Source: Escherichia phage MN01 | Strand: one strand, 5' to 3' | DNA: 64,000 nt | Sequence record: MT129652.1 | Shown here: positions 1 to 64,000 of the stretch, one piece after another | Layout of the letters: every line of letters starts with the position of its first letter | How positions within the stretch are numbered: position 1 is the first letter of the stretch | The notes under the pieces: generated by a model | What the model saw: the letters and a program-made list of their open reading frames with translations, nothing else | Told to the model about the DNA's origin: nothing | Databases searched by the model: none | Made by a program: the position numbers and the translations under genes

Positions 1-272
1 ATAACCATAACCAACCAGATCTTCTGGCCGCAGTAAAAGAAATCCATGAAGCCATTCGCCGTGCTGAGGAAATTGCAGACAAATATGAGACTCATTTTAA
101 TATATACCCTGCTCGCGGTATGGGCGGTGACTATTATTCTCCTGGCGCCTTGAAAGCTGACCTTGCTCATTGGGAAGAAGATGGTCATCCTGAATGGGCC
201 ATTGTTAATACTCATGACTACACAACCGACCTGGAAAATGGCGGTTGGGTGTCCTCTTCTTCTGAATGTTAA
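1..272 (+). CDS. Partial CDS (3-prime end); small protein ending GWVSSSSEC, first member of a tandem paralog family
   Basis: Open frame from window edge to TAA at 270-272; C-terminal W-x-SS-x-C motif shared with the next three ORFs; AAGGAA SD for next gene follows. Confidence 0.5.
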   Translation, partial: NHNQPDLLAAVKEIHEAIRRAEEIADKYETHFNIYPARGMGGDYYSPGALKADLAHWEEDGHPEWAIVNTHDYTTDLENGGWVSSSSEC

Positions 273-280
273 GGAATTAT

Positions 281-478
281 ATGTCTCGTGAATTAGATTG
301 TGCAATCCGTACTGCCGCAGCAGCTATTGAAAACGTTATCCAGATTTGCAAAGAAGAACGCGAAGAAGCTGATATCTATATCGATGGTGTTCGTGACCTA
401 GACCGACATATTACGCTTTATAATGGTTGTATTACTATTAGTGGTACCTCTTGGGTGTCCTCCTCTTACGAATGCTAA
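281..478 (+). CDS. Hypothetical small protein, W-x-SS-x-C C-terminal family
   Basis: ATG at 281 with AAGGAA 5 nt upstream; ends SWVSSSYEC; the C-terminus-plus-SD DNA block is repeated at 449-490 and 677-718. Confidence 0.55.
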   Translation: MSRELDCAIRTAAAAIENVIQICKEEREEADIYIDGVRDLDRHITLYNGCITISGTSWVSSSYEC

Positions 479-487
479 GGAAATAAA

Positions 488-706
488 ATGACTACTAAAA
501 CTGTTAAAGAAATCGAAGACCAAATCCGTGCACTAATCTGTGAAGGTCTGACTGCGGCGGATGAAACCGGCGAACACTTCCGCGCCGGTGGCGAAGAATA
601 TATTCCAGCTTCTAGCCCGGAATATGACGATTATGAATGGGTTCGTGATGAATATTGTATTCCAGAAGGTGAAGGTTTCTGGTTTAACTCCTCTATGTCT
701 TGCTAA
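488..706 (+). CDS. Hypothetical small acidic protein, W-x-SS-x-C C-terminal family
   Basis: ORF track 72 aa; ends FWFNSSMSC; SD AAGGAAA upstream. Confidence 0.55.
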   Translation: MTTKTVKEIEDQIRALICEGLTAADETGEHFRAGGEEYIPASSPEYDDYEWVRDEYCIPEGEGFWFNSSMSC

Positions 707-715
707 GGTGATAAA

Positions 716-949
716 ATGACTACTACTGTTGAACATGCTGAATTAGAAAAAGCTGCCCTTGAACTGGCCGCGCTGTATAAGAAAGTAAAAGATATGGCTT
801 TTGCTCAAGATTTCGGTGTCGAGCTTGATGATTATGACGGCGAAGTCCGTCTTGAAGACTGGTTGAACAGCTCTTGTTATGGTGAAGAAGCTGGGCGTAC
901 CTTCGTTGCTCGTGCCGATGGTAAAATCTGGTACCCAAGTTCATGTTAA
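716..949 (+). CDS. Hypothetical small protein, W-x-SS-x-C C-terminal family
   Basis: ORF track 77 aa; internal DWLNSSC and terminal IWYPSSC motifs. Confidence 0.55.
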   Translation: MTTTVEHAELEKAALELAALYKKVKDMAFAQDFGVELDDYDGEVRLEDWLNSSCYGEEAGRTFVARADGKIWYPSSC

Positions 950-1170
950 AATTAAAGAAAAGATATATTCGTAAAATAAATGGTCTTCGTGATTACGCCA
1001 AAGGTTGGCCGTTAAGTATTATTATGGCTGATAGACATCCACGTTACAATACCGAGTTGACTTATTACAAAAAGTATGATTCGTATTGTCGGTCTAAAGC
1101 GGGTCGTTTAGATGGTTCCTATGAAGAATATTTCGGTAAAAAACCTACTCGTATTTCGTTAGGAAAATAA
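943..1170 (+). CDS. Hypothetical basic protein
   Basis: 75 aa ORF overlapping previous stop; lysine/arginine rich; no recognisable motif. Confidence 0.3.
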   Translation: MLKLKKRYIRKINGLRDYAKGWPLSIIMADRHPRYNTELTYYKKYDSYCRSKAGRLDGSYEEYFGKKPTRISLGK

Positions 1171-1273
1171 TTTAATCACAAGGATGTGATAGGAGGACTT
1201 ATGCGCAGAAATTTAGTGTACAAGCTCAAAGAAACGTAGTATCATTATCTTGTCAACTAATGAGGAAACCATT

Positions 1274-1504
1274 ATGTGGTATTATGCCCCAATGGCTGAT
1301 GAGCCTGTAAAAATTAGCCGTGCTAAGTTTACAAAGATTTACGGTCTCGTTTATAAAAAGTCTGATTACGGTGTGCGTTTTGAAGATGCACACTGTATCA
1401 ACGACCCTTATAATGAAGACCTCTATGGCAAATTGGTTCCTATCGTTAAGGGGTCCGCCTCTGAGATGATAGATGAATCTAATATATCTGCTGCTGAAAT
1501 TTAA
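1274..1504 (+). CDS. Hypothetical protein
   Basis: Second in-frame ATG of ORF 1250..1504 has GAGGAAA SD; promoter-leader cassette (GTGTACA ... ATCATTATC) directly upstream. Confidence 0.45.
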   Translation: MWYYAPMADEPVKISRAKFTKIYGLVYKKSDYGVRFEDAHCINDPYNEDLYGKLVPIVKGSASEMIDESNISAAEI

Positions 1505-1523
1505 GTTATCTGAGGAAAATATT

Positions 1524-2483
1524 ATGATGTTAGTTATTGGTTCTCGTGCATTACATAACGCTGGCCTGATTGAAAGTCAGAAAATTGAAAACTCTGATTG
1601 GGACTTCATCGCTGACCAAGGTTCCTGGAACCACTTTAAAGCACGTATGTTCGGTGCTCATGTTCCTGTGGATAACCCTGATGTCCAAGCTTTTAAATGT
1701 ATGTACAATGGCAAAGAAACTTATTTTGAAGCTTATATTGTCCGTGCCCTGACCAACGTACGAGAAATTACTGGTGAGCTTCAAGACGAAGATTTCACCT
1801 CAAGTTATCGTCTCTTGAAATACGCTGAAAATCATATTAAGAAAGACCGTCTTACAGGTTTCTATTGGGCAACTCCTGATATTTGTCTGGCAATTAAACT
1901 GTCTCATCGTTACCTGAAGAACAATCCATTCTTCCTGAAGACCATGAGCCATATTAATTACCTTCGTAATAAGGGTGTTGTTCTTAATGATGAACTGCAG
2001 AAAATCATGCTGCAACGGCAGGCAGAAACACTGTCATACAGCCACCCTAAACTAGACGTGGGCAAGAAAACTTTCTTTAATGATACAATCTATACCCTTG
2101 ACCATGACTCCATCCACGAGGCCGTGGCGCTTGCTGATAAGCCTGCATATAAGTTCTATATGAAGGATGATTCAGAAGTCATGACCTCGCGTGAAAAATT
2201 TGAAGCACTCCCTGATGTTATTAAACTGGCAGGTGTTTATGAAGAAGCATGTGTACTTGCTCTGGAGCGTTCGCAGGTTCCCAATGAGTTTAATATCTCT
2301 CCATCCGTGAGCTTCCATATTGCTCTGGAAAAAGTCTGCACCTCCATTACTTCTGGATGGTTCCGTGAGTATGCCTGGGAACATTACCAGGAAGTGGTTA
2401 ATATGTACAACACCCTGGGTCGCGAAGACTATGTTAAACGTTTCAAGGCTAACCAACATTTAATTCGTCCTTTCACAAAATAA
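1524..2483 (+). CDS. Hypothetical protein (319 aa)
   Basis: Internal ATG at 1524 preceded by GAGGAAAAT SD; long open frame typical of phage coding density. Confidence 0.6.
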   Translation: MMLVIGSRALHNAGLIESQKIENSDWDFIADQGSWNHFKARMFGAHVPVDNPDVQAFKCMYNGKETYFEAYIVRALTNVREITGELQDEDFTSSYRLLKYAENHIKKDRLTGFYWATPDICLAIKLSHRYLKNNPFFLKTMSHINYLRNKGVVLNDELQKIMLQRQAETLSYSHPKLDVGKKTFFNDTIYTLDHDSIHEAVALADKPAYKFYMKDDSEVMTSREKFEALPDVIKLAGVYEEACVLALERSQVPNEFNISPSVSFHIALEKVCTSITSGWFREYAWEHYQEVVNMYNTLGREDYVKRFKANQHLIRPFTK

Positions 2484-2542
2484 GTGTGTACATCCAAGTG
2501 GGACTATGACACAATGGTCCCACAATCAATGAGGAAAATATT

Positions 2543-3229
2543 ATGAACGGTCCAAAAACTTTTAATTCTCAAGCTCATGCAGTAGGCAGTTTCGCTGGTA
2601 AAATTTCTAATGATAAAATCAAAAACGAAACTATGTTCTTTAACAGCTCATTGGCTTTCGCTTTTGACAATGGTGGCCCTATTACTCGTAGCTTTATCAT
2701 GAGTCTGCCGGATGATTGGAACACTGACCAGGTTGTATTTGATTCTCGGGTTCATATGCTTATGCCTGGTTGGTATCCTGCTATCCCAGGTTATCACCAT
2801 GATGATGTACCACGCCCGGATATTCCGGTTGGTCAACACTTTATTACTGCAGGGCAACCTGATTATGATAATCCTCGTTACCATTCTGAACATATTCTTG
2901 GTCTTGTTAACGCTGATGTGTGTCCTACTTATTTTGCAACCGGAACTGCGCAATTTAGTCAGATTCCTGAAGGCGAACTTATCTATCGCCAGTGGCATAA
3001 AGAAGTTCTGGAAAAAATTGAGTCCAATGAATTAACCAAGTGGGATGCTCCTGACCGCACGTTGCTCCAGTTTGATTGGCAGACATGGCATACAGGTTCT
3101 CGCGCAGTAAGTAATGGTTGGCGCTGGTTTGGTCGTGTGTCTCGTAATACTGACCGTGTTAAAAAGATTACAAATGAAATCCGCGTCAATGCTCAAGTAT
3201 ATCTGGAATTCCCTATGGAGGGCTGGTAA
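2543..3229 (+). CDS. Hypothetical protein, possible 2OG-Fe(II) oxygenase/cupin-like
   Basis: 228 aa; His/Asp cluster GYHHDD followed later by WHTGSR...RVSR, resembling an HxD...H...R triad; promoter-leader with inverted repeat upstream. Confidence 0.55.
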   Translation: MNGPKTFNSQAHAVGSFAGKISNDKIKNETMFFNSSLAFAFDNGGPITRSFIMSLPDDWNTDQVVFDSRVHMLMPGWYPAIPGYHHDDVPRPDIPVGQHFITAGQPDYDNPRYHSEHILGLVNADVCPTYFATGTAQFSQIPEGELIYRQWHKEVLEKIESNELTKWDAPDRTLLQFDWQTWHTGSRAVSNGWRWFGRVSRNTDRVKKITNEIRVNAQVYLEFPMEGW

Positions 3230-3816
3230 TGGCCCTTTATGAACCCGGCTGCATGGGTGTTGATGTAAACTTCATCCGCCGGGCAGAAAATACAGGTATA
3301 ATTGTATCAAGAGACGAATTTATGATTACCAAAAAATATTGGGCGAACCTTGATGATGGTGATGAAGGAATCAAGGTGGAAAATGTTGATTGGTCGCGAT
3401 GCAATCGTCATGTGAAAGAGCTTTTAATTAAGGAATATAAAATGGGATACATCATTAATGGGCATCAACCAGAACCGCTCAAAGAACAGACACCCGACCC
3501 ATTAATTTCTTATAGCAAGAAATATGGATTTCGTACCTGGAGTGATGAATTTGATAAGTTGATTTGTTCCAGGTTTTATGCCTGGGCTGGAATCTTATTT
3601 TTACCATTCCTGTGGTTTTTCTTGACAGGCAAAAATGAAGCACCCGTAGCTGTAATGGGCGCGTGCTTTTCTACTGCTCTTGCTGGGCTTATTGCATCAT
3701 TTTTATGGACTATGGTTATTGAAGTACCTTTTCGTATTTCTAAAGTTAAAAAGGTATATGACGATATCACTAAGAAAAATACATTGAACTCCTTTATTGA
3801 GGAATGCCGTAAATGA
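3229..3816 (+). CDS. Hypothetical membrane protein
   Basis: 195 aa; TAATG overlap with upstream stop; C-terminal hydrophobic helices (WAGILFLPFLWFFL, ALAGLIASFLWTMVI). Confidence 0.55.
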   Translation: MALYEPGCMGVDVNFIRRAENTGIIVSRDEFMITKKYWANLDDGDEGIKVENVDWSRCNRHVKELLIKEYKMGYIINGHQPEPLKEQTPDPLISYSKKYGFRTWSDEFDKLICSRFYAWAGILFLPFLWFFLTGKNEAPVAVMGACFSTALAGLIASFLWTMVIEVPFRISKVKKVYDDITKKNTLNSFIEECRK

Positions 3817-4049
3817 GTATTGCAATTTATATTAAATCCGAGTCATGTGATTCTTATCTGTATTCCTATGACACTGGAACACCAGAAGAGAAAATCAAAG
3901 ATGATTTAGAAACTGATTTAGATATGTTCCGCCCGATTTCTGAATACAGAATTCAAACTTCTGATAGTGAATCTCCTTCATTGGAAAACAGACTTGAATT
4001 TTTAATGAGTGATATTTTTAACCAATCATGGAAACGTGACGATGAGTAA
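3813..4049 (+). CDS. Hypothetical acidic protein
   Basis: 78 aa; ATGA start/stop overlap with upstream gene. Confidence 0.45.
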   Translation: MSIAIYIKSESCDSYLYSYDTGTPEEKIKDDLETDLDMFRPISEYRIQTSDSESPSLENRLEFLMSDIFNQSWKRDDE

Positions 4050-4500
4050 GAAAAACAAGGTGAAAGAATTATCTGCTGGCATTATTTTCATGACTGAAGA
4101 TAAAGAGTTATTCATGGGTCGTGTGACTGGTTCTCGTAAACCAGGTATGCCTGCACACAAATGGGACATCCCTAAAGGTCATGTTGAAGCTGGTGAATCC
4201 CCGATTGAAGCGGCTATCCGTGAAACCGAAGAAGAAACCGGGTTTACTCAATACGACCCGGCATTCTTAAAGGACCTGGGCGAATTCCGTTATTCAGATA
4301 ACAAAAATCTTCACCTGTTTTTGTACACGGTTCCGGTCGAGCATGAGCAGTTCAGACATAGTAAATGCTCTGCCTATCATACCTTCCCGGATGGTAGTTC
4401 GATTCCAGAGTTCGATGCATTTGCTCTGATTAAACCAAGTCAATGGCAGTATGTGATGGGCAAATCGATGTACAAGGTACTGACTCAAATTTTCGGATAA
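4042..4500 (+). CDS. nudE: Nudix hydrolase NudE (e.1)
   Basis: Nudix box GHVEAGESPIEAAIRETEEETGF; position immediately upstream of lysozyme as in T4. Confidence 0.8.
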   Translation: MSKKNKVKELSAGIIFMTEDKELFMGRVTGSRKPGMPAHKWDIPKGHVEAGESPIEAAIRETEEETGFTQYDPAFLKDLGEFRYSDNKNLHLFLYTVPVEHEQFRHSKCSAYHTFPDGSSIPEFDAFALIKPSQWQYVMGKSMYKVLTQIFG

Positions 4501-4526
4501 TAAATACCCCTATATAAGGGGGTATT
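4497..4526 (+). promoter_or_regulatory. Late-promoter-like TAATAAATA plus hairpin sequestering the lysozyme SD
   Basis: AATACCCC (4503-4510) pairs with GGGGTATT (4519-4526); SD AGGGGG sits in the 3-prime arm; ATG at 4527. Confidence 0.5.
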
Positions 4527-5018
4527 ATGAATATATTCGAAATGTTACGCATAGATGAAGGTTGTAAGTTGGATTTGTATAAAGATACTGAAGGCTATTG
4601 GACCATTGGTATCGGGCAACTGATAACTAAGAACCCATCAAAAGATGTTGCTCGTGCCGAGCTCGACAAACTCATGGGTCGCGTCTGTAATGGTCGCATA
4701 ACCCAGCACGAAGCTGAAACATTGTTTAACCGTTCGGTCGAAAAAGCTAAAGCCGGAATCTTGAGACACCCTGTCTTAAAACCTGTTTATGATGTGCTAG
4801 ATGAAGTTCGTCGTTGTGCACTCATTAATATGGTATTCCAGATGGGTGTTGCTGGTGTTGCTGGTTTTCCTAAGGGTATGCGACTTCTGAAGTCTAAATC
4901 ATGGGAAGCAGCTGCTAAGGAACTGGCGGACTCAAGATGGTATAAAGTCCAGACTCCGAACCGAGCCAAACGAGTTATAGAAACGTTCCGTACTGGAACT
5001 TTTAGCGCATACAAATAA
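4527..5018 (+). CDS. e: Endolysin (T4 lysozyme e, muramidase)
   Basis: N-terminus [12 protein letters not shown]...[13 protein letters not shown] and [12 protein letters not shown]...PNRAKRVI closely match T4 lysozyme. Confidence 0.95.
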
Positions 5019-5026
5019 GGTAAAAT

Positions 5027-5329
5027 ATGAAAACGTATAAAGAATTTATCACCGAAGCGCGCGTAAGTGCAGGTAAATTAGAAGCCGCTGTAAATAAAAA
5101 GGCCCATTCATTTCATGATTTACCAGATAAAGACCGTAAGAAACTTGTAAGCCTTTATATTGACAAAGAGCGTATTCTAGCTCTCCCTGGCGCTAACGAA
5201 GGTAAACAGGCCAAGCCTTTGAATTCTGTCGAAAAGAAAATTGATAACTTTGCTTCTAAGTTCGGCATGTCTATGGATGACCTTCAGCAAGCGGCTATCG
5301 AAGCAGCTAAAGCAATTAAAGGTAAATAA
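5027..5329 (+). CDS. Internal head protein (IPIII/IPII-like) with capsid-targeting sequence
   Basis: Starts [11 protein letters not shown], matching the T4 internal-protein CTS MKTYQEFIAE with an I-x-E protease site; 100 aa; adjacent to e as in T4. Confidence 0.7.
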
Positions 5330-5331
5330 CA

Positions 5332-5384
5332 GTTTACTTCCACGATACGTGTGATATAATGTTCTCCTACAAACATAGGAGAAC
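5332..5384 (+). promoter_or_regulatory. Sigma70-type early promoter followed by SD-sequestering hairpin upstream of denV
   Basis: GTTTAC (5332-5337), 17-bp spacer, TATAAT (5355-5360); then GTTCTCCT/AGGAGAAC inverted repeat (5361-5384) containing the SD. Confidence 0.5.
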
Positions 5385-5388
5385 AAAC

Positions 5389-5805
5389 ATGACTCGCATT
5401 AATTTGACCCTGGTATCTGAACTTGCTGACCAACATCTTATGGCCGAATATCGTGAACTTCCTCGCGTGTTTGGCGCTGTTCGTAAGCATGTGCAAAATG
5501 GTAAAAAGGTTTCTGACTTTAAAATCCCATCATCTTTTCTTTTAGGGACTGGTCATGTCACCTTCTTTTATGATAAGCTTTTGTTCCTTAAAAACCGACA
5601 TCAAGAACTTATTGCGGAATGTTTAAAGCGAGGGTTTAACATAAAAGATATTTCTACCCAAGACTTAACTGATATTCCTGATGAATGGAAGAATGATTAT
5701 CAACCATCAATCTGGTCAATTGAAATCAGTCAAGCTAGGCTGAATGAGAAAATTTCTCAAAAGCCCGCTTGGTACAAATACTATGGGAAAGCTGTGTACG
5801 CTTAA
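5389..5805 (+). CDS. denV: Endonuclease V (pyrimidine-dimer DNA glycosylase)
   Basis: [35 protein letters not shown]... near-identical to T4 endonuclease V; 138 aa. Confidence 0.92.
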
Positions 5806-5853
5806 CTACAAAGGTTGTATAATGATTTTATCAACCAAACAATGGAATATAAA

Positions 5854-6153
5854 ATGAAAACTTATCAAGAATTTATTACTGAAGCCAAAGCTCCTAAAGC
5901 ATTTCAAATTGGGGTTCAGGGTAATTTAGACCAACAATATGTTGATGCTATTGTAGCAAGCCTCGGTAAACAGGGTGTACAAGTGGATTTGGTTGATTTT
6001 ACTAAAGGTAATACTTTTAATATTGTTACATCTAAAGGTTCTTTAGCTAAAGTTAAAAAGGCCTTTGGTGTAGCACAAGCATACGAAATCGACCATTCTG
6101 AATTAGAAAATAAAGGTCGCCAGAACACAATTAAAGGTTCTGGTTCTTTCTAA
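5854..6153 (+). CDS. Internal head protein (IPII-like) with capsid-targeting sequence
   Basis: Internal ATG gives MKTYQEFITEAKAPKAF...; CTS identical in pattern to T4 IP proteins; 99 aa. Confidence 0.7.
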   Translation: MKTYQEFITEAKAPKAFQIGVQGNLDQQYVDAIVASLGKQGVQVDLVDFTKGNTFNIVTSKGSLAKVKKAFGVAQAYEIDHSELENKGRQNTIKGSGSF

Positions 6154-6313
6154 TAAAGGCAAGCCGGCCCTCTCCTCATGAACGTCGCGTCCTCTGAGTG
6201 ATGGACCTTTCCCTACCTGTAATAAGGTCGAGCCCAAGTGCGGTAAAGGGTTTACATACGGATACATGGATGAATTATGTGCCAAGGAACGGCCCCACAA
6301 TTAAGAGACAACT

Positions 6314-6841
6314 ATGAAATTTTTAACTCCAATTTATCTAACCTTAATGCACGCCTTCGCTGAACGCGCCATTGAACGCTTAGATTCAGACCAATACGCC
6401 TGGTATGAACCCGCTTCAAGAATGCAAGAGTTTGGTACTCTTAGACTTGATGGTGGAAGACAAACGGGTAAAACAAGTGCCATTGCGCAGTTTGCTGCGG
6501 ATTGGGTTTCTAAGGGTAATGATGTGATTGTTATGTCAAGTTCTTCGCATCGCTCACGAGAAATCTGTGATATAATAAAGCGGGTTTCTAAGGCACAGCC
6601 GCATCTTAATGTTGAACGACCTGGTTTTGTTGTATATGATACTGTTCGTTCATTTTTAGATGAAGATCATTTTCACAAGTATCGTGGACTGTCTGTTACC
6701 CGATTATTGATTATTATTGAAGAGCCTATTCGTCTCCCAGCGATGGATAAGTTCTATGAAGCTTATCAGACAATGATGAATAAATTTATGCGTCAGGGTT
6801 CTAAACCTCTGCCACTGTTCTTTGTGGTAGGAATGCAATGA
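6314..6841 (+). CDS. Hypothetical P-loop protein
   Basis: 175 aa; Walker-A-like GGRQTGKTS. Confidence 0.5.
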   Translation: MKFLTPIYLTLMHAFAERAIERLDSDQYAWYEPASRMQEFGTLRLDGGRQTGKTSAIAQFAADWVSKGNDVIVMSSSSHRSREICDIIKRVSKAQPHLNVERPGFVVYDTVRSFLDEDHFHKYRGLSVTRLLIIIEEPIRLPAMDKFYEAYQTMMNKFMRQGSKPLPLFFVVGMQ

Positions 6842-7137
6842 TGACTGATGAAGAACTTTTTGACAAAATCTACTTTATTCCAAAGGTTAGGTCTGAAGAT
6901 TTCGTAAAGAACTATGAAATCTTTAATAAAGCTAATTTCTTTGAGTATGTGTTTTTGTCTGGGCCTTTTATTGGGTCCAGATTTCGTTGCACTGCTCCGA
7001 GTATTCGCTTGATGAAGTTGGTTCCTTACTTTACTCTGGAATTTATTTCTGGACCGTGTAAGGGTATTATCACTCGTAGCCTCCTGACCTATGACCAGGA
7101 TGTGCGATTAATTAGTGACTGGAAAAAATATGTCTAA
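6838..7137 (+). CDS. Hypothetical protein
   Basis: 99 aa ORF; ATGA overlap with upstream stop. Confidence 0.45.
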   Translation: MMTDEELFDKIYFIPKVRSEDFVKNYEIFNKANFFEYVFLSGPFIGSRFRCTAPSIRLMKLVPYFTLEFISGPCKGIITRSLLTYDQDVRLISDWKKYV

Positions 7138-7344
7138 ATTGACTATTGAAGGTTCTGAAGAAGCTCTGAAGATGTTTGTTGACTGGTTCCACGAACAGGG
7201 CGAACAAGGCTTTATGGAATGTTGGGACGGCGGCCAATGGAATGGTAAAGAAATTGTTTACCCAACTACGTATATCTCCGTGCAAGGTTTGACTGAAGGC
7301 CTTCGTTTGGTAGAATACGATATCGCAACTGGCGAGGAAGTGAA

Positions 7345-7348
<4 letters not shown>
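7130..7348 (+). CDS. Hypothetical acidic protein
   Basis: Internal ATG at 7130 after GGAAAAAAT; 72 aa. Confidence 0.45.
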
Positions 7349-7928
<580 letters not shown>

Positions 7929-7984
7929 TGTACAAGCAGATTGAAATGAGTTATGATTATCCCATCAAACAAAAGGAGATAATC

Positions 7985-8443
7985 ATGACTACTATCGATT
8001 CAAGTGTTTACATTCGCCGCAATAAACTTCGTCGCATTTTTGAAACGGAGTTCCTCAAAATTAATAATGCTATCAACAAGGCTTGTAAAGAAGCAGGCCT
8101 TGAAGCATTCTTCATTAAGTACAGTCCGCACCTGTTGGACCGTGCAATCCAACGTGAAATTGATGAACAATATGTTTTTGACTTGTTTGGAAAAATCACA
8201 CCACATGTAAAAGAAATCGTTGAATTCCTGGAGATGAAACCACTCCCGGAAGTTGAAGCACAAATTGACCCGAATGTGAACTACCGTCCACTTCGTCTGG
8301 AAATCACAGACAAGAACCTGTGGTTAGGAATGACAGTTAACCCGGCTCTTCCTGGGAAGTCTCCAACCATGTGTTGTCGTATGGCGTTTGTTAACTCTAA
8401 TCGTCTGGAAGGAAAAATTAGCACAAAAGTAATTTATATCTAA
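7985..8443 (+). CDS. regB: Probable RegB-like sequence-specific endoribonuclease
   Basis: MTTIDSSVYIRRNKLRRIFETEF... resembles the remembered T4 RegB N-terminus; 152 aa vs 153 aa in T4; lies between denV and tk as in T4; AAAAGGAG SD. Confidence 0.5.
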   Translation: MTTIDSSVYIRRNKLRRIFETEFLKINNAINKACKEAGLEAFFIKYSPHLLDRAIQREIDEQYVFDLFGKITPHVKEIVEFLEMKPLPEVEAQIDPNVNYRPLRLEITDKNLWLGMTVNPALPGKSPTMCCRMAFVNSNRLEGKISTKVIYI

Positions 8444-8453
8444 TGGGGAATTC

Positions 8454-8996
8454 ATGAAAAAAGTAATCGCCACCTTACTATTGACAGTTAGTATGTCTGC
8501 CCATAGCGTAGAGCCTACTTTCAGTAATGAACAAATGGGAAACCTCCAATATGCTTATGCGTTTGGAGAACAGTTCCAGAAAAATGGTAAGTACAAAGAA
8601 AATCCGCACCAACATAATGGTTTGGGATATATCATGGCTGGTTTAGCCTGGCAGGAAAGTTCTGCCGGGATTAATACTGGATTAAATAAAGATAAGCACC
8701 ATGCATATGGTATATTCCAAAATTATCTTCCAACCATTCGCGAACGCGTGAAACAGGTTGGGTGGACAATGACAGATAAAGAAATAATCAAGATGATAAG
8801 CAAGAGAGAGAACAGCGCACGTTGGGCTTACATTGAGCTTTCATACTGGTTGAATATTCATAAGGGGGATATAAGAAAAACACTATCATCATATAACGCA
8901 GGGTGGAATGTGAAAGCTGGTAATACGTATGCTTCGCAGGTCCTAGAAAAAGCTAACTACTTAAAATCACGAGGCCTATTAAAAACGGTGGATTAA
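8454..8996 (+). CDS. Secreted lytic-transglycosylase-like protein
   Basis: N-terminal signal peptide MKKVIATLLLTVSMSAHS; motifs GLAWQESS, YGIFQ, SYNAGWN resemble family-1 lytic transglycosylase E-S / GLMQ / AYNxG. Confidence 0.55.
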   Translation: MKKVIATLLLTVSMSAHSVEPTFSNEQMGNLQYAYAFGEQFQKNGKYKENPHQHNGLGYIMAGLAWQESSAGINTGLNKDKHHAYGIFQNYLPTIRERVKQVGWTMTDKEIIKMISKRENSARWAYIELSYWLNIHKGDIRKTLSSYNAGWNVKAGNTYASQVLEKANYLKSRGLLKTVD

Positions 8997-8998
8997 AA

Positions 8999-9358
8999 AT
9001 GGTAAGAGTTATCACTTTAGCCATAGGGTTAGTATTCAGCATGGGAGGAATAGCTTCAGTACAGAGCGACGACAACAACAGCATCATAGAATATGCAACG
9101 AGGACGGCTAAAGATTATTGCGCAGCAAGCAATGTGGATTGTGTAATCCAGTTCAGCGCCAAGCTCACCGCAGCCTATAAAGACGGCCAAAATGATGTTG
9201 AACACACGCTTTTGAAAAAGAATGTATTGTCCAACAAATATGAAAAGAAATTATTTGAAATGGATTGCATTCTGTCAAGTGCAAAATATAAGGCGGCCTG
9301 CACCAGTATGGTGGACAGGTTAGTGGATTCATATAATAGAGGATTGAACTCTAAATGA
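8999..9358 (+). CDS. Secreted hypothetical protein
   Basis: 119 aa; signal-peptide-like N-terminus MVRVITLAIGLVFSMGGIASVQS; several Cys. Confidence 0.5.
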   Translation: MVRVITLAIGLVFSMGGIASVQSDDNNSIIEYATRTAKDYCAASNVDCVIQFSAKLTAAYKDGQNDVEHTLLKKNVLSNKYEKKLFEMDCILSSAKYKAACTSMVDRLVDSYNRGLNSK

Positions 9359-9828
9359 TTACCCAGTATATTAAGGGCGATATCGTCGCCCTCTTTCTTC
9401 AAGGCAATATTATTGCACATGGTTGCAACTGCTTCCACACAATGGGTTCTGGCGTAGCTGGACAGTTGGCGAAGGCTTATCCAAAAGTTTTAGAAATAGA
9501 TAAAACCACTACTGAATACGGTTCCAGAGAAAAACTCGGTGATATGTCTATTGTTTTTAAACATAAACCTATTGGGTTTGGTATGTGCTATAATTTGTAC
9601 ACCCAATATGAACCGGGCCCTAATCTTGATTATGGTGCTTTAGTAAATTGTATGATAGAATTAAATCTACAGGCAGAAACCCTTTTGTTTAAACCTGTAA
9701 TTTATATTCCTCGTATTGGTTGTGGTATTGCCGGTGGGGATTGGGAAAAGGTCTCTGTATTAATTGACATGTTTACTCCTGACATTGATTTAATAGTGGT
9801 GGATTATGAGCCAAGCTCGAATTCTTAA
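9355..9828 (+). CDS. Macro-domain (ADP-ribose binding/processing) protein
   Basis: Motifs AHGCNCFHTMGSGVAGQLAKAYP and IPRIGCGIAGGDW match the OARD1/TARG1-type macro-domain signature. Confidence 0.65.
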   Translation: MITQYIKGDIVALFLQGNIIAHGCNCFHTMGSGVAGQLAKAYPKVLEIDKTTTEYGSREKLGDMSIVFKHKPIGFGMCYNLYTQYEPGPNLDYGALVNCMIELNLQAETLLFKPVIYIPRIGCGIAGGDWEKVSVLIDMFTPDIDLIVVDYEPSSNS

Positions 9829-10012
9829 AACGGCCAAATGTGAAAAATGCGAATGGCCAGTAATCGCAGCTTTATGCAACGATGAAATGAATTGCGAATA
9901 TGATTACTGGTGGTACTGTTCTAATAAAGGATGTTCTAATCATAAGGGTGAAGGTTTTCATTCTGGTTATTGCGAACATCCTAAATTTGTGCGATATGGT
10001 GAACCGAAATGA
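9806..10012 (+). CDS. Hypothetical Cys-rich small protein
   Basis: 68 aa; CEKCEW...C...CEYDYWWYCSNKGCSNHKGEGFHSGYCEH suggests metal binding. Confidence 0.4.
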   Translation: MSQARILKTAKCEKCEWPVIAALCNDEMNCEYDYWWYCSNKGCSNHKGEGFHSGYCEHPKFVRYGEPK

Positions 10013-10194
10013 GTTTAAGTATTAGTCAGAAAAGTAGATTATTTGAGCTTATTCATGAGCTTTTGGATGAGCATGCAGAAGCAAACGCTTTTTACGATGA
10101 ATATGGCCCGATAGATGCCGAACATCAGGAAGAATTTGCTAATCGATTTGATGAGAAAGAAAACGAATTAATAGCTTATGTGAATACACTTTAA
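10009..10194 (+). CDS. Hypothetical acidic small protein
   Basis: 61 aa; ATGA overlap with upstream gene. Confidence 0.4.
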   Translation: MSLSISQKSRLFELIHELLDEHAEANAFYDEYGPIDAEHQEEFANRFDEKENELIAYVNTL

Positions 10195-10203
10195 GAAGGT
10201 GAT

Positions 10204-10776
10204 ATGGCGAGTTTAATTTATCATTACGCAGCAATGAATGCAGGCAAAACAGCTTCATTGCTGACTGCAGCTTATTCCTATAAAGAGCGTGGAATGAGTG
10301 TGCTTTTGCTAAAACCTGTTATTGATAATCGGGACTCGGAATCTGAAATTAAATCACGCATCGGTATTAGCCAGGAAGCAAACCTGGTAACGGCCGACAT
10401 GAACCTGTTTGAATTCTATAAATGGGCCGAGTCTCAAAAGGATATCCATTGTGTCCTGGTCGATGAAGCTCAATTTTTGTTACCAGAGCAAATTGACCAG
10501 TTAGCTCAAGTGGTTGATAATTACAATATCCCCGTTATGTGTTACGGGCTAAGAACAGATTTTCGGGGCCAATTATTTCCCGGTTCGGCCAGACTTCTGG
10601 CTATTTCAGATAAACTGGTTGAATTAAAAGGCGTCTGTCATTGCGGCCGGAAAGCAACCATGACCGCTCGAGTAATCGACGGTGCTGCTGTAAAGGACGG
10701 CGAGCAAGTATTGGTCGGTGGGAATGAATCGTACGTATCTTTATGCAGAAAACATTGGCTCGAATTAACAAGCTGA
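10204..10776 (+). CDS. tk: Thymidine kinase
   Basis: MASLIYHYAAMNAGKTASLL...KERGMSVLLLKP with P-loop and C-terminal CxxC...CRKH zinc site; 190 aa; matches T4 Tk. Confidence 0.92.
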   Translation: MASLIYHYAAMNAGKTASLLTAAYSYKERGMSVLLLKPVIDNRDSESEIKSRIGISQEANLVTADMNLFEFYKWAESQKDIHCVLVDEAQFLLPEQIDQLAQVVDNYNIPVMCYGLRTDFRGQLFPGSARLLAISDKLVELKGVCHCGRKATMTARVIDGAAVKDGEQVLVGGNESYVSLCRKHWLELTS

Positions 10777-10783
10777 GGTTCGC

Positions 10784-11059
10784 ATGGTATACAAGGTTTG
10801 GACGTATATCTCTATTTTGATATTTCTGGTTCTGGTTTTTGTTCCTATGCAACAGGACCAGGAAAGGTATGAGCGCGAAGTCGAAATCGTGGCAAGTACC
10901 TATCACTCGTTCAATAAAGAGTGTCCTAATAAAAATGGAATAAGCCTGCAACAAGCATACTATTTGTCAACGGTCACCAGTCCAAAACAACGGGTCTGGG
11001 TCGAACGTAATTTTGCAAGTTTATTTTCAGAGTACTGCTTTAATTTTAAACGTTTATAA
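10784..11059 (+). CDS. Hypothetical membrane protein
   Basis: 91 aa; N-terminal hydrophobic helix ISILIFLVLVFVP; late-promoter-like TATAAATA at 11055-11062 at its 3-prime end. Confidence 0.45.
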   Translation: MVYKVWTYISILIFLVLVFVPMQQDQERYEREVEIVASTYHSFNKECPNKNGISLQQAYYLSTVTSPKQRVWVERNFASLFSEYCFNFKRL

Positions 11060-11131
11060 ATACAGTTGCTAACTAGTATTCCGCTATGTTAAGGCTGCAA
11101 AGCGTAATCATGACCAACAATAGGAGTCCTT

Positions 11132-11425
11132 ATGGACCTTATTCGAGGACTTTCATTAAGTCTAATAATCCTGGGCTGTTTAGGTCCAAATCTGTCCTCT
11201 GCAGCAGAGGGGAAGTTTACCCAATATGCAGATAGTGCGATGAAGATTTATTCGCAATTCAAAGAACCAAGCGTACATCAATCCGAACAGTTCTGGGCAT
11301 TTATCAAGACTGAATGGAACAACAAAAGCCAATGCGAAACCGAAATCACCTGCAAAAGCGATGGTAAAGCTGCGGCGAGAGAGTATGCTAAATTAATGAA
11401 GGTAAAATTGGAAGATGAAATTTGA
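11132..11425 (+). CDS. Secreted hypothetical protein
   Basis: 97 aa; signal-peptide-like LSLSLIILGCLGPNLSSAAEG. Confidence 0.5.
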   Translation: MDLIRGLSLSLIILGCLGPNLSSAAEGKFTQYADSAMKIYSQFKEPSVHQSEQFWAFIKTEWNNKSQCETEITCKSDGKAAAREYAKLMKVKLEDEI

Positions 11426-11798
11426 TGATTTCGTAACGGGTCGTGGGTCTGAGGTGGATTCATACATTGGGTGGTTGTTAGTCTCTTTGGCTTATTTTAA
11501 GTCTGCCCATCTTGAAACCAAAAGTTACGCCCGCCATAAAGCTTATGATTTCTACTTCACAGAAATCCAAGGTCCACTCGACCAGTTCAGTGAGCAATGG
11601 TTAGGTTACAGCGGGAAACAATACAAAGCTGCATTACCGTCCGCCTCGGACTTGCCGAAAGATACAATTTTGTTTTTAGATGAAATGATTAAAAGCTCGG
11701 AAAGAGTCTATAAAGTTGTACCCAAGGCTATTCAATCGACTCTGGACGATATCGTTGGAGTTTTCTTTCAGACTAAGTATCTGTTAACACTAGAGTAA
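11415..11798 (+). CDS. Hypothetical protein
   Basis: 127 aa; followed by an intrinsic terminator. Confidence 0.5.
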   Translation: MKFDDFVTGRGSEVDSYIGWLLVSLAYFKSAHLETKSYARHKAYDFYFTEIQGPLDQFSEQWLGYSGKQYKAALPSASDLPKDTILFLDEMIKSSERVYKVVPKAIQSTLDDIVGVFFQTKYLLTLE

Positions 11799-11803
11799 TT
11801 CAA

Positions 11804-11832
11804 AAGGTCTGCCTTCGGGTGGACCTTTTTTC
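11804..11832 (+). terminator. Rho-independent terminator
   Basis: AGGTCTGCCTTCGGGTGGACCT hairpin (UUCG loop) followed by TTTTTT. Confidence 0.6.
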
Positions 11833-11899
11833 ATTTAGGGGGTTTACATCCTCATAAAAAGGGTGTACTATTATCCCATCAACTACTGAGGAGAACACA

Positions 11900-12103
11900 A
11901 TGAGAATTAAAAATATTAAGATTGATGCAGTTAATACTGGTGATGAGGTTGTTATCTATCTTAATGATTATGCAATCTTTATGGACAGTGCCACTGATGA
12001 AGAAGTGGTTGAACTCTTACAGAAAGCTCCATTTGAACTGTGTGAAGAAGATGCTACTCATCTTTCATCAGCAATTTTCTCATTATCATATGTGGTGGAA
12101 TAA
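11900..12103 (+). CDS. Hypothetical protein
   Basis: 67 aa; promoter-leader cassette (ATCCCATCAACTACTGAGGAG) immediately upstream. Confidence 0.5.
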   Translation: MRIKNIKIDAVNTGDEVVIYLNDYAIFMDSATDEEVVELLQKAPFELCEEDATHLSSAIFSLSYVVE

Positions 12104-12339
12104 TGAAACTTACAAATACCATGGTTTCATTGGAATATGAAACCAATAATCATATTCTTGAAATTAAGATATTTGATGACGGAAGCATATTTGCTGATTA
12201 CCGCGGATATAGAATTCGTCTGGAAAAGGACGAGCTCAAAGAGCCATGGCTCCTTAAAGACACTTTAAAGGGTTGTGGGTGTAAGCTGAAGACCACTCAA
12301 GCCCAAGAATTAATTTCTACCATCAAAAAATACTGGTGA
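12103..12339 (+). CDS. Hypothetical protein
   Basis: 78 aa; TAATG overlap with upstream gene. Confidence 0.5.
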   Translation: MKLTNTMVSLEYETNNHILEIKIFDDGSIFADYRGYRIRLEKDELKEPWLLKDTLKGCGCKLKTTQAQELISTIKKYW

Positions 12340-12343
12340 TATT

Positions 12344-12526
12344 ATGTTAACTACTGAACAGATTGAACAAATCCTTAAACTTGCTACTGCTATTGAACGC
12401 GATTCTTATGATAGTGCAGTAGAACATTGTGAAGGCTATTCATATTCCGGAATAGAGCAGTGTAAACGAGATTTAGCGAATTCTAAAGCAGCATTGGTTG
12501 AGTATCTGAATGAGTTGAAAGAATAA
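12344..12526 (+). CDS. Hypothetical protein
   Basis: 60 aa ORF; compact spacing. Confidence 0.45.
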   Translation: MLTTEQIEQILKLATAIERDSYDSAVEHCEGYSYSGIEQCKRDLANSKAALVEYLNELKE

Positions 12527-12783
12527 TGGCTGTTGGATTTGCAAAAGATGGTGCTGAACAGTTAGAGATGGAAGCGGTTGTACAAGCCGCTATCATCCAT
12601 GCGAGAGCACAGGTTACAGTTGAAAGGGAGTCTGCTGAATTCTGCTTTGACTGCGACGAAAAAATTCCTGAAGCGCGGAGACAAGCGATTAAAGGTGTGA
12701 TATATTGTGTTGGTTGTCAATCAATGCATGATGAAATTTTTAAACGTGAGCCACGTAACTGCTGGCATAGGAGCATGAGATGA
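12526..12783 (+). CDS. TraR/DksA-family C4 zinc-finger protein
   Basis: CFDCDEKIPEARRQAIKGVIYCVGCQ: CxxC-x17-CxxC spacing and IPE-ARR motif typical of TraR/DksA. Confidence 0.6.
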   Translation: MAVGFAKDGAEQLEMEAVVQAAIIHARAQVTVERESAEFCFDCDEKIPEARRQAIKGVIYCVGCQSMHDEIFKREPRNCWHRSMR

Positions 12784-12874
12784 TTTACTATCTTGAACCT
12801 TGGGCTTGGCTTACAATGCTTATTGGTCCAGTTTTAATAGGTTTATTCTTTTCATGGTTAGCGAGGAAACTGTA

Positions 12875-13072
12875 ATGTTATACGACCCAAGTGGTAATTC
12901 TGAAGACGGTATTATTGTCCTTTTGGCAGATGTTGAAGAGTCTGACGATGACATTTTTGTTAAAGATTGGGAAGAAAAAGGCGGAATAACAATCCAGCAA
13001 GAAAATGATATGATTTGTCTGAATGCGAGCCAAGTCGAAGAACTGTACAGTATTTTAAAACACAACCGTTGA
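12875..13072 (+). CDS. Hypothetical acidic protein
   Basis: Internal ATG at 12875 after GAGGAAA SD; 65 aa. Confidence 0.4.
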   Translation: MLYDPSGNSEDGIIVLLADVEESDDDIFVKDWEEKGGITIQQENDMICLNASQVEELYSILKHNR

Positions 13073-13082
13073 GGAACAGAAA

Positions 13083-13643
13083 ATGATTATTGAAACAACT
13101 GAATTGTTTGGCGAACTGACCGCTGAAGTAGTTAATAATGCAATTGAGCTTTGTCAAGAAGACGATAAAATCGTACTGACTATCCAAGATATTAAACCAC
13201 TTTATGATTTAAAGGTTTTGGATAAAGATGAATATCTTAGCGGTAGTTTTAGTGGTGTATTTGATATTAACGATGATGTATGTGCTCGCATTTATAAGAA
13301 CGATGGCGGGTTTAATATTGAAACAGATGAAAAATGCCTGAGCATTAGTAATTCTGATAAATTCTTTAAATGTATTTTCAAACTGTTCCAGGAAGAATGC
13401 AAGCCAGAAGTCGAATGGAAAGTCCCTGGACAAGATGCACTGATTCGCTCTAGTGAAACCTTTGACGGTGACGAAGAGGAATTGAATTATAATACCGAAC
13501 TGACTGTTGTTCAACATGACGGTCGTGACCAACTATGTATTACCCAAGTACACGATGGTTTTAATGAAGTGGTATTTACTAAAGACGAGCTAAAAGTTTT
13601 AGTCTCTTATCTGAACTCTGTTATCCCAACTATGAACTCTTAA
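13083..13643 (+). CDS. Hypothetical acidic protein
   Basis: 186 aa ORF. Confidence 0.55.
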   Translation: MIIETTELFGELTAEVVNNAIELCQEDDKIVLTIQDIKPLYDLKVLDKDEYLSGSFSGVFDINDDVCARIYKNDGGFNIETDEKCLSISNSDKFFKCIFKLFQEECKPEVEWKVPGQDALIRSSETFDGDEEELNYNTELTVVQHDGRDQLCITQVHDGFNEVVFTKDELKVLVSYLNSVIPTMNS

Positions 13644-13653
13644 GGAAAATATT

Positions 13654-14106
13654 ATGATTATCAATTCAAACTCTTGGCACGTTAAATTACACGACCGTTT
13701 TTATGACCGTCATTCTCGACCACACTCTTTGTGTGCTTATTTCTGGAAAATGATTTGGGCTTGTTTTGCTTGTGCTATTGTTGCAGGTAGTACGCTTTTT
13801 GGATTAACTGTTGCAGGCGCTGGTGTATTAGAACATTTCTTTGTATTAAGTACTCCTGTTCTGTTGAGTCTAGGGTTTGTTTTAGGGTTGGCTGCAATAG
13901 CTCTTATTATTGCGCTATCCATTGGTTTGGCATTAGGTGCGATGAATTTACACGCATGGTATGATGCACGTATAGAAGAAAAGGAATGGCAACGTATTCA
14001 AGCTGAGCGGGAAGGCCGAGAAATTAAAGAAAATATCGTTATTCAATACATTAAAGCTCGTAAATCTAAGATGTGCCCGGTAATCCATTTTGAGGCGAAG
14101 AAATGA
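13654..14106 (+). CDS. Hypothetical membrane protein
   Basis: 150 aa; two or three hydrophobic helices (MIWACFACAIVAGSTLFGLTVAGAG; VLLSLGFVLGLAAIALIIALSIGLALG). Confidence 0.5.
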   Translation: MIINSNSWHVKLHDRFYDRHSRPHSLCAYFWKMIWACFACAIVAGSTLFGLTVAGAGVLEHFFVLSTPVLLSLGFVLGLAAIALIIALSIGLALGAMNLHAWYDARIEEKEWQRIQAEREGREIKENIVIQYIKARKSKMCPVIHFEAKK

Positions 14107-15113
14107 GAACAGTTATGAAAGGCTACTTCGGTAGCCATCTTTATGGGACAAGTACTCCGGAATCTGATGTCGATTTTAAAGAAATCTTTGTTCCTCATCC
14201 GCGAGATATCCTGCTCGGAACCGCGATGAACCATACCAACCTGAACACAAATAACACGGCTACCAAAAATACAAAAGATGATGTTGACCATGAACTTTAT
14301 AGCCTGAAATATTTCTTTAAACTGGCAGCCGAAGGTGAAACCGTTGCCCTGGATATGATTCACACACCGGCTGACCTGGTAGTCAAATCCGATTTACCAG
14401 ATGTATGGAAGTTTATTCAAGACAACCGTTCGCGGTTCTATACAACTAACATGAAAGCCTATTTGGGGTATGTCCGTAAGCAAGCTTCCAAATATGGTGT
14501 TAAAGGTTCTCGATTGGCTGCACTGCGTGGTGTACTGGCAATCGTTAACCAGATTCCTGAACAGTGGGTCGACTATCAAGAAGGAATCCCTGATAAACTT
14601 CGTCGTACTAAGGTAGAAGATATCAAACATCGACTTCCTGAAAACGAGTTCTGTGAATGGGTATTCCATAACCATGAGAAAACAGGTCCTCAAACGTTCT
14701 ATACTGTCCTCGGACGTAAGTACCAAACTACTCTGTCATTGGTCGAGCTTAAGCAATCTCTGAATAAACTTGATGCCGAATATGGCGAACGTGCTCGTAA
14801 GGCTGAAGCTAATGAAGGTATTGACTGGAAAGCACTGAGCCATGCATATCGTGCAGGGTATCAATTGATGGAAATCTACCAAACAGGTGACTTGGTATTC
14901 CCATTGCGTGAAGCCTCTATCATTAAGCTGATTAAAGCTGGTGAATTACCATTTAAAGAAGTTCAAGAACTTCTTGAAGATACTGTCGATTTAGTTGAAG
15001 TTCTGGCCATCCAGGCTGCTAAGAATGGTATGCCTGCGAAGGTGGACATGAAGTTCTGGGACAAGTTTGTTGAAGAGGTATACCTTGACAACCACAATTC
15101 CTATTATCGTTAA
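14103..15113 (+). CDS. Pol-beta-superfamily nucleotidyltransferase-fold protein
   Basis: GS-x10-DxD motif (GSHLYGTSTPESDVDF) and downstream acidic VALDMIH; 336 aa with helical C-terminal domain. Confidence 0.6.
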   Translation: MRTVMKGYFGSHLYGTSTPESDVDFKEIFVPHPRDILLGTAMNHTNLNTNNTATKNTKDDVDHELYSLKYFFKLAAEGETVALDMIHTPADLVVKSDLPDVWKFIQDNRSRFYTTNMKAYLGYVRKQASKYGVKGSRLAALRGVLAIVNQIPEQWVDYQEGIPDKLRRTKVEDIKHRLPENEFCEWVFHNHEKTGPQTFYTVLGRKYQTTLSLVELKQSLNKLDAEYGERARKAEANEGIDWKALSHAYRAGYQLMEIYQTGDLVFPLREASIIKLIKAGELPFKEVQELLEDTVDLVEVLAIQAAKNGMPAKVDMKFWDKFVEEVYLDNHNSYYR

Positions 15114-15309
15114 CAAAGAAATCAAGGTCTTCTTATCATACGGAAGACCTCATAAAGGCCGCCGATGGTATCTCGAAGCAGTCTGTCGAGAAACTGGTCG
15201 TCGAATCAATATCAAGTACACATGCAAACCAACACCCAAGCAAACTCGCAGGTTTGCTAATTGGGCTATCAATAATATCAGATTCCATAATTTTTGGAGT
15301 GCAATCTAA
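15067..15309 (+). CDS. Hypothetical basic protein (uncertain)
   Basis: 80 aa ORF overlapping the previous gene by 47 nt; no alternative in-frame ATG; ends just before a terminator. Confidence 0.3.
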   Translation: MLKRYTLTTTIPIIVNKEIKVFLSYGRPHKGRRWYLEAVCRETGRRINIKYTCKPTPKQTRRFANWAINNIRFHNFWSAI

Positions 15310-15332
15310 GGACCCTTCGGGGTCCTTTTTTA
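15309..15332 (+). terminator. Rho-independent terminator
   Basis: GGACCCTTCGGGGTCC hairpin followed by TTTTTT. Confidence 0.65.
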
Positions 15333-15393
15333 TTTTAAAGGTGTACAAACTTGTCTCTGTTGATGCATAATGAATTTTTACTAAGGAGCCATT

Positions 15394-15570
15394 ATGAATC
15401 ATATGAGACCTCGCGTATCCAAACAAACGCGAGAAGAAGCGATTGAACATTTTAAACGCCATCATGGAAGTCAATCATGCGAGGTGATTGTTGGTATCGA
15501 CATAGAAAAGATGAAGGAAACTGCCAAGCACTACCAGGGCAGGATTGATATTAAAAATTATATAAAGTAG
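15394..15570 (+). CDS. Hypothetical small protein (58 aa)
   Basis: ATG at 15394 with AAGGAG SD 7 nt upstream; below the ORF-track size cut-off. Confidence 0.4.
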   Translation: MNHMRPRVSKQTREEAIEHFKRHHGSQSCEVIVGIDIEKMKETAKHYQGRIDIKNYIK

Positions 15571-15639
15571 TGTACATCAGTATGGGGATAGACGTATAAT
15601 GTTCCCATACTGAGTTACCAAATAAAAACGGAGAATAAA
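15567..15639 (+). promoter_or_regulatory. Promoter-leader cassette, family A (GTGTACA...TATAAT in hairpin loop...CATACTGAGTTACCAAATA)
   Basis: Near-identical copy at 16154-16223; AGTATGGG/CCCATACT inverted repeat brackets the -10 TATAAT. Confidence 0.5.
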
Positions 15640-15846
15640 ATGTTAGAATTAATCAAAGCTGCTGGTGAAAAAGGTCTGATGGTTAACACTCGTGACCCTG
15701 AACAACGTCAAGCATTTGGTGAGTTAAAAGCTAAAGGTCTGGTTAAAGCATCCCTTGGTATTGGTAATGCTTTGCGTGTGACTTTGACCCCTGCTGGTAA
15801 AGCAATGTTCTTCCCTAAACCATTACCAAAACGTCGTCGCAAGTGA
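15640..15846 (+). CDS. Hypothetical small basic protein
   Basis: 68 aa; C-terminal PKPLPKRRRK. Confidence 0.5.
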   Translation: MLELIKAAGEKGLMVNTRDPEQRQAFGELKAKGLVKASLGIGNALRVTLTPAGKAMFFPKPLPKRRRK

Positions 15847-15852
15847 GGAATT

Positions 15853-16155
15853 ATGAAAAAGTATGAACTTGACATGATTGACGCATGTCTGAAATCTGCT
15901 GACCATTTTAAGTTGAAAATGCACAAGTTAAGAGGAATGGTCAAAACTCCAGAAGAGAAGAAGCGTTATGCTCTGAAGGAGAAATGTAAAGCTCTTATCA
16001 TGATGGATAAGATGCAAATGGTCGCCGCAGAAGCTCACAGAACACGTAAAGCTGAGGCCCTTGGTGTTTATATGGCGGAGCAGCTCCATCGCGCCCAGCA
16101 AGCCGTTAAGAGCGTCTGGTTCAGCGGTGAAAATACTGAAAGAACTTTTAATTAA
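15853..16155 (+). CDS. Hypothetical protein
   Basis: 100 aa; bracketed by the two family-A cassettes. Confidence 0.5.
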   Translation: MKKYELDMIDACLKSADHFKLKMHKLRGMVKTPEEKKRYALKEKCKALIMMDKMQMVAAEAHRTRKAEALGVYMAEQLHRAQQAVKSVWFSGENTERTFN

Positions 16156-16223
16156 ATGTGTACATAGTATGGGGATAGACGTATAATGTTCCCATACTGA
16201 GTTACCAAATACTGGAGAATAAA
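16154..16223 (+). promoter_or_regulatory. Promoter-leader cassette, family A (second copy)
   Basis: GTGTACATAGTATGGGGATAGACGTATAATGTTCCCATACTGAGTTACCAAATA; differs from the 15567 copy at only a few positions. Confidence 0.5.
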
Positions 16224-16748
16224 ATGGAAGCCAAATCAATCTTTAATCTGATTAATTACAATAATGGTAATTTTAAATCAGAAGCACAAAGCAAGTTCTT
16301 TAATGATGTTGCTTGTGCAGGTGAGATTACAGTATCAGGTGGCCAAACTTATAAAAACGCCTGGAACTGGATTGTGACTGTTGATTCAGTTGGTATTGTT
16401 GATGTGTATAAAAACACCAATAAAAACCGCTCTTTGTTCTGGTCAAGAGAGACTAATGCTGAGTATCAGGCAACAAGAGCAAAGAAAAATATGCCTACTG
16501 AATCTGATGTACAAAACATCAAATCAGATATCCAGTATTATGATGGTCTGATTGCTGAACAACAAGCGGTGCTTGATAAGTTCAATGAAATCAAAGCATG
16601 CAAAGAAATTCCTGAATTCATGCGGGAATCAGTTAATGAACAATACAATCTCACTTCAGAGCGTATTGAAACCTATACCAAACAAAGAGCAGAGCGCCAG
16701 GTACTCCTTCAGAAGTTTGAAGAGCGTTTAAAGACGGTTCTCGCATAA
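16224..16748 (+). CDS. Hypothetical protein
   Basis: 174 aa ORF. Confidence 0.55.
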   Translation: MEAKSIFNLINYNNGNFKSEAQSKFFNDVACAGEITVSGGQTYKNAWNWIVTVDSVGIVDVYKNTNKNRSLFWSRETNAEYQATRAKKNMPTESDVQNIKSDIQYYDGLIAEQQAVLDKFNEIKACKEIPEFMRESVNEQYNLTSERIETYTKQRAERQVLLQKFEERLKTVLA

Positions 16749-16811
16749 ACGCTTTATACCAAGGATGGTATAATGGTTCTGACCTTTGATTAATCTATTG
16801 AGGAAATTATT

Positions 16812-17660
16812 ATGTCACAAGCAATTAATGAAATTCGTTCTGAAGTTAAAAAAGCTATTAAATTTGGTCGTATTCCAAGCACCAAAGATGTGGTTTTAAA
16901 TGTTCTATATATGATGTGGAATAAGTTCAATGTTTGTACTAATTCCGCTGAATTCACTAAAATCTTTGAAAAGACCACTGGCCTTCTTACATTAGAAGAC
17001 CGAGTCATGAAAACTCTTCATCGTTCAGGTATGTTGTCTCGTGCTAATGCCAAAATTTTACTTAAAAATTATAACAAAGGCTATGACCTTTATGGTCGTG
17101 CGATTAGCACCATGACGTTTGATGAAGTGGTTAAAGACCTTTGGAAAAACCAGCGTCGTTTACTGGCATTAGGTGCTCGTTTAGCAAGCGGTCAAGATAA
17201 ACAAATGACCTTTAAAACCAATAATTCTTTAGATTATAAACTATTTAATGTTATTAAAGGTCAAAAAGAAGGCGAATACAGTATTTCTTCTTTTAGTGGC
17301 TGCCAATATGATAATTGGAAGTTCCATCTTCGTTTAGCATTGTCTGAACTGGAATGCCAGGGTGTTCTTACCTTTTATGATGTTCAAACTGGAGGTGTCC
17401 AGCGTATTAAATTATGTCAAATTAAAGACCAAGTTGAAGTCGAGAGCCCCATTGAACAAGCTCCTAAAATGGAACCTGTTCCAGTGCGAAGCAATGAAAA
17501 ATATTCAGAGCAAATTGAGCTTTTCACTAAACAGATTGAAGAGCTTAATATCACCATCCAGCAACAAGATGATGAAATTTTCCGTCTGGCGGGACTGAAT
17601 AACGCGGCGAAAGCCGAACGTCAGAAACTGATGAACGTTATTGAATTGCTTAAGGATTAA
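16812..17660 (+). CDS. Hypothetical protein with C-terminal coiled coil
   Basis: 282 aa; heptad-like C-terminus EQIELFTKQIEELNITIQQQDDEIFRLAG... Confidence 0.55.
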   Translation: MSQAINEIRSEVKKAIKFGRIPSTKDVVLNVLYMMWNKFNVCTNSAEFTKIFEKTTGLLTLEDRVMKTLHRSGMLSRANAKILLKNYNKGYDLYGRAISTMTFDEVVKDLWKNQRRLLALGARLASGQDKQMTFKTNNSLDYKLFNVIKGQKEGEYSISSFSGCQYDNWKFHLRLALSELECQGVLTFYDVQTGGVQRIKLCQIKDQVEVESPIEQAPKMEPVPVRSNEKYSEQIELFTKQIEELNITIQQQDDEIFRLAGLNNAAKAERQKLMNVIELLKD

Positions 17661-17744
17661 TAATGGAATGGCTTGCTGTTCTTGGTTATGTAATCGTCGC
17701 CACAGGTATTCTGTGGCTTATATTCTCAAATATTGTAGGTTAAT

Positions 17745-17960
17745 ATGACCATTTTGAGTATCAGTATTATTTTTGGCTATCTTGTGGTAGGATTTATTAC
17801 TACCCTGTTGCTCCACAAGTTTGATAGTCCCTACGAAAGTGGGGACGAGTATGATGCGGCGTTCACAACATTTTGCTGGCCTATATTCTGGGTAGTCGCT
17901 GTTATAATGTGTGTGACCTGGCCTATTGCTAAATTCTATGAAAAATTATTTGGACTATGA
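17745..17960 (+). CDS. Hypothetical membrane protein
   Basis: 71 aa; two hydrophobic helices. Confidence 0.45.
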   Translation: MTILSISIIFGYLVVGFITTLLLHKFDSPYESGDEYDAAFTTFCWPIFWVVAVIMCVTWPIAKFYEKLFGL

Positions 17961-17961
17961 T

Positions 17962-18861
17962 ATGAAAATTAAAACTCGTGCTGAATATGCTAGTAGTTAT
18001 GAACCACATGACGGTCGTGTGACTCGTCTTATCGCAATGAATTCTTTGGTTAACTTTGGCAAAATCAAATCAGGTTCTGCTACCCAGGGGTATGGTCAAC
18101 GTATTGTAAGAATTAACTCTCTGAATGATTACTGCCGCCGCCCAGCGTTTTTGTTTGGTGCCACGGTTCGTAAGAGTATCAAGGAAATTCTGGCCGGCGG
18201 ATTTCGTATTCGCAAAGCTCCGGTTAACATCAAGAACTATAATTTTAACTCTGACAACTTGATTATCAATATCAAGAATGATGGTGTACAGATTAAGTTC
18301 AAACCAACCACCAAGGGCGATGTTGCTCTTTGTCATAACTTTAAAGAGGTTATGGGTATTGCGCTGTTTTATATGCGCCATGCTGTTGAATCGTACACGT
18401 TTGATGAAGATACAAATTATATCCACCAAACGGAAAAATTCCTCAAAACTATAGCTATTGATATTAAATTAACTAAAGAATATCTTTTGTCTTATGCTCC
18501 TTATCAAGAGAAAAATGAACCAGAAGATAAAAAGGAACCAGAAATGGAACGTATCCCTACCGCATCATATGGCCCAGCATTTGCAGGTCAGTTTAAATCT
18601 TACGACCAGACTAAAATTTCACCACTGGAAGTTAAAAATATGTATCAATGGAAAATCCAGCCCGACAGCTCTCTTGAAATCTTTAACCCACCAATGAAGC
18701 CTATTGAGAGCTATCATGCTGATGCTATCCGGGAATCGGTTAACCGCTTAAATGGTCTGATTGAAGATGAGAAAAAGGGTATCCAGGATGTTCTGAATCG
18801 CATCAAGAATATGGAAAAACAACGCAATAAATTGCAAGCTGCAATCAAAGCATTAAAATAA
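17962..18861 (+). CDS. Hypothetical protein with C-terminal coiled coil
   Basis: Internal ATG at 17962 directly after upstream stop; 299 aa; C-terminus IQDVLNRIKNMEKQRNKLQAAIKALK. Confidence 0.55.
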   Translation: MKIKTRAEYASSYEPHDGRVTRLIAMNSLVNFGKIKSGSATQGYGQRIVRINSLNDYCRRPAFLFGATVRKSIKEILAGGFRIRKAPVNIKNYNFNSDNLIINIKNDGVQIKFKPTTKGDVALCHNFKEVMGIALFYMRHAVESYTFDEDTNYIHQTEKFLKTIAIDIKLTKEYLLSYAPYQEKNEPEDKKEPEMERIPTASYGPAFAGQFKSYDQTKISPLEVKNMYQWKIQPDSSLEIFNPPMKPIESYHADAIRESVNRLNGLIEDEKKGIQDVLNRIKNMEKQRNKLQAAIKALK

Positions 18862-18862
18862 T

Positions 18863-18892
18863 GTTTACTTCCAAGGATGGAGGGAGTATAAT
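18863..18892 (+). promoter_or_regulatory. Sigma70-type early promoter
   Basis: GTTTAC, 18-bp spacer, TATAAT; upstream of gene 18920. Confidence 0.45.
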
Positions 18893-18919
18893 GAATTCCT
18901 ACTTTATGAGGAGAACACT

Positions 18920-19912
18920 ATGACGCGTAACGAATATATCCAGGCCTTTAATACCACTATTGATGCAAAAGTAAAACCATTAATAGGTGAATCGGCTATC
19001 CTTTTAATTATCAATTACTGGTTAAATCAGATTGACTCGACGATTGTTGCATCCGGTCGCTTCAAGAAAGACATTGCGACTATTGCGAGTCGTGCCGGTA
19101 AAGATGATATCAAGAAAACTTTTAAAGGTTCCCGAGTCCTGGCATACCTAGTTAATAAAGACCTTCTTAATAAGTTTGGTGTTGAATCCAGACGTGGTAA
19201 AGGTACAATTGGATATCATTGGTTTGGTGATGTTGAAAAATACTACCTTGATAATCAAGGCTATACTGTTTCTGAATTCGCAAATTGCTGGGCTCGTGAA
19301 TTCAGAGATAACAAAATGTCTATCATCAAATCAGCGACAAAATTGATGGGTGGCGATTATCGCACTATCTCCCATTTGGCTGAGCACATGATAAAGGTTA
19401 AAGAGTCTGGTGCAAACCAGGTAATTATTACAGCTAAGTATGGATTCTTTACGCCAGTGGCTACCCCAGAAAATGTCAAAAAGTATTTTGATGCTGCAAG
19501 TACGCTTACTTCACAGATGCAGTGTGCCCTTAATTATATGCGTACTGTTGAAAAAATTAAAGTAGACCCTATCACCAGTACTCATGGTTGGAAAGGTTGG
19601 AAAATTGTGGTGACATTACGCGAAGTTAAATGTGCAAAGCAACCAACTGTTGCAGAAATCCATAAAAAGAAAAATGAGGAAATTATGAACGCTCCGCATG
19701 AAGTTACCACCCTTGAAGACCTGATTGATAATCTGAATAATGAGCCAGTGAAACAAAAAGCGCCTGAAATTGTTGCCCTGGAAACAGCGTATAATGAAGC
19801 TCTTGCTGTTAATAAAAAAGCAACTGAAGACTATACAAAAGCCAAGCGACTTTGGGAAGAATCAACCAATCGTCTGGATAAACTGGAACAGGCCCTGGAG
19901 CTGCTGAAATGA
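18920..19912 (+). CDS. Hypothetical protein with C-terminal coiled coil
   Basis: 330 aa; C-terminus ...ESTNRLDKLEQALELLK. Confidence 0.55.
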   Translation: MTRNEYIQAFNTTIDAKVKPLIGESAILLIINYWLNQIDSTIVASGRFKKDIATIASRAGKDDIKKTFKGSRVLAYLVNKDLLNKFGVESRRGKGTIGYHWFGDVEKYYLDNQGYTVSEFANCWAREFRDNKMSIIKSATKLMGGDYRTISHLAEHMIKVKESGANQVIITAKYGFFTPVATPENVKKYFDAASTLTSQMQCALNYMRTVEKIKVDPITSTHGWKGWKIVVTLREVKCAKQPTVAEIHKKKNEEIMNAPHEVTTLEDLIDNLNNEPVKQKAPEIVALETAYNEALAVNKKATEDYTKAKRLWEESTNRLDKLEQALELLK

Positions 19913-20247
19913 AACAACGTTTAGCTGAAGATATTGCAGAAACTGCATTTCCAGAATGGACCCCCGCTGTGGGGGTTAATAAAGGTCTTTTAAAATTTAT
20001 TGAAAACGCCGAAGGCGAAGACCTTGTACAGTTAGGAAAGATTCATGGCTGTGATGATTATAGTCAGGTTCCCGATTGGGATATGGTAATGGCTATGGTT
20101 CGCCGCCGTGAACGCGCTTCTAAGAGCGTTCCAAACTGTCCAGAATGCGGAACTGAACAGGTCCAGTTGGTCCATTGGCAGACTAGCAATCTTCGTTATA
20201 AATGCAGACATTGTAAACACAAATTTGAGCGAGAAGAAAATGATTAA
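19909..20247 (+). CDS. Hypothetical zinc-ribbon protein
   Basis: 112 aa; CPECG-x17-CRHCKHKF zinc-ribbon pattern. Confidence 0.5.
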   Translation: MKQRLAEDIAETAFPEWTPAVGVNKGLLKFIENAEGEDLVQLGKIHGCDDYSQVPDWDMVMAMVRRRERASKSVPNCPECGTEQVQLVHWQTSNLRYKCRHCKHKFEREEND

Positions 20248-20419
20248 TTTAGACGAATTAAAAAAGCTTAAAGAAAAATGTGCTTTGGATATAAATGACT
20301 TCGCAAAACAAATTTGTGAAGTCCAGCCCATGCCGGATAATTTAGTGTCAGACATCCTGGAAGCACTTGATGGTAAATCACTTGTAATCAGTCCGCGAGA
20401 AGAAAATGGCAAAGCGTAA
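20240..20419 (+). CDS. Hypothetical small protein
   Basis: Internal ATG at 20240; 59 aa. Confidence 0.35.
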
Positions 20420-20648
20420 AGAATATCTTGAGACTGCTGATAAGGTGGTCCGTGAATTAACTCTGGCCTATTATAAAGAACACGGTAAACTTCCGGATAG
20501 TTATTCAGTATTGAAATCTGCTTTAACTCGTTCATATAATAATATGCGTTCAGAAGTTTATGGTATTATGGTCAAACATAAAGAACAAACCGGTCAATAC
20601 CCCGATTATACTGAGACCTTCAAACAAGTATTAGGAATTAAGGAATAA
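20406..20648 (+). CDS. Hypothetical protein
   Basis: 80 aa ORF. Confidence 0.45.
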
Positions 20649-20649
20649 T

Positions 20650-20913
20650 ATGTTTAAAGTATATGGTTATGATTCATCTATTCATCGCTGCGTTTTCTGC
20701 GATAATGCAAAACGTCTACTTGACGTTAAAAAACAACCTTACGAATTCATCAATGTTATGCCGGAAAAAGGTGTGTTTGATGATGAGAAGATTGCTCAAC
20801 TCCTGGCTGCACTTGGTCGCGAATCCCAAATTGGTTTGACCATGCCGCAAGTATTTGCCCCTGACGGAAGTCATATTGGTGGCTTCGACCAACTGCGAGC
20901 ATATTTCAAATGA
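20650..20913 (+). CDS. nrdC: Thioredoxin/glutaredoxin NrdC
   Basis: MFKVYGYDSSIHRCVFCDNAKRLL...TMPQVFAPDGSHIGGFDQLRAYFK closely matches T4 NrdC; CVFC active site; 87 aa. Confidence 0.92.
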   Translation: MFKVYGYDSSIHRCVFCDNAKRLLDVKKQPYEFINVMPEKGVFDDEKIAQLLAALGRESQIGLTMPQVFAPDGSHIGGFDQLRAYFK

Positions 20914-21077
20914 TTGAATTATTGTTGGGTATTTTGTATCTTATCATCGGTATTGGTTATGCTAAGACCCTAGCTAAATTAGATGATTTCGGTGCAGGTG
21001 ACTTTTGCTGGTGGCTAACGTCTATGATTTGTTGGCCTTTATTTCTGGTTGGTGCTTCATTCTGGAACTTTAAATGA
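20910..21077 (+). CDS. Hypothetical small membrane protein (55 aa)
   Basis: ATG overlapping the nrdC stop; two hydrophobic segments; below ORF-track cut-off. Confidence 0.35.
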   Translation: MIELLLGILYLIIGIGYAKTLAKLDDFGAGDFCWWLTSMICWPLFLVGASFWNFK

Positions 21078-21099
21078 TTGACAAATTTATGGTGGAATT

Positions 21100-21408
21100 A
21101 TGAGTGAATTAGACGGACAAACAATTTATCTGGGTGACGGTAAAGAAGACGACCTGGAATATAAACTATACGAATACATGGTAGCCCTGGCAAAGGAAGA
21201 AGGTATTGACTTTGCTGTGGCTAACCCGTATGGTGAGAACACTGTTGTAATTGGCGGCACTGCTTATGAAGTCCAATGGCAATACGTTGGCCTTGAATCT
21301 GAAGTATATGAAGAAGATAAGCATGGCGATTGGCATCCCATGGGCCCTTGGTACTGGGACGACGGCGAGCCTGATTTTGAAGTATCAAGCTATTGGAGTG
21401 ACCAATGA
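21100..21408 (+). CDS. Hypothetical acidic protein
   Basis: 102 aa ORF. Confidence 0.5.
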   Translation: MSELDGQTIYLGDGKEDDLEYKLYEYMVALAKEEGIDFAVANPYGENTVVIGGTAYEVQWQYVGLESEVYEEDKHGDWHPMGPWYWDDGEPDFEVSSYWSDQ

Positions 21409-21725
21409 CTATTGAAAATGAATTAGATGTTGATGCTGTTTTAAGCGAAATCATTGAAGACCATGATGCGTTTACTGAATCATACGAGTTTGAATTTTCG
21501 GACTACCTGGTTCCGGTTGAATTAGGCGAATGGACACAAACCGGCAAATACCAATATCGCCAAGCAATTTATTTCAGCAAGAAACATAACGTGCATGTGG
21601 CCGTAAACGAAACTCGTACTGGTTCTTATCATACTGACTGGGACCATATGGTCCCGACTGTTGAACTGGTCAAGCTCCAAGAACGTGTCGTAACCCAAAC
21701 TATCAGAGAATGGATTACGCTATAA
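21405..21725 (+). CDS. Hypothetical acidic protein
   Basis: 106 aa; ATGA overlap. Confidence 0.5.
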   Translation: MTIENELDVDAVLSEIIEDHDAFTESYEFEFSDYLVPVELGEWTQTGKYQYRQAIYFSKKHNVHVAVNETRTGSYHTDWDHMVPTVELVKLQERVVTQTIREWITL

Positions 21726-21772
21726 AACCATGGTATACCGCTCGATGGGAAACCGTCGAGCCAGAGGAACCT

Positions 21773-21802
21773 GTTTACAACGATTCCGAAATAGATTATA
21801 AT
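21773..21802 (+). promoter_or_regulatory. Sigma70-type early promoter
   Basis: GTTTAC, 18-bp spacer, TATAAT. Confidence 0.4.
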
Positions 21803-21840
21803 GAACCTTCAAACAATGATTTAATCGATATGGAGTTTGG

Positions 21841-22014
21841 ATATGAGTACCAAAATTGAAATCGGCCGTCATAAAGGCCGTCTGATTGAACATTCGCTTT
21901 ATGAATTGTCGGATTCTCGTAAGTTACCCGATGAAGAATCTGCTTTGATTTTTGCCGCAGCTGACTACATTCATTGGCTTGAAGCCCAACTCCGCTTTTC
22001 TGATGAGGCCTTCT
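21841..22014 (+). CDS. Hypothetical small protein (57 aa)
   Basis: ATG at 21841; stop overlaps next ATG (TGATG). Confidence 0.35.
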
Positions 22015-22015
22015 G

Positions 22016-22318
22016 ATGAATTTATTTGAATTTGAAGGTAAAACTATTCGTATTACTGAAGAAGATGTCGACCATTATGTTGACTGGCCTGAATTAAACG
22101 GCAATCGCGGTTTTGAGTCAGGCGAGCTCTGTGAAGGTGCTGAAGTTAAAATCTTGAAGGTGGAGATTTCTCCATGGGGCAATCCTGAAATCATTGGCGT
22201 AACTGCTATCGAATTCAATGGTAAGGTATACGAATACACTAAAGAAATGTTTGAAGATACTAAAGCTTCATTCTGGTGTTTTTGGACTAACGATGATAAT
22301 GAATTTGAGGTCGCATGA
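22016..22318 (+). CDS. Hypothetical acidic protein
   Basis: 100 aa ORF. Confidence 0.5.
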   Translation: MNLFEFEGKTIRITEEDVDHYVDWPELNGNRGFESGELCEGAEVKILKVEISPWGNPEIIGVTAIEFNGKVYEYTKEMFEDTKASFWCFWTNDDNEFEVA

Positions 22319-22491
22319 AAACTGCATTAGTCTATACCGAAAAGTTAAACGGTGACAAGGTCTGGAAACTTCTTATCAAAGGAAGCCCTACTGACCAGTT
22401 TATGGCCACCTGTGTGGGATTGTATACTCGTCCTACCAAAAAGATGATTCGTCAATTTAAACGGTTGCACCGTTCGTTCTACGGGGTCTGA
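22315..22491 (+). CDS. Hypothetical small protein (58 aa)
   Basis: ATGA overlap with upstream stop; basic C-terminus. Confidence 0.35.
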   Translation: MKTALVYTEKLNGDKVWKLLIKGSPTDQFMATCVGLYTRPTKKMIRQFKRLHRSFYGV

Positions 22492-22582
22492 TATGGATGC
22501 TCTTATTACGGTATTTTGGGTCGGAGTTGTTTTATTCGGATTGTTGTTAGTGCTAAGTTGCACTGCTAAACTATTAGGATAT

Positions 22583-22620
22583 TAATAAATACCCTTATCT
22601 AATAATGGTAAGGGTTTATT
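22583..22620 (+). promoter_or_regulatory. Late-promoter-like TAATAAATA plus hairpin sequestering the gene 49 start region
   Basis: AATAAATACCCTTA pairs with TAAGGGTTTATT immediately 5-prime of the ATG at 22621; same TAATAAATACCC motif as upstream of e. Confidence 0.5.
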
Positions 22621-23094
22621 ATGTTGTTGACTGGCAAATTATACAAAGAAGAAAAACAAAAACTTTATGATGCACAAGCTGGTAAGTGTCCAATTTGCCA
22701 CCGTGATTTGGACTCTGATGTTCAGGCCAACCATCTTGACCATGACCACGAATTGAACGGGCCAAAAGCCGGTAAGGTTCGCGGGTTACTATGCAATCTG
22801 TGCAATGGAACAGAAGGGCAAATGAAGCATAAGTTCAGCCGTTCGGGTCTGAAAGGTCGTGATGTTGACTACCTGGAATGGTTAGAGAGTTTGCTTGTCT
22901 ATCTGAAATCTGATTATACCGAAAACAATATTCACCCTAATTTTGTGACAGACAAAGCTAAAGAGTTCGGTCGCCTGGGGAAAGAAGAAATGATTCAGGA
23001 AATGCTTTTGAACGGCATGACTTATAATGAATCTGATACGAAGCCTAAACTACAAGCTTCATTTAAAAAACAACTGAGGAAATCGCTTAAATGA
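22621..23094 (+). CDS. 49: Endonuclease VII (Holliday junction resolvase)
   Basis: MLLTGKLYKEEKQKLYDAQAGKCPICHRDL...HLDHDHELNGPKAGKVRGLLCNLCN...KKQLRKSLK closely matches T4 gp49; 157 aa. Confidence 0.93.
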   Translation: MLLTGKLYKEEKQKLYDAQAGKCPICHRDLDSDVQANHLDHDHELNGPKAGKVRGLLCNLCNGTEGQMKHKFSRSGLKGRDVDYLEWLESLLVYLKSDYTENNIHPNFVTDKAKEFGRLGKEEMIQEMLLNGMTYNESDTKPKLQASFKKQLRKSLK

Positions 23095-23179
23095 TTAATT
23101 TTTATGGAATTATTGTATATTGTATTGGCGAAGCTATAAACAATTTAATACGATTGATGGGTGAGGAGTATCCTTCTCA

Positions 23180-23431
23180 ATGGCTATTCCTCGTAACCAA
23201 TACAGGACCTTTCTAATGAACAAATTTCGTAATGCTGTTTCTGATATCCTGGCCAATATTACATTTGTCTTGTTTATTGTGTGCCTTTTAATTCTGGTCG
23301 TCCCATTTGGATTGCTGTTTGTGATGATTGGCGCCCTGAGTACTGAAAAGGGCCTTGAAGGGTCTGAGTTCGACAAACGAATCCAGGCTGTCCATAGTGT
23401 TATTGCTAAAATGATGAAGGTGAAAGAATGA
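23180..23431 (+). CDS. Hypothetical membrane protein
   Basis: 83 aa; central hydrophobic helix ITFVLFIVCLLILVVPFGLLFVMIGAL. Confidence 0.4.
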   Translation: MAIPRNQYRTFLMNKFRNAVSDILANITFVLFIVCLLILVVPFGLLFVMIGALSTEKGLEGSEFDKRIQAVHSVIAKMMKVKE

Positions 23432-23727
23432 AACGTTTTGAAGAATATGTAGCTACTAATTGGACTGCATGGGACAAGTTCGGTGATGAATGGTACTTCC
23501 ACGACTGTGACCTGGACCCGAAATTCTTTGCTGATAAAGAAGAAGACCTTAAAGATATCTATGCTCTATCTGAGATTCATGGAATCAAACCGACGGTTTA
23601 TTTCTCTTTCGATGACACAGGTTTCCTTATTCAGATTTATGTCCCGTACGCAACTTCCAGCGATGAAGAAGTTATTAAAACCTGGAACTACCAAGGAGTG
23701 ATTTCCTGTGGGCCAAAACTCGACTAA
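23428..23727 (+). CDS. Hypothetical acidic protein
   Basis: 99 aa; ATGA overlap. Confidence 0.5.
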   Translation: MKRFEEYVATNWTAWDKFGDEWYFHDCDLDPKFFADKEEDLKDIYALSEIHGIKPTVYFSFDDTGFLIQIYVPYATSSDEEVIKTWNYQGVISCGPKLD

Positions 23728-24025
23728 GATTGAAATCTATGGTATTCCCGAAGAAGTCGGTCGATGCCCAGGTTGTATGCACGTCAGGAGCCTTCTGGGC
23801 TCCTTAAACCTTCCTTATACATTCTATTCAGTCCTTAACAAACAAGGCTCTGAAATCGCTTATGACAGGCCTTTAATCGTGTCTCTGGCCAAGCGTGCTG
23901 GATATCCTACCCTTAACATTCGTTACCCGGTGATTTTTGTCAATGATGAAAAAATGACCAATATTCCTGCCTTTAAAACAAAACTGATATCCCTGGGGTA
24001 TGACCAGGACTTAATTGAAGATTAA
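23708..24025 (+). CDS. Glutaredoxin/NrdH-like thiol-disulfide oxidoreductase
   Basis: GTG start with AAGGAG SD; KIEIYGIP-x5-CPGC active-site pattern and later YPVIFVND resemble a glutaredoxin fold. Confidence 0.55.
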   Translation: MGQNSTKIEIYGIPEEVGRCPGCMHVRSLLGSLNLPYTFYSVLNKQGSEIAYDRPLIVSLAKRAGYPTLNIRYPVIFVNDEKMTNIPAFKTKLISLGYDQDLIED

Positions 24026-24030
24026 AAAGG

Positions 24031-24092
24031 GGTGTACAAGCCCCTTTGAATGATGTATCATTATCCCATCAACTACTGATGAGGAAAACATA
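24031..24092 (+). promoter_or_regulatory. Promoter-leader cassette, family B (GTGTACA in hairpin loop, TATCAT -10, ATCCCATCAACTACTGATGAGGA leader)
   Basis: GGGG-TGTACAA-GCCCC hairpin; leader motif recurs at about 11862, 43640, 50280, 54410 and in degenerate form elsewhere. Confidence 0.5.
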
Positions 24093-24269
24093 ATGACTAT
24101 CCAAGATAAAGAAATTAAAGTCAACCAGTATTATTCAATCAACGGCAAAGCTGTTCTAGTAACTGAAATATCTAGCCTGGATGTGTGGTATACCATAATT
24201 GACCTTAATATTAAAATGATTTGTGACCGTGGTGTATTTTGTTCGATAGCTAAGGAAATTAAATTATGA
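24093..24269 (+). CDS. Hypothetical small protein (58 aa)
   Basis: ATG at 24093 directly after the family-B leader; stop overlaps next ATG. Confidence 0.4.
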   Translation: MTIQDKEIKVNQYYSINGKAVLVTEISSLDVWYTIIDLNIKMICDRGVFCSIAKEIKL

Positions 24270-24520
24270 GCCTGAAATTACACTCAATGAAAAATATCAT
24301 TACCCTTAATCTGGATGATGAGCGCCTAATTTTTCTCACCGTCACTGATAAGAATATTGAAATTGCAAATGGTCCTAAGACTTATTGCTGCCCAGTGAAG
24401 AATTGGAAGCATGTAACCTTTTTGACCCTGTGTGACCGTCTGAAAGACCTTAAGTTGGATTTGGATGTCAAAGATATCCAGTACATTAAAAATCTTATTG
24501 GATACAAACTGTTGAGGTAA
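24266..24520 (+). CDS. Hypothetical protein
   Basis: 84 aa ORF. Confidence 0.45.
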   Translation: MSLKLHSMKNIITLNLDDERLIFLTVTDKNIEIANGPKTYCCPVKNWKHVTFLTLCDRLKDLKLDLDVKDIQYIKNLIGYKLLR

Positions 24521-24522
24521 CT

Positions 24523-24816
24523 ATGGGTAAAACTATTCGTCGTAAAGATTTGTCTTCTAAAGATTTTAATTGCATAGCTAGACGTAAAGCGCCTGATGGT
24601 GTATCAGAAGAAACTTTAAACGAAAATATCTTCCGTTCAGACAAATGGAAGCGCATGAGCGGTGTTGATTCTGAAGTTAAGAATGAAATGAATCGTCAAC
24701 TGCGTAAAGAAGTTCGTCAGTTGAAAAAAGATGTATACGTTGAGGATGATTTGGATTATAATACTTCTCACCGTGTTGCAAAGCGTAAATCAAACGAATG
24801 CTATCGTTACAGCTGA
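24523..24816 (+). CDS. Hypothetical basic protein
   Basis: 97 aa; lysine/arginine rich. Confidence 0.45.
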   Translation: MGKTIRRKDLSSKDFNCIARRKAPDGVSEETLNENIFRSDKWKRMSGVDSEVKNEMNRQLRKEVRQLKKDVYVEDDLDYNTSHRVAKRKSNECYRYS

Positions 24817-24823
24817 GGAAAAT

Positions 24824-24955
24824 ATGAATATCAAACGTATGCTTTTTAAACAAGGGTTATACACTTTAAATTCTGCTCCAAAAGGCGATACAACCAAGTG
24901 GTCAGTAAATGACTGGATTGAATTTATTGATGAAAACGGTAACTGGAAAATTTAA
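24824..24955 (+). CDS. Hypothetical small protein (43 aa)
   Basis: ATG at 24824 after GAGGAAAAT SD. Confidence 0.3.
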   Translation: MNIKRMLFKQGLYTLNSAPKGDTTKWSVNDWIEFIDENGNWKI

Positions 24956-24956
24956 A

Positions 24957-25154
24957 ATGAATCCACAATCTAAATTGTCACAACGTATTGCAGAAGAACG
25001 TGCCAAATTTTTCCAGAACATGAAACACTCTGGCATTGAGGATGAAGTTTTTCTGAACTGGTTTTGGAATAATAAGTATGCAGCATGTGAAGGCGCACTG
25101 CTTTTGTCCGTTGCAATGATGTATGAAGGCTGGAAAGCGGCTAAAGCGCAATAA
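24957..25154 (+). CDS. Hypothetical small protein
   Basis: Internal ATG at 24957 directly after upstream stop; 65 aa. Confidence 0.4.
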   Translation: MNPQSKLSQRIAEERAKFFQNMKHSGIEDEVFLNWFWNNKYAACEGALLLSVAMMYEGWKAAKAQ

Positions 25155-25226
25155 AAACCAACGGGGTCATGGTATAATGACCCCAGGATAATAAAATTTT
25201 AATTTAATGAGACTGAGGAATATATC

Positions 25227-25553
25227 ATGACTGCATCTATCACTAACATCATCGCTAATTTCGCATTTGCTAAAGTTAACACTCTGATGAAATCTGGTTT
25301 TGTTACCCCTGAGATTCTGGACCAGTGGGAAGGCGATGTACAGAAACTGATTATTGCGGAAGGTCAGACAATGGGTAAAGCGCGTATTCGTGAAAGCCTT
25401 GTCCAGTATATCCTGAATGAATTTGATGTAGTAGCGTTTGGTTTACCGCTTCTGCGTGAAAACAAAGAAGTTTCTGATAAAGCTATCAAGCGTATGAAGT
25501 CCCAACGCAAGAAGGGGTTTGTTGACCTGAAAATTGTTAAGGGTGCAAAATGA
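25227..25553 (+). CDS. Hypothetical protein
   Basis: 108 aa; upstream GGGGTC-ATGGTATAAT-GACCCC hairpin with TATAAT in the loop. Confidence 0.5.
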   Translation: MTASITNIIANFAFAKVNTLMKSGFVTPEILDQWEGDVQKLIIAEGQTMGKARIRESLVQYILNEFDVVAFGLPLLRENKEVSDKAIKRMKSQRKKGFVDLKIVKGAK

Positions 25554-25813
25554 TGTGCCCTGCTATTGAATTACCTGAAGGTGTTGCGGTAATAGTATCT
25601 TACAAACATACGTATGCTAATGGAATTCGCCGAGCTCATAAAATTAGTCACGGTTACTATTTACAAAGGACTTTAAATTATTTCATTTCAATGGGATATG
25701 AATTCAGAATCTATCCTATGTGTACTAAAACCAAGTACACTAAAATCGATGCTTGGGAAGCTTGGGCGGAAGGCATGACATTAGACGAATTCCTGGACTA
25801 CTTAAATGATTAA
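25550..25813 (+). CDS. Hypothetical protein
   Basis: 87 aa; ATGA overlap. Confidence 0.45.
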   Translation: MMCPAIELPEGVAVIVSYKHTYANGIRRAHKISHGYYLQRTLNYFISMGYEFRIYPMCTKTKYTKIDAWEAWAEGMTLDEFLDYLND

Positions 25814-26072
25814 AATAAAACTCTCTAATTACGATAAAAACCTGGAAATGATTACTATGAAAGAAGAACTCCTGAATGATGTCCGCTTTACGGGTTATGC
25901 AGTTCAATTTAATAATGCTGGTGTTCTCCAGATTGAAGGTGACCACTTTATTATCGAATATGAATTTAAACAGTATTGGTTGTATGCCAAAGATGAAGTA
26001 GGTGGGATTGATTATGTTGACCAGTTTGATAAGCTTGACGATGTTTTAGAAGCTGCTCAGATGGTGTACTGA
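25806..26072 (+). CDS. Hypothetical acidic protein
   Basis: 88 aa ORF. Confidence 0.45.
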   Translation: MIKIKLSNYDKNLEMITMKEELLNDVRFTGYAVQFNNAGVLQIEGDHFIIEYEFKQYWLYAKDEVGGIDYVDQFDKLDDVLEAAQMVY

Positions 26073-26338
26073 TGCACATCAATCATACAATGATATCCAT
26101 CCAGGACCTGGGAACGTTTTGTGTGGATGAATTCATGAAAATAACATTCTTCCCGCATGCAGAAGGATATGGCTCTTGGGAGTCTCATATCGGCATGTTG
26201 AATGAAGGACAATACCGCAACGAGCATGACCGTCTGATGGAATTCATTAGTGATGCCGAGGTTATTCCTTATATTGACATTCATGAATTTAAGGCAATTA
26301 TGGAGAAGGTCTTTCAGGCTTACTGTTTACTTCGCTAA
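26072..26338 (+). CDS. Hypothetical protein
   Basis: 88 aa ORF. Confidence 0.45.
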   Translation: MHINHTMISIQDLGTFCVDEFMKITFFPHAEGYGSWESHIGMLNEGQYRNEHDRLMEFISDAEVIPYIDIHEFKAIMEKVFQAYCLLR

Positions 26339-26386
26339 TGCTTTGTATCAAGGATGATATAATATTCATATACTAAGTGAGGCGAT

Positions 26387-26944
26387 ATGAACGAAATTAA
26401 ATTAACTAAGAATAACTATGTAAATAATAAAGAGCTTTTGAAAGCTATTTCGGAGTGGAAACAGAAGCTGAATGCGAACACCGACCCGAATAAAATTATT
26501 CGCCAGAACGATGTTATTGGTCTGGCAATTATGCTTATAGCCGAAGGTCTTAGCAAACGTTTCAACTTCTCCGGATATACCCAATCTTGGAAGCAAGAAA
26601 TGATTGCAGACGGAATTGAGGCCGCAATAAAAGGTCTTCACAACTTCGACGAAACAAAATACGATAATCCACATGCTTACATAACAATGGCTTGCTTCAA
26701 TGCTTTCGTTCAGCGTATCAAAAAAGAACGTAAAGAAATGGCAAAGAAATATAGCTACTTCGTCCATAACGTGTATGATTCACGTGACGACGATATGGTG
26801 GCTCTGGCTGATGAAACATTTATCCAGGACATCTATGACAAAATGACACAGTACGAATCCTCTTTAGTTAAAGCGCCAGGGTCTGATAAGAGCGCCAAAG
26901 ATAAAGAAGGTGATTTGGATTTTTTATATGGAACATCAATTTGA
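26387..26944 (+). CDS. 55: Late-transcription sigma factor gp55
   Basis: [16 protein letters not shown]...[40 protein letters not shown]... near-identical to T4 gp55; 185 aa. Confidence 0.93.
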
Positions 26945-27161
26945 TATTACCGATTTTTTAGATAAAATCGAGGAAGACTTTACTGCGCTCCCATATTTCA
27001 TTAAACTTTATCTGCGAGACATAAAAGGTCTTCCAATTGATATCGACCCTTTAAACGTCCGGAATCTGGAATTTACTTCACCGGATAATAACGTTGATTA
27101 CCGTTATCATGTGGATAATGCTAATCTATATTTTACAATTGAGTTAACTCCCAAGGATTAA
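26928..27161 (+). CDS. Hypothetical protein
   Basis: Internal ATG at 26928 overlapping the gp55 end; 77 aa. Confidence 0.4.
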
Positions 27162-27162
27162 T

Positions 27163-27474
27163 ATGCAAGCTCCAGATATTTCTCAACTGACCGATAAGCA
27201 GATTGAAGAAGCACAGGAACGTCTCGAAGAAGCGAACGCGCTCGAAGCACAGAGTCAAGCAGCAAAGATTCTGAAAAAGAATGCTCGTGAAATTGCACGA
27301 CTGAATAAGCATGCTCAAGGGGCAGTGCTGGAAAACAATTTTGAAGCATACAAATACGCTTTAGCTAAACTGCGTGGGATTTACCGCCAACCCGTTACGG
27401 AAGACCTGATTAAGTTGATGTGGGATTCTACTCGCAAACAAATTTGGGAAATCGTAAATGGCATTAGTAAATAA
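27163..27474 (+). CDS. Hypothetical protein
   Basis: 103 aa; helical, Ala/Glu rich. Confidence 0.5.
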   Translation: MQAPDISQLTDKQIEEAQERLEEANALEAQSQAAKILKKNAREIARLNKHAQGAVLENNFEAYKYALAKLRGIYRQPVTEDLIKLMWDSTRKQIWEIVNGISK

Positions 27475-27658
27475 ACCCTTTAAACGGCTTCTTATTGGAG
27501 CCGCTTTCAGACTTCGCTCATATGGTAATATCTGTATCAAGCAGACTGAAACCGAATATAAAATGGTTGGGCAGTATTCCGATGAAATTTTTCGGATTGA
27601 ACCTGTGGCCAAGGTTTGGGTGGATTCACATCAACTTAAGAAGTGGTGGCAACGATGA
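27458..27658 (+). CDS. Hypothetical basic protein
   Basis: 66 aa ORF. Confidence 0.35.
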   Translation: MALVNKPFKRLLIGAAFRLRSYGNICIKQTETEYKMVGQYSDEIFRIEPVAKVWVDSHQLKKWWQR

Positions 27659-27748
27659 TAACGTGGACAGGTGGCTAATGAAAGACGAACATCCGGATTT
27701 TTAAGCTTATGAATGACGAATACGAAAAAGTTTAAGAGGTCATATGAA

Positions 27749-27922
27749 TGACGAATTCGACGGATTTTGATAAGATTAAATCTGACAAAAATGAGATGAT
27801 ACTTCAATTTGAAGCCGCTCGCATTAAAGCAGAAAATGAAGGTACTATTACCTATAAGCCTATCAAGTTCAGGTCTTCTCATGAACCTCTGTATGGTGTA
27901 TTAATTGGAAAGGAAGCCTAGT
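27749..27922 (+). CDS. Hypothetical small protein (57 aa)
   Basis: ATG at 27749 after AAGAGG; preceded by a short duplicated pseudo-start ATGAATGACGAAT. Confidence 0.3.
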
Positions 27923-27958
27923 GCTTCCTTTTTTGCTTTATATTCGGGATGATAAAAT
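27911..27958 (+). promoter_or_regulatory. Terminator hairpin immediately followed by a MotA-box middle promoter
   Basis: GGAAGC-CTAGT-GCTTCC + TTTTTT; then TTTGCTTTA, 12 nt, TAAAAT. Confidence 0.5.
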
Positions 27959-27978
27959 GAACCAACTGAGGAGATTAT

Positions 27979-28122
27979 ATGGAATTATTTTTAGGATATG
28001 TTGTGTTATTCATGGCATTCTACACATTCACACGAGCTTGTTGGATAGGATTCTTTTCTACTCCTGACGGGTTCATTTCAATAATTTTATTTTGCACTGC
28101 GATAACGGCGCTTGGCTTATGA
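27979..28122 (+). CDS. Hypothetical small membrane protein (47 aa)
   Basis: ATG after GAGGAG SD; hydrophobic; stop overlaps the gene 47 start (ATGA). Confidence 0.35.
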   Translation: MELFLGYVVLFMAFYTFTRACWIGFFSTPDGFISIILFCTAITALGL

Positions 28123-29138
28123 AAATTTTAAATTTAGGTGATTGGCACTTGGGTGTCAAAGCTGACGACCCATGGGCTCAAAACATTCAACGTGATGGTA
28201 TTTTACAGGCGATTGCATATTCCAAAGCGAATGGAATTAAAGTCTGGATTCAATATGGTGATATTTTTGACGTCCGTAAGGCCGTAACGCATAAGACGAT
28301 GGAATTCAGCCGTGAGATTATGGAACTCCTTCGTGAAGCAGGAATTACTATGCACACGATAGTCGGGAACCATGACATGAATCTGAAGAATAAGATTCAT
28401 CCTAATGCTATCACTGAACTCCTGAATAAGTATGACCATGTTAAAATCTACGACAAGCCAACGACTGTTGATTTTGACGGTTGTCAGATTGATATGATTC
28501 CATGGATGTGTGACGAGAACGCGACTGACATTCATCAACACATCAAAACTTCTGGTGCCGAATATTGCATCGGTCACTGGGAATTAACCGGGTTTTATTT
28601 CTATAAAGGATTGAAATCCCACGGGCTTGAGCCTGATTTCCTTAAGAAGTACAAGCAGGTTTGGTCTGGACACTTCCATACCATTTCAGAAGCTGCAAAC
28701 GTTAAGTACATCGGGACACCATGGACATTAACGGCAGGTGATGAGAACGACCCGCGCGGGTTCTGGGAATTTGATACCAAAACCGAAGAGATGAAATTTA
28801 TTCCGAATGAAACCACCTGGCATCGGAAGATTTTCTATCCAAACGAAACTATTAACTACGACGACTTCAAAGACTTATCAGTCCGTGTTATTGTAGAAAA
28901 AGTCGATAAAGACCTGACCAAGTTCGAATCCGAATTAGAAAAGCGTGTGCATGAATTGCGTGTTGTCAATAAGGTTGATAACAGTGTTGATACGACTGAC
29001 TCCGAAGAAGAGTTAGATATAAAACGCTTAACTGATATGATGGCAGAATATATCGATGCATTACCTGACGCCAATGAGAAAGAATCAAAAGCTCTCAAAG
29101 CATTGGCCAACAAATTATACCTTGAGGTGCAACCATGA
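28119..29138 (+). CDS. 47: Recombination nuclease subunit gp47 (Mre11/SbcD-like)
   Basis: MKILNLGDWHLG phosphoesterase motif I, GDIFD, GNHD motifs; 339 aa as in T4. Confidence 0.92.
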   Translation: MKILNLGDWHLGVKADDPWAQNIQRDGILQAIAYSKANGIKVWIQYGDIFDVRKAVTHKTMEFSREIMELLREAGITMHTIVGNHDMNLKNKIHPNAITELLNKYDHVKIYDKPTTVDFDGCQIDMIPWMCDENATDIHQHIKTSGAEYCIGHWELTGFYFYKGLKSHGLEPDFLKKYKQVWSGHFHTISEAANVKYIGTPWTLTAGDENDPRGFWEFDTKTEEMKFIPNETTWHRKIFYPNETINYDDFKDLSVRVIVEKVDKDLTKFESELEKRVHELRVVNKVDNSVDTTDSEEELDIKRLTDMMAEYIDALPDANEKESKALKALANKLYLEVQP

Positions 29139-29398
29139 GACTTTATGATTTTAATGAAGCGGGGCTTGAGCATATCCGCGAATGTGATGTGGTTGACGAC
29201 GATAATCAACCGAATACTATTAAGTATTGGTTTGAAGCTATCACTGACCGGGAAACCGGTCAACTTATCAAAGTCTATGTAGTCACCGATTGGGCCGTGG
29301 AATTTAGCTTTAATGTAATGGAAGATGATACTCCAGAGACATTAATTCATATGGCTGAATCATGCATCAAGGATGCTTATTATGATGAAGACTTTTGA
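29135..29398 (+). CDS. Hypothetical acidic protein (46.2 position)
   Basis: 87 aa; ATGA overlap; synteny between 47 and 46. Confidence 0.5.
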   Translation: MRLYDFNEAGLEHIRECDVVDDDNQPNTIKYWFEAITDRETGQLIKVYVVTDWAVEFSFNVMEDDTPETLIHMAESCIKDAYYDEDF

Positions 29399-29591
29399 AT
29401 TTAATCTTGACGATGAATTTGTAGCAAATATTGATTATACCGAAGAAGATTCTAGATATATCGGAATAATTTATATCACATCAAAAACGGCGCAGGGAGT
29501 GGTTTGCATGGCTGAATTTGATGAATGCTTTTTAGATTATGATGATATGATAGAATGGTCTAAAAGATACATTAAAAGGAATCTTTTGTGA
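29373..29591 (+). CDS. Hypothetical acidic protein (46.1 position)
   Basis: 72 aa ORF. Confidence 0.45.
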   Translation: MLIMMKTFEFNLDDEFVANIDYTEEDSRYIGIIYITSKTAQGVVCMAEFDECFLDYDDMIEWSKRYIKRNLL

Positions 29592-31270
29592 AGACTTTTA
29601 AGCTTAAGAAAGTTATCTATAAAAATATTATGTCGGTTGGTGCTCAACCGATTACTGTTGAACTGGATAAAGTCCAGAAAACTCTGGTCACCGGCAAGAA
29701 TGGTGCGGGTAAATCTACGTTCCTTGAAGCGGTTACTTTTGCTATGTTCGGTAAGCCTTTCCGTGATGTAAAGAAAGGCCAGTTGATTAACTCGAGCAAC
29801 AAAAAAGATATGCTCGTTGAATTGTGGATGGAATATGATGGAAAAGAATACTATATCAAACGCGGGCAAAAACCCAATGTTTTTGAAATCTCTTGTGGCG
29901 GTAAACGTCTTGATGAATCTGCCAGCAGTAAAGACTTCCAAGCGGAATTTGAACAGCTTATCGGAATGTCATACGCCAGTTTCAAACAAATCGTCGTACT
30001 CGGCACAGCTGGATATACCCCTTTTATGGGCCTATCCACTCCTGCAAGAAGAAAACTCGTCGAAGACCTGTTAGAGGTTTCTGTACTGGCCGATATGGAT
30101 AAGCTGAACAAATCTCTTATCCGCGAAGTCAATAGCCAAATCCAGGTTATGGATGTACAGCATGACGGTATCGTTCAACAGATTAAAATCTATCAGGACA
30201 ATGAAGACCGTCAAAGAAAATTGTCAGGTGATAATCTGTTGCGACTGCAAACGATGTATGATGAACTTGCCACAGAAGCACGTGGAATCAAGGCAACTAT
30301 CGAAGAAGCAACGACAAGACTGACTGAAATAATCTTGGGAGAAGACCCCGAGCATGAACTCACGAAGTTAAAGCAGGAATCATTCCTGATTAAATCGAAG
30401 ATTGACGATTATCGAAAGGTTGTCAGCCTGTACGAGAAAGGTGGTTGTTGTCAGACTTGTGCTAGTCAGTTGCATCCAGGAGACCCTATTGTCGCCAGGA
30501 TTGAGTCAAAGATTGAAGAATGTAATGCATCGGCTGATAAGCATAAAGCTCGTCAGAATGCTGTTCAGGAGCAATTTGATACGTATTCTGCTGCAAGACA
30601 AAACCAGCGTACAATAGCACAAGACATTCAAACTAAGAAACAAACCTTAGTCCAGACTGTCGAAAAGGCTAAAAAGGTTAAAGCATTAATCGAGCAAGCC
30701 AAGTCAGAATTCATTGACCACGCAGCAGACATTAAAATGCTTCAAGACCAGCTTGATAAAATAGTCAAACAGAAATCTGACCTTGTGATGGAAAAATATC
30801 AACGTGGTATCCTAACGGATATGTTGAAAGATTCTGGTATTAAGGGCGCGATTATTAAGAAATATATTCCTATCTTTAATAAGCAGATAAACGCTTATCT
30901 TAAAGTTATGGAAGCTGATTATAGCTTTACGTTAGATGAAGAGTTCAACGAAACGATTAAATCTCGTGGTCGTGAAGACTTCAGCTATGCATCATTTAGC
31001 CAGGGTGAAAAAGCTCGTATCGATATTGCATTGCTGTTTACATGGCGCGATATTGCTGCAAAAGTATCTGGTGTGCAAATTAGTACGTTGATTCTGGATG
31101 AGGTCATGGATTCAGCCACTGACGCCGAAGGCATCAAAGCTATCCAGGCAATTATCAATAAATTGGAAGGTCAAAACGTGTTTATCATCAGTCACCGAGA
31201 CCATGACCCAGAAGCATATGGACAGCATCTTCAAATGAAAAAAGTCGGTCGATTTACTGTTCTGGAATGA
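29588..31270 (+). CDS. 46: Recombination ATPase gp46 (Rad50/SbcC-like)
   Basis: GTG start; Walker A TGKNGAGKST, central coiled coil with CxxC zinc hook (GGCCQTCASQ), signature SQGEKARI, Walker B LILDEV; 560 aa as in T4. Confidence 0.93.
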   Translation: MKTFKLKKVIYKNIMSVGAQPITVELDKVQKTLVTGKNGAGKSTFLEAVTFAMFGKPFRDVKKGQLINSSNKKDMLVELWMEYDGKEYYIKRGQKPNVFEISCGGKRLDESASSKDFQAEFEQLIGMSYASFKQIVVLGTAGYTPFMGLSTPARRKLVEDLLEVSVLADMDKLNKSLIREVNSQIQVMDVQHDGIVQQIKIYQDNEDRQRKLSGDNLLRLQTMYDELATEARGIKATIEEATTRLTEIILGEDPEHELTKLKQESFLIKSKIDDYRKVVSLYEKGGCCQTCASQLHPGDPIVARIESKIEECNASADKHKARQNAVQEQFDTYSAARQNQRTIAQDIQTKKQTLVQTVEKAKKVKALIEQAKSEFIDHAADIKMLQDQLDKIVKQKSDLVMEKYQRGILTDMLKDSGIKGAIIKKYIPIFNKQINAYLKVMEADYSFTLDEEFNETIKSRGREDFSYASFSQGEKARIDIALLFTWRDIAAKVSGVQISTLILDEVMDSATDAEGIKAIQAIINKLEGQNVFIISHRDHDPEAYGQHLQMKKVGRFTVLE

Positions 31271-31275
31271 GCCTC

Positions 31276-31992
31276 TTATTGAGGCTTCATTTTGCAGTTA
31301 TCAAAATGCCAACGTTTCATATTAGCTGGCATACCGACTACATTACAGTGTGGACACTGAATTTTGGGGTCCACCTTTTTCTTCCGGTTTGGATTGGATT
31401 TGCAGAATTGTTGGTGAGTGGATATAACACACTTTTTACCTTCAAGCCCGCAAAATTCACAATTTAAAATTTCATGTTTAGCTTGTTTTAAACCTACTGA
31501 AATTTTTTGCTTTTGCTTTTCCGGAATAGTATGAACAACCTTGTTTGGACCTTTGGAACAGTTATCAAAATGCCAACGATTCATATTGCCAGCGAGACCG
31601 GTTTTTCCACAGTGTGGACATTCGACTCTCGGTTTTAATTTGGCGGATTCTGACATTTTCTTTCTGGTTTCATCGGAGAAAATTTTATTTTGTTGAGCTT
31701 CCAAGTTTTTACGACGAAGCCATCCAAATAATTTGTTTTTGCTTCTGTCGGCATTTGGTGCAGAAACTGTCATCATGCGCGCGGCATAGACCAAAGAAGC
31801 GTTATTTGGATGCATTTTGACCAACAGTTGATGGCAAACGAAATGTTCCTCGGGAGTTAAATCAACAAGATTTGAAGCGTCGTCAGCCCCACCCATACAA
31901 CGGGGTATAATGTGATGGCTTTCAGAGTATGTGGTTAATTTGCGATTCAATGCTCTGCTAATAAGCTTTTGGTAAATGATGTTATAATTCAT
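31276..31992 (-). CDS. HNH homing-endonuclease-like protein with duplicated C-terminal zinc fingers
   Basis: Only long minus-strand gene in the region; HNH core SESHHIIPRCMGGADDASNLVDLTPEEHFVCH; repeats CPHCGKTGLAGNMNRWHFDNC and CPHCNVVGMPANMKRWHFDNC; start taken at internal ATG (MNYNIIYQ). Confidence 0.7.
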   Translation of the reverse strand: MNYNIIYQKLISRALNRKLTTYSESHHIIPRCMGGADDASNLVDLTPEEHFVCHQLLVKMHPNNASLVYAARMMTVSAPNADRSKNKLFGWLRRKNLEAQQNKIFSDETRKKMSESAKLKPRVECPHCGKTGLAGNMNRWHFDNCSKGPNKVVHTIPEKQKQKISVGLKQAKHEILNCEFCGLEGKKCVISTHQQFCKSNPNRKKKVDPKIQCPHCNVVGMPANMKRWHFDNCKMKPQ

Positions 31993-32005
31993 ATCAGACC
32001 CTTGT

Positions 32006-32224
32006 TTGATACTGCAACGGATAATATTATTTATGAGCAATTTTTTAACCGGGCAGCATTTACTGGCTGTCCCTGAAATTAAACGGTATGTGTTAGTTAA
32101 TACCTTTTCGAAAGATGAACACCTTGTCACTGAACGTGACTTGCAAAACGCTTTCGGTGAAGAATATGTTAAAATAATCGCGAACAGACACAATGCCTGG
32201 TTCGCATATGAATACTTTGATTAA
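32006..32224 (+). CDS. Hypothetical protein (uncertain; 45.2 position)
   Basis: 72 aa ORF between the HNH gene and rpbA; no motif. Confidence 0.3.
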   Translation: MILQRIILFMSNFLTGQHLLAVPEIKRYVLVNTFSKDEHLVTERDLQNAFGEEYVKIIANRHNAWFAYEYFD

Positions 32225-32248
32225 TTGATAATGAATAGAGAGAATATT

Positions 32249-32656
32249 ATGAACAACGTAACTGCTAAAGATATCCAAGTTAAAACCATCCGCACTGACG
32301 CTAACCCGCATAACCAAAACCGTGTGCGCAAATCCTGGGTTCTGGCCTGTGATGAAGCATCTGCTACCCGTCTGCAGTCTCTGCCGCAAGAAATTAAATT
32401 CATGCTGTACGGTGTGATTGATACTGATGTATCTGATAAGTGGATTGAACTGATGCGTAATCACTACAACGATTCACTGGCTGCTGGTGCTAAACTGGTT
32501 ATCGACCGTGACGGTTCCGAACGTCTTGAAGATGATTATTGCGTTAACTCTGACGACCATCTGGTGCAAGCTGGTTCTATTATTGCTGCACAACTTCCAG
32601 AGTATATTGAATCTCTTCCGGAAGCTATCCGCAAACAAATGGCAGTTGTTGCTTAA
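32249..32656 (+). CDS. rpbA: RNA polymerase-binding protein RpbA
   Basis: Synteny between 46 and 45; about 135 aa; internal ATG after AGAGAGAAT SD. Confidence 0.55.
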   Translation: MNNVTAKDIQVKTIRTDANPHNQNRVRKSWVLACDEASATRLQSLPQEIKFMLYGVIDTDVSDKWIELMRNHYNDSLAAGAKLVIDRDGSERLEDDYCVNSDDHLVQAGSIIAAQLPEYIESLPEAIRKQMAVVA

Positions 32657-32686
32657 TTAATTTTGATTTGAATAAAAGGTAATTAA

Positions 32687-33382
32687 ATGAAATTCTCTAA
32701 AGACACTATCGCAGTTCTGAAAAACTTCACTTCCATTTACTCTGGCATTATGCTTAAGCCAGGTAATACCATCCTGACTCGTTCCGTAACTGGAGCGTCA
32801 TATGGCGAATCTGAAATCAATGATACAATTGACTTTGAAGCTGCGATTTATGACCTGAACGGCTTCTTAAGTATCCTGGGCCTGGTAACTGACCAAGCTG
32901 AAGTATCTCTGGCTGAAGACGCATCAAACATCATTATCAAAGACCAACGTTCAACGATTCACTGGCCTGCAGCAGACCCGAGCACTATCGTGTTCCCTGC
33001 TAAGAAGATTCCTTTCCCGGTAGCTAAGGTTATCTTCGACCTGAAAGGTAGTGACCTGCAGCAGCTTCTGCGCGTGGCTGGTGGTTTGTCTCTGGATACT
33101 TTTGCAATCACCAACAAAGACGGTAAGATTGTTATCCATGGTTATAATCAGCTCGAAGATAAAGAGTTGGCGCGTCCATTGTATTCCCTGGTGTGTGGCG
33201 ACTACGAAGGCGATGCAGCGTTTAAATTTATCATTAACAAACTGAACATGAAAATGATTCCGGCTGATTACCGTGTTATGCTTTGGGCGAAAGATGATAA
33301 ATTTGCTACGAAGTTTGAAGGCACACAAGCAAGCTATGTGATTGCAATGGAACAAGGCTCTAGCCACGAATTCCAAGATTAA
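32687..33382 (+). CDS. 45: Sliding clamp gp45
   Basis: MKFSKDTIAVLKNFTSIYSGIMLKPG...TIHWPAADPSTIVFP...LLWAKDDKFATKFEG closely matches T4 gp45. Confidence 0.95.
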   Translation: MKFSKDTIAVLKNFTSIYSGIMLKPGNTILTRSVTGASYGESEINDTIDFEAAIYDLNGFLSILGLVTDQAEVSLAEDASNIIIKDQRSTIHWPAADPSTIVFPAKKIPFPVAKVIFDLKGSDLQQLLRVAGGLSLDTFAITNKDGKIVIHGYNQLEDKELARPLYSLVCGDYEGDAAFKFIINKLNMKMIPADYRVMLWAKDDKFATKFEGTQASYVIAMEQGSSHEFQD

Positions 33383-33405
33383 TAAATGGGGCTTCGGCCC
33401 CATGG
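33383..33405 (+). promoter_or_regulatory. Intercistronic RNA hairpin between 45 and 44
   Basis: TGGGGC-TTCG-GCCCCA stem-loop with no trailing T-run. Confidence 0.4.
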
Positions 33406-33438
33406 AGTACAAAGTAGAAACTAATATGAGGAAAATAT

Positions 33439-34398
33439 ATGTTAACGGTTAATGACAAAGAATTCATGTGGGAACAAAAATACCGCCCAGGTACATTATC
33501 AGAGTGTATTCTTCCTGCTCATGATAAAGAAACATTAGAGGCGATTGTTAAAAAAGGTTTGATTCCTAACTTGATTCTGGTCAGTAGTTCCCCTGGTACT
33601 GGTAAGACAACAGTTGCGAAAGCTATGTGCGCGGATACAAATTCTGATATGCTGTTTGTTAACGGCTCCGATTGCCGAATTGACTTTGTGCGTAATGAAT
33701 TGACTCGCTTTGCATCGTCCAAATCAATCGAAGGACGCCGCAAGGTAATCGTTATCGATGAGTTTGACCGTGCAGGTCTGGCTGAATCACAACGACACCT
33801 TCGCAGCTTTATGGAAGCTTATTCAAGCAACTGTTCAATCATTATGACCGCGAACAATATCGATGGCATCATCACTCCGTTGCAGTCTCGTTGTCGCGTA
33901 ATTAAGTTTGGTGAAGCAACTCCGGCTGACCAGACTACTATGATGAAAGAGATGATTCATCGCGCAGTCGCGGTATGTAAAAATGAAGGCGTTGAAATCG
34001 AAGACCTGAAAGTTGTTGCTGCTCTGGTTAAGCATAACTTCCCGGACCTGCGTAAGACAATTAACGAACTTGACCGTTACTCTGCAAAGGGTGTTATCGA
34101 TTCCGGTATTCTGAGTATCGTGACAAACAATCGCACGCCAATTGATGATGTGATTGATGCCCTTAAGGACCGCAACTTTAAAGTTCTCCGTGGTCTGGCT
34201 CCTAAGCATGCAAATGATTATTCAAACTTCATTGCAAAGCTGGCTGATGAAATGTACGGCAAACTGACTGGTGCAAGCATTATCCGTATGTATGAGATTG
34301 TGGGTGAGAATAATCAGTACCATGGCATTGCAGCCAATACCGAAGTTCACTTGACTTATCTGTTTGCTCAACTGGCTGGGGAAATGAAATGGCTGTAA
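33439..34398 (+). CDS. 44: Clamp loader large subunit gp44 (AAA+ ATPase)
   Basis: Walker A SPGTGKTT, Walker B VIVIDEFD, SRC motif; closely matches T4 gp44; 319 aa. Confidence 0.95.
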   Translation: MLTVNDKEFMWEQKYRPGTLSECILPAHDKETLEAIVKKGLIPNLILVSSSPGTGKTTVAKAMCADTNSDMLFVNGSDCRIDFVRNELTRFASSKSIEGRRKVIVIDEFDRAGLAESQRHLRSFMEAYSSNCSIIMTANNIDGIITPLQSRCRVIKFGEATPADQTTMMKEMIHRAVAVCKNEGVEIEDLKVVAALVKHNFPDLRKTINELDRYSAKGVIDSGILSIVTNNRTPIDDVIDALKDRNFKVLRGLAPKHANDYSNFIAKLADEMYGKLTGASIIRMYEIVGENNQYHGIAANTEVHLTYLFAQLAGEMKWL

Positions 34399-34967
34399 GT
34401 CTCTTTGATGATGACGTTCAATTAAACGAACATGAGGTTGCGTGGAAATCACGCGACTTTAACAAAATTCAGGAATTGTCCGATTCATACAAAGAGAAAG
34501 CAGAAAATGAATTGTTCGCGATTCTTAATGACATAACCGTTAGCAAAAAACCACGGAACCTGATTCAATCGGAAAACTACAATAAATTCTGGTTGGAAAA
34601 CGCATTGAGTCAACATGTCGATTGCATTATGCAGGTGAATGTGATGAACTTAATCGGTTCCGGGTTAACAGACCAACAGCATTATAATTATTTGCTGCAT
34701 GCAGTTCCACAAGGCAAGCGTTATGGCAAATGGGCAAAGGCTGAGCCGGATGTGGTCAACGTCCAGCTTGTGTTAAAGCTTTTAATGAAATATTATACAA
34801 TTAATGCAGATGATGCTTTGATGTATATGGAAACATTGAAAGTCAAAGGTAGTCTTAAAGATGTTTTGAAAAAGACAAAAGGTCTGGTAACGGATGAATT
34901 CTTAAAGACCGTTACCAGTAATGTGAAAGAACAAAAAGAAATTAAAAAACAAATATTGGAATGGTAA
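34389..34967 (+). CDS. 62: Clamp loader small subunit gp62
   Basis: QLNEHEVAW...KRYGKWAK...GLVTDEFLK...VKEQK matches T4 gp62; overlaps the gp44 stop. Confidence 0.9.
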   Translation: MAVSLFDDDVQLNEHEVAWKSRDFNKIQELSDSYKEKAENELFAILNDITVSKKPRNLIQSENYNKFWLENALSQHVDCIMQVNVMNLIGSGLTDQQHYNYLLHAVPQGKRYGKWAKAEPDVVNVQLVLKLLMKYYTINADDALMYMETLKVKGSLKDVLKKTKGLVTDEFLKTVTSNVKEQKEIKKQILEW

Positions 34968-34968
34968 A

Positions 34969-35337
34969 ATGATTGAAATTACATTAAAGCAACCTGAAGA
35001 CTTCCTGAAAGTTAAAGAAACTCTGACCCGTATGGGCATCGCAAATAATAAAGACCGTGTACTGTACCAGAGCTGCCACATCCTCCAGAAGCAAGGTCGT
35101 TACTATATTGTTCACTTCAAAGAAATGCTGCGTATGGATGGTCGTCAGGTGGATATTGATGGCGAAGACTATCAGCGCCGTGATTCCATCGCTCAACTGC
35201 TCGAAGACTGGGGCTTAATCGCTATCAAAGAAGAAGAGCATAATGAATTGTTCGCAGTAACAAACAACTTCCGTGTTATCTCCTTTAAACAAAAAGACGA
35301 CTGGAAGCTCGTAGCCAAATATACAATTGGTAATTAA
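34969..35337 (+). CDS. regA: Translational repressor RegA
   Basis: MIEITLKQPEDFLKVKETLTRMGIANNKD...; 122 aa as in T4; between 62 and 43. Confidence 0.9.
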   Translation: MIEITLKQPEDFLKVKETLTRMGIANNKDRVLYQSCHILQKQGRYYIVHFKEMLRMDGRQVDIDGEDYQRRDSIAQLLEDWGLIAIKEEEHNELFAVTNNFRVISFKQKDDWKLVAKYTIGN

Positions 35338-35346
35338 TTTAAAGCA

Positions 35347-35367
35347 AAGGGACTTCGGTCCCTTTTG
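35347..35367 (+). terminator. Rho-independent terminator (followed by TATAAT)
   Basis: GGGAC-TTCG-GTCCC + TTTT, then GTAGTATAAT. Confidence 0.55.
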
Positions 35368-35427
35368 TAGTATAATAGCGTCAAGTCATAAAACAAAAGT
35401 CAATCACTCGACTATAAAGGAAACCAA

Positions 35428-38142
35428 ATGCAAGAATTTTATTTAACTATCGAACAAATCGGTGACAATCTGCTCGAACGATATATTGACAAGAACGGTC
35501 ATGAACGTGTTCGTGAAATCCCTTATGCTCCATGCTTGTTTATGCACGCCCGCGAAGACCAGGCTGCAAAGTATACAGACATCTATAATAAAGGTTGTGT
35601 GAAAAAAGAATTCGATTCCATGCGTGATGCATCCCAGTGGATGAAGCGAATGAATGAAATGGGTCTCGAAGCTATGGGTATGGATGACTTTAAACTCGCA
35701 TACTTGTCCGACCGTTACCCGCACGAAATCAAATACGATTCAAGTAAAATCCGTGTGGCTAACTTCGATATCGAGGTGACATCTCCTGATGGGTTCCCTG
35801 AGCCGTCTGAAGCACGTCACCCTATTGATGCCCTGACACACTATGATTCGGTAGACGATAAATTCTATGTCTTTGACCTTTTGAGCTCACCATACGCCAC
35901 TGTGGAGCAATGGTCTATCGATATTGCTGCCAAGCTGCAAGAAGATGGCGGCGATGAAGTCCCTGAAGAAATCCTGGAAAAAATTGTTTATATGGCTTTC
36001 GATTCAGAAGAAGAAATGCTCCAGCAGTATTTGGTATTCTGGAACGAGAAAACTCCGGTTATGTTAACTGGTTGGAACATCGAGAAGTTTGATATTCCAT
36101 ATATCTACAACCGCCTTAAAAATGTATTTGGTGAAGCTACGGCAAAACGTCTGAGTCCACATCGTCGTACAAAAGTTAAGGTCATTAACAACGGTTTCGG
36201 TGAAGAACAAGAAATCATTCAGATTCTGGGTATCTCTGTTCTGGATTATCTGGACCTGTATAAAAAGTTCAGCTTCACAAACCAACCGTCTTATTCGTTG
36301 GATTATGTTGCGGAATCTGAACTGGGTGTTGGTAAACTCCCGTATGATGGTCCGATTTCTAAACTGCGTGAATCAAATCACCAGCGGTATATTTCTTATA
36401 ACATCATTGACGTTTATCGTGTTGTGCAGATTGACCGTAAGCGGCAGTTTATTAACCTGAGTCAGTCAATGGGTTATTACGCAAAAATGCAGATTCAGTC
36501 TGTATTCAGCCCAATCAAAACTTGGGATGCGATTATCTTTAACAGCCTGAAGACTCAAAACAAAGTCATTCCGGAAACCAAATCGCATGTTCGTCAATCG
36601 TTCCCTGGTGCATTTGTTAAGGAACCGATTCCGAACGCATACAAATATGTAATGAGCTGTGACTTAACATCTCTGTATCCGAGCATCATCCGACAGATTA
36701 ACATCAGTCCAGAAACGATTGCCGGGTCATTTACACCAGCGCCGATGTATGAATACATTGCAGGAACTGCTGACCGCCCATCTGATACATTTAGTTGTGC
36801 TCCAAACGGTATGATGTATTTTAAAGATGTTGCGGGTATTATTCCGACAGAAGTCACCAAGGTGTTTAATCAGCGTAAAGAGCACAAAGGTTATATGCTT
36901 GCGGCTCAACGTAATGGTGAACTGATTAAGGAAGCCCTGCGTAATCCAGGAACTGGTACAACCGAGCCTGAAGTTGATTATCGTTATGACTTCGATGACA
37001 ATATGAAAACAACCTTGCACGGTCTGAATCAAACAGTTCTGAATGGTATGTTGTACAAAGCGCAGATGGAAGAAGTTGCAGGCATGACCGCACAGATTAA
37101 CCGTAAACTGCTTATCAACAGTTGTTATGGCGCTCTGGGTAATATCTGGTTCCGTTACTTTGACCTGCGAAATGCAACCGCGATTACATCTTTCGGACAA
37201 CTTGCATTGCAGTGGATTGAGCGTAAAGTTAACGAATATTTTGATAGTGTTTGCGGTACAAGTGGTGAAACATATGTATTCTATGGTGATACTGACTCCA
37301 TTTATATCCAGTGCGATAACCTGATTAAAAAGGTTGGTGGTGAATCTAAATTCCGCGATACAAACCACCTGGTTGACTTCATGGACAAGTTTGCGAAAGA
37401 CCGTTTGGAACCGGCAATCGATAAAGCTTTCCGTGAGCTGGCTGAATACATGAACAACAAACAGCACCTTATGTTTATGGACCGTGAAGCGATTGCATGT
37501 CCTCCGCTTGGTTCTAAAGGTGTTGGTGGATTCTGGACAGCGAAGAAGCGTTATGCTCTGAACGTGTACGATATGGAAGGCACACGATATGCTGTTCCGA
37601 AACTGAAAATCATGGGTCTGGAAACTCAAAAGTCGAGCACACCAAAAGCATGTCAGAAAGCTCTGAAAGAATGTATCCGCCGTATGTTGCAAGAAGGTGA
37701 AGAATCTCTGCAGACATACTTCAAGGAATTCAATAAGGAATTTAATGAGCTTAACTACATGACCATTGCAGGTGTATCATCGGTTAACAACATCCAGAAA
37801 TATAATGAAGGTGGTTTCCCTGGATTTAAGTGTCCGGCTCATATCAAAGGCGTGCTCGCTTACATGCGTGCAACCAAAGGGTTGAAGACTGTTCCACAAA
37901 TCATGGAAGGGGAAAAGGTGTATGTGCTTCCTCTTAAAGTTGGTAACCCGTTTGGCGAAACCGTGATTGCATGGCCATCAGGGATTGAACTCCCGATTGA
38001 AATTCGTGACCAAGTCTTGCAATGGATGGACTACAACACACTGTTCCAGAAGACTTTTGTTAAGCCATTGACAGGGTTCTCTGAAGCAGCTAAGGTTGAT
38101 TACGAGAAAAAAGCATCTCTTTTTGATATGTTTGACTTTTAA
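35428..38142 (+). CDS. 43: DNA polymerase gp43 (family B, with 3-5 exonuclease)
   Basis: Exo motif FDIEV, polymerase motifs SLYPSII and YGDTDS; 904 aa; strong similarity to T4 gp43. Confidence 0.97.
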   Translation: MQEFYLTIEQIGDNLLERYIDKNGHERVREIPYAPCLFMHAREDQAAKYTDIYNKGCVKKEFDSMRDASQWMKRMNEMGLEAMGMDDFKLAYLSDRYPHEIKYDSSKIRVANFDIEVTSPDGFPEPSEARHPIDALTHYDSVDDKFYVFDLLSSPYATVEQWSIDIAAKLQEDGGDEVPEEILEKIVYMAFDSEEEMLQQYLVFWNEKTPVMLTGWNIEKFDIPYIYNRLKNVFGEATAKRLSPHRRTKVKVINNGFGEEQEIIQILGISVLDYLDLYKKFSFTNQPSYSLDYVAESELGVGKLPYDGPISKLRESNHQRYISYNIIDVYRVVQIDRKRQFINLSQSMGYYAKMQIQSVFSPIKTWDAIIFNSLKTQNKVIPETKSHVRQSFPGAFVKEPIPNAYKYVMSCDLTSLYPSIIRQINISPETIAGSFTPAPMYEYIAGTADRPSDTFSCAPNGMMYFKDVAGIIPTEVTKVFNQRKEHKGYMLAAQRNGELIKEALRNPGTGTTEPEVDYRYDFDDNMKTTLHGLNQTVLNGMLYKAQMEEVAGMTAQINRKLLINSCYGALGNIWFRYFDLRNATAITSFGQLALQWIERKVNEYFDSVCGTSGETYVFYGDTDSIYIQCDNLIKKVGGESKFRDTNHLVDFMDKFAKDRLEPAIDKAFRELAEYMNNKQHLMFMDREAIACPPLGSKGVGGFWTAKKRYALNVYDMEGTRYAVPKLKIMGLETQKSSTPKACQKALKECIRRMLQEGEESLQTYFKEFNKEFNELNYMTIAGVSSVNNIQKYNEGGFPGFKCPAHIKGVLAYMRATKGLKTVPQIMEGEKVYVLPLKVGNPFGETVIAWPSGIELPIEIRDQVLQWMDYNTLFQKTFVKPLTGFSEAAKVDYEKKASLFDMFDF

Positions 38143-38211
38143 GTGTTTACAACGGCAAAGGACTGCCGTATGATTACTCCATCAACTGATGATTAAATTA
38201 AGGATATTAAA

Positions 38212-38454
38212 ATGGAAACATTAATTGCAGGTACTGTTGTTCTTGGCGCTGGTTCTTTCTTCCTGGCTGCACTGGCATATTTTCTGCCGTGGATTATCGC
38301 ACTACTGCGAGGAACCAAAAGTAATTGCGGAATCTTCTTTGTTAACCTCCTGTTAGGTTGGACAATGGTCGGATGGTTTATTGCATTTATCTGGGCACTC
38401 GTTGCTGAGCGTAAATCAAACGCACAAGTAATTATCATCAAGGAAACCAAATGA
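38212..38454 (+). CDS. imm: Imm-like superinfection immunity membrane protein
   Basis: 80 aa, two TM helices, LLGWTMVGWFIAFIWAL motif; immediately downstream of 43 as in T4. Confidence 0.55.
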   Translation: METLIAGTVVLGAGSFFLAALAYFLPWIIALLRGTKSNCGIFFVNLLLGWTMVGWFIAFIWALVAERKSNAQVIIIKETK

Positions 38455-38594
38455 AGATAATTACAATTATTGTACTGACTGCATTTTTTAGTATGTCAAT
38501 CTATTGGGCAATAATGACTCCGCATATGATTCCAACTTTAATTTTGGGTTGGGTATTTTTGGGACTCCAAGCTCGCTATGAATGTTTTAATTGA
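38451..38594 (+). CDS. Hypothetical small membrane protein (47 aa)
   Basis: ATGA overlap with the imm stop; hydrophobic. Confidence 0.3.
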   Translation: MKIITIIVLTAFFSMSIYWAIMTPHMIPTLILGWVFLGLQARYECFN

Positions 38595-38604
38595 GGAAAA
38601 TACA

Positions 38605-39108
38605 ATGAAAAAGTTAGCTATCGCAGCTGTTATGCTGCTATCTGGTTGTGCTTACCAGGGTGATGTTGTTAATGCCAACGAGATTGGTAAAGCGCGAATT
38701 GCTGCAGACCGTCAGGTGCATAATGGTTCCTTTGATTTCAAAGGTGGTACTGGACTTATCTACAAACGCGACAACAATCAATGTGGAAATAACTGCGCGA
38801 AATATGCTCAACGTGAAGTTGAATATCAGCGTGAACAAGCCGCGAAGCATGATGAAGTAATCGCTAAATTGGAAGCAGAAACCAAGCGACAAAATGACCT
38901 GGATACTGTTAACCAGATTTCACAGGTCTGCATGTCATATATCAATATGCAGATAAACATCATGCGTGCAGAAGCTTATCAGGCAGCGGAGACGGGTTCT
39001 CCAAAAGCCAATGAGTATCGCGATATGTATCAGCGTTCTGCTCAAAACCGTCTGAGCTATATTAATAAATGTGTAGCTAAAGAGAAAGCACGCCAAGGTA
39101 TTAACTGA
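38605..39108 (+). CDS. Putative lipoprotein
   Basis: Signal peptide with lipobox MKKLAIAAVMLLSGC after GAGGAAAAT SD; helical/coiled C-terminal region; 167 aa. Confidence 0.55.
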   Translation: MKKLAIAAVMLLSGCAYQGDVVNANEIGKARIAADRQVHNGSFDFKGGTGLIYKRDNNQCGNNCAKYAQREVEYQREQAAKHDEVIAKLEAETKRQNDLDTVNQISQVCMSYINMQINIMRAEAYQAAETGSPKANEYRDMYQRSAQNRLSYINKCVAKEKARQGIN

Positions 39109-39215
39109 TGCTATTATTACTTCTGATTGTTGGAACAGTAATTGGTTTGCTGCTATTAGAAAAGCGTAATAAGCATTTGGCTGAAGAAAACTGGAAACGT
39201 GGAAACGTTTACTAA
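39108..39215 (+). CDS. Hypothetical single-pass membrane peptide (35 aa)
   Basis: MLLLLLIVGTVIGLLLL... ; ATG overlaps the lipoprotein stop. Confidence 0.3.
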   Translation: MLLLLLIVGTVIGLLLLEKRNKHLAEENWKRGNVY

Positions 39216-39242
39216 ATTACTCTGAACTGCGAGAAAAATATT

Positions 39243-39371
39243 ATGATTGGTACGCTATTGATTAGTCTGTGGCTGTTGTCTGCATTTGGTATTGGTTTTA
39301 TGTACTGGTGGGACAAACGTCAGACCCGGAAGATTGTTGAACGTGCAATTAATCGTGGATTCAATCGTTAA
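39243..39371 (+). CDS. Hypothetical single-pass membrane peptide (42 aa)
   Basis: MIGTLLISLWLLSAFGIGFMYWW... hydrophobic N-terminus, basic C-terminus. Confidence 0.3.
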   Translation: MIGTLLISLWLLSAFGIGFMYWWDKRQTRKIVERAINRGFNR

Positions 39372-39450
39372 TTGCTCTAAAAATACAGTGATATAATTAT
39401 CCTATCTTAAACCTGTGAGAAAAATATAATGGTGCCTATGGAAAAAATGA

Positions 39451-40629
39451 ATGTCTATTGCAGATTTGAAATCCCGTTTGATTAAAGCTTCTACATCTAA
39501 AATGACTGCGACTCTTACCAAGTCCAAGTTTTTTAATGATAAAGATGTAGTTCGTACAAAAATCCCGATGCTGAACATTGCAATCAGCGGTGCACTAGAT
39601 GGTGGTATGCAGTCAGGTTTGACTATTTTTGCTGGTCCGTCAAAACACTTTAAATCCAATATGGGTTTAACGATGGTCTCTGCATATATGAACAAATACC
39701 CCGATGCAATCTGTTTGTTCTATGATTCAGAATTTGGTATCACAGAAGCATATCTTCGTGCAATGAAAGTAGACCCGGAACGTGTTATCCATACACCAAT
39801 CCAGTCGGTTGAACAATTGAAAGTTGATATGGTTAACCAGCTTGAAGCAATTGAGCGTGGTGAAAAAGTCATTATCTTTATTGACTCAATCGGTAACATG
39901 GCGTCGAAAAAAGAAACAGAAGATGCGATGAACGAAAAAGTCGTTGGCGATATGACTCGTGCTAAATCCCTGAAATCTCTGTTCCGTATTGTTACCCCAT
40001 ATTTTAGTATCAAGGATATTCCTTGTGTCGCGGTTAACCATACAATCGAGACGATTGAGATGTACAGCAAAACCGTTATGACCGGTGGTACAGGTGTTAT
40101 GTATTCTGCGGACACAGTATTCATTATCGGCAAACGCCAGATTAAAGAAACTGGTAAAGAACTTGAAGGTTTCCAATTTGTTCTGAACGCCGAAAAATCT
40201 CGTATGGTCAAAGAGAAAAGTAAATTCTTCATTGATGTAAAATTCGATGGTGGTATTGACCCGTATTCTGGTCTGCTTGATATGGCAATGGAAATCGGAT
40301 TTGTGGTGAAACCGAAAGTTGGTTGGTATAACCGTGAATATCTTGATGTTGAGACCGGTGAAATGGTCCGCGAAGAAAAATCATGGCGTGCAAAAGATAC
40401 TAACTGCACCGAATTCTGGGGTCCGTTGTTCAAGCACGAACCTTTCCGCGATGCAATCAAACGCCATTACCAACTGGGTGCAATCGATAGCAATGCTGTT
40501 GTTGATGCCGAAGTTGATGCGCTTATTGCCTCCAAGGTTGAAAAATACTCTGCTCCTGAAGGTAAGACAAAACCGTCTGCTGCAGATATCGAAAACGATT
40601 TAGATATGATGGAAGACCTTGATGAATGA
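39451..40629 (+). CDS. uvsX: Recombinase UvsX (RecA-like)
   Basis: MSIADLKSRLIKASTSKMTATLTKSKFFNDKDVV..., Walker A GPSKHFKS; 392 aa vs 391 in T4. Confidence 0.95.
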   Translation: MSIADLKSRLIKASTSKMTATLTKSKFFNDKDVVRTKIPMLNIAISGALDGGMQSGLTIFAGPSKHFKSNMGLTMVSAYMNKYPDAICLFYDSEFGITEAYLRAMKVDPERVIHTPIQSVEQLKVDMVNQLEAIERGEKVIIFIDSIGNMASKKETEDAMNEKVVGDMTRAKSLKSLFRIVTPYFSIKDIPCVAVNHTIETIEMYSKTVMTGGTGVMYSADTVFIIGKRQIKETGKELEGFQFVLNAEKSRMVKEKSKFFIDVKFDGGIDPYSGLLDMAMEIGFVVKPKVGWYNREYLDVETGEMVREEKSWRAKDTNCTEFWGPLFKHEPFRDAIKRHYQLGAIDSNAVVDAEVDALIASKVEKYSAPEGKTKPSAADIENDLDMMEDLDE

Positions 40630-40963
40630 TATCGATTTATCTGATTTAGATAATTTCGAGAAAGATGCGGAGGGAGCTAAGGCTCCTTCTGTACCTTACT
40701 ACGAAAAAAGTTTGGAGATTATCCGGCAATCCATGGGAACTGTACGACAGGAAATTCTGTTATCACTCCCTGATGGGTCCAGTCACATCGTGTACGTAAC
40801 CGGAATTAAAATTGAACCATCTGGAAAAGTTTCAGTTGATTTCGGCACCCCTTCTGAAGACCGCAAAGCGGAGCTTGCAGTGCATGTAGAAAAGTGTGTT
40901 ACAATGCAAATACAAGATGAAATTGATAAGATTAAAATGAAAAAGAGGTGGTGGAAGTGGTAG
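40619..40963 (+). CDS. 40: gp40-like protein (head vertex assembly chaperone position)
   Basis: 114 aa; synteny between uvsX and 41. Confidence 0.55.
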   Translation: MMNDIDLSDLDNFEKDAEGAKAPSVPYYEKSLEIIRQSMGTVRQEILLSLPDGSSHIVYVTGIKIEPSGKVSVDFGTPSEDRKAELAVHVEKCVTMQIQDEIDKIKMKKRWWKW

Positions 40964-42387
40964 AAACTATTTTATCCCAGCTACTCTTTAACAAGGAATA
41001 TTTTGTTAAAGTCTGGCCATATCTGAATAACACATATTTTGAAAAGGGTCCAGCGAAGACCCTTTTCAATACGATTAACGAACACGTAAAAGAATATCAA
41101 GCGGTACCAACTAAGACTGCACTTGATATCGCGCTCGACAGCTCTGACCTTTCTGAAGTCGAATATGAAGGCACAAAGAAACTCTTAGGAGTCCTGGCCG
41201 ATACTCCAGAAGACCAGGAATGGTTGGTTAAAGAAACCGAGAAGTATGTACAGAAGTCTGCGATGTTCAATGCCACATCCAGGATTATCGAAATTCAGAG
41301 CAATGCCGAACTTCCGAAAGATAAACGTGATAAACGAATCCCGGATATTGGTGCTATCCCTGATATCATGCGGGATGCATTATCTATCTGTTTTGACTCT
41401 GCCCTGGGCCATGACTGGTTAAACGATTACGAAGCTCGATTCCAGACTTATCTGAACAAATCGAAAAAGGTTCCGTTTCGCATTAACATCCTGAATAAAA
41501 TCACGAAGGGTGGAGTTGAGTATGGTACAGAGAACGTTTTACTGGCCGGGACAAACGTCGGGAAATCTCTAGGACTTTGTTCATTAGCCGCTGACTATCT
41601 TCAGACTGGTCATAATGTGCTTTATATAAGCATGGAAATGGCTGAAGAAGTATGTGCCAAACGTATTGATGCCAACTTGCTGGATGTGTCTCTGGATGAT
41701 ATTGATGAAGGTCATATATCATGGGCGGAATATAAAGCTAAGATGGAAAAATGGCGTGCTTCCGGGACTCTTGGGACTCTGAAGATAAAACAATATCCAA
41801 CTGGTGGTGCTCATGCGGATACCTTCCGCGCATTGCTGAATGAATACAAACTGAAGCAGGGGTTTGTACCGGATGTGATTATTGTTGACTACCTGGCAAT
41901 CTGCGCAAGCTCAAGACTGAAAACGTTTACCGAAAATAGTTACGGTCTGATTAAGATGGTTGCAGAAGAACTTCGTGGTCTGGCAGTCGAGAAAAATGTG
42001 GTTCTATGGACCGCGGCGCAGACAACCAGGGGCGCGAACGTTGCAGCTGAGATTGATATGGCTGATATCGCAGAATCCTTTGGTATTGCTCACACGGCTG
42101 ACTTTATGTTGGGTGTTGTTGAGACCGAAGAATTCGCTCAAATGGGGCTGCAGTTAATCAAACAGCTTAAGTCTCGTTATGGCGATAAGAACTACTATAA
42201 TAAATTCAAGATGGGCGTTAAGAAAGGCAATCAGCGCTGGTATGAGGTTGATGATGATTCGGCTCCTAAACAAGGCCCTACGGTTAAAGAAGCCACCGGT
42301 GAGATGAATCGCCAGGCTGAAATGAATAGACAAACCAGGGTCAACAGGAGCGACCTGGACGACCTCGCTGCTCAAATGAAATTTTAA
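40957..42387 (+). CDS. 41: Replicative DNA helicase gp41 (DnaB-like)
   Basis: GTG start (40948, 40951 or 40957; T4 begins MVEIILS); Walker A GTNVGKS; strong similarity along the whole length. Confidence 0.95.
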   Translation: MVETILSQLLFNKEYFVKVWPYLNNTYFEKGPAKTLFNTINEHVKEYQAVPTKTALDIALDSSDLSEVEYEGTKKLLGVLADTPEDQEWLVKETEKYVQKSAMFNATSRIIEIQSNAELPKDKRDKRIPDIGAIPDIMRDALSICFDSALGHDWLNDYEARFQTYLNKSKKVPFRINILNKITKGGVEYGTENVLLAGTNVGKSLGLCSLAADYLQTGHNVLYISMEMAEEVCAKRIDANLLDVSLDDIDEGHISWAEYKAKMEKWRASGTLGTLKIKQYPTGGAHADTFRALLNEYKLKQGFVPDVIIVDYLAICASSRLKTFTENSYGLIKMVAEELRGLAVEKNVVLWTAAQTTRGANVAAEIDMADIAESFGIAHTADFMLGVVETEEFAQMGLQLIKQLKSRYGDKNYYNKFKMGVKKGNQRWYEVDDDSAPKQGPTVKEATGEMNRQAEMNRQTRVNRSDLDDLAAQMKF

Positions 42388-42403
42388 AATATTTTTAAAA
42401 AAG

Positions 42404-42485
42404 GGGTGTACAAGCCCCTTGTCTTAGGACATAATGATTCCGTACTGAGTTACACAATAAACCAACTGTTAAAAAGGAAAACCAT
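42404..42485 (+). promoter_or_regulatory. Promoter-leader cassette (GGGG-TGTACAA-GCCCC hairpin, CATAAT -10, CGTACTGAGTTACACAATA leader)
   Basis: Hybrid of the family A leader with the family B style hairpin. Confidence 0.45.
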
Positions 42486-42788
42486 ATGTTTAATCAAACC
42501 GATATGAACCGTTACTATTTTGGTCAGTTCGCTCGCCGTGATGAAAACTGTGCTGCTCTTATCGCATCAGGCATTCAAACTGGTAAATTAATAAAGCTCA
42601 AAAGCGATGTTCAACCTTCATCTGTTCGCAGCTCTCTTCGTGAGTATCTGCTTGCAGGCGGTGAAGTATATGTTATCGCTGAACCTTTTGTTAACGTGTG
42701 TGATGATTACACAATTAGTGTGACTGTTATGCACCCAACTACTGGGAAAATTCGTTGTCTGACTATGCACAACTATGAGTTGGCGTAA
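42486..42788 (+). CDS. Hypothetical protein
   Basis: 100 aa; terminator follows. Confidence 0.5.
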   Translation: MFNQTDMNRYYFGQFARRDENCAALIASGIQTGKLIKLKSDVQPSSVRSSLREYLLAGGEVYVIAEPFVNVCDDYTISVTVMHPTTGKIRCLTMHNYELA

Positions 42789-42795
42789 GTGAACA

Positions 42796-42818
42796 AAGGG
42801 GCTTACAGCCCCTTTTTC
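42796..42818 (+). terminator. Rho-independent terminator
   Basis: GGGGC-TTACA-GCCCC + TTTTT. Confidence 0.6.
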
Positions 42819-42856
42819 TTATGTTATAATGACTCTATCAACTACTGGAGAATAAA

Positions 42857-43174
42857 ATGAAAACCATTGATTGCAAGGCAGAATACAAAGTTTATTATCA
42901 TGGGTCAAGCTCTAATGCTGGAATCCAAAATATGCTTTGTCCTCCTGATGCAACTGGTGTTCTGTCAGAAGTTGGACGTAAGAAAAATTTAGGGCGTGTG
43001 TTTTTTACTGAAGATATTGGTTTGGCGCGTATCTATGCAGGAAGAGCAGCTCGCTCATATGGAGGAGAACCCCGTCTTTATCGTGTGATTGCACCGGTTG
43101 ACGTGGTTTGTTTAAATGATACTAAAGGCGCAACAGTTTATCACGCTGCCTGGGCCTTTTGTGAGGAAATCTAA
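42857..43174 (+). CDS. Hypothetical protein
   Basis: 105 aa ORF. Confidence 0.5.
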   Translation: MKTIDCKAEYKVYYHGSSSNAGIQNMLCPPDATGVLSEVGRKKNLGRVFFTEDIGLARIYAGRAARSYGGEPRLYRVIAPVDVVCLNDTKGATVYHAAWAFCEEI

Positions 43175-43378
43175 ATGTATAAATTAGAGAACGTAGTGTT
43201 TATTGGTTGGTTTGAAAATGGTAATATGTTTACCAAAGAAACCGCCCTGGATGTCAGTGACAAAAATATGATTGAATGGGTTACAGTGCAGTATGCAGAA
43301 GTGAATAATGCGCTGGTTAAAGCCTTTGTTAATGACAATAAAGTTTTTGAATATGATGCCCGCATTGAGGAAATTTAA
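43175..43378 (+). CDS. Hypothetical protein
   Basis: 67 aa; TAAATG junction. Confidence 0.45.
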   Translation: MYKLENVVFIGWFENGNMFTKETALDVSDKNMIEWVTVQYAEVNNALVKAFVNDNKVFEYDARIEEI

Positions 43379-43618
43379 ATGAATATCGCATTAATGAAAC
43401 CTACCCCTAGTTCTTTTTGGAATAAATCTTTTGGTAAGCATAATATGTTTATCCAACGCACCGTAAGCAGCTGGGAACTAGTTCTTTCAGTCGGCCACAA
43501 TGATTATGAACAAGAATACGTAGAGTTCTTCGATTTTCCTGTGAAACCTACCAAGCGTCAGATTCGTCAGACAAAACGCAAATTCCGCAAAATTTATCTG
43601 GAAGATGCATTAAAATAG
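43379..43618 (+). CDS. Hypothetical basic protein
   Basis: 79 aa ORF. Confidence 0.45.
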   Translation: MNIALMKPTPSSFWNKSFGKHNMFIQRTVSSWELVLSVGHNDYEQEYVEFFDFPVKPTKRQIRQTKRKFRKIYLEDALK

Positions 43619-43675
43619 TGTACAACAAAGGGATAATGCTGTATATTATCCCTATCAACTACTGAGGAGATTGAA

Positions 43676-43969
43676 ATGAAAAAGTTATTAATCGCGGCAA
43701 TTCTTACCGTAGCATCATGTGGTACAGCTCCAGTTACTGCTGGACTTGATAAAGACCTTTGTGAGTGGTCTATGACTGCCGACCAGACTGATGTTGAACA
43801 TCAGATTTATGCTGATATCATGAACATAACTAAACGTGACCGCCCTGATATGGTTAAAGAAGTATCTGACCAATTGACTTCTGGTGACGTTATGCAGTAT
43901 AACTATGTTCTGTATTGCGATGCTTCATTTGACAATAGCAAAATTGTTCAATGGGTTACAGGTGAATAA
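43676..43969 (+). CDS. sp: Spackle-like periplasmic protein (possible superinfection exclusion)
   Basis: 97 aa with signal peptide MKKLLIAAILTVASCGTAPVTA; same size and position (between 41 and 61) as T4 Spackle. Confidence 0.5.
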   Translation: MKKLLIAAILTVASCGTAPVTAGLDKDLCEWSMTADQTDVEHQIYADIMNITKRDRPDMVKEVSDQLTSGDVMQYNYVLYCDASFDNSKIVQWVTGE

Positions 43970-43970
43970 A

Positions 43971-44408
43971 ATGATTAACAGAAATTTAGTTATCAAAAAA
44001 CTTCGCTGTAAAAATCCAAATGCACAGGCATACCGGGTGTTTTGGAGCGATGAAATTCAATACCTGGGTTATTTTCTTGTTGATAGTGATGACAGAATTA
44101 CGTTTGCTCATAAGCTTCTTAACAAAGAATTAAACCATTGGCAAGAACTTATTGCAGTCAAGTCTAAATTATTTTCGCGCAATACAATGCACCAATTGGT
44201 TTATTTTTTCGCTGATGGTATTCCTGACAAGGTTGAATTTGATGGGTTTGAATTTAAAGACATCAACCCTGACAATGAATTGAATGACAGTATTGTTAAT
44301 ATGGGTATCCCAGGTAAGTACATTAAAAACAGTCTTTTGAAACTTCTGGAAACCCCTGTATATTCAGTAGACGACCAAATTTTTAATGCCTTTATGAAGC
44401 GAGATTAA
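43971..44408 (+). CDS. Hypothetical protein ending DDQIFNAFMKRD
   Basis: 145 aa; C-terminal 11 codons plus junction repeated at the end of the next gene. Confidence 0.5.
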   Translation: MINRNLVIKKLRCKNPNAQAYRVFWSDEIQYLGYFLVDSDDRITFAHKLLNKELNHWQELIAVKSKLFSRNTMHQLVYFFADGIPDKVEFDGFEFKDINPDNELNDSIVNMGIPGKYIKNSLLKLLETPVYSVDDQIFNAFMKRD

Positions 44409-44409
44409 T

Positions 44410-44778
44410 ATGTATATTCAAAGCGATTTATCTTATCTGAATTTTGAATTAGTTAAAAATAATGATGGTAATGCTCATTATGAATTCCGTGAACCCAGGT
44501 TTAATCAGGCGATTGGTTATATCATCGTTAAAGATGATGTTATCATAAAGGCTCGCTCATTTATGGTAATGAATGGGCCTTATGAAGATACTCGTGGCTA
44601 TCCATTTGATAAAAAGAATGTACGCGATTGTGCAGCATGGATAACCGGAAACCCTGAAATTGGGGTCATGTTATCTACTGAAGCAAATGACATTCTGGAT
44701 GCTGGCTGGGTTAAAGCTCAAGAACCGCCTACTGATATTGATGACCAGATTTTTAATGCTTTCATGAAGCGAGGTTAA
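44410..44778 (+). CDS. Hypothetical protein ending DDQIFNAFMKRG
   Basis: 122 aa; shares only the C-terminal block with the upstream gene. Confidence 0.5.
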   Translation: MYIQSDLSYLNFELVKNNDGNAHYEFREPRFNQAIGYIIVKDDVIIKARSFMVMNGPYEDTRGYPFDKKNVRDCAAWITGNPEIGVMLSTEANDILDAGWVKAQEPPTDIDDQIFNAFMKRG

Positions 44779-44779
44779 T

Positions 44780-44971
44780 ATGACTGCAATGTGTACGGGC
44801 TCTAAGATTTCGGTCTTCCAGATTTTTGAAGAATATGAAATCGTGTCGCAAGACCAAGAAGCAATCCATGTTATTGCTGATGATGGGGTTACCTGGATTA
44901 TTCCGTTGTATCATGAAGACACTTATGAAGTGACTGATGCAAATGGTGATAAAGCTATCTTCGTTGTATAA
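44780..44971 (+). CDS. Hypothetical small protein
   Basis: 63 aa ORF. Confidence 0.4.
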   Translation: MTAMCTGSKISVFQIFEEYEIVSQDQEAIHVIADDGVTWIIPLYHEDTYEVTDANGDKAIFVV

Positions 44972-44974
44972 ATA
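44967..44974 (+). promoter_or_regulatory. Late promoter (TATAAATA)
   Basis: Exact T4 late-promoter consensus 17 nt upstream of the ATG at 44991. Confidence 0.45.
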
Positions 44975-44990
44975 GCGGAAAGGGGGTGTT

Positions 44991-45158
44991 ATGAAAACAT
45001 TCAAAGATTTTATCAACGAAGATATGGTTGCCGGTGATGCAGGCGGAAACCCAACTAATATCGCAACAGGTACCACTTCCGGGGCAGTTGTCAATAAAGG
45101 CCCTGAACAAATCCCATCAAAAAAGCGTAAGAACAAAGACGATAAACCTACAGTATAA
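44991..45158 (+). CDS. Hypothetical small protein with CTS-like N-terminus (MKTFKDFINED)
   Basis: 55 aa; N-terminus resembles the internal-protein capsid-targeting sequence; late promoter upstream; reading frame depends on the A-run at 45117-45124. Confidence 0.35.
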   Translation: MKTFKDFINEDMVAGDAGGNPTNIATGTTSGAVVNKGPEQIPSKKRKNKDDKPTV

Positions 45159-45190
45159 TGGTCCTTCGGGGCCATTGAAATGAGGAAACT

Positions 45191-46219
45191 ATGTCATATA
45201 TTGATAAAGAATTTGCAGTCAGAGCTTTATCGTATCAACCACGTTATAGAGAAGTCACCGGGAGCACATTTAAGGCAAACTGTCGTTGCAAGGTTTGCGG
45301 TGACTCTCAGAAAGATTCACACAAGGCCCGATTCTGGGCGTATACCAATCCGGCTGACGGTGCGGTTTACGTGAAATGTTTTAACTGTGACTACTCCACG
45401 CATATAAGCAAATACATAAAAGAGTTTGAGCCTGATTTACATCGGGAATATATGGTTGAGAAGTATAAGGAGAATGCCTTTGGCAGACAACGTAATGAAG
45501 TTGCAGAAACTCCGAAAGAACCAGAAAAAACTCCGGTTATTGAGCAACTTGCTTTTTGCGAAAGAATCGATACTTTACCAGAAGCGCATCCGATAGTTAA
45601 GTATGTAAAAAGTCGGTGTATTCCGAGCAATGTTTGGAACCGGTTATGGTTTACAAACAAATGGCCTGCATTAGTTAACTCCGTTAATCCTGGGACGTAT
45701 AAGAATGAAACGAATGAACCACGCTTGGTTATTCCTATCTTCAACGGCAAAAAAGAAATCGAATCTTTCCAAGGACGAGCTCTTCGCAAAGATGCACCAC
45801 AAAAATATATCACAATCAAAGCCCACCCAGAAGCTTCCAAAGTCTATGGTGTAGACAAGATTGACGAACGCAAGCGCGTGTGGGTAATGGAAGGTCCGAT
45901 TGATAGTTTGTTTATCCCTAACAGCATTGCGATAACCGGTGGAACATTAGCATTGGAAGCCGTTCCTTATGCAGAAACCCGAGTATGGGTAATGGACAAC
46001 GAGCCAAGACATCCTGATACGATTAAACGTATGAAGAAACTTGTTGAAGCCGGTGAAGCCGTTATGTTCTGGGACAATGCACCATGGCATACGAAAGACA
46101 TAAATGAGATGGTTAAATCAGAGGGTGCAACCCCTGAACAAATCGAATCATATATGGCCGATAACGTTACTCAAGGGCTGCTGGCGAGAATGCGACTTTC
46201 GAAGTACGCAAAAGTTTAG
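45191..46219 (+). CDS. 61: DNA primase gp61
   Basis: N-terminal zinc-binding CRCKVCGDS...CFNC, TOPRIM-like core; 342 aa as in T4. Confidence 0.9.
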   Translation: MSYIDKEFAVRALSYQPRYREVTGSTFKANCRCKVCGDSQKDSHKARFWAYTNPADGAVYVKCFNCDYSTHISKYIKEFEPDLHREYMVEKYKENAFGRQRNEVAETPKEPEKTPVIEQLAFCERIDTLPEAHPIVKYVKSRCIPSNVWNRLWFTNKWPALVNSVNPGTYKNETNEPRLVIPIFNGKKEIESFQGRALRKDAPQKYITIKAHPEASKVYGVDKIDERKRVWVMEGPIDSLFIPNSIAITGGTLALEAVPYAETRVWVMDNEPRHPDTIKRMKKLVEAGEAVMFWDNAPWHTKDINEMVKSEGATPEQIESYMADNVTQGLLARMRLSKYAKV

Positions 46220-46416
46220 GAAGGGATTCCGGTAAAGTAACCGATGATGGAATGGATATGTTCCATTGTGACCTGGGGTAAGTGTACCCCTTGTGATGCA
46301 GCGATAGGCACAACCAGTAAGTTCCACAGAAAAACATCAAGAGCTAAAAAGCCCATGATTAGTTTTTTGTCTTTCTTACTGGTTAATTTCCAAATCTGAT
46401 AGAATAATGTTCCCAT
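46216..46416 (-). CDS. Hypothetical small membrane protein, minus strand (paralog 2)
   Basis: 66 aa; GGTGG SD on the minus strand; LWNLLVVPIAASQG motif shared with the neighbouring minus-strand gene. Confidence 0.45.
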   Translation of the reverse strand: MGTLFYQIWKLTSKKDKKLIMGFLALDVFLWNLLVVPIAASQGVHLPQVTMEHIHSIIGYFTGIPS

Positions 46417-46424
46417 AGTTCCAC

Positions 46425-46622
46425 CTATACAAGGCCGATTAATGCCAGTGAAACATCTACAACCGATTCGAGCGCGACGACTGGTAATATAATACCATAT
46501 GTCAATGCAACAGGAGCAACAATGAAGTTCCAGAGTAGAACTGAACAGAGCACCGAAAGGACCAGAATCGTTCGCTTACGACTGCCTTTGATGGCTTGAA
46601 TTAGACTAGATAGTTTTAGCAT
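46425..46622 (-). CDS. Hypothetical small membrane protein, minus strand (paralog 1)
   Basis: Start at internal ATG with AGGAGG SD 6 nt upstream (minus strand); LLWNFIVAPVALTYG motif; 65 aa. Confidence 0.5.
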   Translation of the reverse strand: MLKLSSLIQAIKGSRKRTILVLSVLCSVLLWNFIVAPVALTYGIILPVVALESVVDVSLALIGLV

Positions 46623-46706
46623 ATATCCTCCTTTCTTGTATTTATGCTTCAAACCAATACGATATAATTAACATACAAATAACATGAATTGATAAGGAAA
46701 AATATA

Positions 46707-47225
46707 ATGGCTCATTTTAACGAGTGTTCTCAACTGATTGCGGGTGTTGATAAAGCTGAAGAAGCTTATGACAATGCAATTATCGAAGGTACTGACCCGC
46801 TGCAGATTATGCTTGATATGCAGAAATCTTTGCAGGTCCGGTTGGCTACTGAAAAACCAGAATATAACTCACATCCAGATGAATTGGCTACTGCAGGTGA
46901 TGTTGTTACCTGGCTCCGCAACCAGAAAGATTATATTGATGATGAATTCCGCGAACTGATTACTGCATTAGGTGGCATGTCCAATGGCGAGAAAGCTGCC
47001 TCGGCCGTATGGAAACCATGGAAAGCACAACATGGTGAAATGCAGCAAACCCTGATTAACGATTTGTCTCCTGAAGACCAGCTCGAAATTAAATTCGAAA
47101 TGATTGATATCCTGCACTTTGTTCTGAACATGTTCCATGGTCTTGGTCTATCTGCAGAAGAAATCTTTAAACTGTATTACCTGAAAAACGCTGAGAACTT
47201 TGCTCGTCAGGACCGAGGTTATTAA
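46707..47225 (+). CDS. 56: dCTP pyrophosphatase gp56 (MazG-like)
   Basis: MAHFNECSQLIAGVDKA...DPLQIMLDMQ...EDQLEIKFEMIDILHFVLNMF...NFARQDRGY closely matches T4 gp56. Confidence 0.9.
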   Translation: MAHFNECSQLIAGVDKAEEAYDNAIIEGTDPLQIMLDMQKSLQVRLATEKPEYNSHPDELATAGDVVTWLRNQKDYIDDEFRELITALGGMSNGEKAASAVWKPWKAQHGEMQQTLINDLSPEDQLEIKFEMIDILHFVLNMFHGLGLSAEEIFKLYYLKNAENFARQDRGY

Positions 47226-47506
47226 TGGCTCGTTTAAATAAACGTCAGCTTAAGAAAGCTCGTAAGAAGCATATTAATGATATAATTGAAAACGCTAATG
47301 TTGAAATCTTTGTAGAACTTTTAGCCAATCAACTAAAAAATTTATCTAAACAAGAAATTGCTATGAATACTGAAAATGCTAAAAATGTAATCGAAACTCA
47401 TAATGTTTTTGCCCAAGCTACTGCTGAATACATTGCTAATCCTACTGCTGAAAATCTAGCTAAAATGACCGAAGCCAATAAAGCAGTCCAAGCCGCCAAA
47501 TTGTAA
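47225..47506 (+). CDS. Hypothetical protein
   Basis: 93 aa; basic N-terminus. Confidence 0.5.
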   Translation: MARLNKRQLKKARKKHINDIIENANVEIFVELLANQLKNLSKQEIAMNTENAKNVIETHNVFAQATAEYIANPTAENLAKMTEANKAVQAAKL

Positions 47507-47508
47507 GT

Positions 47509-47516
47509 TATAAATA
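47509..47516 (+). promoter_or_regulatory. Late promoter (TATAAATA) for soc
   Basis: Exact TATAAATA about 32 nt upstream of the soc ATG. Confidence 0.55.
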
Positions 47517-47547
47517 CACCTGTAATTAAACATCAAAGGAGATAATT

Positions 47548-47781
47548 ATGGGTGGTTTCGTTAATATCAAAACCTTTACGCATGCAGCTGGTGAAGGTAA
47601 AGAAGTTAAAGGTACTGAGGTTTCAGTTCCATTTGAAATCTATTCTGATGCGCATCGTATTGCTAATGCTCATTATCAGACTTTCCCTTCGGCCGTTGCA
47701 GCCTATTCTACTGTAGTGACTGATGCTGCTGACTGGAAGACCAAGAATGAGGCAATGTTTACGCCGACCGATATTGTTTAA
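47548..47781 (+). CDS. soc: Small outer capsid protein Soc
   Basis: GFVNIKTF...EVSVPFEIYSDAHRIANAHYQTFPSAVAAYSTV matches T4 Soc; 77 aa. Confidence 0.85.
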   Translation: MGGFVNIKTFTHAAGEGKEVKGTEVSVPFEIYSDAHRIANAHYQTFPSAVAAYSTVVTDAADWKTKNEAMFTPTDIV

Positions 47782-47785
47782 TTAT

Positions 47786-47832
47786 AGGGACTCTTCGGAG
47801 TCCCTTTTTGCTTTTAATAGAAGCGGTATAAT
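47786..47832 (+). promoter_or_regulatory. Terminator hairpin followed by a MotA-box middle promoter
   Basis: AGGGACTC-TTCG-GAGTCCCT + TTTTT; then TTTGCTTTT, about 11 nt, TATAAT (47827-47832). Confidence 0.55.
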
Positions 47833-47857
47833 TATTTCAATTACAGAGGAGAATACT

Positions 47858-48055
47858 ATGTTAAACCGTTGGATTAAACCAAATAAAGCTTTAGATGAAA
47901 TTATTGCTCATGATGTCCATTTTAAGTATGGATTGGGTGTGTTTGATGAGGTTATCGTACATTCATTCATGATGCATGACGATGACTCTTTAGAATTCAA
48001 TATTGAAATCCGATGTGATGATGGTAAAGTTGAATTTAAACGAGGTTTCCTATGA
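47858..48055 (+). CDS. Hypothetical protein
   Basis: Internal ATG at 47858 after GAGGAGAAT SD; 65 aa. Confidence 0.4.
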   Translation: MLNRWIKPNKALDEIIAHDVHFKYGLGVFDEVIVHSFMMHDDDSLEFNIEIRCDDGKVEFKRGFL

Positions 48056-48393
48056 TTAGTTGGCTCAAGAATTTATTCAAGACTAAACCTGGTGAGGGTG
48101 TGGTTCCAGTTAACGTGCCAGATGTTAAGCTAAGAGAATATGTTTACATGGGCGACGGCATGATGGAAGAAGTGGTCAAATCGAAATCAAAAGACCTATA
48201 TTCTACAATGTCAGAAGAAGACTTACAAAAACGTTTAACTCGACTGCAAGAACAAAGAGCTCAAGCGCAAAGCAGTATCGATACTACTTCGATTGTGGTC
48301 ACCGCTGCTGCAGTCAGTTCGTGGACCGGTGATTCGTCTTATTCCTCCTATGATTCGGGAAGCTGTGATTCGTCTTCCAGCTCGTGTGATTAA
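48052..48393 (+). CDS. Hypothetical protein with Ser-rich C-terminus
   Basis: 113 aa; C-terminal SSWTGDSSYSSYDSGSCDSSSSSCD. Confidence 0.45.
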   Translation: MISWLKNLFKTKPGEGVVPVNVPDVKLREYVYMGDGMMEEVVKSKSKDLYSTMSEEDLQKRLTRLQEQRAQAQSSIDTTSIVVTAAAVSSWTGDSSYSSYDSGSCDSSSSSCD

Positions 48394-48588
48394 ATGAGAA
48401 TTACAAGTTGGCTTAAAGATTGGTTGGTTACTCCAGGGATTGATGATTCCTGGGTGGCCAGAGCCGAGGAAGAAATGCAGCGCGAAGCCGAAGAATGGGC
48501 CGTTAACGGGCTTAAAGCCATGCAGGAAAAGAAGACCGAACGAGCAGCGCTTAAACTGATGCGTGATATCTACGGAGATAAATCATGA
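48394..48588 (+). CDS. Hypothetical protein
   Basis: 64 aa; N-terminus [10 protein letters not shown] resembles MISWLKNLFK of the upstream gene. Confidence 0.4.
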
Positions 48589-48734
48589 CACAAGAAGACG
48601 CTGAACGCCGGGCAAAAGAAGCGCTGGATTTGCTTTTGAAAATTGGCAGTAAAATGATGGAAGAAAACGAAAAGTACATCAAGGAAAATAAAGTTCCTGA
48701 TGGTCCATTAGTTGGTAAGAGGAAATCATTATGA
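48585..48734 (+). CDS. Hypothetical small protein (49 aa)
   Basis: ATGA overlaps at both ends. Confidence 0.35.
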
Positions 48735-49219
48735 AAGTATATGAATTAGAATTCTATGTCCGTGATTCCGCTGGACAGACACGACCTTACGATGCTACCG
48801 CATGCCTTATCATGGTTTACAATGGCATGGATTCGGTCACTGCATTGGAAACAAAATTAATGAACCTGACGATGCCAGAAAACGTTATGCTGAAAGTATT
48901 TCATAGAAAAAACGTTAATGTGGCCGAAGGGTGCCCGTTTACTGTTTCCGAAGCTCTGCACATCAAAGGCTATCGTTATCCGGACCATTATGCAGAAGGA
49001 ACCGCGGATATTTTCTATAAAGATACTGATAAAAATTCCAATGAACGTCTTCAGGGTCGCACTTATCTGATTTCTGCACCTGAAGACCTTACTGAAGTCG
49101 AACGTCAGATTTGGAAACACTTTGATATCGGCTTGCGCTTTACTTTAACAGAAGAAGCTCTGCGCGATACTAAAATGCGTGCTCGTATGTATGGTTACGG
49201 TCCTATCGGTGGTTACTAA
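48731..49219 (+). CDS. Hypothetical protein (mrh position)
   Basis: 162 aa; position between soc and the modA/modB-like genes. Confidence 0.5.
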
Positions 49220-49398
49220 TGGATTTATTTGAACTTTTTGAAGAGCCTAAAGCTCCTACGGAAGCCCGTGTTGACCTAGTTGACGAACTTGATGCGATTA
49301 TACAGAAGCACGGTTTTAGCCTCCCAATGGAAGTTCTACGCGACCTGGCCTCATATTATGACGACCCACCTCCATGGGCACCATGGGTGAAACAATGA
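49219..49398 (+). CDS. Hypothetical small acidic protein (59 aa)
   Basis: TAATG overlap; ends PPPWAPWVKQ. Confidence 0.35.
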   Translation: MDLFELFEEPKAPTEARVDLVDELDAIIQKHGFSLPMEVLRDLASYYDDPPPWAPWVKQ

Positions 49399-49649
49399 AC
49401 TGGTTAACAAATATTCCCACATCGGCGCTGGATATCGACCGTAAACATGCTCATAAGGAAATCGAGCAACAAAAAATTAATCGGTTACAAAGGCTTAAGA
49501 CTGAATCCGAGACAATTAAAGCCGAACGACCGACAGAATCGAAAAGTTCTTACTCATCATATCAATCTCCTAACTCATCATATCAATCTCCTATTGGCAT
49601 GGCCGTAGACATTGCAGTCTTTGGCGTTCCACTTGGAGTGTTTAAGTAG
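49395..49649 (+). CDS. Hypothetical protein with SSYSSYQSPNSSYQSP repeat and hydrophobic tail
   Basis: Internal ATG at 49395; 84 aa. Confidence 0.35.
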   Translation: MNWLTNIPTSALDIDRKHAHKEIEQQKINRLQRLKTESETIKAERPTESKSSYSSYQSPNSSYQSPIGMAVDIAVFGVPLGVFK

Positions 49650-49705
49650 TTTACTTACTCCCCTCCTAATGACATAATGGTCTTTCTTACAACAGAGAGA
49701 CCATT

Positions 49706-50266
49706 ATGAACATCATCAAATCTGATACCGAACCCAACCAGTTAAAATTTAGTGAAATGGAGATAGCTTCATTATTTGAATGCCGCACATCAAAGGTTGA
49801 TAAGACCTTGCATTCAAATGTCAACTCAATCATCAAGTCAAGGTTGTCTATACCCGATACAGTCTTGTGGCGCGGAGTAACCCAGCAAGAGATTGATTTG
49901 TTAGATGAAGCAAAAGAATCAATGCAACCTTTTGAATTTGGACGGGTAACCTCCTTTACAGAAGACTATGGTATTGCCAGGGATTTTGCTGCAATGGAAT
50001 ATGTGACTAGGACTATCGTCAGATTGAATCAGACCAAAGCTTTTTGTTACCATGATGCGATGCGCAAAATCGCGCTTGACGTTCCACTGGAATTCTTCAA
50101 TACAGCTTCTGGTTCCGCCCGGGCAGCTACATTAAGGCGCGAAGAATACATGGACATGATTGATTCTGAGCTTGAATGGTTTGTTCCAGTTGACCAGAAA
50201 TTCGTGGTAGTTGACGCTGGATTTGTTGGTGATTATTATGTTCTTGACTGTGTACAAGAGCAATAA
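49706..50266 (+). CDS. ADP-ribosyltransferase, ModA/ModB-like (first copy)
   Basis: R-S-ExE triad candidates LWRGVT, TSFT, ELEWFVP; 186 aa; tandem with a paralog. Confidence 0.6.
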   Translation: MNIIKSDTEPNQLKFSEMEIASLFECRTSKVDKTLHSNVNSIIKSRLSIPDTVLWRGVTQQEIDLLDEAKESMQPFEFGRVTSFTEDYGIARDFAAMEYVTRTIVRLNQTKAFCYHDAMRKIALDVPLEFFNTASGSARAATLRREEYMDMIDSELEWFVPVDQKFVVVDAGFVGDYYVLDCVQEQ

Positions 50267-50310
50267 GACACGTTAAGATGTTCCTATCAACTACTGATGA
50301 GGATAATAAA

Positions 50311-50925
50311 ATGCTGTACACTGATGACGTTTTGAATGGAATTATTGACACTGCCGCTTCTAGCGAGTCTTTTCGTGACCAATGTCAAGCTGAGATTGAT
50401 GCTCTTTATACAGATAATGAGCAATCAGTACTCTGGCAGTGTATGGAAAATAAACCCGACCTGATTCAAGAAGACTTGTCCAGGATTATCCGCAACAATC
50501 TGAATACTGCACCGCCGGCAGCATTGTTCCGTGGTATATCAAAGAAAACCATGGAATACCTGGAAGATTTAAGATATGTTGGTGCAATAATTGAGTTCAA
50601 CCGTGTGATGAGTTTTTCCAGAGACTGGCAGGTTGCAAGAAATTTTGCATCATACAGTTTCTATGGCACAAGGAACATTTTCTGTATAAACAATGCACCA
50701 TATGCGTATAACTATCAGGAAGCAATCTTCAAAATGATTTGCGGTGCTCCTCCCGAAGAGTTCAATGGTGCATATCCAGAAGCAACCAGGAAGTCAAACC
50801 TACACCTGGTTAATGATGAGGATGAGTTTATGTTTCCCGCTGGGACTACGCTTCGCGTAGACTTGATTGAAACTCACCCATTGAATAACCTTTATACTGT
50901 TTGGCATTTGACTGTTTTGAACTAA
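50311..50925 (+). CDS. ADP-ribosyltransferase, ModA/ModB-like (second copy)
   Basis: LFRGIS, MSFS, DEDEFMFP motifs; 205 aa; family-B leader upstream. Confidence 0.6.
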   Translation: MLYTDDVLNGIIDTAASSESFRDQCQAEIDALYTDNEQSVLWQCMENKPDLIQEDLSRIIRNNLNTAPPAALFRGISKKTMEYLEDLRYVGAIIEFNRVMSFSRDWQVARNFASYSFYGTRNIFCINNAPYAYNYQEAIFKMICGAPPEEFNGAYPEATRKSNLHLVNDEDEFMFPAGTTLRVDLIETHPLNNLYTVWHLTVLN

Positions 50926-50982
50926 CCAAAGACCTTAGAACCATTATACGCAGTAAAAATAAAAGCGTTAAAGGTGAAAAAG

Positions 50983-51060
50983 TAGTGTACATGAAAGATG
51001 AACAGTGTATAATAATTTCATACTGAGTTACCAAATCGTCCGTAAGATGAGAAAAATAAC
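50983..51060 (+). promoter_or_regulatory. Promoter-leader cassette, family A variant
   Basis: GTGTACATGAAAGATGAACAGTGTATAATAATTTCATACTGAGTTACCAAAT. Confidence 0.45.
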
Positions 51061-51804
51061 ATGAATATGTCAAAAGAAGAGTTTGAATTAAAAGTTTACA
51101 AACGTCGCGAGCATACCAAAACGTCTGCAAAACGTCGTAACAAGGATTTCAATCTGTCTAGTAAGTATATTGCTAATCTTTTGAAACAAGAATTCTGTGC
51201 GTATTCTGGTGAACGTTTTGATGAAAATTCAACTCAAGATAAAGTTTCCTTTGAACGCTTTAACAATGATATAGGTTATATTGAAGGCAATGTTATCCCT
51301 GTCAAAACTAAGTACAACGGTTTACGTGCTGATTTATCTCTTGATGAACTTAAACGTGCACAGACTCGTTTGGCGGTGCGTATTAATGGCGGTTCTAAGA
51401 TGCCCAATAGTTTTAAAGTAACTCCTGATGGCTATTATAAAATTCGCAAAATTGTTAAAAATATTAAAGATACTGAACGTGGAATCAAGAAGCGTCAAAA
51501 ACATTTAAAAGAGCTTTATAAAAGTGGCGCTAAAGATACCACCCCTTCTGTGATTGCAGTCAAGGCTCGTATACATGGACAAATGGCTTCCATTGGAACT
51601 AGTCAACGTGGACTGAAAATGGTTATGGGTGGTCCTGACTGGCGTCTGAAAATGAAATCATCTGACGCTGAAACGCGTTACGATATGTATGATAAAATTA
51701 TTCAAGGTCTGGAGCGTTTAGATAAGTTGTCATTCATTGACCGTCTTAAACTGAAACGTGGCCTGCCTTTGAACGCGTCAATTTTTAAACTGATTAGAGG
51801 TTAA
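51061..51804 (+). CDS. srd: Srd-like protein
   Basis: 247 aa basic protein at the T4 srd position (between the modA/modB-like genes and dda.1/dda); no motif confirmed. Confidence 0.4.
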   Translation: MNMSKEEFELKVYKRREHTKTSAKRRNKDFNLSSKYIANLLKQEFCAYSGERFDENSTQDKVSFERFNNDIGYIEGNVIPVKTKYNGLRADLSLDELKRAQTRLAVRINGGSKMPNSFKVTPDGYYKIRKIVKNIKDTERGIKKRQKHLKELYKSGAKDTTPSVIAVKARIHGQMASIGTSQRGLKMVMGGPDWRLKMKSSDAETRYDMYDKIIQGLERLDKLSFIDRLKLKRGLPLNASIFKLIRG

Positions 51805-51805
51805 T

Positions 51806-52105
51806 GTGATGTACTACGCATATGTGCTGGTCCACAAAGATAAAGATGGTTTTGAACACCCATTGGAGTATAATGGAAAGGTTACCTTATACACCACAAA
51901 AGCGGGCGCAGAATATGAACTTGCCAACTATTCATATACTACAAACCGATATTTAAGTATGGGACGTATTGAAACCAGTTACATTCCCAGGAAGTGGTGG
52001 TTTGATAAACGGGAAACAAAAACAGTTTTTCCTACTGAAGAACACGCACGAGAATTGAAACAGGTTTTATATACTTTATATGTTAAGCGAGTAAAATTGG
52101 CATGA
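51806..52105 (+). CDS. Hypothetical protein (dda.1 position)
   Basis: 99 aa; ATGA overlap with the dda start. Confidence 0.5.
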   Translation: MMYYAYVLVHKDKDGFEHPLEYNGKVTLYTTKAGAEYELANYSYTTNRYLSMGRIETSYIPRKWWFDKRETKTVFPTEEHARELKQVLYTLYVKRVKLA

Positions 52106-53430
52106 TTAAATTTGAAGACTTGAACACAGGACAAAAAGAAGCTTTTGATTATATCACTGAAGCTATTCAGCGACGTTCAGGGGAATGTATCACTCTGAAT
52201 GGTCCAGCTGGCACAGGTAAGACCACTCTGACAAAATTTGTCATTGACCACTTAGTGCGTAATGGAGTTATGGGAATTGTGCTCGCTGCACCAACTCACC
52301 AGGCGAAAAAAGTTTTATCTAAATTGTCTGGTCAAACAGCGAATACAATCCATAGTATCTTGAAGATTAACCCGACCACATATGAAGACCAAAACGTTTT
52401 TGAACAGCGCGAAATGCCTGACATGTCAAAATGTAATGTTCTGGTTTGCGATGAAGCAAGTATGTATGACGGGTCTCTGTTTAAGATTATTCTTAACTCT
52501 GTTCCTGAATGGTGTACTATTCTTGGGATTGGTGATATGCACCAGCTGCAGCCGGTTGACCCAGGAAGTACACAACAAAAGATAAGTCCATTCTTTACGC
52601 ATCCTAAGTTCAAACAGATTCATTTGACTGAGGTCATGCGAAGCAATGCTCCTATCATTGAAGTGGCGACAGAAATTCGCAATGGTGGTTGGTTCCGCGA
52701 CTGTATGTATGAAGGTCATGGCGTGCAAGGTTTCACCTCACAAACTGCTTTAAAGGATTTCATGGTAAACTATTTCAGTATTGTAAAAGATGCTGATATG
52801 TTGATGGAAAACAGGATGTATGCATACACGAATAAATCAGTTGAAAAACTGAACAATATTATTCGTCGCAAGCTATATGAAACGGATAAAGCATTTTTAC
52901 CGTATGAAGTCCTGGTTATGCAAGAGCCGCACATGAAAGAGCTGGAATTTGAAGGTAAGAAATTCAGCGAAACCATTTTTAATAATGGTCAGTTGGTTCG
53001 CATCAAGGATTGCAAATACACTTCCACCATTCTCCGTTGTAAAGGCGAATCGCACCAGTTAGTGATTAATTACTGGGACCTGGAAGTTGAGTCAATTGAT
53101 GAAGATGAAGAATATCAGGTTGACCGCATTAAAGTTTTACCAGAAGACCAGCAACCAAAATTCCAGGCATATCTGGCGAAAGTTGCTGACACATACAAAC
53201 AGATGAAAGCCGCTGGTAAACGTCCAGAGTGGAAAGACTTCTGGAAAGCGCGCAGGACCTTTTTGAAAGTTCGTGCTCTTCCGGTCAGTACAATCCACAA
53301 GGCCCAGGGCGTTTCAGTGGACAAAGCATTCATCTATACTCCATGCATCCATATGGCCGAAGCTTCATTAGCGAGCCAGTTGGCTTATGTTGGAATCACA
53401 CGAGCGAGGTACGACGCATATTATGTATAA
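52102..53430 (+). CDS. dda: DNA helicase Dda (SF1B)
   Basis: Walker A GPAGTGKTT; LAAPTHQAKKVLSKLSG...; C-terminal TIHKAQGVSVDKAFIYTP; strong match to T4 Dda; 442 aa. Confidence 0.95.
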   Translation: MIKFEDLNTGQKEAFDYITEAIQRRSGECITLNGPAGTGKTTLTKFVIDHLVRNGVMGIVLAAPTHQAKKVLSKLSGQTANTIHSILKINPTTYEDQNVFEQREMPDMSKCNVLVCDEASMYDGSLFKIILNSVPEWCTILGIGDMHQLQPVDPGSTQQKISPFFTHPKFKQIHLTEVMRSNAPIIEVATEIRNGGWFRDCMYEGHGVQGFTSQTALKDFMVNYFSIVKDADMLMENRMYAYTNKSVEKLNNIIRRKLYETDKAFLPYEVLVMQEPHMKELEFEGKKFSETIFNNGQLVRIKDCKYTSTILRCKGESHQLVINYWDLEVESIDEDEEYQVDRIKVLPEDQQPKFQAYLAKVADTYKQMKAAGKRPEWKDFWKARRTFLKVRALPVSTIHKAQGVSVDKAFIYTPCIHMAEASLASQLAYVGITRARYDAYYV

Positions 53431-53668
53431 AGTACATAAAGAAGATTTAGATAATCTTATCTATGGTATTCAGGACGCGGTTGAATTTTTCGAAGATAAT
53501 CCGACTATCGTCGTGCAGGGTAATTACGTTTTGCTGGAACTGAATCTTATTCGGAAACGTATGGCCGCGATTGAATATTTTAACAATGAAGAGCCAGGGA
53601 TTTTTATCTCCGACTATGTTGCTGGTGAAATTCAGAAATTAAAAGAGATGTGCGATGGTTGCTGGTGA
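53423..53668 (+). CDS. Hypothetical protein (dexA.1 position); C-terminus altered by tandem duplication
   Basis: Internal ATG at 53423; reading frame runs into the second copy of the 40-bp repeat and ends ...EMCDGCW. Confidence 0.45.
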   Translation: MYKVHKEDLDNLIYGIQDAVEFFEDNPTIVVQGNYVLLELNLIRKRMAAIEYFNNEEPGIFISDYVAGEIQKLKEMCDGCW

Positions 53669-53697
53669 AATTCAAAAATTAAAAGAGATGTGCGATG
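53618..53697 (+). repeat. 40-bp tandem direct duplication (2 copies, 1 mismatch)
   Basis: GTTGCTGGTGAAATTCAGAAATTAAAAGAGATGTGCGATG at 53618-53657, repeated at 53658-53697 with CAG to CAA; spans the upstream stop and the dexA ATG. Confidence 0.9.
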
Positions 53698-54378
53698 ATT
53701 GATGCTATTATTGACTTTGAAACTCTGGGAAACGGCTCGAAGGGAGCCGTTATTGACCTGGCTCTGATTACATTCGAATCTGACCCTGCTATTGTGGAAT
53801 CATTCGAAACCCTGGTTAATCGCGGCAAACGTATTAAGTTCAGTCTCGAATACCAAAAAGGTAAGCGGTTGTTCGACACAACAACCATGGGTTGGTGGAA
53901 AAAGCAATCAGCGGAAGCCCGTGTTAACTTGGCTCCTTCTGCACAAGATGTTGATACTCTGACCGGTATCCAACAAGCAATTGATTATCTGAATGGTAAT
54001 GGAATTAACAAATACGAAAGCCTTATGTGGTGTCGTGGAATGTCTTTTGACTTCCCGTTGTTTGTTGACCTTATCCGCGACCTGCAACGCAATGAGGGGA
54101 TTCCTGAGCGCGAATTGAATACCTATGACCTGGAGCCGGTTGTATTCTGGAACCAGCGAGATATCAGGACAGCCATCGAAGCCCTATCACTCGTCCGTAA
54201 GATGTGTGAAACTCCATTACCGAAGGGGACTTTAGATGGATTTGTGGCGCATGATTCGGTGCATGACTGCGCGAAAGATATTTTGATGTTGAAGTATGCC
54301 CAGCGCTATGCTCTTGGTTTAGATGAAGTTCCTTCCGAAGAAGATGCAGACCCATTATCTTTACCGAAAAAACGATAA
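53695..54378 (+). CDS. dexA: Exonuclease A (DexA, DEDD family)
   Basis: MIDAIIDFETLG...WCRGMSFDFP...GFVAHDSVHDCAKDILMLKYA matches T4 DexA; 227 aa. Confidence 0.92.
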   Translation: MIDAIIDFETLGNGSKGAVIDLALITFESDPAIVESFETLVNRGKRIKFSLEYQKGKRLFDTTTMGWWKKQSAEARVNLAPSAQDVDTLTGIQQAIDYLNGNGINKYESLMWCRGMSFDFPLFVDLIRDLQRNEGIPERELNTYDLEPVVFWNQRDIRTAIEALSLVRKMCETPLPKGTLDGFVAHDSVHDCAKDILMLKYAQRYALGLDEVPSEEDADPLSLPKKR

Positions 54379-54445
54379 AAAGTAGTGTACAAGGCCAATG
54401 GAAAGAGACATAATTATCTCATCAACTACTGATGAGGATAACAAA

Positions 54446-54703
54446 ATGATTACTTCTTTTGAAATTGGCCAACAATATGAAATGTCTGCTCTTCAAGCTG
54501 CTGAAGCAGGTCTGACTAAAGCGTTTGAATGTGCATTTACAAATATTCGTGGTAAAATCTTTACTGTCAATAAAATTGCGGTATATGATAAAGAAACAGA
54601 CATGAACAAAGGCATCTACTTGAACGTGTCAAACGCAAAAGGTCGTCGTGAAATTATGGTTGTACAACCTAACCAACTGGCGATGTTCAATAAGGTTGCA
54701 TAA
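54446..54703 (+). CDS. Hypothetical protein
   Basis: Internal ATG right after the family-B leader; 85 aa. Confidence 0.45.
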   Translation: MITSFEIGQQYEMSALQAAEAGLTKAFECAFTNIRGKIFTVNKIAVYDKETDMNKGIYLNVSNAKGRREIMVVQPNQLAMFNKVA

Positions 54704-55458
54704 TGAAACCAGAATTTATTGACTTTGATGTTGTAAGCATGTATGTTCGCCCAATTAAACCATTAAAACTTGAGAAACAAAATATGACTATTGAAATTAA
54801 CAAAACTTATCAACTGATTGAACCTATTATTCAAAACGCAGCTATGGTTTCTGGGTATAATACTCTGACTGATGCTTTAGGCGAAGGTGAATTTATTGTT
54901 GAAACTTTTGTAAAAAGTAACTGGTTTGATAAAGCATATATTCTACATGCACGTCGCCTTGATACAAATGAAGTAGAAAAAATTACGGTTTATGAAGCTG
55001 AGATTGAACTCTTCAAAGAAGTTGAAGAAACTCCTATCAAAGTTGGTAAAACCTATCAGCTTATTGAAGATGCTAGTCAGTTTGGAAAGACCGTTGCAAT
55101 GCATGCTGGTTGGCGCGTACTGAAAGGTATTTTTGGATTTGCTCCATTTACCGTTAAAACAGTTAAGTACCACAATCACCAAAGCATCTTTGAATTTACT
55201 GCGGTCAATGAATCAGGTGACAATCTTGAAGCTATCCTTTATCCGCGTGAATCTGTACTGCTGGAAGAAGTTAGCGAACTGGGTGACCCTATTGACTTGC
55301 TGTGTAAACCAGTTCAAATCAAACGCCCATTTAACAGTTCCATTTGTGGTTGGGTAACAGACCAGTGGATTGAAGAGGGTGTTGAACTCCTGAACGTTGT
55401 TCATGCTGGTGAATTTACTGTTGTACCACGTTCCATGGTTGTTGAAATTTTTAATTAA
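54703..55458 (+). CDS. Hypothetical protein with internal repeat; paralog of 55538..56098
   Basis: 251 aa; repeated NKTYQLIEPIIQNAAMVSG / GKTYQLIEDASQFGKTVAMHAG; C-terminal GWVTDQWIEEGVELLNVV...FTVVPRS shared with the next gene. Confidence 0.55.
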   Translation: MKPEFIDFDVVSMYVRPIKPLKLEKQNMTIEINKTYQLIEPIIQNAAMVSGYNTLTDALGEGEFIVETFVKSNWFDKAYILHARRLDTNEVEKITVYEAEIELFKEVEETPIKVGKTYQLIEDASQFGKTVAMHAGWRVLKGIFGFAPFTVKTVKYHNHQSIFEFTAVNESGDNLEAILYPRESVLLEEVSELGDPIDLLCKPVQIKRPFNSSICGWVTDQWIEEGVELLNVVHAGEFTVVPRSMVVEIFN

Positions 55459-55537
55459 ATTTAAAGTGTACAAACTCTTGGGGTCGGAGTATAATGACCC
55501 CACTGGAGAATAAACTTATTAACCAAGAGAGAAAATT

Positions 55538-56098
55538 ATGAAAGTTGAAGCTGGCGAAATCGTTCGCGTATCCAAAAAATCTCGTTCAAGAGCTGCTGGA
55601 CGTTTTGTTGAGGTTGTCAGTATTCGTGCTGATATTTTTGTTGACCATCCTGATAATGAAGTAAAGGTGCGTATCATTCCCAAAAATGGTCAGACTGAAA
55701 CTCAATTCGCTTATGTACGTGCTAAATTCCTGGAATCAACTGCTATCACTGCCACCAACCTCCCTGTGGTTGAAGAAGTTGAATCCCATGATGGATATGT
55801 GTGCGAAAGCAATGATATTCGTGGCGTAATTGCTCAAGACGTTGAAACCATTGACCAGTCTCATGTTGGGGTTGATTTTAAATGGAAATTGGGCAAAGGT
55901 GTCTTTTTTGTTTCACCTAAACCGTTTGAATATGTTGACGAACCTTTTGGTACTTATGAAACCACTAGCATGTCTGGTTACATCACAGACCAGTGGGTTG
56001 AAGAAGGCGTTAAGCTCTATAACATCGTGTTCCTTGGAACCTTTAAGGTGGTTCCTGAAAGCTTTATCGTTGAGTATGCTGATATTCATCGTGCCTAA
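55538..56098 (+). CDS. Hypothetical protein; paralog of 54703..55458
   Basis: 186 aa; C-terminal GYITDQWVEEGVKLYNIVFLGTFKVVPES. Confidence 0.55.
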   Translation: MKVEAGEIVRVSKKSRSRAAGRFVEVVSIRADIFVDHPDNEVKVRIIPKNGQTETQFAYVRAKFLESTAITATNLPVVEEVESHDGYVCESNDIRGVIAQDVETIDQSHVGVDFKWKLGKGVFFVSPKPFEYVDEPFGTYETTSMSGYITDQWVEEGVKLYNIVFLGTFKVVPESFIVEYADIHRA

Positions 56099-56146
56099 AT
56101 TATAAAAATGATAGGGTAATTTTGCCCTATCAATGAGGAGAATATT

Positions 56147-56371
56147 ATGTTTAATGAAGATTGTGTAACCACTTCCCTGACCGCTGAAGAGTTTTGGGAT
56201 ACTGCTGAAAGTGATAAAGTGATTGTGAAGAAAAACATCAATGAATTTCTTTGCACCACTGATATCATTTATGTGTATGCAGACAAAGACGCAGAACTAC
56301 CTAGCTATGCACTGTTCCGCGAAGAATCAGAAAATGGTACAGATTTTTGGAAGGAGATTTATAATGTCTAA
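56147..56371 (+). CDS. Hypothetical acidic protein
   Basis: 74 aa ORF. Confidence 0.4.
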   Translation: MFNEDCVTTSLTAEEFWDTAESDKVIVKKNINEFLCTTDIIYVYADKDAELPSYALFREESENGTDFWKEIYNV

Positions 56372-56735
56372 ATTTGAAACTGATAAGTGGTATTATTTTA
56401 AAGATAATGTTGCTGAAAGCAGATTCCGTTTGTTATGCTCTGATAATGATAATATAGCCAATGCTATAATCAATGGCGAGGGATTTAGACCAGTCAGAAT
56501 TGAAGATGGTGATGTGTATAAAATGGAATTATCAACTGGTGAATTTGTGAGCCTATTCATAAAGGAAGATGAATTCCGTTTCTTTGAAGAAGAAAAAGAT
56601 GACGATACTGAAGATGAATGCGAAGACGCAGCTCCATCTGAGCCAAGCGAATTCCCTTTGACTAAAATCACCATCTCTAATAACTCCGAAGCCTGGACCG
56701 TTTACCAGATGTTGAAAGCACACTTTAAGGAATAA
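56364..56735 (+). CDS. Hypothetical acidic protein
   Basis: Internal ATG at 56364 after AAGGAG SD; 123 aa; Asp/Glu-rich stretch. Confidence 0.45.
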   Translation: MSKFETDKWYYFKDNVAESRFRLLCSDNDNIANAIINGEGFRPVRIEDGDVYKMELSTGEFVSLFIKEDEFRFFEEEKDDDTEDECEDAAPSEPSEFPLTKITISNNSEAWTVYQMLKAHFKE

Positions 56736-56736
56736 C

Positions 56737-56913
56737 ATGCCACTTTATGATTACAAATGTCAATCTGATGACTGCGCGAAAGAATACGAAAAAATCAAGA
56801 AAATCTCTGAAAGAGATAATGATGTTTGTCCTGATTGCCATCGGCTGGCTGTTCGGTTAGTCTCGGCTCCTAAACATGTTAATGGCGGTTTTTACGACCT
56901 GCTGACTAAGTGA
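56737..56913 (+). CDS. FmdB-like zinc-ribbon small protein (58 aa)
   Basis: MPLYDYKCQSDDC...CPDCH pattern typical of the FmdB/regulatory zinc-ribbon family. Confidence 0.45.
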   Translation: MPLYDYKCQSDDCAKEYEKIKKISERDNDVCPDCHRLAVRLVSAPKHVNGGFYDLLTK

Positions 56914-56919
56914 GAAATT

Positions 56920-57180
56920 ATGAAATACATTAATCGTTCTATTGCCGCGCTGGTGCTGGCGGTTTCATTGGCTGGTTGTACTGATGCAGATAACGCCATT
57001 CGTGTATTAGATGCAAACGGCTATGAGCAAATCCAAATCACCGGTTATAACTGGTTGGGTTGCTCTGAAGATGATTTTCAGCATACTGGTTTTACAGCCG
57101 TAGGCCCAACTGGTAAGAAAGTTAAAGGAACTGTTTGTTCTGGTTTGCTGTTTAAGAATTCAACCATCCGATTTGAATGA
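56920..57180 (+). CDS. Putative lipoprotein
   Basis: Signal peptide with lipobox LAVSLAGC; 86 aa. Confidence 0.45.
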   Translation: MKYINRSIAALVLAVSLAGCTDADNAIRVLDANGYEQIQITGYNWLGCSEDDFQHTGFTAVGPTGKKVKGTVCSGLLFKNSTIRFE

Positions 57181-57592
57181 GGCTATTATGTTTAAAATTG
57201 GAAAGAGTTATTGCATTAAAGATTTAGATGGCTTCCTTAAACATGTCGGTATGCCCGGTAGCATTTTGAACCAACAAGGAACCTCTATTATTGATTTGGT
57301 TACTACCAAAGAGTTTTCAGTCACTAAGATGGAAGCAAATGTTGTTACGGAATTTAGTACTATCGATGGAACTGGATTTTCTTTCCATAGTCGTAATGGA
57401 ACCGGTCTTATTTTTGGTGATGAATTTAAATATTTTGAAGAAACCCCGATAAAGGAATGTGATTCTGAAATAACCGAACAGGAATCAAAAGAGGATATCG
57501 TTGTTACCGGTGGCGATGTTATTATTACGGTTAAAACTGAAGTCGGACGCCTACAAGCTATTAAAATGTTAGAGCAGCTTCGATTCAAATAA
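57173..57592 (+). CDS. Hypothetical protein
   Basis: 139 aa; terminator follows. Confidence 0.45.
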   Translation: MNEAIMFKIGKSYCIKDLDGFLKHVGMPGSILNQQGTSIIDLVTTKEFSVTKMEANVVTEFSTIDGTGFSFHSRNGTGLIFGDEFKYFEETPIKECDSEITEQESKEDIVVTGGDVIITVKTEVGRLQAIKMLEQLRFK

Positions 57593-57635
57593 AAGGCCTT
57601 CGGGCCTTTTTGCTTTAAAATATGTGACTTATAAT
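57593..57635 (+). promoter_or_regulatory. Terminator hairpin followed by a MotA-box middle promoter for gene 39
   Basis: AGGCC-TTCG-GGCCT + TTTTT; TTTGCTTTA, 12 nt, TATAAT (57630-57635). Confidence 0.55.
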
Positions 57636-57657
57636 ACCTCCATACACAAGAGGAAAG

Positions 57658-59490
57658 ATGATGATTAATAATGAAATTAAAGTACTCTCGGACGTTGAGC
57701 ATATCAAAAAACGTTCCGGGATGTATATTGGTTCCAGTTCAAATGAAGCGCATGAGCGATTCTTGTTTGGTGAATATAAGTCCGTAAGCTATGTTCCTGG
57801 TATTGTAAAACTGATTGATGAAATTATCGATAACTCTGTTGATGAAGCAATTCGCACCAGTTTTAAATTTGCCAATAAAATTGATGTCCAAATTAAAGAT
57901 AATCAGATTTCGGTTTCCGATAATGGCCGTGGTATTCCACAGGCAATGGTTACAGACCAAAACGGTGAACAAATCCCTGGCCCTGTTGCAGCATGGACTA
58001 TTCCAAAAGCTGGTGGTAACTTCGGCGATGATGCTGAACGTAAAACTGGCGGGATGAACGGCGTCGGGTCTTCTCTGACCAATATTTTCTCTGTATTGTT
58101 TACCGGGATTACCGCTGATGGTGCAAATGAAATCACCGTTAACTGCTCCAATGGTATGGAAAACAAATGTTGGTCGACTAAGAAATCAAAAGGTAAAGGT
58201 ACGACTGTTATATTTATTCCAGACTTTAGTCACTTTGAAGAAAATAGTCTGTCCCAGATTTATCTGGATATTACATTGGACCGTCTGCAGACTCTTGCGG
58301 TTGTTTATCCGGATATTCAGTTTACCTTTAATGGTAAAAAGGTTGATGGTAATTTCAAAAAGTTTGCCAAGCAATTCGGAACCGAAGTTGTTATCCAGGA
58401 AACTGATACAGTATCGATGGCCTTTACGACTAGTCCGGATGGTTTCCGTCAGTTGACTTATGTCAACAACATTCATACAAAGAATGGTGGGCACCACGTT
58501 GAATGTGTTATGGATGATATCTGTGAACATCTTCAACCAGCCATTAAACGCAAATATAAAGGCATTGAGGTGACCAAGGCACGAGTTAAAGAATGTCTCA
58601 CCATGCTTATGTTCATCCGCGATATGAGCAACATGCGATTTGATTCCCAGACTAAGGAGCGATTGACTTCTCCGGCTGGTGAAATTCGAAATCACATTAA
58701 GATTGATGCCAAGAAAATCGCGCAAGCTATTCTGAAAAATGAACCGCTGATTATGCCGATTGTTGAAGCTGCATTAGCCCGTAAATTGGCAGCAGAGAAA
58801 GCAGCAGAGACAAAGGCGAATAAGAAAGCTTCGAAGGCCAAGGTGCAGAAACATATCAAGGCAAACGAATGGGGTAATGATAAACTGGAAACGACTCTGT
58901 TCCTGACCGAAGGTGATTCCGCAACCGGTCCATTTATCAAGGTTCGCGACCGTGAATTGCAAGGTGCTTATCCGTTACGCGGTAAGTTCAAAAACACATG
59001 GGGTCTGAAAGCTGTTGACGTTATGAAGAACGCCGAAGCCTTTGATGTGTGTGCGATTACTGGTTTAACGATTGGACAACCGGCCGAGAATATGAATTAC
59101 CGAAACATTGCTATCATGACAGATGCGGATGTGGATGGTGTCGGTAGTATCTATCCATCGTTATTGGCGTTTTTCAGTAACTGGCCAGAGTTGTTCCATG
59201 AAGGACGAATTCGCTTTGTGAAAACTCCTGTTATTATTGCGCAGCTCAAAGATAAACAAGAATGGTTCTATTCTCTTCCTGACTATGAAGAAGCTAAGGA
59301 TAAACTTCCGAAGCACACCATCCGATATATCAAGGGGCTTGGTTCTCTGGAAGATGCCGAGTACAAACGCGTATTGCTCGAACCGGTATTCGAAGTTGTT
59401 GAATTACCTGACAACTGGAAAGAACTGTTCGAAATGCTCTTCGGTAAAGATTCCCAGCAGCGTAAAGATTGGATGAATGCGACACTATAA
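57658..59490 (+). CDS. 39: DNA topoisomerase II large subunit gp39, fused with the gene 60 portion
   Basis: GHKL ATPase motifs (IDNSVDEA, DNGRGIP, GGMNGVGSS) and C-terminal TOPRIM region in one 610 aa frame; close match to T4 gp39. Confidence 0.95.
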   Translation: MMINNEIKVLSDVEHIKKRSGMYIGSSSNEAHERFLFGEYKSVSYVPGIVKLIDEIIDNSVDEAIRTSFKFANKIDVQIKDNQISVSDNGRGIPQAMVTDQNGEQIPGPVAAWTIPKAGGNFGDDAERKTGGMNGVGSSLTNIFSVLFTGITADGANEITVNCSNGMENKCWSTKKSKGKGTTVIFIPDFSHFEENSLSQIYLDITLDRLQTLAVVYPDIQFTFNGKKVDGNFKKFAKQFGTEVVIQETDTVSMAFTTSPDGFRQLTYVNNIHTKNGGHHVECVMDDICEHLQPAIKRKYKGIEVTKARVKECLTMLMFIRDMSNMRFDSQTKERLTSPAGEIRNHIKIDAKKIAQAILKNEPLIMPIVEAALARKLAAEKAAETKANKKASKAKVQKHIKANEWGNDKLETTLFLTEGDSATGPFIKVRDRELQGAYPLRGKFKNTWGLKAVDVMKNAEAFDVCAITGLTIGQPAENMNYRNIAIMTDADVDGVGSIYPSLLAFFSNWPELFHEGRIRFVKTPVIIAQLKDKQEWFYSLPDYEEAKDKLPKHTIRYIKGLGSLEDAEYKRVLLEPVFEVVELPDNWKELFEMLFGKDSQQRKDWMNATL

Positions 59491-59517
59491 ATAGATACGG
59501 GAGAATATTCTCCCGTC
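59486..59517 (+). promoter_or_regulatory. Late promoter (TATAAATA) overlapping the gene 39 stop, followed by a hairpin
   Basis: TATAAATA at 59486-59493; inverted repeat ACGGGAGAATATTCTCCCGT at 59498-59517. Confidence 0.4.
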
Positions 59518-59532
59518 TTATAGGAGAAGTCC

Positions 59533-59685
59533 ATGAAAAAGTGGTGGGTTACGTTGTCAAATGGCGAATACGGTTATCTGTGGGCCGATACTAAACCTCT
59601 GTTTGCATCCTTTGTCACCATTATGTGCGAGACTTGGGATGGCGAATACTATACCGCATATGGGCAAGTCTATAAAGTTGAGTAG
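59533..59685 (+). CDS. Hypothetical small protein (50 aa)
   Basis: ATG after AGGAGAAG SD; Trp/Tyr rich; terminator follows. Confidence 0.3.
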   Translation: MKKWWVTLSNGEYGYLWADTKPLFASFVTIMCETWDGEYYTAYGQVYKVE

Positions 59686-59688
59686 CCA

Positions 59689-59711
59689 AAAGGACCTTCG
59701 GGTCCTTTTTT
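59689..59711 (+). terminator. Rho-independent terminator
   Basis: GGACC-TTCG-GGTCC + TTTTTT. Confidence 0.65.
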
Positions 59712-59761
59712 ATTATGTACAAGCCACAAAAATTACGTTAAGATATCCTTGAGGTGAACAT

Positions 59762-60061
59762 ATGATTATGTCTGACGGAAGTTTAGTTAATCTGCAGAAT
59801 GTTGCACGTTGTATTATGGAAGCTGGTCTGAGGAAGGTACAGGAGCTCCCAGATAGCGACAGGAAGCGAAGTTACTTGTTGGCTGTAAGAGCATCAGCCA
59901 TGAGCATTAAGGCTGGCCAGAAGGTTCCTGAGGAGCGAATTGAAGCACTCCTTGCATTGATATACCATGGCCAAGAACATAAAGCTACCATGCGTAGTAT
60001 GAGAAAAATATTGCAGGAGATTGGAAATGACAAACTTCAAAGTGAATATGGAACTGTTTGA
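59762..60061 (+). CDS. Hypothetical protein
   Basis: 99 aa ORF. Confidence 0.45.
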   Translation: MIMSDGSLVNLQNVARCIMEAGLRKVQELPDSDRKRSYLLAVRASAMSIKAGQKVPEERIEALLALIYHGQEHKATMRSMRKILQEIGNDKLQSEYGTV

Positions 60062-60230
60062 TAAGGCTATCCATAAAGAATACCGTGTTATCCAACGATT
60101 TTTTGATATAAGAGAAGCTGAAGAGTTTAAAGAACGCTTCAAAGAAATCCGTATTAAAATAGCTTCAGACACCGCAACAAAGGATGAACTTCTTGAAGTT
60201 GCAGAATTAATCAAACGTAACATAAAGTGA
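60021..60230 (+). CDS. Hypothetical protein (start uncertain)
   Basis: 69 aa ORF overlapping the previous gene; alternative ATG at 60048. Confidence 0.35.
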   Translation: MEMTNFKVNMELFDKAIHKEYRVIQRFFDIREAEEFKERFKEIRIKIASDTATKDELLEVAELIKRNIK

Positions 60231-60237
60231 GAAAAAC

Positions 60238-62472
60238 ATGATTTTAGAAACTGAAAAGGAAACAATCCTTGGTAATGGTGCCAAGGCATCAGCATTCACA
60301 ATCCAGGCATCTCCAAAGGTGTTTAAGATTCTGACCAGCGACCTTTACACAAATAAGGTGCGTGCAGTTGTTCGTGAGCTGATTACCAATATGATTGATG
60401 CTCATATGCTCAATGGCTGTCAGGATAAATTCATTGTCCAAGCTCCTGGTGAACTGGACCCACGTTTTGTGTGTCGTGACTTTGGTCCGGGTATGAGTGA
60501 TTTCCAGATTCGTGGTGATGAAAATACTCCAGGTCTGTATAACAGTTTCTTTGCATCATCCAAGGCTGAATCCAATGATTTTATTGGTGGCTTTGGTCTG
60601 GGTTCTAAATCTCCGTTCAGTTATACAGAGACGTTTAGCCTGATTTCGTATCATGATGGCCAAGTTAATGGTTATGTCGCTTATATGGATGGCGATGGTC
60701 CACAGATTAAGCCGACCTTTAGCGAACCAATGAAACCCGGTGACCGTACGGGGATTGAAGTTGTTGTCCCGGTTGATAGTAATGATTTTGGTAAGTTCCG
60801 CCACGAGATTTCATATATCATGCGCCCATTTGCTGGACTGGCTGAAGTACAAGGCGTAGGCGAAATTAATTACTTCCCGGAATTTGATGATTATTATGCT
60901 CCAGAGCGTATTGATTATAGCAGCCCAGAACGTTATGGTCTTTATGCAATTTACGGTGGAATTGTTTATCCAATTGCCGACGGTTATACAAAGAAAACCT
61001 GGATGACCGCCAAAAATGATGTTGTCTTTATTAAGTTCCCGATGGGTTCGTTGGATATTGCACCTTCTCGCGAAGCATTATCACTGGATAAACGTACGGT
61101 CGCAAATATCGTTGAACGTATTGAATCCCTTGATAAGAAAGTCATGGAAGATGATTGTAAGAAATGGCAGGAATCAGAATGTATCCGCCACACGTATCGC
61201 GAATTACAGAGTCTGAGTTATGAAGCTCGTAATTTTCTGAAAGCTCGTAATGCTGAAACGAAATTTACGAAATCGCAATTGACCTTTAACCAGATGTATG
61301 AAATGTTCGAGCTGGACAAAGACCTTATTAATGCCGGGGTTGTCTATGATATCTATAGCACTACCCGTCTGAAACGTCTGCGTAACTCAAGCTCGAACAC
61401 GAATACTGCAAGCCTGACGAGCATGTTTGGTATTCAGAATAATACCTTGAACATTGTTATTGACGATGCTAAAGGGCGAATTGCGATGATTCGGGGCATC
61501 AGTTCAATGCTGTATGACACCAGCGCGAAAGCCAAAAAGCTCAAAGCATCTGGTAAAGTCCCGACTGTACAAGGTAGTAGTCTATTGTTCGTTGACCCAA
61601 CCAGCGAAATTCAAACACGTCTGATGGTTCAACTTCAAGAACGATTTAAAGGCGATACAGTTAATATCTATCGTACGTCTGAACTGACCGCCCTTGTAAA
61701 AGACTGGATTCCGGTTGCTGACCCGAAAGCGCGCGTTAAGTCAAAGACTCCATCATTGATTCGTTGGACTAAAACTAATGGCAAATGGCAGTCTGTTGAA
61801 GAATTTACATGTGCAGCTGATGCAGAGGAAATCGATGGTTATGCTGTATTCATTAACCGCAGTAGCATTTCCCCGTTGAATCAAGAATATGGCACCACGA
61901 CCTTCGGGACCCAGACATTGTGTAAACTGGCAAACCTGTTGGAAATCAATGAATTCTGTGTTATTCGTCCACAGCTTCAGAAAAAGGTTACCAAGCTGGC
62001 GCAGTGTGATTGTTTGATTGAAGCTGCAGTCAATCGTTATGTGGAATTGATTGATTCAGTTGATGCGGACCAGTACATTGCCGCTTCAAGCCGTTCGCGT
62101 TATTATATTCCTATCCTGTCTGAATATGCGGAACTGAATTTTATGTTCAAGTATTTTTATGCAAAAGATGTTCAGAAAGATGTGAATACTGACTATGCCG
62201 AACTAATGCAGTTCAATAAGTTCTTTGCTTATAACGCATATAACAGTGGAACGGTTGATAAGACCATGCAGGAAACTCTGGTCCTTTGTAATAAGATTTA
62301 TGACGACCTGACCAAAAACGCTTCGGTAACAAGTGATAAAATGGTTTTTGAATTTGAAAAGAATCACCCGATTGTTTCACACTTTTTATATAACCGTAAC
62401 GCCATGTCAACTGAACAAGTACAGAACGTTGCTCAAATCATGAAGGCCGTGGAAGCGGCCAATAAGGAATAA
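60238..62472 (+). CDS. rIIA: rIIA protein (membrane-associated, GHKL-type ATPase domain)
   Basis: N-terminal N-box ELITNMIDAH and G-box DFGPGMS; 744 aa (T4 rIIA about 725 aa); followed directly by an rIIB-like gene. Confidence 0.8.
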   Translation: MILETEKETILGNGAKASAFTIQASPKVFKILTSDLYTNKVRAVVRELITNMIDAHMLNGCQDKFIVQAPGELDPRFVCRDFGPGMSDFQIRGDENTPGLYNSFFASSKAESNDFIGGFGLGSKSPFSYTETFSLISYHDGQVNGYVAYMDGDGPQIKPTFSEPMKPGDRTGIEVVVPVDSNDFGKFRHEISYIMRPFAGLAEVQGVGEINYFPEFDDYYAPERIDYSSPERYGLYAIYGGIVYPIADGYTKKTWMTAKNDVVFIKFPMGSLDIAPSREALSLDKRTVANIVERIESLDKKVMEDDCKKWQESECIRHTYRELQSLSYEARNFLKARNAETKFTKSQLTFNQMYEMFELDKDLINAGVVYDIYSTTRLKRLRNSSSNTNTASLTSMFGIQNNTLNIVIDDAKGRIAMIRGISSMLYDTSAKAKKLKASGKVPTVQGSSLLFVDPTSEIQTRLMVQLQERFKGDTVNIYRTSELTALVKDWIPVADPKARVKSKTPSLIRWTKTNGKWQSVEEFTCAADAEEIDGYAVFINRSSISPLNQEYGTTTFGTQTLCKLANLLEINEFCVIRPQLQKKVTKLAQCDCLIEAAVNRYVELIDSVDADQYIAASSRSRYYIPILSEYAELNFMFKYFYAKDVQKDVNTDYAELMQFNKFFAYNAYNSGTVDKTMQETLVLCNKIYDDLTKNASVTSDKMVFEFEKNHPIVSHFLYNRNAMSTEQVQNVAQIMKAVEAANKE

Positions 62473-62473
62473 T

Positions 62474-63451
62474 ATGTTTAATATCAAATGTATGTCTAAA
62501 GCCGAACAAGCTGATGTGGTCCAGATGTATTCAACGGGCAATTATACCCAGCCTGAATTGGCAGAATATTTTGCTGTGTCCGTTGACACCATTCGCCGCG
62601 TTTTGAAAAATGATAAAGAATCAAAATTAGCTAGAACCATTTCCGCATCACTGAAAGCAGCTGTTGGTGTGGCGATTAATGCTCCGGTGACAGTAACGGT
62701 TGAAGTCCCGGTTGCTGATACAATCGGCGGTAGCCGCCCGGAAATCGTATGGAACGCATCAAGCAAATTCGTTTCCATCACCGAAGGCCGCACGGTCTGG
62801 AACGCAACAAAAGACCATAAACACTTTGATGATATTATTCAGGCATTGATTGAATTCCGGTATGAAGATGCTATCGAGTTTATCTCTATCAAAGCTGCAG
62901 TGCAAAAATATGTGAAAGGTGATGTGCGTATTGAAGGTGGTAGCCTGTTCTATCAGGGAATTGAACTGCGCTCTGGTTTGGTTACTCGTATCATCGATTC
63001 AATGCAAAATGGCGAAGACTTTGAATTCTATCTGCCATTCCTTGAAAATCTCCTTGAGAACCCGAGTGAGAAAGCTGTACAGCGTTTGTTTGACTTCTTG
63101 GTTGCTAACGATATCGAAATCACCGAAGATGGCCATTTCATCGCCTGGAAAATGGTTCGTTCAACCTACAAAGATTGCCACTCAAATACATTCGACAACA
63201 GCCCTGGTCAATATGTTAAAATGCCGCGCTCTCGTGTGAATGACAATGACGAACAGACCTGTTCAACTGGGCTGCACGTTTGTTCTAAAGGTTATATCGG
63301 AAGTGGCTTTGGTCATGGTGATGGGCGCATCGTATCCTGTAAAGTTCACCCGCGCGATGTTGTAAGCATCCCGGTGGATTATTCCGATAGTAAGATGAGG
63401 GTTTGCGGTTACCTGGTTCTTGAAGATGTGACCGAACGTTTCAATGATTAA
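62474..63451 (+). CDS. rIIB: rIIB protein
   Basis: 325 aa directly downstream of rIIA with N-terminal helix-turn-helix-like segment (ELAEYFAVSVDTIRRVL); synteny. Confidence 0.7.
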   Translation: MFNIKCMSKAEQADVVQMYSTGNYTQPELAEYFAVSVDTIRRVLKNDKESKLARTISASLKAAVGVAINAPVTVTVEVPVADTIGGSRPEIVWNASSKFVSITEGRTVWNATKDHKHFDDIIQALIEFRYEDAIEFISIKAAVQKYVKGDVRIEGGSLFYQGIELRSGLVTRIIDSMQNGEDFEFYLPFLENLLENPSEKAVQRLFDFLVANDIEITEDGHFIAWKMVRSTYKDCHSNTFDNSPGQYVKMPRSRVNDNDEQTCSTGLHVCSKGYIGSGFGHGDGRIVSCKVHPRDVVSIPVDYSDSKMRVCGYLVLEDVTERFND

Positions 63452-63935
63452 ACAAACAATTGCTAAAGATGGCTCGGCTCGTGGTATTGTCCACGGGCTA
63501 GGTCACACGCCTGAATACATTGTATGGATTGGCATGAAAGCTCGGTGTTGCAATCCAACACATATTAGTTATTCTCGATATGGCGGTCGGGGTATCACTG
63601 TTTGCGATGAATGGCTGCATGATTTTGAAAGATTTTATACAGATATGGGGCCACGACCCACTGACAAACATCAACTTGACCGAACAGATAACGATAAAGG
63701 GTACTCTCCCGATAACTGCAGATGGGTTAGTCCAGGCGAGAATGCTTTAAATAAGCGCCCGTATAATAACAACAAGTCTGGATTTAAAGGAGTCTCGTTT
63801 GATAAACGAGCTTTGAATAAACCATGGCGAGCCACTATTATGCGAAATAAAAAACAAATTCAAGTCGGAGCTTTTGCAACTCCAGAAGAAGCAAATGAAG
63901 CTCGATTAAAATATATGGAAGAACACAATGTCTAA
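63444..63935 (+). CDS. HNH endonuclease domain protein with C-terminal AP2-like DNA-binding domain
   Basis: YSPDNCRWVSPGENALNK (HNH_3-like) followed by NKSGFKGVSFDKRALNKPWRA...GAFATPEEANEA (AP2-like); 163 aa. Confidence 0.6.
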   Translation: MIKQTIAKDGSARGIVHGLGHTPEYIVWIGMKARCCNPTHISYSRYGGRGITVCDEWLHDFERFYTDMGPRPTDKHQLDRTDNDKGYSPDNCRWVSPGENALNKRPYNNNKSGFKGVSFDKRALNKPWRATIMRNKKQIQVGAFATPEEANEARLKYMEEHNV

Positions 63936-64000
63936 AGAAATGTTAGGTTTCCAAGCACGTGTAGTTGAAGAATATGACCAGCTGGTTTTGAAAATCAATG
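63928..64000 (+). CDS. Partial CDS (5-prime end), hypothetical
   Basis: ATG overlapping the upstream stop; open to the window edge (MSKEMLGFQARVVEEYDQLVLKIN...). Confidence 0.35.
   Translation, partial: MSKEMLGFQARVVEEYDQLVLKIN

Follow-up and report, generated by a model that had tools for sequence, protein, structure and literature searches.

The 336-aa protein considered here, encoded in a 64,000-nucleotide stretch of Escherichia phage MN01 DNA (sequence record MT129652.1; this whole stretch is called the window below), is, judging by its sequence, the ortholog of T4 NrdC.11 and a member of a long clade of the RlaP family, and it probably acts as an RNA 3'-end nucleotide-adding enzyme supporting tRNA repair. 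Counter-defence of viruses by RNA repair has its founding case in the Pnk/Rnl1 pathway of T4, and RloC-type nucleases, which remove a nucleotide after cutting, have been proposed to defeat this repair. If the lost nucleotide is restored by NrdC.11, the Pnk/Rnl1 pathway would have its missing third enzyme, present in about 1,500 sequenced T4-like phages.

The gene is placed between that of a small membrane protein and a small basic ORF (Table 1). Its coupling to the membrane protein gene through an ATGA overlap, described in the first-pass annotation, was borne out by direct reading of the sequence, and both ORFs were found on the plus strand. Shigella phage SP18, the record of which puts the start of the gene at Met5, has an identical ATGA overlap; Met1 is supported as the start of the nucleotidyltransferase (NTase) because residues 2-9 form the conserved strand beta-1 (alignment and AF2 model). 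A hairpin within the codons of the GS motif (GGCTAC-TTCG-GTAGCC, 14121-14136) was taken as a chance occurrence, since it is not kept in SP18. As regards the downstream side, the small basic ORF is listed from a TTG at 15067 and has no internal ATG; its start is probably the TTG at 15085, which follows a GAGG at 15075-15078. It matches DUF7279 (E 2.3e-08) and PHROG 8921 (E 2.3e-39), the match beginning at residue 8, and is the last gene ahead of the terminator-like hairpin, which likely marks the end of the transcription unit. No tRNA genes were found in the 64-kb window.

Table 1. Features of the NTase locus of phage MN01 (positions within the window)
Feature	Position	Strand	Basis
150-aa membrane protein, PHROG 944; often encoded upstream of nrdC.11 in T-even relatives	13654..14106	+	
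Shine-Dalgarno GAGG (14092-14095) and ATGA overlap (14103-14106), the stop of the 150-aa gene and the start of the 336-aa gene, joining both genes	14092..14106	+	sequence
NTase gene, 336 aa, T4 NrdC.11 ortholog, RlaP (PF10127) long clade	14103..15113	+	ORF, Pfam, PHROG
G10-S11-x10-D22-V-D24 codons, Pol-beta NTase motif, including metal-binding aspartates one and two	14130..14174	+	sequence
D62 codon, inferred third catalytic carboxylate, on strand E61-67	14286..14288	+	alignment, hhalign, AF2
Beta-rich insert of five strands, residues 154-208, between helices of the C-terminal half	14562..14726	+	AF2
C-terminal helical domain, residues 213-335	14739..15107	+	AF2 helices
Small basic ORF, DUF7279, PHROG 8921, overlapping the NTase gene at its 3' end	15085..15309	+	ORF, Pfam, PHROG
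Intrinsic-terminator-like hairpin, AAGGACCC-TTCG-GGGTCCTT, followed by a T run	15308..15337	+	consensus scan, sequence

The remote homology search advised in the first-pass annotation led to a definite family. The 336-aa protein matches the RlaP model PF10127 from residue 8 to 135 (model positions 25-143 of 249) with 48.4 bits (E 1.3e-12), the gathering cut-off being 23 bits, and PHROG 388, "nucleotidyltransferase", with an E value of 9e-131; as both models match, GS-x10-DxD is not a chance motif. PF10127 is also matched by all 72 diverse homologs of the alignment. Moreover, the identity with T4 NrdC.11 is 80.7% along the whole length, NrdC.11 homologs are found in 1519 phage records, the SP18 ortholog carries the gene name nrdC.11, and T4 NrdC.11 itself has been placed in SSN cluster 5 of PF10127 in a 2025 preprint (10.64898/2025.12.29.696909). 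Thus, the gene can be given a T4 name, on the grounds of identity, SP18 naming and that preprint, where the first-pass annotation had not assigned it to a characterised T4 gene. The only matches in BFVD were further "nucleotidyltransferases" of phages and giant viruses, PADLOC and NCBIfam gave only sub-threshold matches to the N-terminal motif, and no relative was found among PDB sequences with the protein, the long-clade profile or the short-RlaP profile as query (sequence and profile searches).

From the alignment, the catalytic triad of Pol-beta NTases is intact and conserved in the 336-aa protein, and the Pol-beta-like fold first proposed for it stands, with PF10127 matched and the motif complete (G10 S11 HLYGTSTPES D22 V D24). 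All 72 homologs have G10, D22 and D24, and 71 of them have S11. The acidic residue expected downstream of the motif can be identified as D62: 67 of the 72 homologs have D in its column and 4 have E, it aligns with D72, the invariant third Asp of canonical short RlaP (hhalign), and AF2 places it on one of the beta strands that make up the NTase sheet. The triad, on the conservation of which the first proposal had been made to depend, is therefore invariant or nearly so. Furthermore, D60 and D84 are kept in at least 90% of the homologs (n=72), and Y131, R230, K243, H247 and R250 are invariant in the same set; the last four belong to the C-terminal domain and are candidate NTP- or RNA-binding residues. 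Structure prediction, also advised at the outset, gave a confident AF2 model (pLDDT 94.1), consisting of an N-terminal NTase sheet and a helical domain (helices 213-235, 242-261, 271-278, 284-307 and 316-335), and the nearest solved folds found by structure search are KNTase-like NTases.

Among enzymes with this fold, some nucleotidylylate proteins or small molecules, as in the DrrA, MntA and KNTase/ANT styles, and the phage protein could accordingly AMPylate, for example, a host defence protein or a toxin. This is judged quite unlikely, since the matches are those of a generic fold (Foldseek TM <0.4, no E <=1e-3): kanamycin nucleotidyltransferase ANT(4') (1KNY) and the NTase-like 3C18 share 8-12% identity with the phage protein at TM-scores below 0.4, and the ANT enzymes, whose substrates are small-molecule antibiotics, belong to another Pfam family. 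MntA, whose cut-off is 60 bits, is matched at 15.8 bits and along the GS...DxD motif only (residues 8-25), and no HEPN or toxin gene is adjacent (ORFs, Pfam, PHROG), so that the toxin/antitoxin connection initially drawn from the fold loses its ground. Moreover, E. coli proteins are not labelled by the characterised RlaPs (10.64898/2025.12.29.696909). As to a cGAS/DncV-like synthase of cyclic nucleotides, or some interference with the nucleotide second messengers of the host, the shared Pol-beta catalytic motif speaks for it and nothing else does; CD-NTase, Mab21 and SMODS models are unmatched (Pfam, PADLOC), and cGAS-like structures are absent among the top structural neighbours. Nucleotide-signal interference, put forward in the first-pass annotation, is thus scarcely credible.

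The possibility of RNA 3'-end repair, raised in the same place, fits both the RlaP family and the gene neighbourhoods of the bacterial relatives. Bacterial and archaeal long RlaPs are 34-52% identical to the phage protein from end to end, the C-terminal half included, and the bacterial ones have the same invariant residues. RtcB, Pnkp, Hen1 or Ro/TROVE genes, confirmed with Pfam, lie at 6 kb or less from the long RlaP in 14 of 80 bacterial loci, and an RNA-repair neighbour is absent within 6 kb in about 54 of the 80. The commonest Pfams among operon-like neighbours are AAA_33 (kinase), generic methyltransferase models, PNKP_ligase, RtcB and Hen1_L; the generic methyltransferase models match the Hen1 proteins. 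In a Nitrosospira operon (L039) the order is RtcB-RtcA-long RlaP-short RlaP-Hen1, and in the locus L062 it is Hen1-Pnkp-long-short. The long form is found directly upstream of a canonical short RlaP in 14 loci and is fused to it in one (L078). That the two forms are often adjacent, or fused, in bacteria argues against redundancy; such an arrangement suggests that they may divide the work between them, as a heterodimer or as two enzymes of one machine. In the phage, no second (short) RlaP was found in the 64-kb window, only the long form being present. Thus, whereas bacterial long RlaPs are often paired with a short RlaP inside RNA-repair operons, the phage gene has no such company, its upstream neighbour being a membrane gene, and an RNA-repair neighbourhood is a feature of the long clade but not of the phage locus itself.

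The biochemistry of PF10127 is that of two short, cluster-1a Pseudomonas enzymes, which align with the phage protein over 4-131 only. They add one or two NMPs to RNA 3'-OH ends, prefer a cleaved-tRNA mimic and Mn2+, and do not use DNA or protein as substrates (Carruthers, Fatma and Huang, bioRxiv 2025; 10.64898/2025.12.29.696909). In the mechanism proposed for the NrdC.11 ortholog, D22, D24 and D62 would coordinate a pair of divalent ions, which in the characterised relatives are Mn2+, and one or two NTP-derived NMPs would be added, free of template, to the 3'-OH of a broken RNA, the main substrate being the 5' fragment of a tRNA cleaved in the anticodon loop. Such an addition would replace the nucleotides removed by RloC-type nucleotide-excising anticodon nucleases, after which the phage Pnk and Rnl1, whose genes lie elsewhere in the genome, could reseal a usable tRNA. 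For the long clade, we infer the RNA substrate, the number of nucleotides, the metal and the cooperation with Pnk/Rnl1.

Several observations on phages bear on this scheme. The nearest phage genome, vB_EcoM_RZ (95% DNA identity at the locus), encodes both Rnl1 and Pnk, and the counts of Rnl1 and NrdC.11 per host genus are near-equal in the phage records, a co-occurrence that in Straboviridae may be due to shared ancestry alone. The phage nrdC.11 ortholog is not adjacent to rnlA or pseT. In jumbo phages, the distribution of RlaP mirrors that of RNA ligases, and RlaP has been predicted to put back the nucleotides that RloC-type nucleases take away (Iyer et al. 2021, PMC7824862); the same idea of repair is credited, as a prediction for the family, to Burroughs and Aravind (2016). 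The T4 segment nrdC.11-mobD.3 can be deleted with viability kept in the laboratory (PMC9825161), which is compatible with an accessory role in counter-defence and provides no positive phenotype.

The evidence for nucleotidyl transfer to RNA is equally valid if the enzyme extends RNA 3' ends for another purpose, for example rebuilding the 3'-CCA of damaged tRNA or tailing host or phage RNAs for decay or stabilisation, and such a purpose, although rather unlikely, has points in its favour. A Pseudomonas RlaP also labels rRNA-sized species and full-length tRNA, with little NTP specificity (10.64898/2025.12.29.696909). The alignment of long-clade and canonical short RlaP profiles (hhalign, 93.9% probability, E 1.6e-7) is limited to columns 4-131 and leaves out the beta insert and the C-terminal half; since this half is diverged and carries an insert, the choice of substrate in the long clade could differ, and the presence of both forms together in bacteria implies different roles. 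However, the families of CCA-adding enzymes and poly(A) polymerases are unmatched in Pfam, the PolyA_pol HMM (PF01743) included, and Cid1/TUT-type enzymes appear only at Foldseek probabilities below 0.1. Furthermore, the bacterial neighbours (RtcB, RtcA, Pnkp, Hen1, Ro) are concerned with the sealing of breaks, not with decay or maturation. Restoration of cleaved tRNA is the purpose that we prefer.

The upstream membrane protein matches PHROG 944 with an E value of 1.7e-53 and has homologs in 778 phage records. Its hydropathy shows a hydrophobic part from about residue 25 to 102, enough for some two helices and flanked by conserved soluble ends at the N and C termini, and AF2 models the protein with low confidence as a two-helix hairpin (pLDDT 63.5, pTM 0.29). 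The first-pass annotation had called it multi-pass: the hydrophobic nature is confirmed, and the hairpin suggests that the passes are probably two. Matches to the Oleosin and holin models of Pfam are below threshold and mirror the hydrophobic composition. As for the coupling with the NTase gene, it is syntenic in T-even relatives but not obligatory. In T4 the slot is taken by the homing endonuclease mobD, and the membrane gene is absent from the 9-kb stretch around nrdC.11; elsewhere among phages, the NTase gene and the membrane gene stand one or two genes apart, or the latter is lacking, and in the bacterial loci of long RlaP no such neighbour is present. The membrane protein is therefore best read as a co-transcribed syntenic neighbour, common yet dispensable, and not as a required partner. 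T4-like phages keep the long RlaP only, and most T-even relatives co-transcribe the conserved hairpin membrane protein.

It is very unlikely that both phage proteins form a functional pair, whether a membrane-tethered adder of nucleotides or oligonucleotides or a Hailong-like or anti-Hailong module, the extreme version being that in which the product of the NTase controls the membrane protein. In the Hailong system, HalB (PDB 9dbh) is an oligodeoxyadenylate synthase, the partner of which is the membrane channel HalA, with ion-channel and DNA-binding crown domains. A HalB-like, template-independent oligonucleotide synthase, making either a Hailong-like pair with the membrane protein or decoy oligonucleotides that keep the HalA channel of the host closed, is highly improbable for the phage enzyme. 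The likeness to HalB seems to be one of fold only: identity is 13%, Foldseek puts HalB level with KNTase and 3c18 (E ~2e-2, TM 0.22-0.35), and HalB and HalA are unmatched at the sequence or profile level. Tan et al. are said to have found, in 2025, that the priming tyrosine of HalB is C-terminal. In the phage protein Y334 and Y335 are not conserved, their columns consisting mostly of gaps or other residues and a Tyr being present among the last six residues in 32 of 72 homologs, whereas HalB primes synthesis on its own tyrosine (PMC13434031). Nor is the partner HalA-like: the 150-aa hairpin has no evident channel or crown domain in its low-confidence model, and HalA was absent from the PDB sequences retrieved with the profile of the 150-aa protein at E values up to 10. 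Finally, the pairing of NTase and membrane gene is not kept in T4 (9-kb stretch) or in bacteria, where the relatives occur in RNA-repair operons.

With regard to known systems, the tRNA repair idea has already been published, both as a prediction and for bacterial enzymes in vitro, so the window contributes a further ortholog and not a new kind of system. The modest additions made here are that the bacterial relatives of the phage clade itself, and not short RlaPs alone, occupy RtcB/Pnkp/Hen1 operons, that long RlaPs occur in tandem with short ones and are in one case fused to them, and that the membrane neighbour is common but dispensable. T4 NrdC.11 is alike in its 336 aa, its assignment to PHROG 388 and its locus between tk/mobD.x and nrdC.x genes; it differs in that the HNH homing endonuclease mobD is directly upstream, where MN01 has the membrane gene, and in that nrdC.10 follows downstream, a gene absent from the MN01 window. 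The RlaPs of Pseudomonas fluorescens and P. aeruginosa share with the phage protein PF10127, the GS...DxD...D core and the order of an N-terminal NTase domain and a helical domain, and relatives of both RlaP forms occur in RtcB/RtcA operons. In the crystal structure of PfRlaP the terminal helix of the C-terminal helical domain packs back onto the NTase domain; the C-terminal domain modelled for the phage protein is also helical, with a long last helix (316-335), in a half that does not align with short RlaP (hhalign, Pfam). The Pseudomonas enzymes are of SSN cluster 1a and the phage protein of cluster 5, the long clade; the canonical short RlaPs beside bacterial long-clade genes have 254-289 aa, compared with 336 aa in the phage protein, which is set apart from them by its diverged C-terminal half, its beta-rich insert and a gene that adjoins no ligase.

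The two ORFs proposed in the first-pass annotation, a gene for a 150-aa membrane protein followed by one for a 336-aa nucleotidyltransferase (NTase), were both confirmed on the plus strand by ORF calling, and their ATGA overlap was located at 14103-14106, with GAGG at 14092-14095 preceding it in the sequence. The GS-x10-DxD motif noticed in the NTase reads G10-S11-x10-D22-V-D24 and, judged from profile matches, is more than a chance pattern, because the protein matches both PF10127 (RlaP; 48.4 bits against a Pfam cut-off of 23) and PHROG 388 (E 9e-131). Megablast placed the locus among T4-like phages (DNA identity: Escherichia phage vB_EcoM_RZ 95%, Shigella phage SP18 87%). The NTase matches a database protein of Escherichia phage MN01 at 100% identity and T4 NrdC.11 at 80.7%, and the SP18 record names its counterpart nrdC.11, which supplies the T4 assignment initially missing. 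Homologs occur in 1519 phage records, mostly from T4-like phages of Escherichia, Klebsiella, Shigella, Aeromonas, Acinetobacter and Vibrio, and including Caulobacter phage Cr30. Many GenBank/UniRef entries for NrdC.11 orthologs say "thioredoxin" and one says "HNH homing endonuclease"; these labels look like errors inherited from the adjacent nrdC and mobD gene names.

Features of the nrdC.11 locus in the window
Feature	Coordinates	Strand	Remark
y05I/MobD.1-like gene (T4), PF24449 + PF24448, "putative transcription factor"	13083-13643	+	upstream of membrane-protein gene
Membrane-protein gene, 150 aa	13654..14106	+	ORF call
NTase gene, 336 aa	14103..15113	+	ORF call
Perfect 6-bp hairpin, TTCG loop (GGCTAC-TTCG-GTAGCC)	14121-14136	+	within GS-motif codons
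Beta-rich insert, five strands, NTase residues 154-208	14562-14726	+	confidently modelled
Small basic ORF, DUF7279 / PHROG 8921	15085-15309	+	overlaps 3' end of NTase gene
Terminator hairpin, clean	15308-15327	+	follows DUF7279 ORF

The same ATGA overlap exists in SP18, whose record begins nrdC.11 four codons later; Met1 is the better start, since the conserved first beta strand comprises residues 2-9. The hairpin in the GS-motif codons, lying shortly 3' of the start codon, is not conserved in SP18 and is therefore probably due to chance. The DUF7279 ORF lacks an ATG; TTG 15085, with GAGG 15075-15078 ahead of it, is its probable start codon. The corresponding stretch of the SP18 RefSeq record bears no annotation. 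Upstream, a gap of only 10 bases separates the y05I/MobD.1-like gene from the membrane-protein gene, and the two probably belong to one transcription unit.

Searching 1.84 billion cluster representatives gave 3212 relatives of the NTase at E <=1e-3 and 830 at E <=1e-30. Among 72 aligned full-length relatives (33-50% identity), G10, G15, S21, D22, D24, Y131, R230, K243, H247, R250 and P267 are invariant and S11, D60, D62 and D84 show conservation of 90% or more, so that the acidic triad on which the nucleotidyltransferase proposal hinged (D22, D24, D62) is retained among homologs. Profile-profile comparison of this long clade with 14 canonical short RlaPs aligned residues 4-131 only (93.9% probability, E 1.6e-7), pairing D62 with their invariant third aspartate. 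The C-terminal half of this long clade, beta insert included, gave no alignment to the short forms in that comparison, in agreement with the partial PF10127 match. It is therefore the catalytic half that places the protein in the RlaP family; as far as sequence profiles tell, the substrate-binding half has diverged. The insert, which breaks up the C-terminal helical region and varies in sequence within the clade, may be a substrate-recognition module.

The biochemistry of the family comes from two Pseudomonas RlaPs whose genes lie between rtcB and rtcA (Carruthers, Fatma and Huang, preprint, 10.64898/2025.12.29.696909). With a preference for Mn2+ or Co2+, these enzymes extend RNA 3'-OH ends by one or two NMPs (or dNMPs), favouring the 5' half of a cleaved-tRNA mimic, and modify neither DNA nor protein; they can also partly restore aminoacylation of a tRNA without one anticodon-loop nucleotide. 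The crystal structure comprises an N-terminal NTase domain and a C-terminal helical domain, and the PF10127 similarity network sets the cluster containing T4 NrdC.11 (cluster 5) apart, with no function given for this protein (same preprint). Moreover, Iyer et al. 2021 (PMC7824862) observed that RlaP and RNA ligase distributions mirror each other in jumbo phages, and predicted that RlaP restores nucleotides taken by RloC-type nucleases.

Bacterial neighbourhoods were surveyed in one genome per prokaryotic species, which yielded 156 relatives; 80 loci, with identities of 34-52% over the full length, were retained and analysed by ORF calling, neighbour clustering and Pfam checks of representatives. 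RtcB, Pnkp, Hen1 or Ro/TROVE lies within 6 kb in 14 of the 80 (Pfam E: RtcB 2e-132, PNKP_ligase 2e-172, Hen1_L 3e-112, TROVE 4e-37). From gene frequency one would expect well under 1% of random genes to be this close to a gene of one or two copies, and RNA-repair neighbours are therefore strongly enriched; most of the 80 loci, many of them on short contigs, have no conserved neighbour. A short RlaP (full-length PF10127, E 1e-51 to 1e-81) immediately follows the long gene in 14/80 loci, as in a Hen1-Pnkp-long-short locus (L062, 2088-7802) and in the RtcB-RtcA-long RlaP-short RlaP-Hen1 operon of Nitrosospira (L039, 3709-9155), and in one case both are fused into a single 601-aa protein (L078, 5979-7781). 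These tandem loci and the fusion suggest that long and short RlaP act jointly and are not redundant.

In phages, short RlaPs were found in 86 records, chiefly of Pseudomonas jumbo phages and in none from an Escherichia phage, and the window contains no second RlaP. In the closest complete genome, the genes for Rnl1 and Pnk (HAD_PNKP + AAA_33) lie far from the NTase locus. Per-host-genus counts of Rnl1 and NrdC.11 in phage records are nearly equal, which is consistent with joint use and could be explained equally well by common descent. The nrdC.11-mobD.3 segment of T4 is missing from viable genome-reduced mutants (PMC9825161), and nrdC.11 is therefore dispensable on a laboratory host.

Fold, active site, family and the clade's genomic company are established. 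The evidence best supports a template-independent RNA 3'-end nucleotidyltransferase aiding tRNA repair, whose substrate and physiological role we infer: the enzyme would add nucleotides to RNA 3' ends without a template, and this activity would support the phage's own Pnk and Rnl1 in mending nuclease-damaged tRNA.

The membrane protein belongs to PHROG 944, with homologs in 778 phage records. Its gene immediately precedes nrdC.11 in SP18, RB69, fPS-2 and others; in Acinetobacter phage Konradin and Klebsiella phage Marfa it is still upstream, at a distance of one or two genes; none adjoins the nrdC.11 homolog in Cr30 and Vibrio phage D525, and none of the 80 bacterial loci contains a homolog. 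At the T4 locus it was not found either, its slot being held by the HNH homing endonuclease gene mobD (PMC2988022), whose insertion appears to have taken its place; mobD (3238-4017 of the T4 locus) overlaps the nrdC.11 start. The soluble termini (MIINxNSWHxKLHDRFY...RPHSLCAYFWK and ...IQYIKARKSKMCPVIHFE) are better conserved than the hydrophobic core, and W8, H9, C27 and C141 are kept even in the distant Marfa/Konradin homologs (22-27% identity), which hints at a putative metal or ligand site built from both termini; the AF2 model is a low-confidence helical hairpin. A Hailong-like pairing, in which NTase and membrane protein would correspond to the oligodeoxyadenylate synthase HalB and the membrane channel HalA, has a low probability: the NTase is 13% identical to HalB, which Foldseek ranked no better than KNTase, no link at the HMM level to either HalB or HalA was found, the C-terminal tyrosines are not conserved in the 72-sequence alignment, and the pairing is not kept in T4 or bacteria. 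The membrane gene is concluded to be a common companion of nrdC.11, co-transcribed with it and not an obligatory partner of the NTase.

Finally, the NTase finding is real but already known, since the RlaP family and the T4 ortholog had been described previously. Of continuing interest are what NrdC.11 does in T4-like phages, the pairing of long and short forms and the recurring membrane neighbour; biochemistry exists only for the short RlaPs, and the tandem and fused pairs suggest that the long form does something distinct from them.

What the first reader, a model, noticed from the sequence alone, without database searches (positions are those of the whole stretch)
15567..16223. Two near-identical 66-bp promoter-leader cassettes bracket a two-gene unit
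GTGTACA-(T/C)-AGTATGGGGATAGACGTATAATGTTCCCATACTGAGTTACCAAATA occurs at 15567 and again at 16154, with the -10 TATAAT held in the loop of an AGTATGGG/CCCATACT hairpin. Variants occur at about 42404 and 50983. Such long direct repeats in a phage are substrates for homologous recombination and could mark a mobile or exchangeable gene cassette. The hairpin around the -10 may act as a DNA-level or RNA-level regulator.
Basis: seen in the sequence. Interest (0 to 1): 0.55.

Follow-up and report, generated by a model that had tools for sequence, protein, structure and literature searches.

The report
Paired early-promoter cassettes in T4-like phage
The two near-identical 70-base repeats are early-gene promoter cassettes with a built-in stem-loop, a kind already described in T4-like phages as "PeSLs". 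They became alike through a recent recombination event, so the finding is real but ordinary.

Summary
The repeat is real. GTGTACAT plus an exact 46-nt block occurs at 15570-15624 and 16158-16211, and similarity continues to the ATGs at 15640 and 16224. The window is a T4-like Gaprivervirus (about 95% identical to Shigella phage SP18), in the nrdC.11-nrdC.8 early region. Each copy fills a whole 68-69-nt intergenic gap: AT-rich tract, -35 GTGTACA, 17/18-nt spacer, -10 TATAAT, CCC then A (predicted start), GGAG, ATG. A GGGG...CCC stem-loop encloses the -10 (RNA z -4.7 and -3.1). This matches the published PeSL cassette, whose commonest stem-loop position lies between the boxes or over the -10. 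The bracketed genes (RB69ORF102c-like and nrdC.9) are present in every relative, so they are not a variable cassette. What varies is the slot just upstream of copy 1. In 8 of 10 sequenced relatives, copy 1 has a different spacer. Only the window, SP18 and VR26 carry the copy-2-type spacer there, and these three also carry an inserted 58-aa gene. The near-identity is therefore a lineage-specific recombination product. Cassette-mediated indels are seen elsewhere: VR25/VR26, and 6 of 22 window-SP18 breaks against 1.6 expected. Promoter, terminator and mini-circle activity were not tested. Verdict: new member of a known kind.

The parts
15308..15337 (+). Intrinsic-terminator-like stem-loop (AAGGACCCTTCGGGGTCCTT plus a T-run) after the 80-aa ORF. 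It is conserved in all relatives and marks the left edge of the variable slot.
   Evidence: terminator scan; alignment A2
15341..15393 (+). Early-promoter cassette of the inserted 58-aa gene: -35 TGTACA 15342-15347, 18-nt spacer, -10 CATAAT 15366-15371, AAGGAG, ATG 15394. It has no internal hairpin.
15394..15570 (+). 58-aa gene (phrog_12120, function unknown). Among Gapriverviruses it is present only in SP18, VR26 and this window. Other homologues lie in unrelated 45-49-kb phages and in the RB49/phi1 group. Its stop codon TAG overlaps the first G of the -35 heptamer GTGTACA of copy 1.
15570..15642 (+). Cassette copy 1: -35 GTGTACA 15570-15576; stem 5' arm 15577-15590; loop 15591-15599; -10 TATAAT 15595-15600; 3' arm 15600-15613 (Watson-Crick core TCAGTATGGG/CCCATACTGA); predicted start A 15607; GGAG 15630-15633; ATG 15640.
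   Evidence: the start site is inferred from the C-run at -3..-1 reported for RB69-type early promoters (PMC1524935)
15640..15846 (+). 68-aa gene (RB69ORF102c-like, phrog_6001, function unknown). First bracketed gene; present in all Gaprivervirus relatives examined.
15853..16155 (+). nrdC.9 (100 aa, Pfam DUF7203). Second bracketed gene; no promoter lies between it and the 68-aa gene.
16158..16226 (+). Cassette copy 2, the nrdC.8 promoter ('P_B'): -35 16158-16164; 5' arm 16165-16177; -10 TATAAT 16182-16187; 3' arm 16187-16199 (Watson-Crick core AGTATGGG/CCCATACT); predicted start A 16194; GGAG 16214-16217; ATG 16224. This is the ancestral site of this spacer type and is present in 31 phage records.
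16224..16748 (+). nrdC.8 (174 aa, phrog_2274), the gene served by copy 2.
42406..42488 (+). Variant cassette of the same leader subfamily (CCGTACTGAGTTACACAAT). Its stem-loop AAGGGG/CCCCTT encloses the -35 instead of the -10. It lies exactly at a window/SP18 indel breakpoint.
50985..51063 (+). Variant cassette of the same leader subfamily (TTCATACTGAGTTACCAAATC). It has no significant hairpin.

Best explanation
**What it is.** The two repeats are paralogous early-promoter cassettes of the PeSL type ('promoter-early stem-loop') in a T4-like Gaprivervirus. Each fills the whole gap between two small early genes.

**How it works (inferred from anatomy and published PeSL work).**
- Host sigma-70 RNA polymerase uses GTGTACA (-35) and TATAAT (-10).
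- Transcription starts at the A after CCC (15607 and 16194), giving a 30-33-nt leader with a GGAG ribosome-binding site.
- The GGGG...CCC stem-loop has its 5' arm in the promoter spacer and its 3' arm across the start site. It can therefore form only in RNA that reads through from upstream.
- There it most likely attenuates transcription or protects the 3' end of upstream messages, as proposed for PeSL stem-loops.

**Why the copies are near-identical (shown by comparison).** The likeness is a lineage-specific recombination product, not an ancient paired design. In the SP18/VR26/window lineage, a 229-bp module (a promoter plus a 58-aa gene) sits between two -35 boxes. The old spacer and -10 upstream of the 68-aa gene were replaced by the nrdC.8-type sequence. 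The replacement is bounded by the -35 heptamer and the 19-nt leader that both sites already shared.

**Consequence.** The pair is now a 55-70-bp direct repeat. That is long enough for T4-type homologous recombination, but no relative has lost the genes between the copies.
For: **Identity and promoter anatomy.**
- The window is closest to SP18, VR26 and other Gapriverviruses in the nrdC.x early region.
- The promoter scan gives 10 of 12 matches with 18- and 17-nt spacers for the two copies.
- GTGTACA occurs 18 times against 5.4 expected, 15 of them on the + strand. I curated 19 early-promoter sites that lie just upstream of start codons; 14 carry GTGTACA, four GTTTAC and one GTGTACG.
- The 40 nt upstream of each -35 are 70-72% AT against 59.9% for the window.
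- The C-run at -3..-1 fits RB69-type early promoters (PMC1524935).

**Match to PeSLs.** The published definition is an AT-rich tract, a sigma-70-like promoter, a polyG/polyC stem-loop, an SD and an ATG. The commonest stem-loop positions are between the boxes or overlapping the -10 (PMC2839356).

**Hairpin.**
- RNA z-scores are -4.7 and -3.1.
- Across 27 promoters, native spacer/downstream pairings beat swapped ones (p = 2.5e-4).
- A paralogue carries a compensatory GGA/TCC change, and the VR26 and UPEC07 variants keep pairing through G-U.
- The orthologous nrdC.8 promoters of T4 (z -3.6) and a Mosigvirus (z -3.5) carry different hairpins in the same place.

**Recombination history.**
- 8 of the 10 relatives with sequence at that site have the 'P_A' spacer at copy 1. 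P479 is one of them but carries the copy-2-type bases just after its -10. SP18 and VR26 have the copy-2 type, as does the window.
- The 58-aa gene is restricted to the same three phages.

**Cassette-linked indels.**
- Five arrangements occur upstream of copy 1.
- A 369-bp indel between VR25 and VR26 has its breakpoints inside the shared cassette.
- 6 of 22 window-SP18 breaks touch a cassette, against 1.6 expected (P = 0.0013).
Against: - No transcription start, promoter strength, termination or mini-circle data exist for this phage or its genus. Promoter and stem-loop functions are inferred from anatomy and from experiments on RB49/phi1.
- The hairpin is not followed by a U-run and is not called by the terminator scan, so it is not a canonical intrinsic terminator.
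- Only about a third of the early promoters carry such a hairpin.
- 16 of the 22 window-SP18 indels do not touch a listed cassette.
- Two routes to the copy-1 sequence cannot be told apart: import with the 58-aa module, or later gene conversion from copy 2. VR26's copy 1 resembles the nrdC.8 promoter of VR7 and VR25 rather than its own.
Confidence: 0.85

Rival explanations
1. One reading: the two repeats mark the 68-aa gene plus nrdC.9 as a mobile unit that is gained, lost or swapped between phages.
For: The repeats are direct, 55-70 bp long and 587 bp apart. This is the geometry that gave deletions and mini-circles in RB49/phi1 (PMC2839356). A one-gene unit bounded by cassettes of the same leader family is present in VR25 and VR20 and absent in VR26. 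At genus level the interval is plastic: nrdC.10 lies between the two genes in Mosigvirus, and the 68-aa gene is absent from T4 and JS98.
Against: Both genes are present in all 11 relatives that were read. In the 13 records where the nrdC.11 and nrdC.8 halves join into one place, the gap is 697-894 bp, never a deletion-sized gap. In most relatives the two promoters share only the -35 box and the leader, so the long repeat is recent.
Confidence: 0.1
2. The stem-loop acts on DNA rather than RNA. It would extrude as a cruciform or form in single-stranded DNA, serving as a target for a structure-specific nuclease or binding protein that starts recombination, or as an element that occludes the promoter.
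For: The core is a perfect 8-10-bp inverted repeat, and the DNA fold is better than shuffles on both strands (z -2.6 and -1.6 on +, -2.9 on -). The PeSL authors speculate that GGGG...CCCC stems may be targets of a recombination protein, and they cite GGGC/GCCC motifs at T4 deletion endpoints (PMC2839356). Copy 1 is a breakpoint.
Against: The extended stem needs G-U pairs that exist only in + strand RNA. RNA z-scores are stronger than DNA ones. Both natural stem variants (A to G in UPEC07, RZ and pEC-M719; C to T in VR26) keep pairing only as G-U. Crossover points in relatives fall in the shared -35 and leader blocks, as plain homology predicts.
Confidence: 0.15
3. The hairpin is a transcript-isoform switch. 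Only read-through RNA can fold it, so expression of the downstream gene, or RNA fate, differs between read-through transcripts and those started at the cassette's own promoter. This would resemble the hairpins that silence T4 e, soc, 49 and I-TevI on early transcripts.
For: The 5' arm lies upstream of the predicted start and the 3' arm spans -3 to +7. In T4 the orthologous nrdC.8 promoter has a 13-bp hairpin whose 3' arm is the Shine-Dalgarno GGAGGAAC (z -3.6), and JS98 has a weaker version (z -0.8). The T4 late-gene precedent rests on my own knowledge and was not tested here.
Against: In this window the stem ends 16 nt (copy 1) or 14 nt (copy 2) before GGAG, so the ribosome-binding site is not sequestered. 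Many cassettes lack any hairpin. The PeSL stem-loop tested in RB49/phi1 behaved as a terminator or attenuator.
Confidence: 0.2
4. The likeness of the two copies is convergence on an optimal promoter sequence, or chance.
For: All early promoters of this phage share -35, -10 and leader motifs.
Against: Identity extends through spacer positions that carry no consensus. There were 0 chance matches in 100 shuffles. Orthologous copy-1 sites in 8 relatives have a different spacer.
Confidence: 0.02

Closest known systems
PeSLs (promoter-early stem-loops) of T4-type phages: RB49/phi1 (Arbiol et al. 2010, PMC2839356), and T4/PST and KVP40/nt-1 (Comeau et al. 2014, PMC4122927)
   Same: Composite intergenic cassette of about 70-100 bp: upstream stop codon in an AT-rich tract, sigma-70-type early promoter, polyG/polyC stem-loop (here enclosing the -10, one of the commonest published positions, with G-T pairs), SD and ATG. 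It lies upstream of small genes of unknown function in a hyperplastic region. Neighbouring copies act as crossover points for gene indels.
   Different: The phage genus (Gaprivervirus) was not analysed in those papers. The -35 is GTGTACA rather than TTGACA (RB49) or TTTACW (T4/PST). A distinct leader subfamily (ATACTGAGTTACCAAA, about 6 copies per genome) is seen. The genes between this particular pair are not variable. No functional or mini-circle data exist here.
T4 early promoters (Pe), as reviewed in PMC2988021 and compared across T4-like phages in PMC1524935
   Same: GT(T/G)TAC -35 at the right distance from a TATAAT-type -10, an A/T-rich upstream region, C residues at -3..-1, and a position directly upstream of early genes including novel ORFs. 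T4 itself has orthologous promoters before nrdC.10 and nrdC.8 that share GTTTACAAG and a 21-nt -10/leader block.
   Different: G instead of T at the third position of the -35 hexamer. There is no experimental mapping in this genus.
Hairpins that hide the ribosome-binding site of T4 e, soc, 49 and I-TevI on early read-through transcripts, with a promoter inside the hairpin (from my own knowledge, not checked in the library)
   Same: A promoter is nested in a hairpin so that its own transcripts lack the 5' arm, and only read-through RNA folds.
   Different: Those cases use late or middle promoters and pair with the SD or start codon. Here the promoter is early, and the 3' arm covers the start site rather than the SD. 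The T4 orthologue of the nrdC.8 promoter does pair with the SD.
Integron attC/gene cassettes (analogy drawn by the PeSL authors)
   Same: Short repeated elements flank single small genes and allow excision as circles and reinsertion.
   Different: There is no dedicated integrase or attI site. Exchange is thought to use the phage's general homologous recombination, and each cassette brings its own promoter.

Membership tests
PeSL (promoter-early stem-loop cassette) | Sigma-70-type early promoter: -35 and -10 hexamers 17 +/- 1 nt apart | tested here: met
   TGTACA-18-TATAAT and TGTACA-17-TATAAT, 10 of 12 matches each. They belong to a set of 19 curated sites upstream of start codons.
PeSL (promoter-early stem-loop cassette) | AT-rich tract upstream of the -35 that holds the stop codon of the upstream gene | tested here: met
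   72% and 70% AT against 59.9% for the window. Stop codons lie at 15568-15570 and 16153-16155.
PeSL (promoter-early stem-loop cassette) | Stable stem-loop, usually polyG...polyC, at one of five positions relative to the promoter (most often between the boxes or overlapping the -10) | tested here: met
   GGGG...CCC stem enclosing the -10. RNA -22.5 and -19.6 kcal/mol, z -4.7 and -3.1. Definition in PMC2839356.
PeSL (promoter-early stem-loop cassette) | Shine-Dalgarno sequence and start codon of the downstream gene at the 3' end | tested here: met
   GGAGAATAAAATG is shared by both copies and ends in the ATGs at 15640 and 16224.
PeSL (promoter-early stem-loop cassette) | Lies in a hyperplastic region upstream of small genes of unknown function | tested here: met
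   nrdC.11-nrdC.8 interval. The 58-, 68-, 100- and 174-aa products hit only families of unknown function. Gene content differs between four genera.
PeSL (promoter-early stem-loop cassette) | Indels or replacements between close relatives begin or end at the cassette | tested here: met
   Met at copy 1: five arrangements, and a 229-bp module bounded by -35 boxes. Met genome-wide: 6 of 22 breaks against 1.6 expected, P = 0.0013. Not met for the genes between the two copies.
PeSL (promoter-early stem-loop cassette) | Demonstrated promoter and terminator/attenuator activity | not testable with these tools
   Needs reporter fusions or transcript mapping. It has been shown only for RB49/phi1 elements.
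PeSL (promoter-early stem-loop cassette) | Formation of mini-circles by recombination between neighbouring cassettes | not testable with these tools
   Needs inverse PCR on infected cells or virions.
Intrinsic (Rho-independent) terminator | GC-rich hairpin followed directly by a U-run | tested here: not met
   The stems are followed by GAGTTACCAAAT. They are not called by the scan, which does call the true terminator at 15308.
T4 middle promoter | MotA box (a/t)(a/t)TGCTT(t/c)a centred at -30 in place of a -35 | tested here: not met
   No TGCTT lies in either spacer. Consensus from PMC2988021.
RBS-sequestering hairpin with internal promoter (T4 e/soc/49 type) | The 3' arm pairs with the SD or start codon of the downstream gene | tested here: not met
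   The stems end at 15613 and 16199, while GGAG lies at 15630 and 16214. The feature is met in the T4 orthologue.
Any Rfam RNA family | Covariance-model match at the gathering score | tested here: not met
   No match anywhere in the 64-kb window.

The most novel reading that the evidence does not exclude
Promoter-embedded hairpins whose 3' arm carries the transcription start (here) or the ribosome-binding site (the T4 and JS98 orthologues) may form a conserved 'insulator' logic at T4-like early genes. Read-through RNA folds and is attenuated, cut or poorly translated. RNA started at the cassette's own promoter cannot fold and is fully active, so each inserted gene module is expressed on its own terms. 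The structure is kept at the nrdC.8 promoter in at least three genera (weakly in a fourth) with unrelated arm sequences, which points to selection on the fold rather than on the sequence.
Probability: 0.2. Interest if true: 0.5.

Novelty: new member of a known kind. Interest (0 to 1): 0.25.

Why it matters
It extends the PeSL picture to a further genus of T4-like coliphages and gives a well-resolved natural example of how it works. A promoter-plus-gene module is inserted between two -35 boxes, a promoter spacer is replaced between shared homology blocks, and a one-gene deletion lies between cassettes in sister phages. For annotation, it explains the long intergenic direct repeats in these genomes and predicts where gene content will differ between isolates. 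It does not reveal a new mechanism.

Tried and rejected
- **Deletion variants.** I built a junction query (the last 501 bp of nrdC.11 fused to nrdC.8) and searched the phage collection in distant and near modes. No record places the two genes closer than about 697 bp.
- **Metagenome scan.** The copy-2 core sequence gave 0 hits in metagenome contigs.
- **Rfam.** The whole window gave no match.
- **IMG/VR.** A scan for relatives of nrdC.9 returned only VR20, VR25 and VR26. The 16-nt leader scan returned mostly chance hits outside T4-like genomes.
- **50985 variant.** I considered ATGAAA/TTTCAT there as compensatory evidence for the hairpin. I rejected it because the fold is no better than shuffles (z +0.7).
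- **T4 record.** I looked for annotated promoters in it, but none are annotated in these stretches.
- **Literature.** The held library contains no analysis of PeSLs or early promoters in SP18, VR7 or other Gapriverviruses.
- **Complementary distribution.** I asked whether internal hairpins replace upstream terminators. The pattern fits (two promoters with upstream terminators lack internal hairpins), but about nine promoters have neither, so the test is inconclusive.
Full report
**1. Observation**

The sequence is as described, with small corrections.
- A 33-nt core occurs exactly twice in the window, and never in 100 dinucleotide-preserving shuffles.
- The repeat finder gives an exact 46-nt block at 15579-15624 and 16166-16211.
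- GTGTACAT precedes each block, at 15570 and 16158.
- After ACCAAATA there is a 3-nt indel and one mismatch. GGAGAATAAAATG is then shared again and ends in the start codons at 15640 and 16224.
- Each unit is therefore 73 or 69 nt and fills the entire gap between two genes.
- The sites at 42406 and 50985 share the -35 heptamer and the leader TACTGAGTTAC, so the 'variants' are real.

**2. What the window is**

Megablast places the region in T4-like myoviruses of the genus Gaprivervirus. SP18 is 95% identical, followed by VR26, UPEC07, VR7 and others. The region is the nrdC.11-nrdC.8 part of the early region.

The gene order is nrdC.11 (RlaP-type nucleotidyltransferase), an 80-aa ORF, a terminator, a 58-aa gene, copy 1, a 68-aa gene (RB69ORF102c-like), nrdC.9 (DUF7203), copy 2, then nrdC.8. 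All the small products hit only families of unknown function.

**3. Anatomy of the cassettes**

- Both copies score 10 of 12 in the sigma-70 scan: TGTACA, an 18- or 17-nt spacer, TATAAT.
- GTGTACA occurs 18 times in the window against 5.4 expected, 15 of them on the + strand. Reading the sites gives 19 early-promoter-like units directly upstream of start codons; 14 carry GTGTACA, four GTTTAC and one GTGTACG.
- The 40 nt upstream of each -35 are 70-72% AT against 59.9% overall, and they contain the stop codon of the upstream gene.
- The C-run followed by A after the -10 fits the preference for C at -3..-1 reported for RB69-type early promoters. GT(T/G)TAC fits the T4 early -35 (PMC1524935; PMC2988021).
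- There is no MotA box, so these are not middle promoters.
- The predicted starts at 15607 and 16194 are inferred, not shown.

**4. The hairpin**

Strength in the window:
- As RNA, copy 1 folds into a 14-bp stem (10 Watson-Crick pairs, then G-U, A-U, U-G, A-U) at -22.5 kcal/mol, z -4.7.
- Copy 2 folds into a 13-bp stem at -19.6 kcal/mol, z -3.1.
- Both lie in the lowest 0.3% of 52-nt windows of this sequence.
- As DNA the z-scores are weaker: -2.6 and -1.6.
- The stem is not followed by a U-run and is not called as a terminator, unlike the true terminator at 15308.

Hairpins across the promoter family:
- Five of the 19 promoters in the window have a strong hairpin enclosing the -10: 2486, 15570, 16158, 43618 and 55466. 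Two have one around the -35: 24032 and 42406.
- Across 27 non-redundant promoters from the window and relatives, each spacer pairs better with its own downstream segment than with those of other promoters (permutation p = 2.5e-4).
- Within the ATACTGAGTTACCAAA leader subfamily, which has about six copies per genome in VR20 and VR25, the arms co-vary. Examples are CAGTATGGG/CCCATACTG, CAGTATGGA/TCCATACTG (z -4.3), GGGATA/TATCCC, and a 13-bp GGTAACTCAGTAT/ATACTGAGTTACC.
- The two natural substitutions in the stem of the nrdC.8 promoter both leave G-U pairs: A to G in UPEC07, RZ and pEC-M719, and C to T in VR26.
- The orthologous nrdC.8 promoter has a different significant hairpin in T4 (z -3.6; 3' arm is the Shine-Dalgarno sequence) and in a Mosigvirus (z -3.5). 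JS98 has a weak one (z -0.8).

The fold seems to be selected in a subset of cassettes, and the G-U pairs favour action in + strand RNA. The 5' arm lies upstream of the predicted start, so only read-through transcripts can form it.

**5. Relatives: what varies and what does not**

The bracketed genes are constant:
- The 68-aa gene and nrdC.9 are present in all 11 relatives that were read: SP18, UPEC07, UPEC01, RZ, VR7, pEC-M719, VR20, VR25, VR26, P479 and PSD2001. The PSD2001 record is cut inside the first gene.
- A junction query made of the end of nrdC.11 fused to nrdC.8 matched 228 records in near mode and 1100 in distant mode. In only 13 do the two halves join into one place, and there the gap is 697-894 bp. 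That gap is the two genes plus their cassettes.
- The bracketed unit is therefore not a presence/absence cassette.

The slot between the terminator after nrdC.11 and copy 1 does vary. It is empty, or it holds a 225-bp ORF, two ORFs, a reversed 747-bp gene, or the 58-aa gene.

The spacer at copy 1:
- Eight of the 10 relatives with sequence at that site carry a different spacer and -10 there, 'P_A' (GTGTACAaccagatggtcatgatgcataat). They share only the -35 heptamer and the 19-nt leader with the nrdC.8 promoter.
- P479 is one of the eight but is a hybrid: the P_A spacer with the copy-2-type bases after the -10.
- Only SP18, VR26 and the window have the copy-2-type spacer at copy 1.
- These are also the only Gapriverviruses with the 58-aa gene. 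Its other homologues lie in unrelated 45-49-kb phages (about 70% and 45% amino-acid identity) and in RB49/phi1 (52%).
- Alignment A2 shows a 229-bp module, made of a promoter and the 58-aa gene, lying between two copies of AAAG(TA)GTGTACA.

The near-identity is therefore a lineage-specific product of recombination at the shared blocks. I cannot tell whether the copy-2-type spacer came in with the module or was copied later from copy 2. VR26's copy 1 matches the nrdC.8 promoter of VR7 and VR25 rather than its own.

**6. Do such cassettes mediate indels in this genus?**

Yes, at other places.
- VR25 and VR20 have three small genes, each preceded by a cassette of this leader family. VR26 lacks one 369-bp unit, and the two homology segments overlap by 50 bp inside the cassette.
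- Between the window and SP18 there are 22 breaks with at least 100 unmatched bases. Six touch one of the 19 cassettes, against 1.6 expected from circular shifts (P = 0.0013).
- In JS98, two near-identical promoters about 290 bp apart bracket an unannotated small ORF between nrdC.11 and nrdC.10.

**7. Comparison with what is known**

Arbiol et al. 2010 (PMC2839356) define PeSLs in RB49 and phi1:
- They are an AT-rich tract with the upstream stop codon, a sigma-70-like early promoter, a stem-loop often of polyG and polyC, an SD and an ATG.
- There are five subclasses by stem-loop position. The commonest lie between the boxes or overlap the -10, and G-T pairs are marked in their figure.
- They show promoter activity, and terminator-like activity of one stem-loop. 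They also show deletions between neighbouring PeSLs and mini-circles with crossovers between the -10 and the SD or ATG.

Comeau et al. 2014 (PMC4122927) extend this to T4/PST and KVP40/nt-1.

Every sequence-level defining feature is met here; the functional ones cannot be tested with these tools. I found no paper in the held library that analyses PeSLs in Gapriverviruses. The finding is therefore a new member of a known kind.

**8. Verdict**

The promoter cassettes and the recombination substrates are supported. The mobile two-gene unit is not.
- The hairpin is real and probably selected, but it is a described feature.
- Best explanation: PeSL-type early-promoter cassettes made near-identical by a recent recombination event, confidence 0.85.
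- Interest 0.25.

Noticed in passing
L121 (JS98) 392-810: Two near-identical promoters (GTGTACATCTGCTTTAAACATGTTATTATAGACCTATCA) about 290 bp apart bracket an unannotated small ORF between nrdC.11 and nrdC.10. This is the same phenomenon in a Dhakavirus.
   Followed up: partly
L057 (VR25) against L014 (VR26) and L018 (VR20): A 369-bp unit (one small gene plus one ATACTGAGTTACCAAA cassette) is present in VR25 and VR20 and absent in VR26. The two homology segments overlap by 50 bp inside the cassette, which makes this a clean cassette-to-cassette indel.
   Followed up: yes
L120 (T4) 1884-1950, minus strand: The T4 nrdC.8 early promoter carries a 13-bp hairpin (-19.4 kcal/mol, z -3.6). Its 5' arm lies in the promoter spacer and its 3' arm is the Shine-Dalgarno GGAGGAAC, so only read-through RNA would hide the ribosome-binding site.
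   Followed up: partly
window 53618-53697: A 40-nt tandem duplication (98% identical) lies at the end of a 93-aa ORF, and its last ATG is the dexA start. The copy number varies: some relatives match over 1051 bp and others over 1011 bp.
   Followed up: partly
window 1216, 7928, 11842, 24032, 38145, 42823, 43618, 50250, 54385: A second, larger leader subfamily: after the -10 these promoters share (T)ATCCCATCAACTACTGA(G/T)GAG running into the Shine-Dalgarno sequence. This conservation goes beyond what a promoter alone needs.
   Followed up: no
window 15394-15570: The closest homologues of the 58-aa gene outside SP18 and VR26 lie in unrelated 45-49-kb Salmonella, Escherichia and Klebsiella phages (about 70% and 45% amino-acid identity) and in RB49/phi1 (52%). 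This indicates transfer between phage groups.
   Followed up: partly
window 245-725: Three or four direct repeats spaced 206-228 nt apart each include a ribosome-binding site and ATGACTACTA. They look like a tandem array of tiny paralogous genes (families D14 and D16).
   Followed up: no
window 23094-23216: SP18 has about 2.4 kb here where the window has 121 nt. This is the largest of the 22 indel or replacement breaks between the two phages, and it is not next to a listed early promoter.
   Followed up: no
window 25152-25185 and 55469-55502: Two further promoters share a GGGGTC...GACCCC hairpin around TATAAT, 30 kb apart (family D19; fold of 55466).
   Followed up: partly
window 31295-31356 / 31559-31620 and 55341-55400 / 55969-56028: There are two pairs of 60-62-nt direct repeats, 73-77% identical, spaced 264 and 628 nt apart, probably inside paralogous coding sequences (families D8 and D10).
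   Followed up: no

Follow-up and report, generated by a model that had tools for sequence, protein, structure and literature searches.

A late promoter embedded in a hairpin before phage gene 49 (endonuclease VII): very probably a temporal translational switch of the T4 type

The leader of gene 49 in the DNA analysed here, a stretch of 64,000 nucleotides to which we refer as the window, carries an RNA hairpin with a late promoter embedded in its 5′ arm, and we consider it very probable that this element is the known temporal translational switch of T4-type phages. The case for this reading is built on the sequence, the predicted fold, the occlusion of the Shine-Dalgarno sequence and the AUG, the geometry of the promoter relative to the hairpin arm, a stem identical to that of T4, and covariation across the family.

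Gene 49 (22621-23094, + strand; 157 aa) encodes the recombination and packaging endonuclease VII. It was identified from the list of open reading frames (ORFs), from matches of the ORF at 22621-23094 to the Pfam families PF02945 and PF09124, and by tblastn, in which its product was 100% identical to that of phage VR26 and approximately 82% identical to T4 gp49. Over a 1-kb stretch around the leader, identity is 97% with Escherichia virus TH44 and 91-95% with VR7 and VR26; the source phage is a T4-like myovirus and belongs to the VR7/VR26/TH44 group of the Straboviridae. The ORFs listed 5′ of 22621 are tightly packed in the same orientation, with gene 49 at the end of the run, and those that precede it are presumably early or middle genes: an nrdC-like gene, 49.x-like genes, a DUF7279 gene (22315-22491) and, from the ORF list, a 30-aa hydrophobic ORF (MDALITVFWVGVVLFGLLLVLSCTAKLLGY; 22493-22585, + strand) situated between that gene and the promoter of gene 49. 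Early-like promoters are present upstream of gene 49 at 20511-20540 and at 21773-21802 (the latter of the form GTTTACA-N17-TATAAT), and a terminator scan found no terminator-like site on the + strand between these promoters and the hairpin. The 30-aa ORF is part of the upstream transcription unit, presumably an early one, from which RNA would run into the hairpin. Its TAA stop codon (22583-22585) supplies the first three bases of a 12-mer, TAATAAATACCC, and overlaps the start of the promoter. This ORF is an insert shared with IME341 (L008) and absent from VR26, JS98 and T4, in which homology to the window breaks exactly at the T of TAATAAATA. On the 3′ side of gene 49 (23091-24025), the window has small ORFs of 41, 83, 99 and 105 aa, where T4 has nrdD directly after gene 49; the features of related records that lie under the match to this region include 55.8, a predicted membrane protein.

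The promoter box, AATAAATA, occupies 22584-22591 on the + strand and has the sequence of a T4-type late promoter, that is, of the gp55-dependent, -10-like element at -13 to -6. The T4 late consensus is TATAAATA at these same positions (PMC1524935), from which AATAAATA departs only at -13, with A in place of T; no other variant is as common, and 9 of 50 T4 late promoters have A at this position (PMC2988020). The + strand of the window contains AATAAATA only twice, before gene e and before gene 49. The longer TAATAAATACCC, which the preliminary description had reported to recur upstream of endonuclease VII, does so exactly, at 22583-22594, with the other exact copy upstream of gene e at 4498-4509. 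This shared 12-mer consists of the late promoter with its A at -13, TAA in front of it, and the first Cs of the anti-Shine-Dalgarno strand. With up to one mismatch allowed, the window yielded three matches against 0.42 expected, a number reached in none of 100 shuffles. The third copy (98-109, one mismatch) sits within a coding frame with no start codon nearby; we dismissed it as a further switch on account of the coding frame, and it is probably a chance match. By the -13 to -6 positional rule, the late start site of gene 49 is predicted at A22597 on the + strand, which would place it inside the 5′ arm of the hairpin.

The RNA folds of 22575-22630 and of 22540-22660 both concern a hairpin core at 22584-22620 (+ strand), which with its basal extension becomes a full helix at 22578-22625. 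The 5′ arm (22584-22599), defined by the fold and by covariation, is the anti-Shine-Dalgarno strand and overlaps the promoter box; it is composed of AAUAA, an AU bulge and ACCCUUAUC. A 7-nt loop, UAAUAAU (22600-22606), leads into the 3′ arm (22607-22620), which reads GGUAAGGGU then UUAUU and contains the Shine-Dalgarno sequence. AAUAA (22584-22588) pairs with UUAUU (22616-22620), AU (22589-22590) is bulged, and ACCCUUAUC (22591-22599) pairs with GGUAAGGGU (22607-22615). The pairing just 5′ of the ATG that had been noticed earlier is therefore real but non-contiguous, being interrupted by the AU bulge, and it is two pairs longer than was noted. In longer RNA, GAUAU (22578-22582) pairs with AUGUU (22621-22625), and because of this pairing the AUG is also paired in long transcripts. 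The Shine-Dalgarno sequence UAAGGG (22609-22614), 6 nt before the AUG, is paired in both the minimum free energy (MFE) and the centroid folds, as is the AUG itself.

The gene 49 leader has an MFE of -15.5 kcal/mol (z = -2.78), a stability matched by 3 of 200 shuffles. Among 96 candidate starts in the window, that of gene 49 ranks first for pairing probability over the Shine-Dalgarno region and AUG (0.96) and has the fourth lowest start-site MFE (-15.1, against a mean of -6.4 with an sd of 3.7); the three starts with a lower MFE owe it to upstream hairpins, their ribosome-binding sites being far less paired (0.36-0.68). RNA from the predicted +1 retains just 3 nt of the 5′ arm, and late-RNA mimics that start at 22596 and 22597 are essentially unstructured when folded (-2.9 and -1.7 kcal/mol, respectively), with the Shine-Dalgarno sequence free. 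An Rfam scan of 22300-22900 (E <= 10) returned only sub-threshold noise, the best matches scoring 12-25 bits against gathering scores of 40-140. Elsewhere in the window, two hairpins of very high stability immediately precede ORF starts and leave the Shine-Dalgarno sequence largely free: GGTCCTTCGGGGCC, with a UUCG loop, at 45155-45191 before a 342-aa ORF at 45191, and GTGGGAC...GTCCCAC at 2497-2543 before a 228-aa ORF at 2543. These two are likely to be terminators or processing/stability elements.

How might the hairpin and the promoter act together? Early and middle transcripts that start upstream and read through into gene 49 would contain both arms, and such RNA would fold into the helix at 22578-22625, burying UAAGGG and the AUG; with the start site buried, 30S subunits would be unable to initiate. 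After the onset of replication, RNA polymerase acting with gp55, gp33 and gp45 would initiate from AATAAATA (22584-22591) at approximately A22597. The late mRNA, with 3 nt of the 5′ arm, could not form the helix and would be translated; it would thus escape repression because its start inside the 5′ arm precludes the helix. The read-through transcription, the late 5′ ends and the translational effect in this scheme are drawn from the T4 literature or deduced by us. In T4, the Shine-Dalgarno sequence and/or the AUG of e, soc, 49 and I-TevI are sequestered in a helix (PMC3014915 section 29), and the same phenomenon is treated in section 12 of PMC2988022, which cites Barth et al. (1988, Genetics 120:329). 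In the case of T4 gene e, the RNA made from late promoters that lie within the 5′ strand of the structure can be translated and is translated well, whereas translation of early read-through RNA is lower by approximately 100-fold (PMC3014915 section 29). The likeness extends to T4 soc, I-TevI/II/III and segB and to Aeh1 mobE (PMC2988022 section 12, Figure 5), which are late genes within early/middle polycistronic units, whose ribosome-binding sites are sequestered in the long transcripts only, and whose late promoter is so placed that the late RNA is without the inhibitory strand. Their genes and sequences are unrelated to those considered here, and I-TevI differs further in adding transcriptional autorepression via an operator, of which there is no sign here. 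The in silico fold and the published T4 mechanism therefore agree with the proposal, made in the preliminary description, of a late promoter fused to a hairpin 5′ of the ATG and of a late switch with 5′ ends inside the hairpin, the +1 being a predicted one. The hairpin itself is not late-acting; it would repress the early and middle read-through RNA.

The T4 gene 49 leader, which was reportedly the subject of Barth, Powell, Trupin and Mosig (1988, Genetics 120:329), reads AATAATAAATACCCTTATCTATTTAAGGTAAGGGTTTATTATG. It shares with the window the box AATAAATA, the Shine-Dalgarno sequence, the spacing to the ATG and the stem, ACCCTTATC / GGTAAGGGT plus AATAA / TTATT, in a leader of the pattern AATAAATACCCTTATC...GGTAAGGGTTTATTATG. 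The T4 loop is AUUUA, on a 10-bp stem, as against UAAUAAU here, and from TAATAAATACCC to the ATG the two leaders are otherwise identical; 5′ of the 12-mer their sequences are unrelated, the window having at this place the 30-aa ORF that ends in the TAA of the motif. A covariance model of the gene 49 leader gave 50.1 bits for the window and 55.8 bits for T4. Because the box, the stem and the Shine-Dalgarno sequence are the same and the loop alone differs, the window element is, on this comparison, evidently the orthologue of the T4 gene 49 leader, and the comparison with T4 suggested at the outset thus came out in favour of the proposal. The T4 RefSeq/GenBank records have no promoter features at the gene 49 leader, only CDS features, among them that of gene 49′.

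Within the coding sequence, the window departs from T4. In the T4 record (AF158101, 46699), an internal-start product, gp49′, is annotated at a GTG at codon 53, with AGGAAAG before it. In the window, codon 53 (22777-22779) is GTT, and the preceding AGGA is replaced by GGTAAG. GTG at this codon was found only in T4 and in L029; the window and nearly all relatives inspected have GTT or GTC, GTT being the form in most. The nested 12-kDa gp49′ thus appears from the codons not to be conserved, and it is probably not made from codon 53 in the window phage.

Conservation was followed in 47 IMG/VR loci that encode gp49 relatives. A box of the xxTAAATA type stands at the promoter position in all 47 leaders, in T4 and in all six of the distant relatives examined that are not Vibrio phages, mostly as xATAAATA and, in Aeh1-like phages, as CTAAATA; in each of the 47 leaders and in T4, the box is followed directly by the hairpin, with the Shine-Dalgarno sequence in the 3′ arm. 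The full leaders of the relatives have MFEs of -7.3 to -16.5 kcal/mol, and the late RNAs of the hairpin-bearing leaders 0 to -3.0. The stems differ between lineages, examples being GTTCATC/GAGGTGAAC, CTCTTATC/GAGGTAAGAG, CCTCTATA/TATAGAGG, GAGTCAT/ATGACTC and GTCCTAT/ATAGGGC.

Covariation was assessed over an 8-pair helix in a MAFFT alignment of 32 distinct Straboviridae gene 49 leaders. Paired cells amounted to 90.1%; shuffles gave 68.6%, and sliding the 3′ partner by 1-3 columns reduced the value to 38-49%. In the leaders that diverge most (L037, L040/41, L047, L050 and L054), MAFFT misaligned the 3′ arm, and because these rows were counted as broken pairs, the figure of 90% is conservative. 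Double-sided changes were found in six of the eight pairs. Compensatory cells numbered 59, against 19.3 in shuffles (0 of 500 shuffles reached 59); the shuffle-based statistics are inflated by the relatedness of the sequences, but an artefact is made less likely by the slid-partner control and by the range of pair types observed. RNAalifold independently returned five outer pairs, each with compensatory changes. At pair 21-39, 24 sequences have U-G and six have U-A, a pattern that fits only a structure of the sense-strand RNA. A covariance model recovered only the closer clades together with two spurious minus-strand matches, and its alignment was excluded from the pair counts. The helix has thus been kept by compensatory changes across the 32 leaders, and the structure is conserved in relatives, one of the two points on which the preliminary description had let its proposal stand or fall.

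The same architecture with an unrelated stem was found in Lazarusvirus Apostate, Acajnonavirus Acj9, Krischvirus G2494 and Tulanevirus phiAS4, and also in a Slopekvirus-like Klebsiella phage and in Jiangsuvirus PspYZU05. In the last of these, a Pseudomonas phage (L053, 229-294), the anti-Shine-Dalgarno arm TTCCTCCAATA is placed 5′ of a TATAAATA box at the loop and overlaps it, and the pairing partner of this arm, TATTGGAGGA, lies 4 nt before the ATG (fold, -16.1 kcal/mol); the logic is kept and the placement differs. In Aeh1-like Aeromonas phages (L043-L046, approximately 1460-1506), (A/G)CTAAATA replaces TATAAATA at the base of the hairpin. CTAAATA is the Aeh1-specific late-promoter consensus (PMC1524935; PMC2988020), and because the Aeh1-like leaders carry it, the promoter box co-varies with the late sigma specificity of the lineage while the switch is retained. 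The Vibrio schizo-T4 phages F86 and PVA8 (L052 and L056) have a TATAAACA box, and no comparable local hairpin occluding the Shine-Dalgarno sequence was found in their leaders; in both, gene 49 is preceded by a gene that runs in the opposite orientation. This observation, from a single clade, is consistent with a hairpin that is required only if transcription enters gene 49 from upstream. The switch seems to go back to an ancestor of most Straboviridae, and its box co-varies with the late-promoter consensus of each lineage.

Gene e (4527-5018, + strand), which encodes the phage lysozyme (Pfam PF00959), carries the other exact copy of the 12-mer. Its switch (4499-4529, + strand) has the box AATAAATA at 4499-4506, a 5′ arm at 4503-4511, a loop at 4512-4517 and a 3′ arm at 4518-4526 (+ strand) that contains the Shine-Dalgarno sequence AGGGGG; the AUG is at 4527, and the predicted +1 is 4512. 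Its full leader folds at -13.1 kcal/mol, against 0.0 for the late RNA. Beyond the core hairpin, an outer helix, UUUCGGAUA / UAUUCGAAA, is predicted between 4491-4499 and 4534-4542; here the pre-promoter sequence pairs with codons 3-5 of e, and this helix would exist in read-through RNA only. The T4 gene e leader (McPheeters et al. 1986; reviewed in PMC3014915 section 29) works by the same logic, its helix hiding the Shine-Dalgarno sequence and carrying a late promoter in the 5′ strand, and it differs from the gene 49 leader in the gene, in the stem and in having the AUG outside the core helix. It reads TTTATAAATACCTTCTATAAATACTTAGGAGGTATTATG, with two TATAAATA boxes and another stem, so that T4 e has two late promoters and e of the window one. 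A window-wide scan for further late-promoter/hairpin switches found none that was convincing besides those of e and 49. One candidate, at 59486-59533, was rejected since its hairpin lies downstream of the predicted +1 and so persists in the late RNA. The arrangement there (59486-59535) comprises a consensus TATAAATA, then the strong hairpin ACGGGAGAATATTCTCCCGT, GGAG and an ATG at 59533 (50-aa ORF), with a late RNA of -13.5 kcal/mol, and is possibly the terminator of the upstream gene or a 5′ stabiliser.

Do e and 49, then, carry one and the same promoter-plus-hairpin module, as had been suggested? Both leaders combine the promoter with the anti-Shine-Dalgarno logic, and to this extent the suggestion holds; the exact 12-mer in both is above chance, and both boxes have A at -13, as would be expected of a discrete duplicated or mobile module of common origin inserted before the two genes. 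We nevertheless regard such an origin as very improbable. The identity stops after the 12-mer, the stems being CCCUUAUC/GGUAAGGG in one leader and CCCCU/AGGGG in the other, and the loops and the spacing to the AUG differ as well. The gene 49 covariance model matches only 22578-22626 in the window (E <= 1) and misses the e leader. The core ATAAATA plus CC is, moreover, what any late promoter that abuts an anti-Shine-Dalgarno strand must contain, and because the T4 e leader has another stem and two boxes, the 12-mer identity is specific to this lineage. The resemblance between e and 49 (promoter plus anti-Shine-Dalgarno CC(C)) therefore looks convergent and not like a shared mobile module. A role of the hairpin, sole or additional, as a rho-independent terminator or attenuator that ends the early unit, with gene 49 confined to late times by transcription and not by translation, seems to us quite unlikely. 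A consensus scan does list 22591-22615 (9 pairs, 4 of them G-C, a loop of 7, tail TTATTATGTT), and this is the sole terminator-like site on the + strand between 20187 and 24500. The hairpin shares with rho-independent terminators a stem-loop followed by a T-rich stretch, but its stem is weak (approximately -12 kcal/mol) and A+U-rich, not G+C-rich, and the U-tract is interrupted and not conserved; the site passed only a permissive scan. The tail, UUAUUAUGUU, is merely the coding start AUG UUG UUG (Met-Leu-Leu), and relatives with CUG or CUU as Leu codons (L042, L044, L046 and L017) keep the hairpin without a U-rich tail; what all lineages conserve is the pairing of the Shine-Dalgarno sequence, not a stem with a U run. 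T4 gene 49 is reported to be transcribed early as well. The T4 record annotates the internal-start gp49′, which likewise speaks against termination. A broader reading, in which this lineage regulates gene 49 unlike T4 through a hairpin that is a dual device, combining occlusion of the ribosome-binding site with partial early termination or attenuation, in a switch ancestral to most Straboviridae, we consider unlikely as a whole; under it, gene 49 would yield no product of any kind at early times, because the internal GTG that T4 has for gp49′ is absent (GTT).

Since branched and cruciform DNA are substrates of endonuclease VII, the inverted repeat might act as DNA, either as a cruciform recognised by this enzyme or as a protein operator over the late promoter. 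The latter would have a parallel in I-TevI, which binds an operator that overlaps its own late promoter (PMC2988022). Both forms of this idea are, in our judgement, extremely improbable. The stem sequence varies freely across lineages while the pairing is kept, whereas an operator would conserve its sequence; the U-G wobbles, present in 24 of 30 sequences at pair 21-39 and also elsewhere in the stem, would be A-C mismatches on the other strand or in DNA; and a 9-bp A+T-rich stem with a 7-nt loop makes a poor cruciform. A functionless palindrome could also have arisen by chance in so A+T-rich a region (GC approximately 0.24), and the z score of the single sequence (-2.78) is moderate. The probability of this is close to nil, given the compensatory covariation in 32 leaders, the identity of the stem with that of the T4 leader, for which reviews report sequestration of the Shine-Dalgarno sequence and AUG, and the rank of 1 among 96 for start-site occlusion.

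A temporal translational switch at gene 49 is real but ordinary as a finding, the mechanism having been known since the 1980s for T4 genes 49, e, soc and I-TevI. The comparative part of our study, comprising the covariation across genera and the lineage-specific boxes, confirms a textbook mechanism of T4 and opens no new question. Annotators of a VR7/VR26-like phage can use the element as a marker both of a bona fide late promoter and of the correct start codon for gene 49. For the biology of these phages, the switch would explain how a nuclease of branched DNA, and likewise the lysozyme, can stay untranslated while being transcribed in early operons, and be turned on with late transcription.
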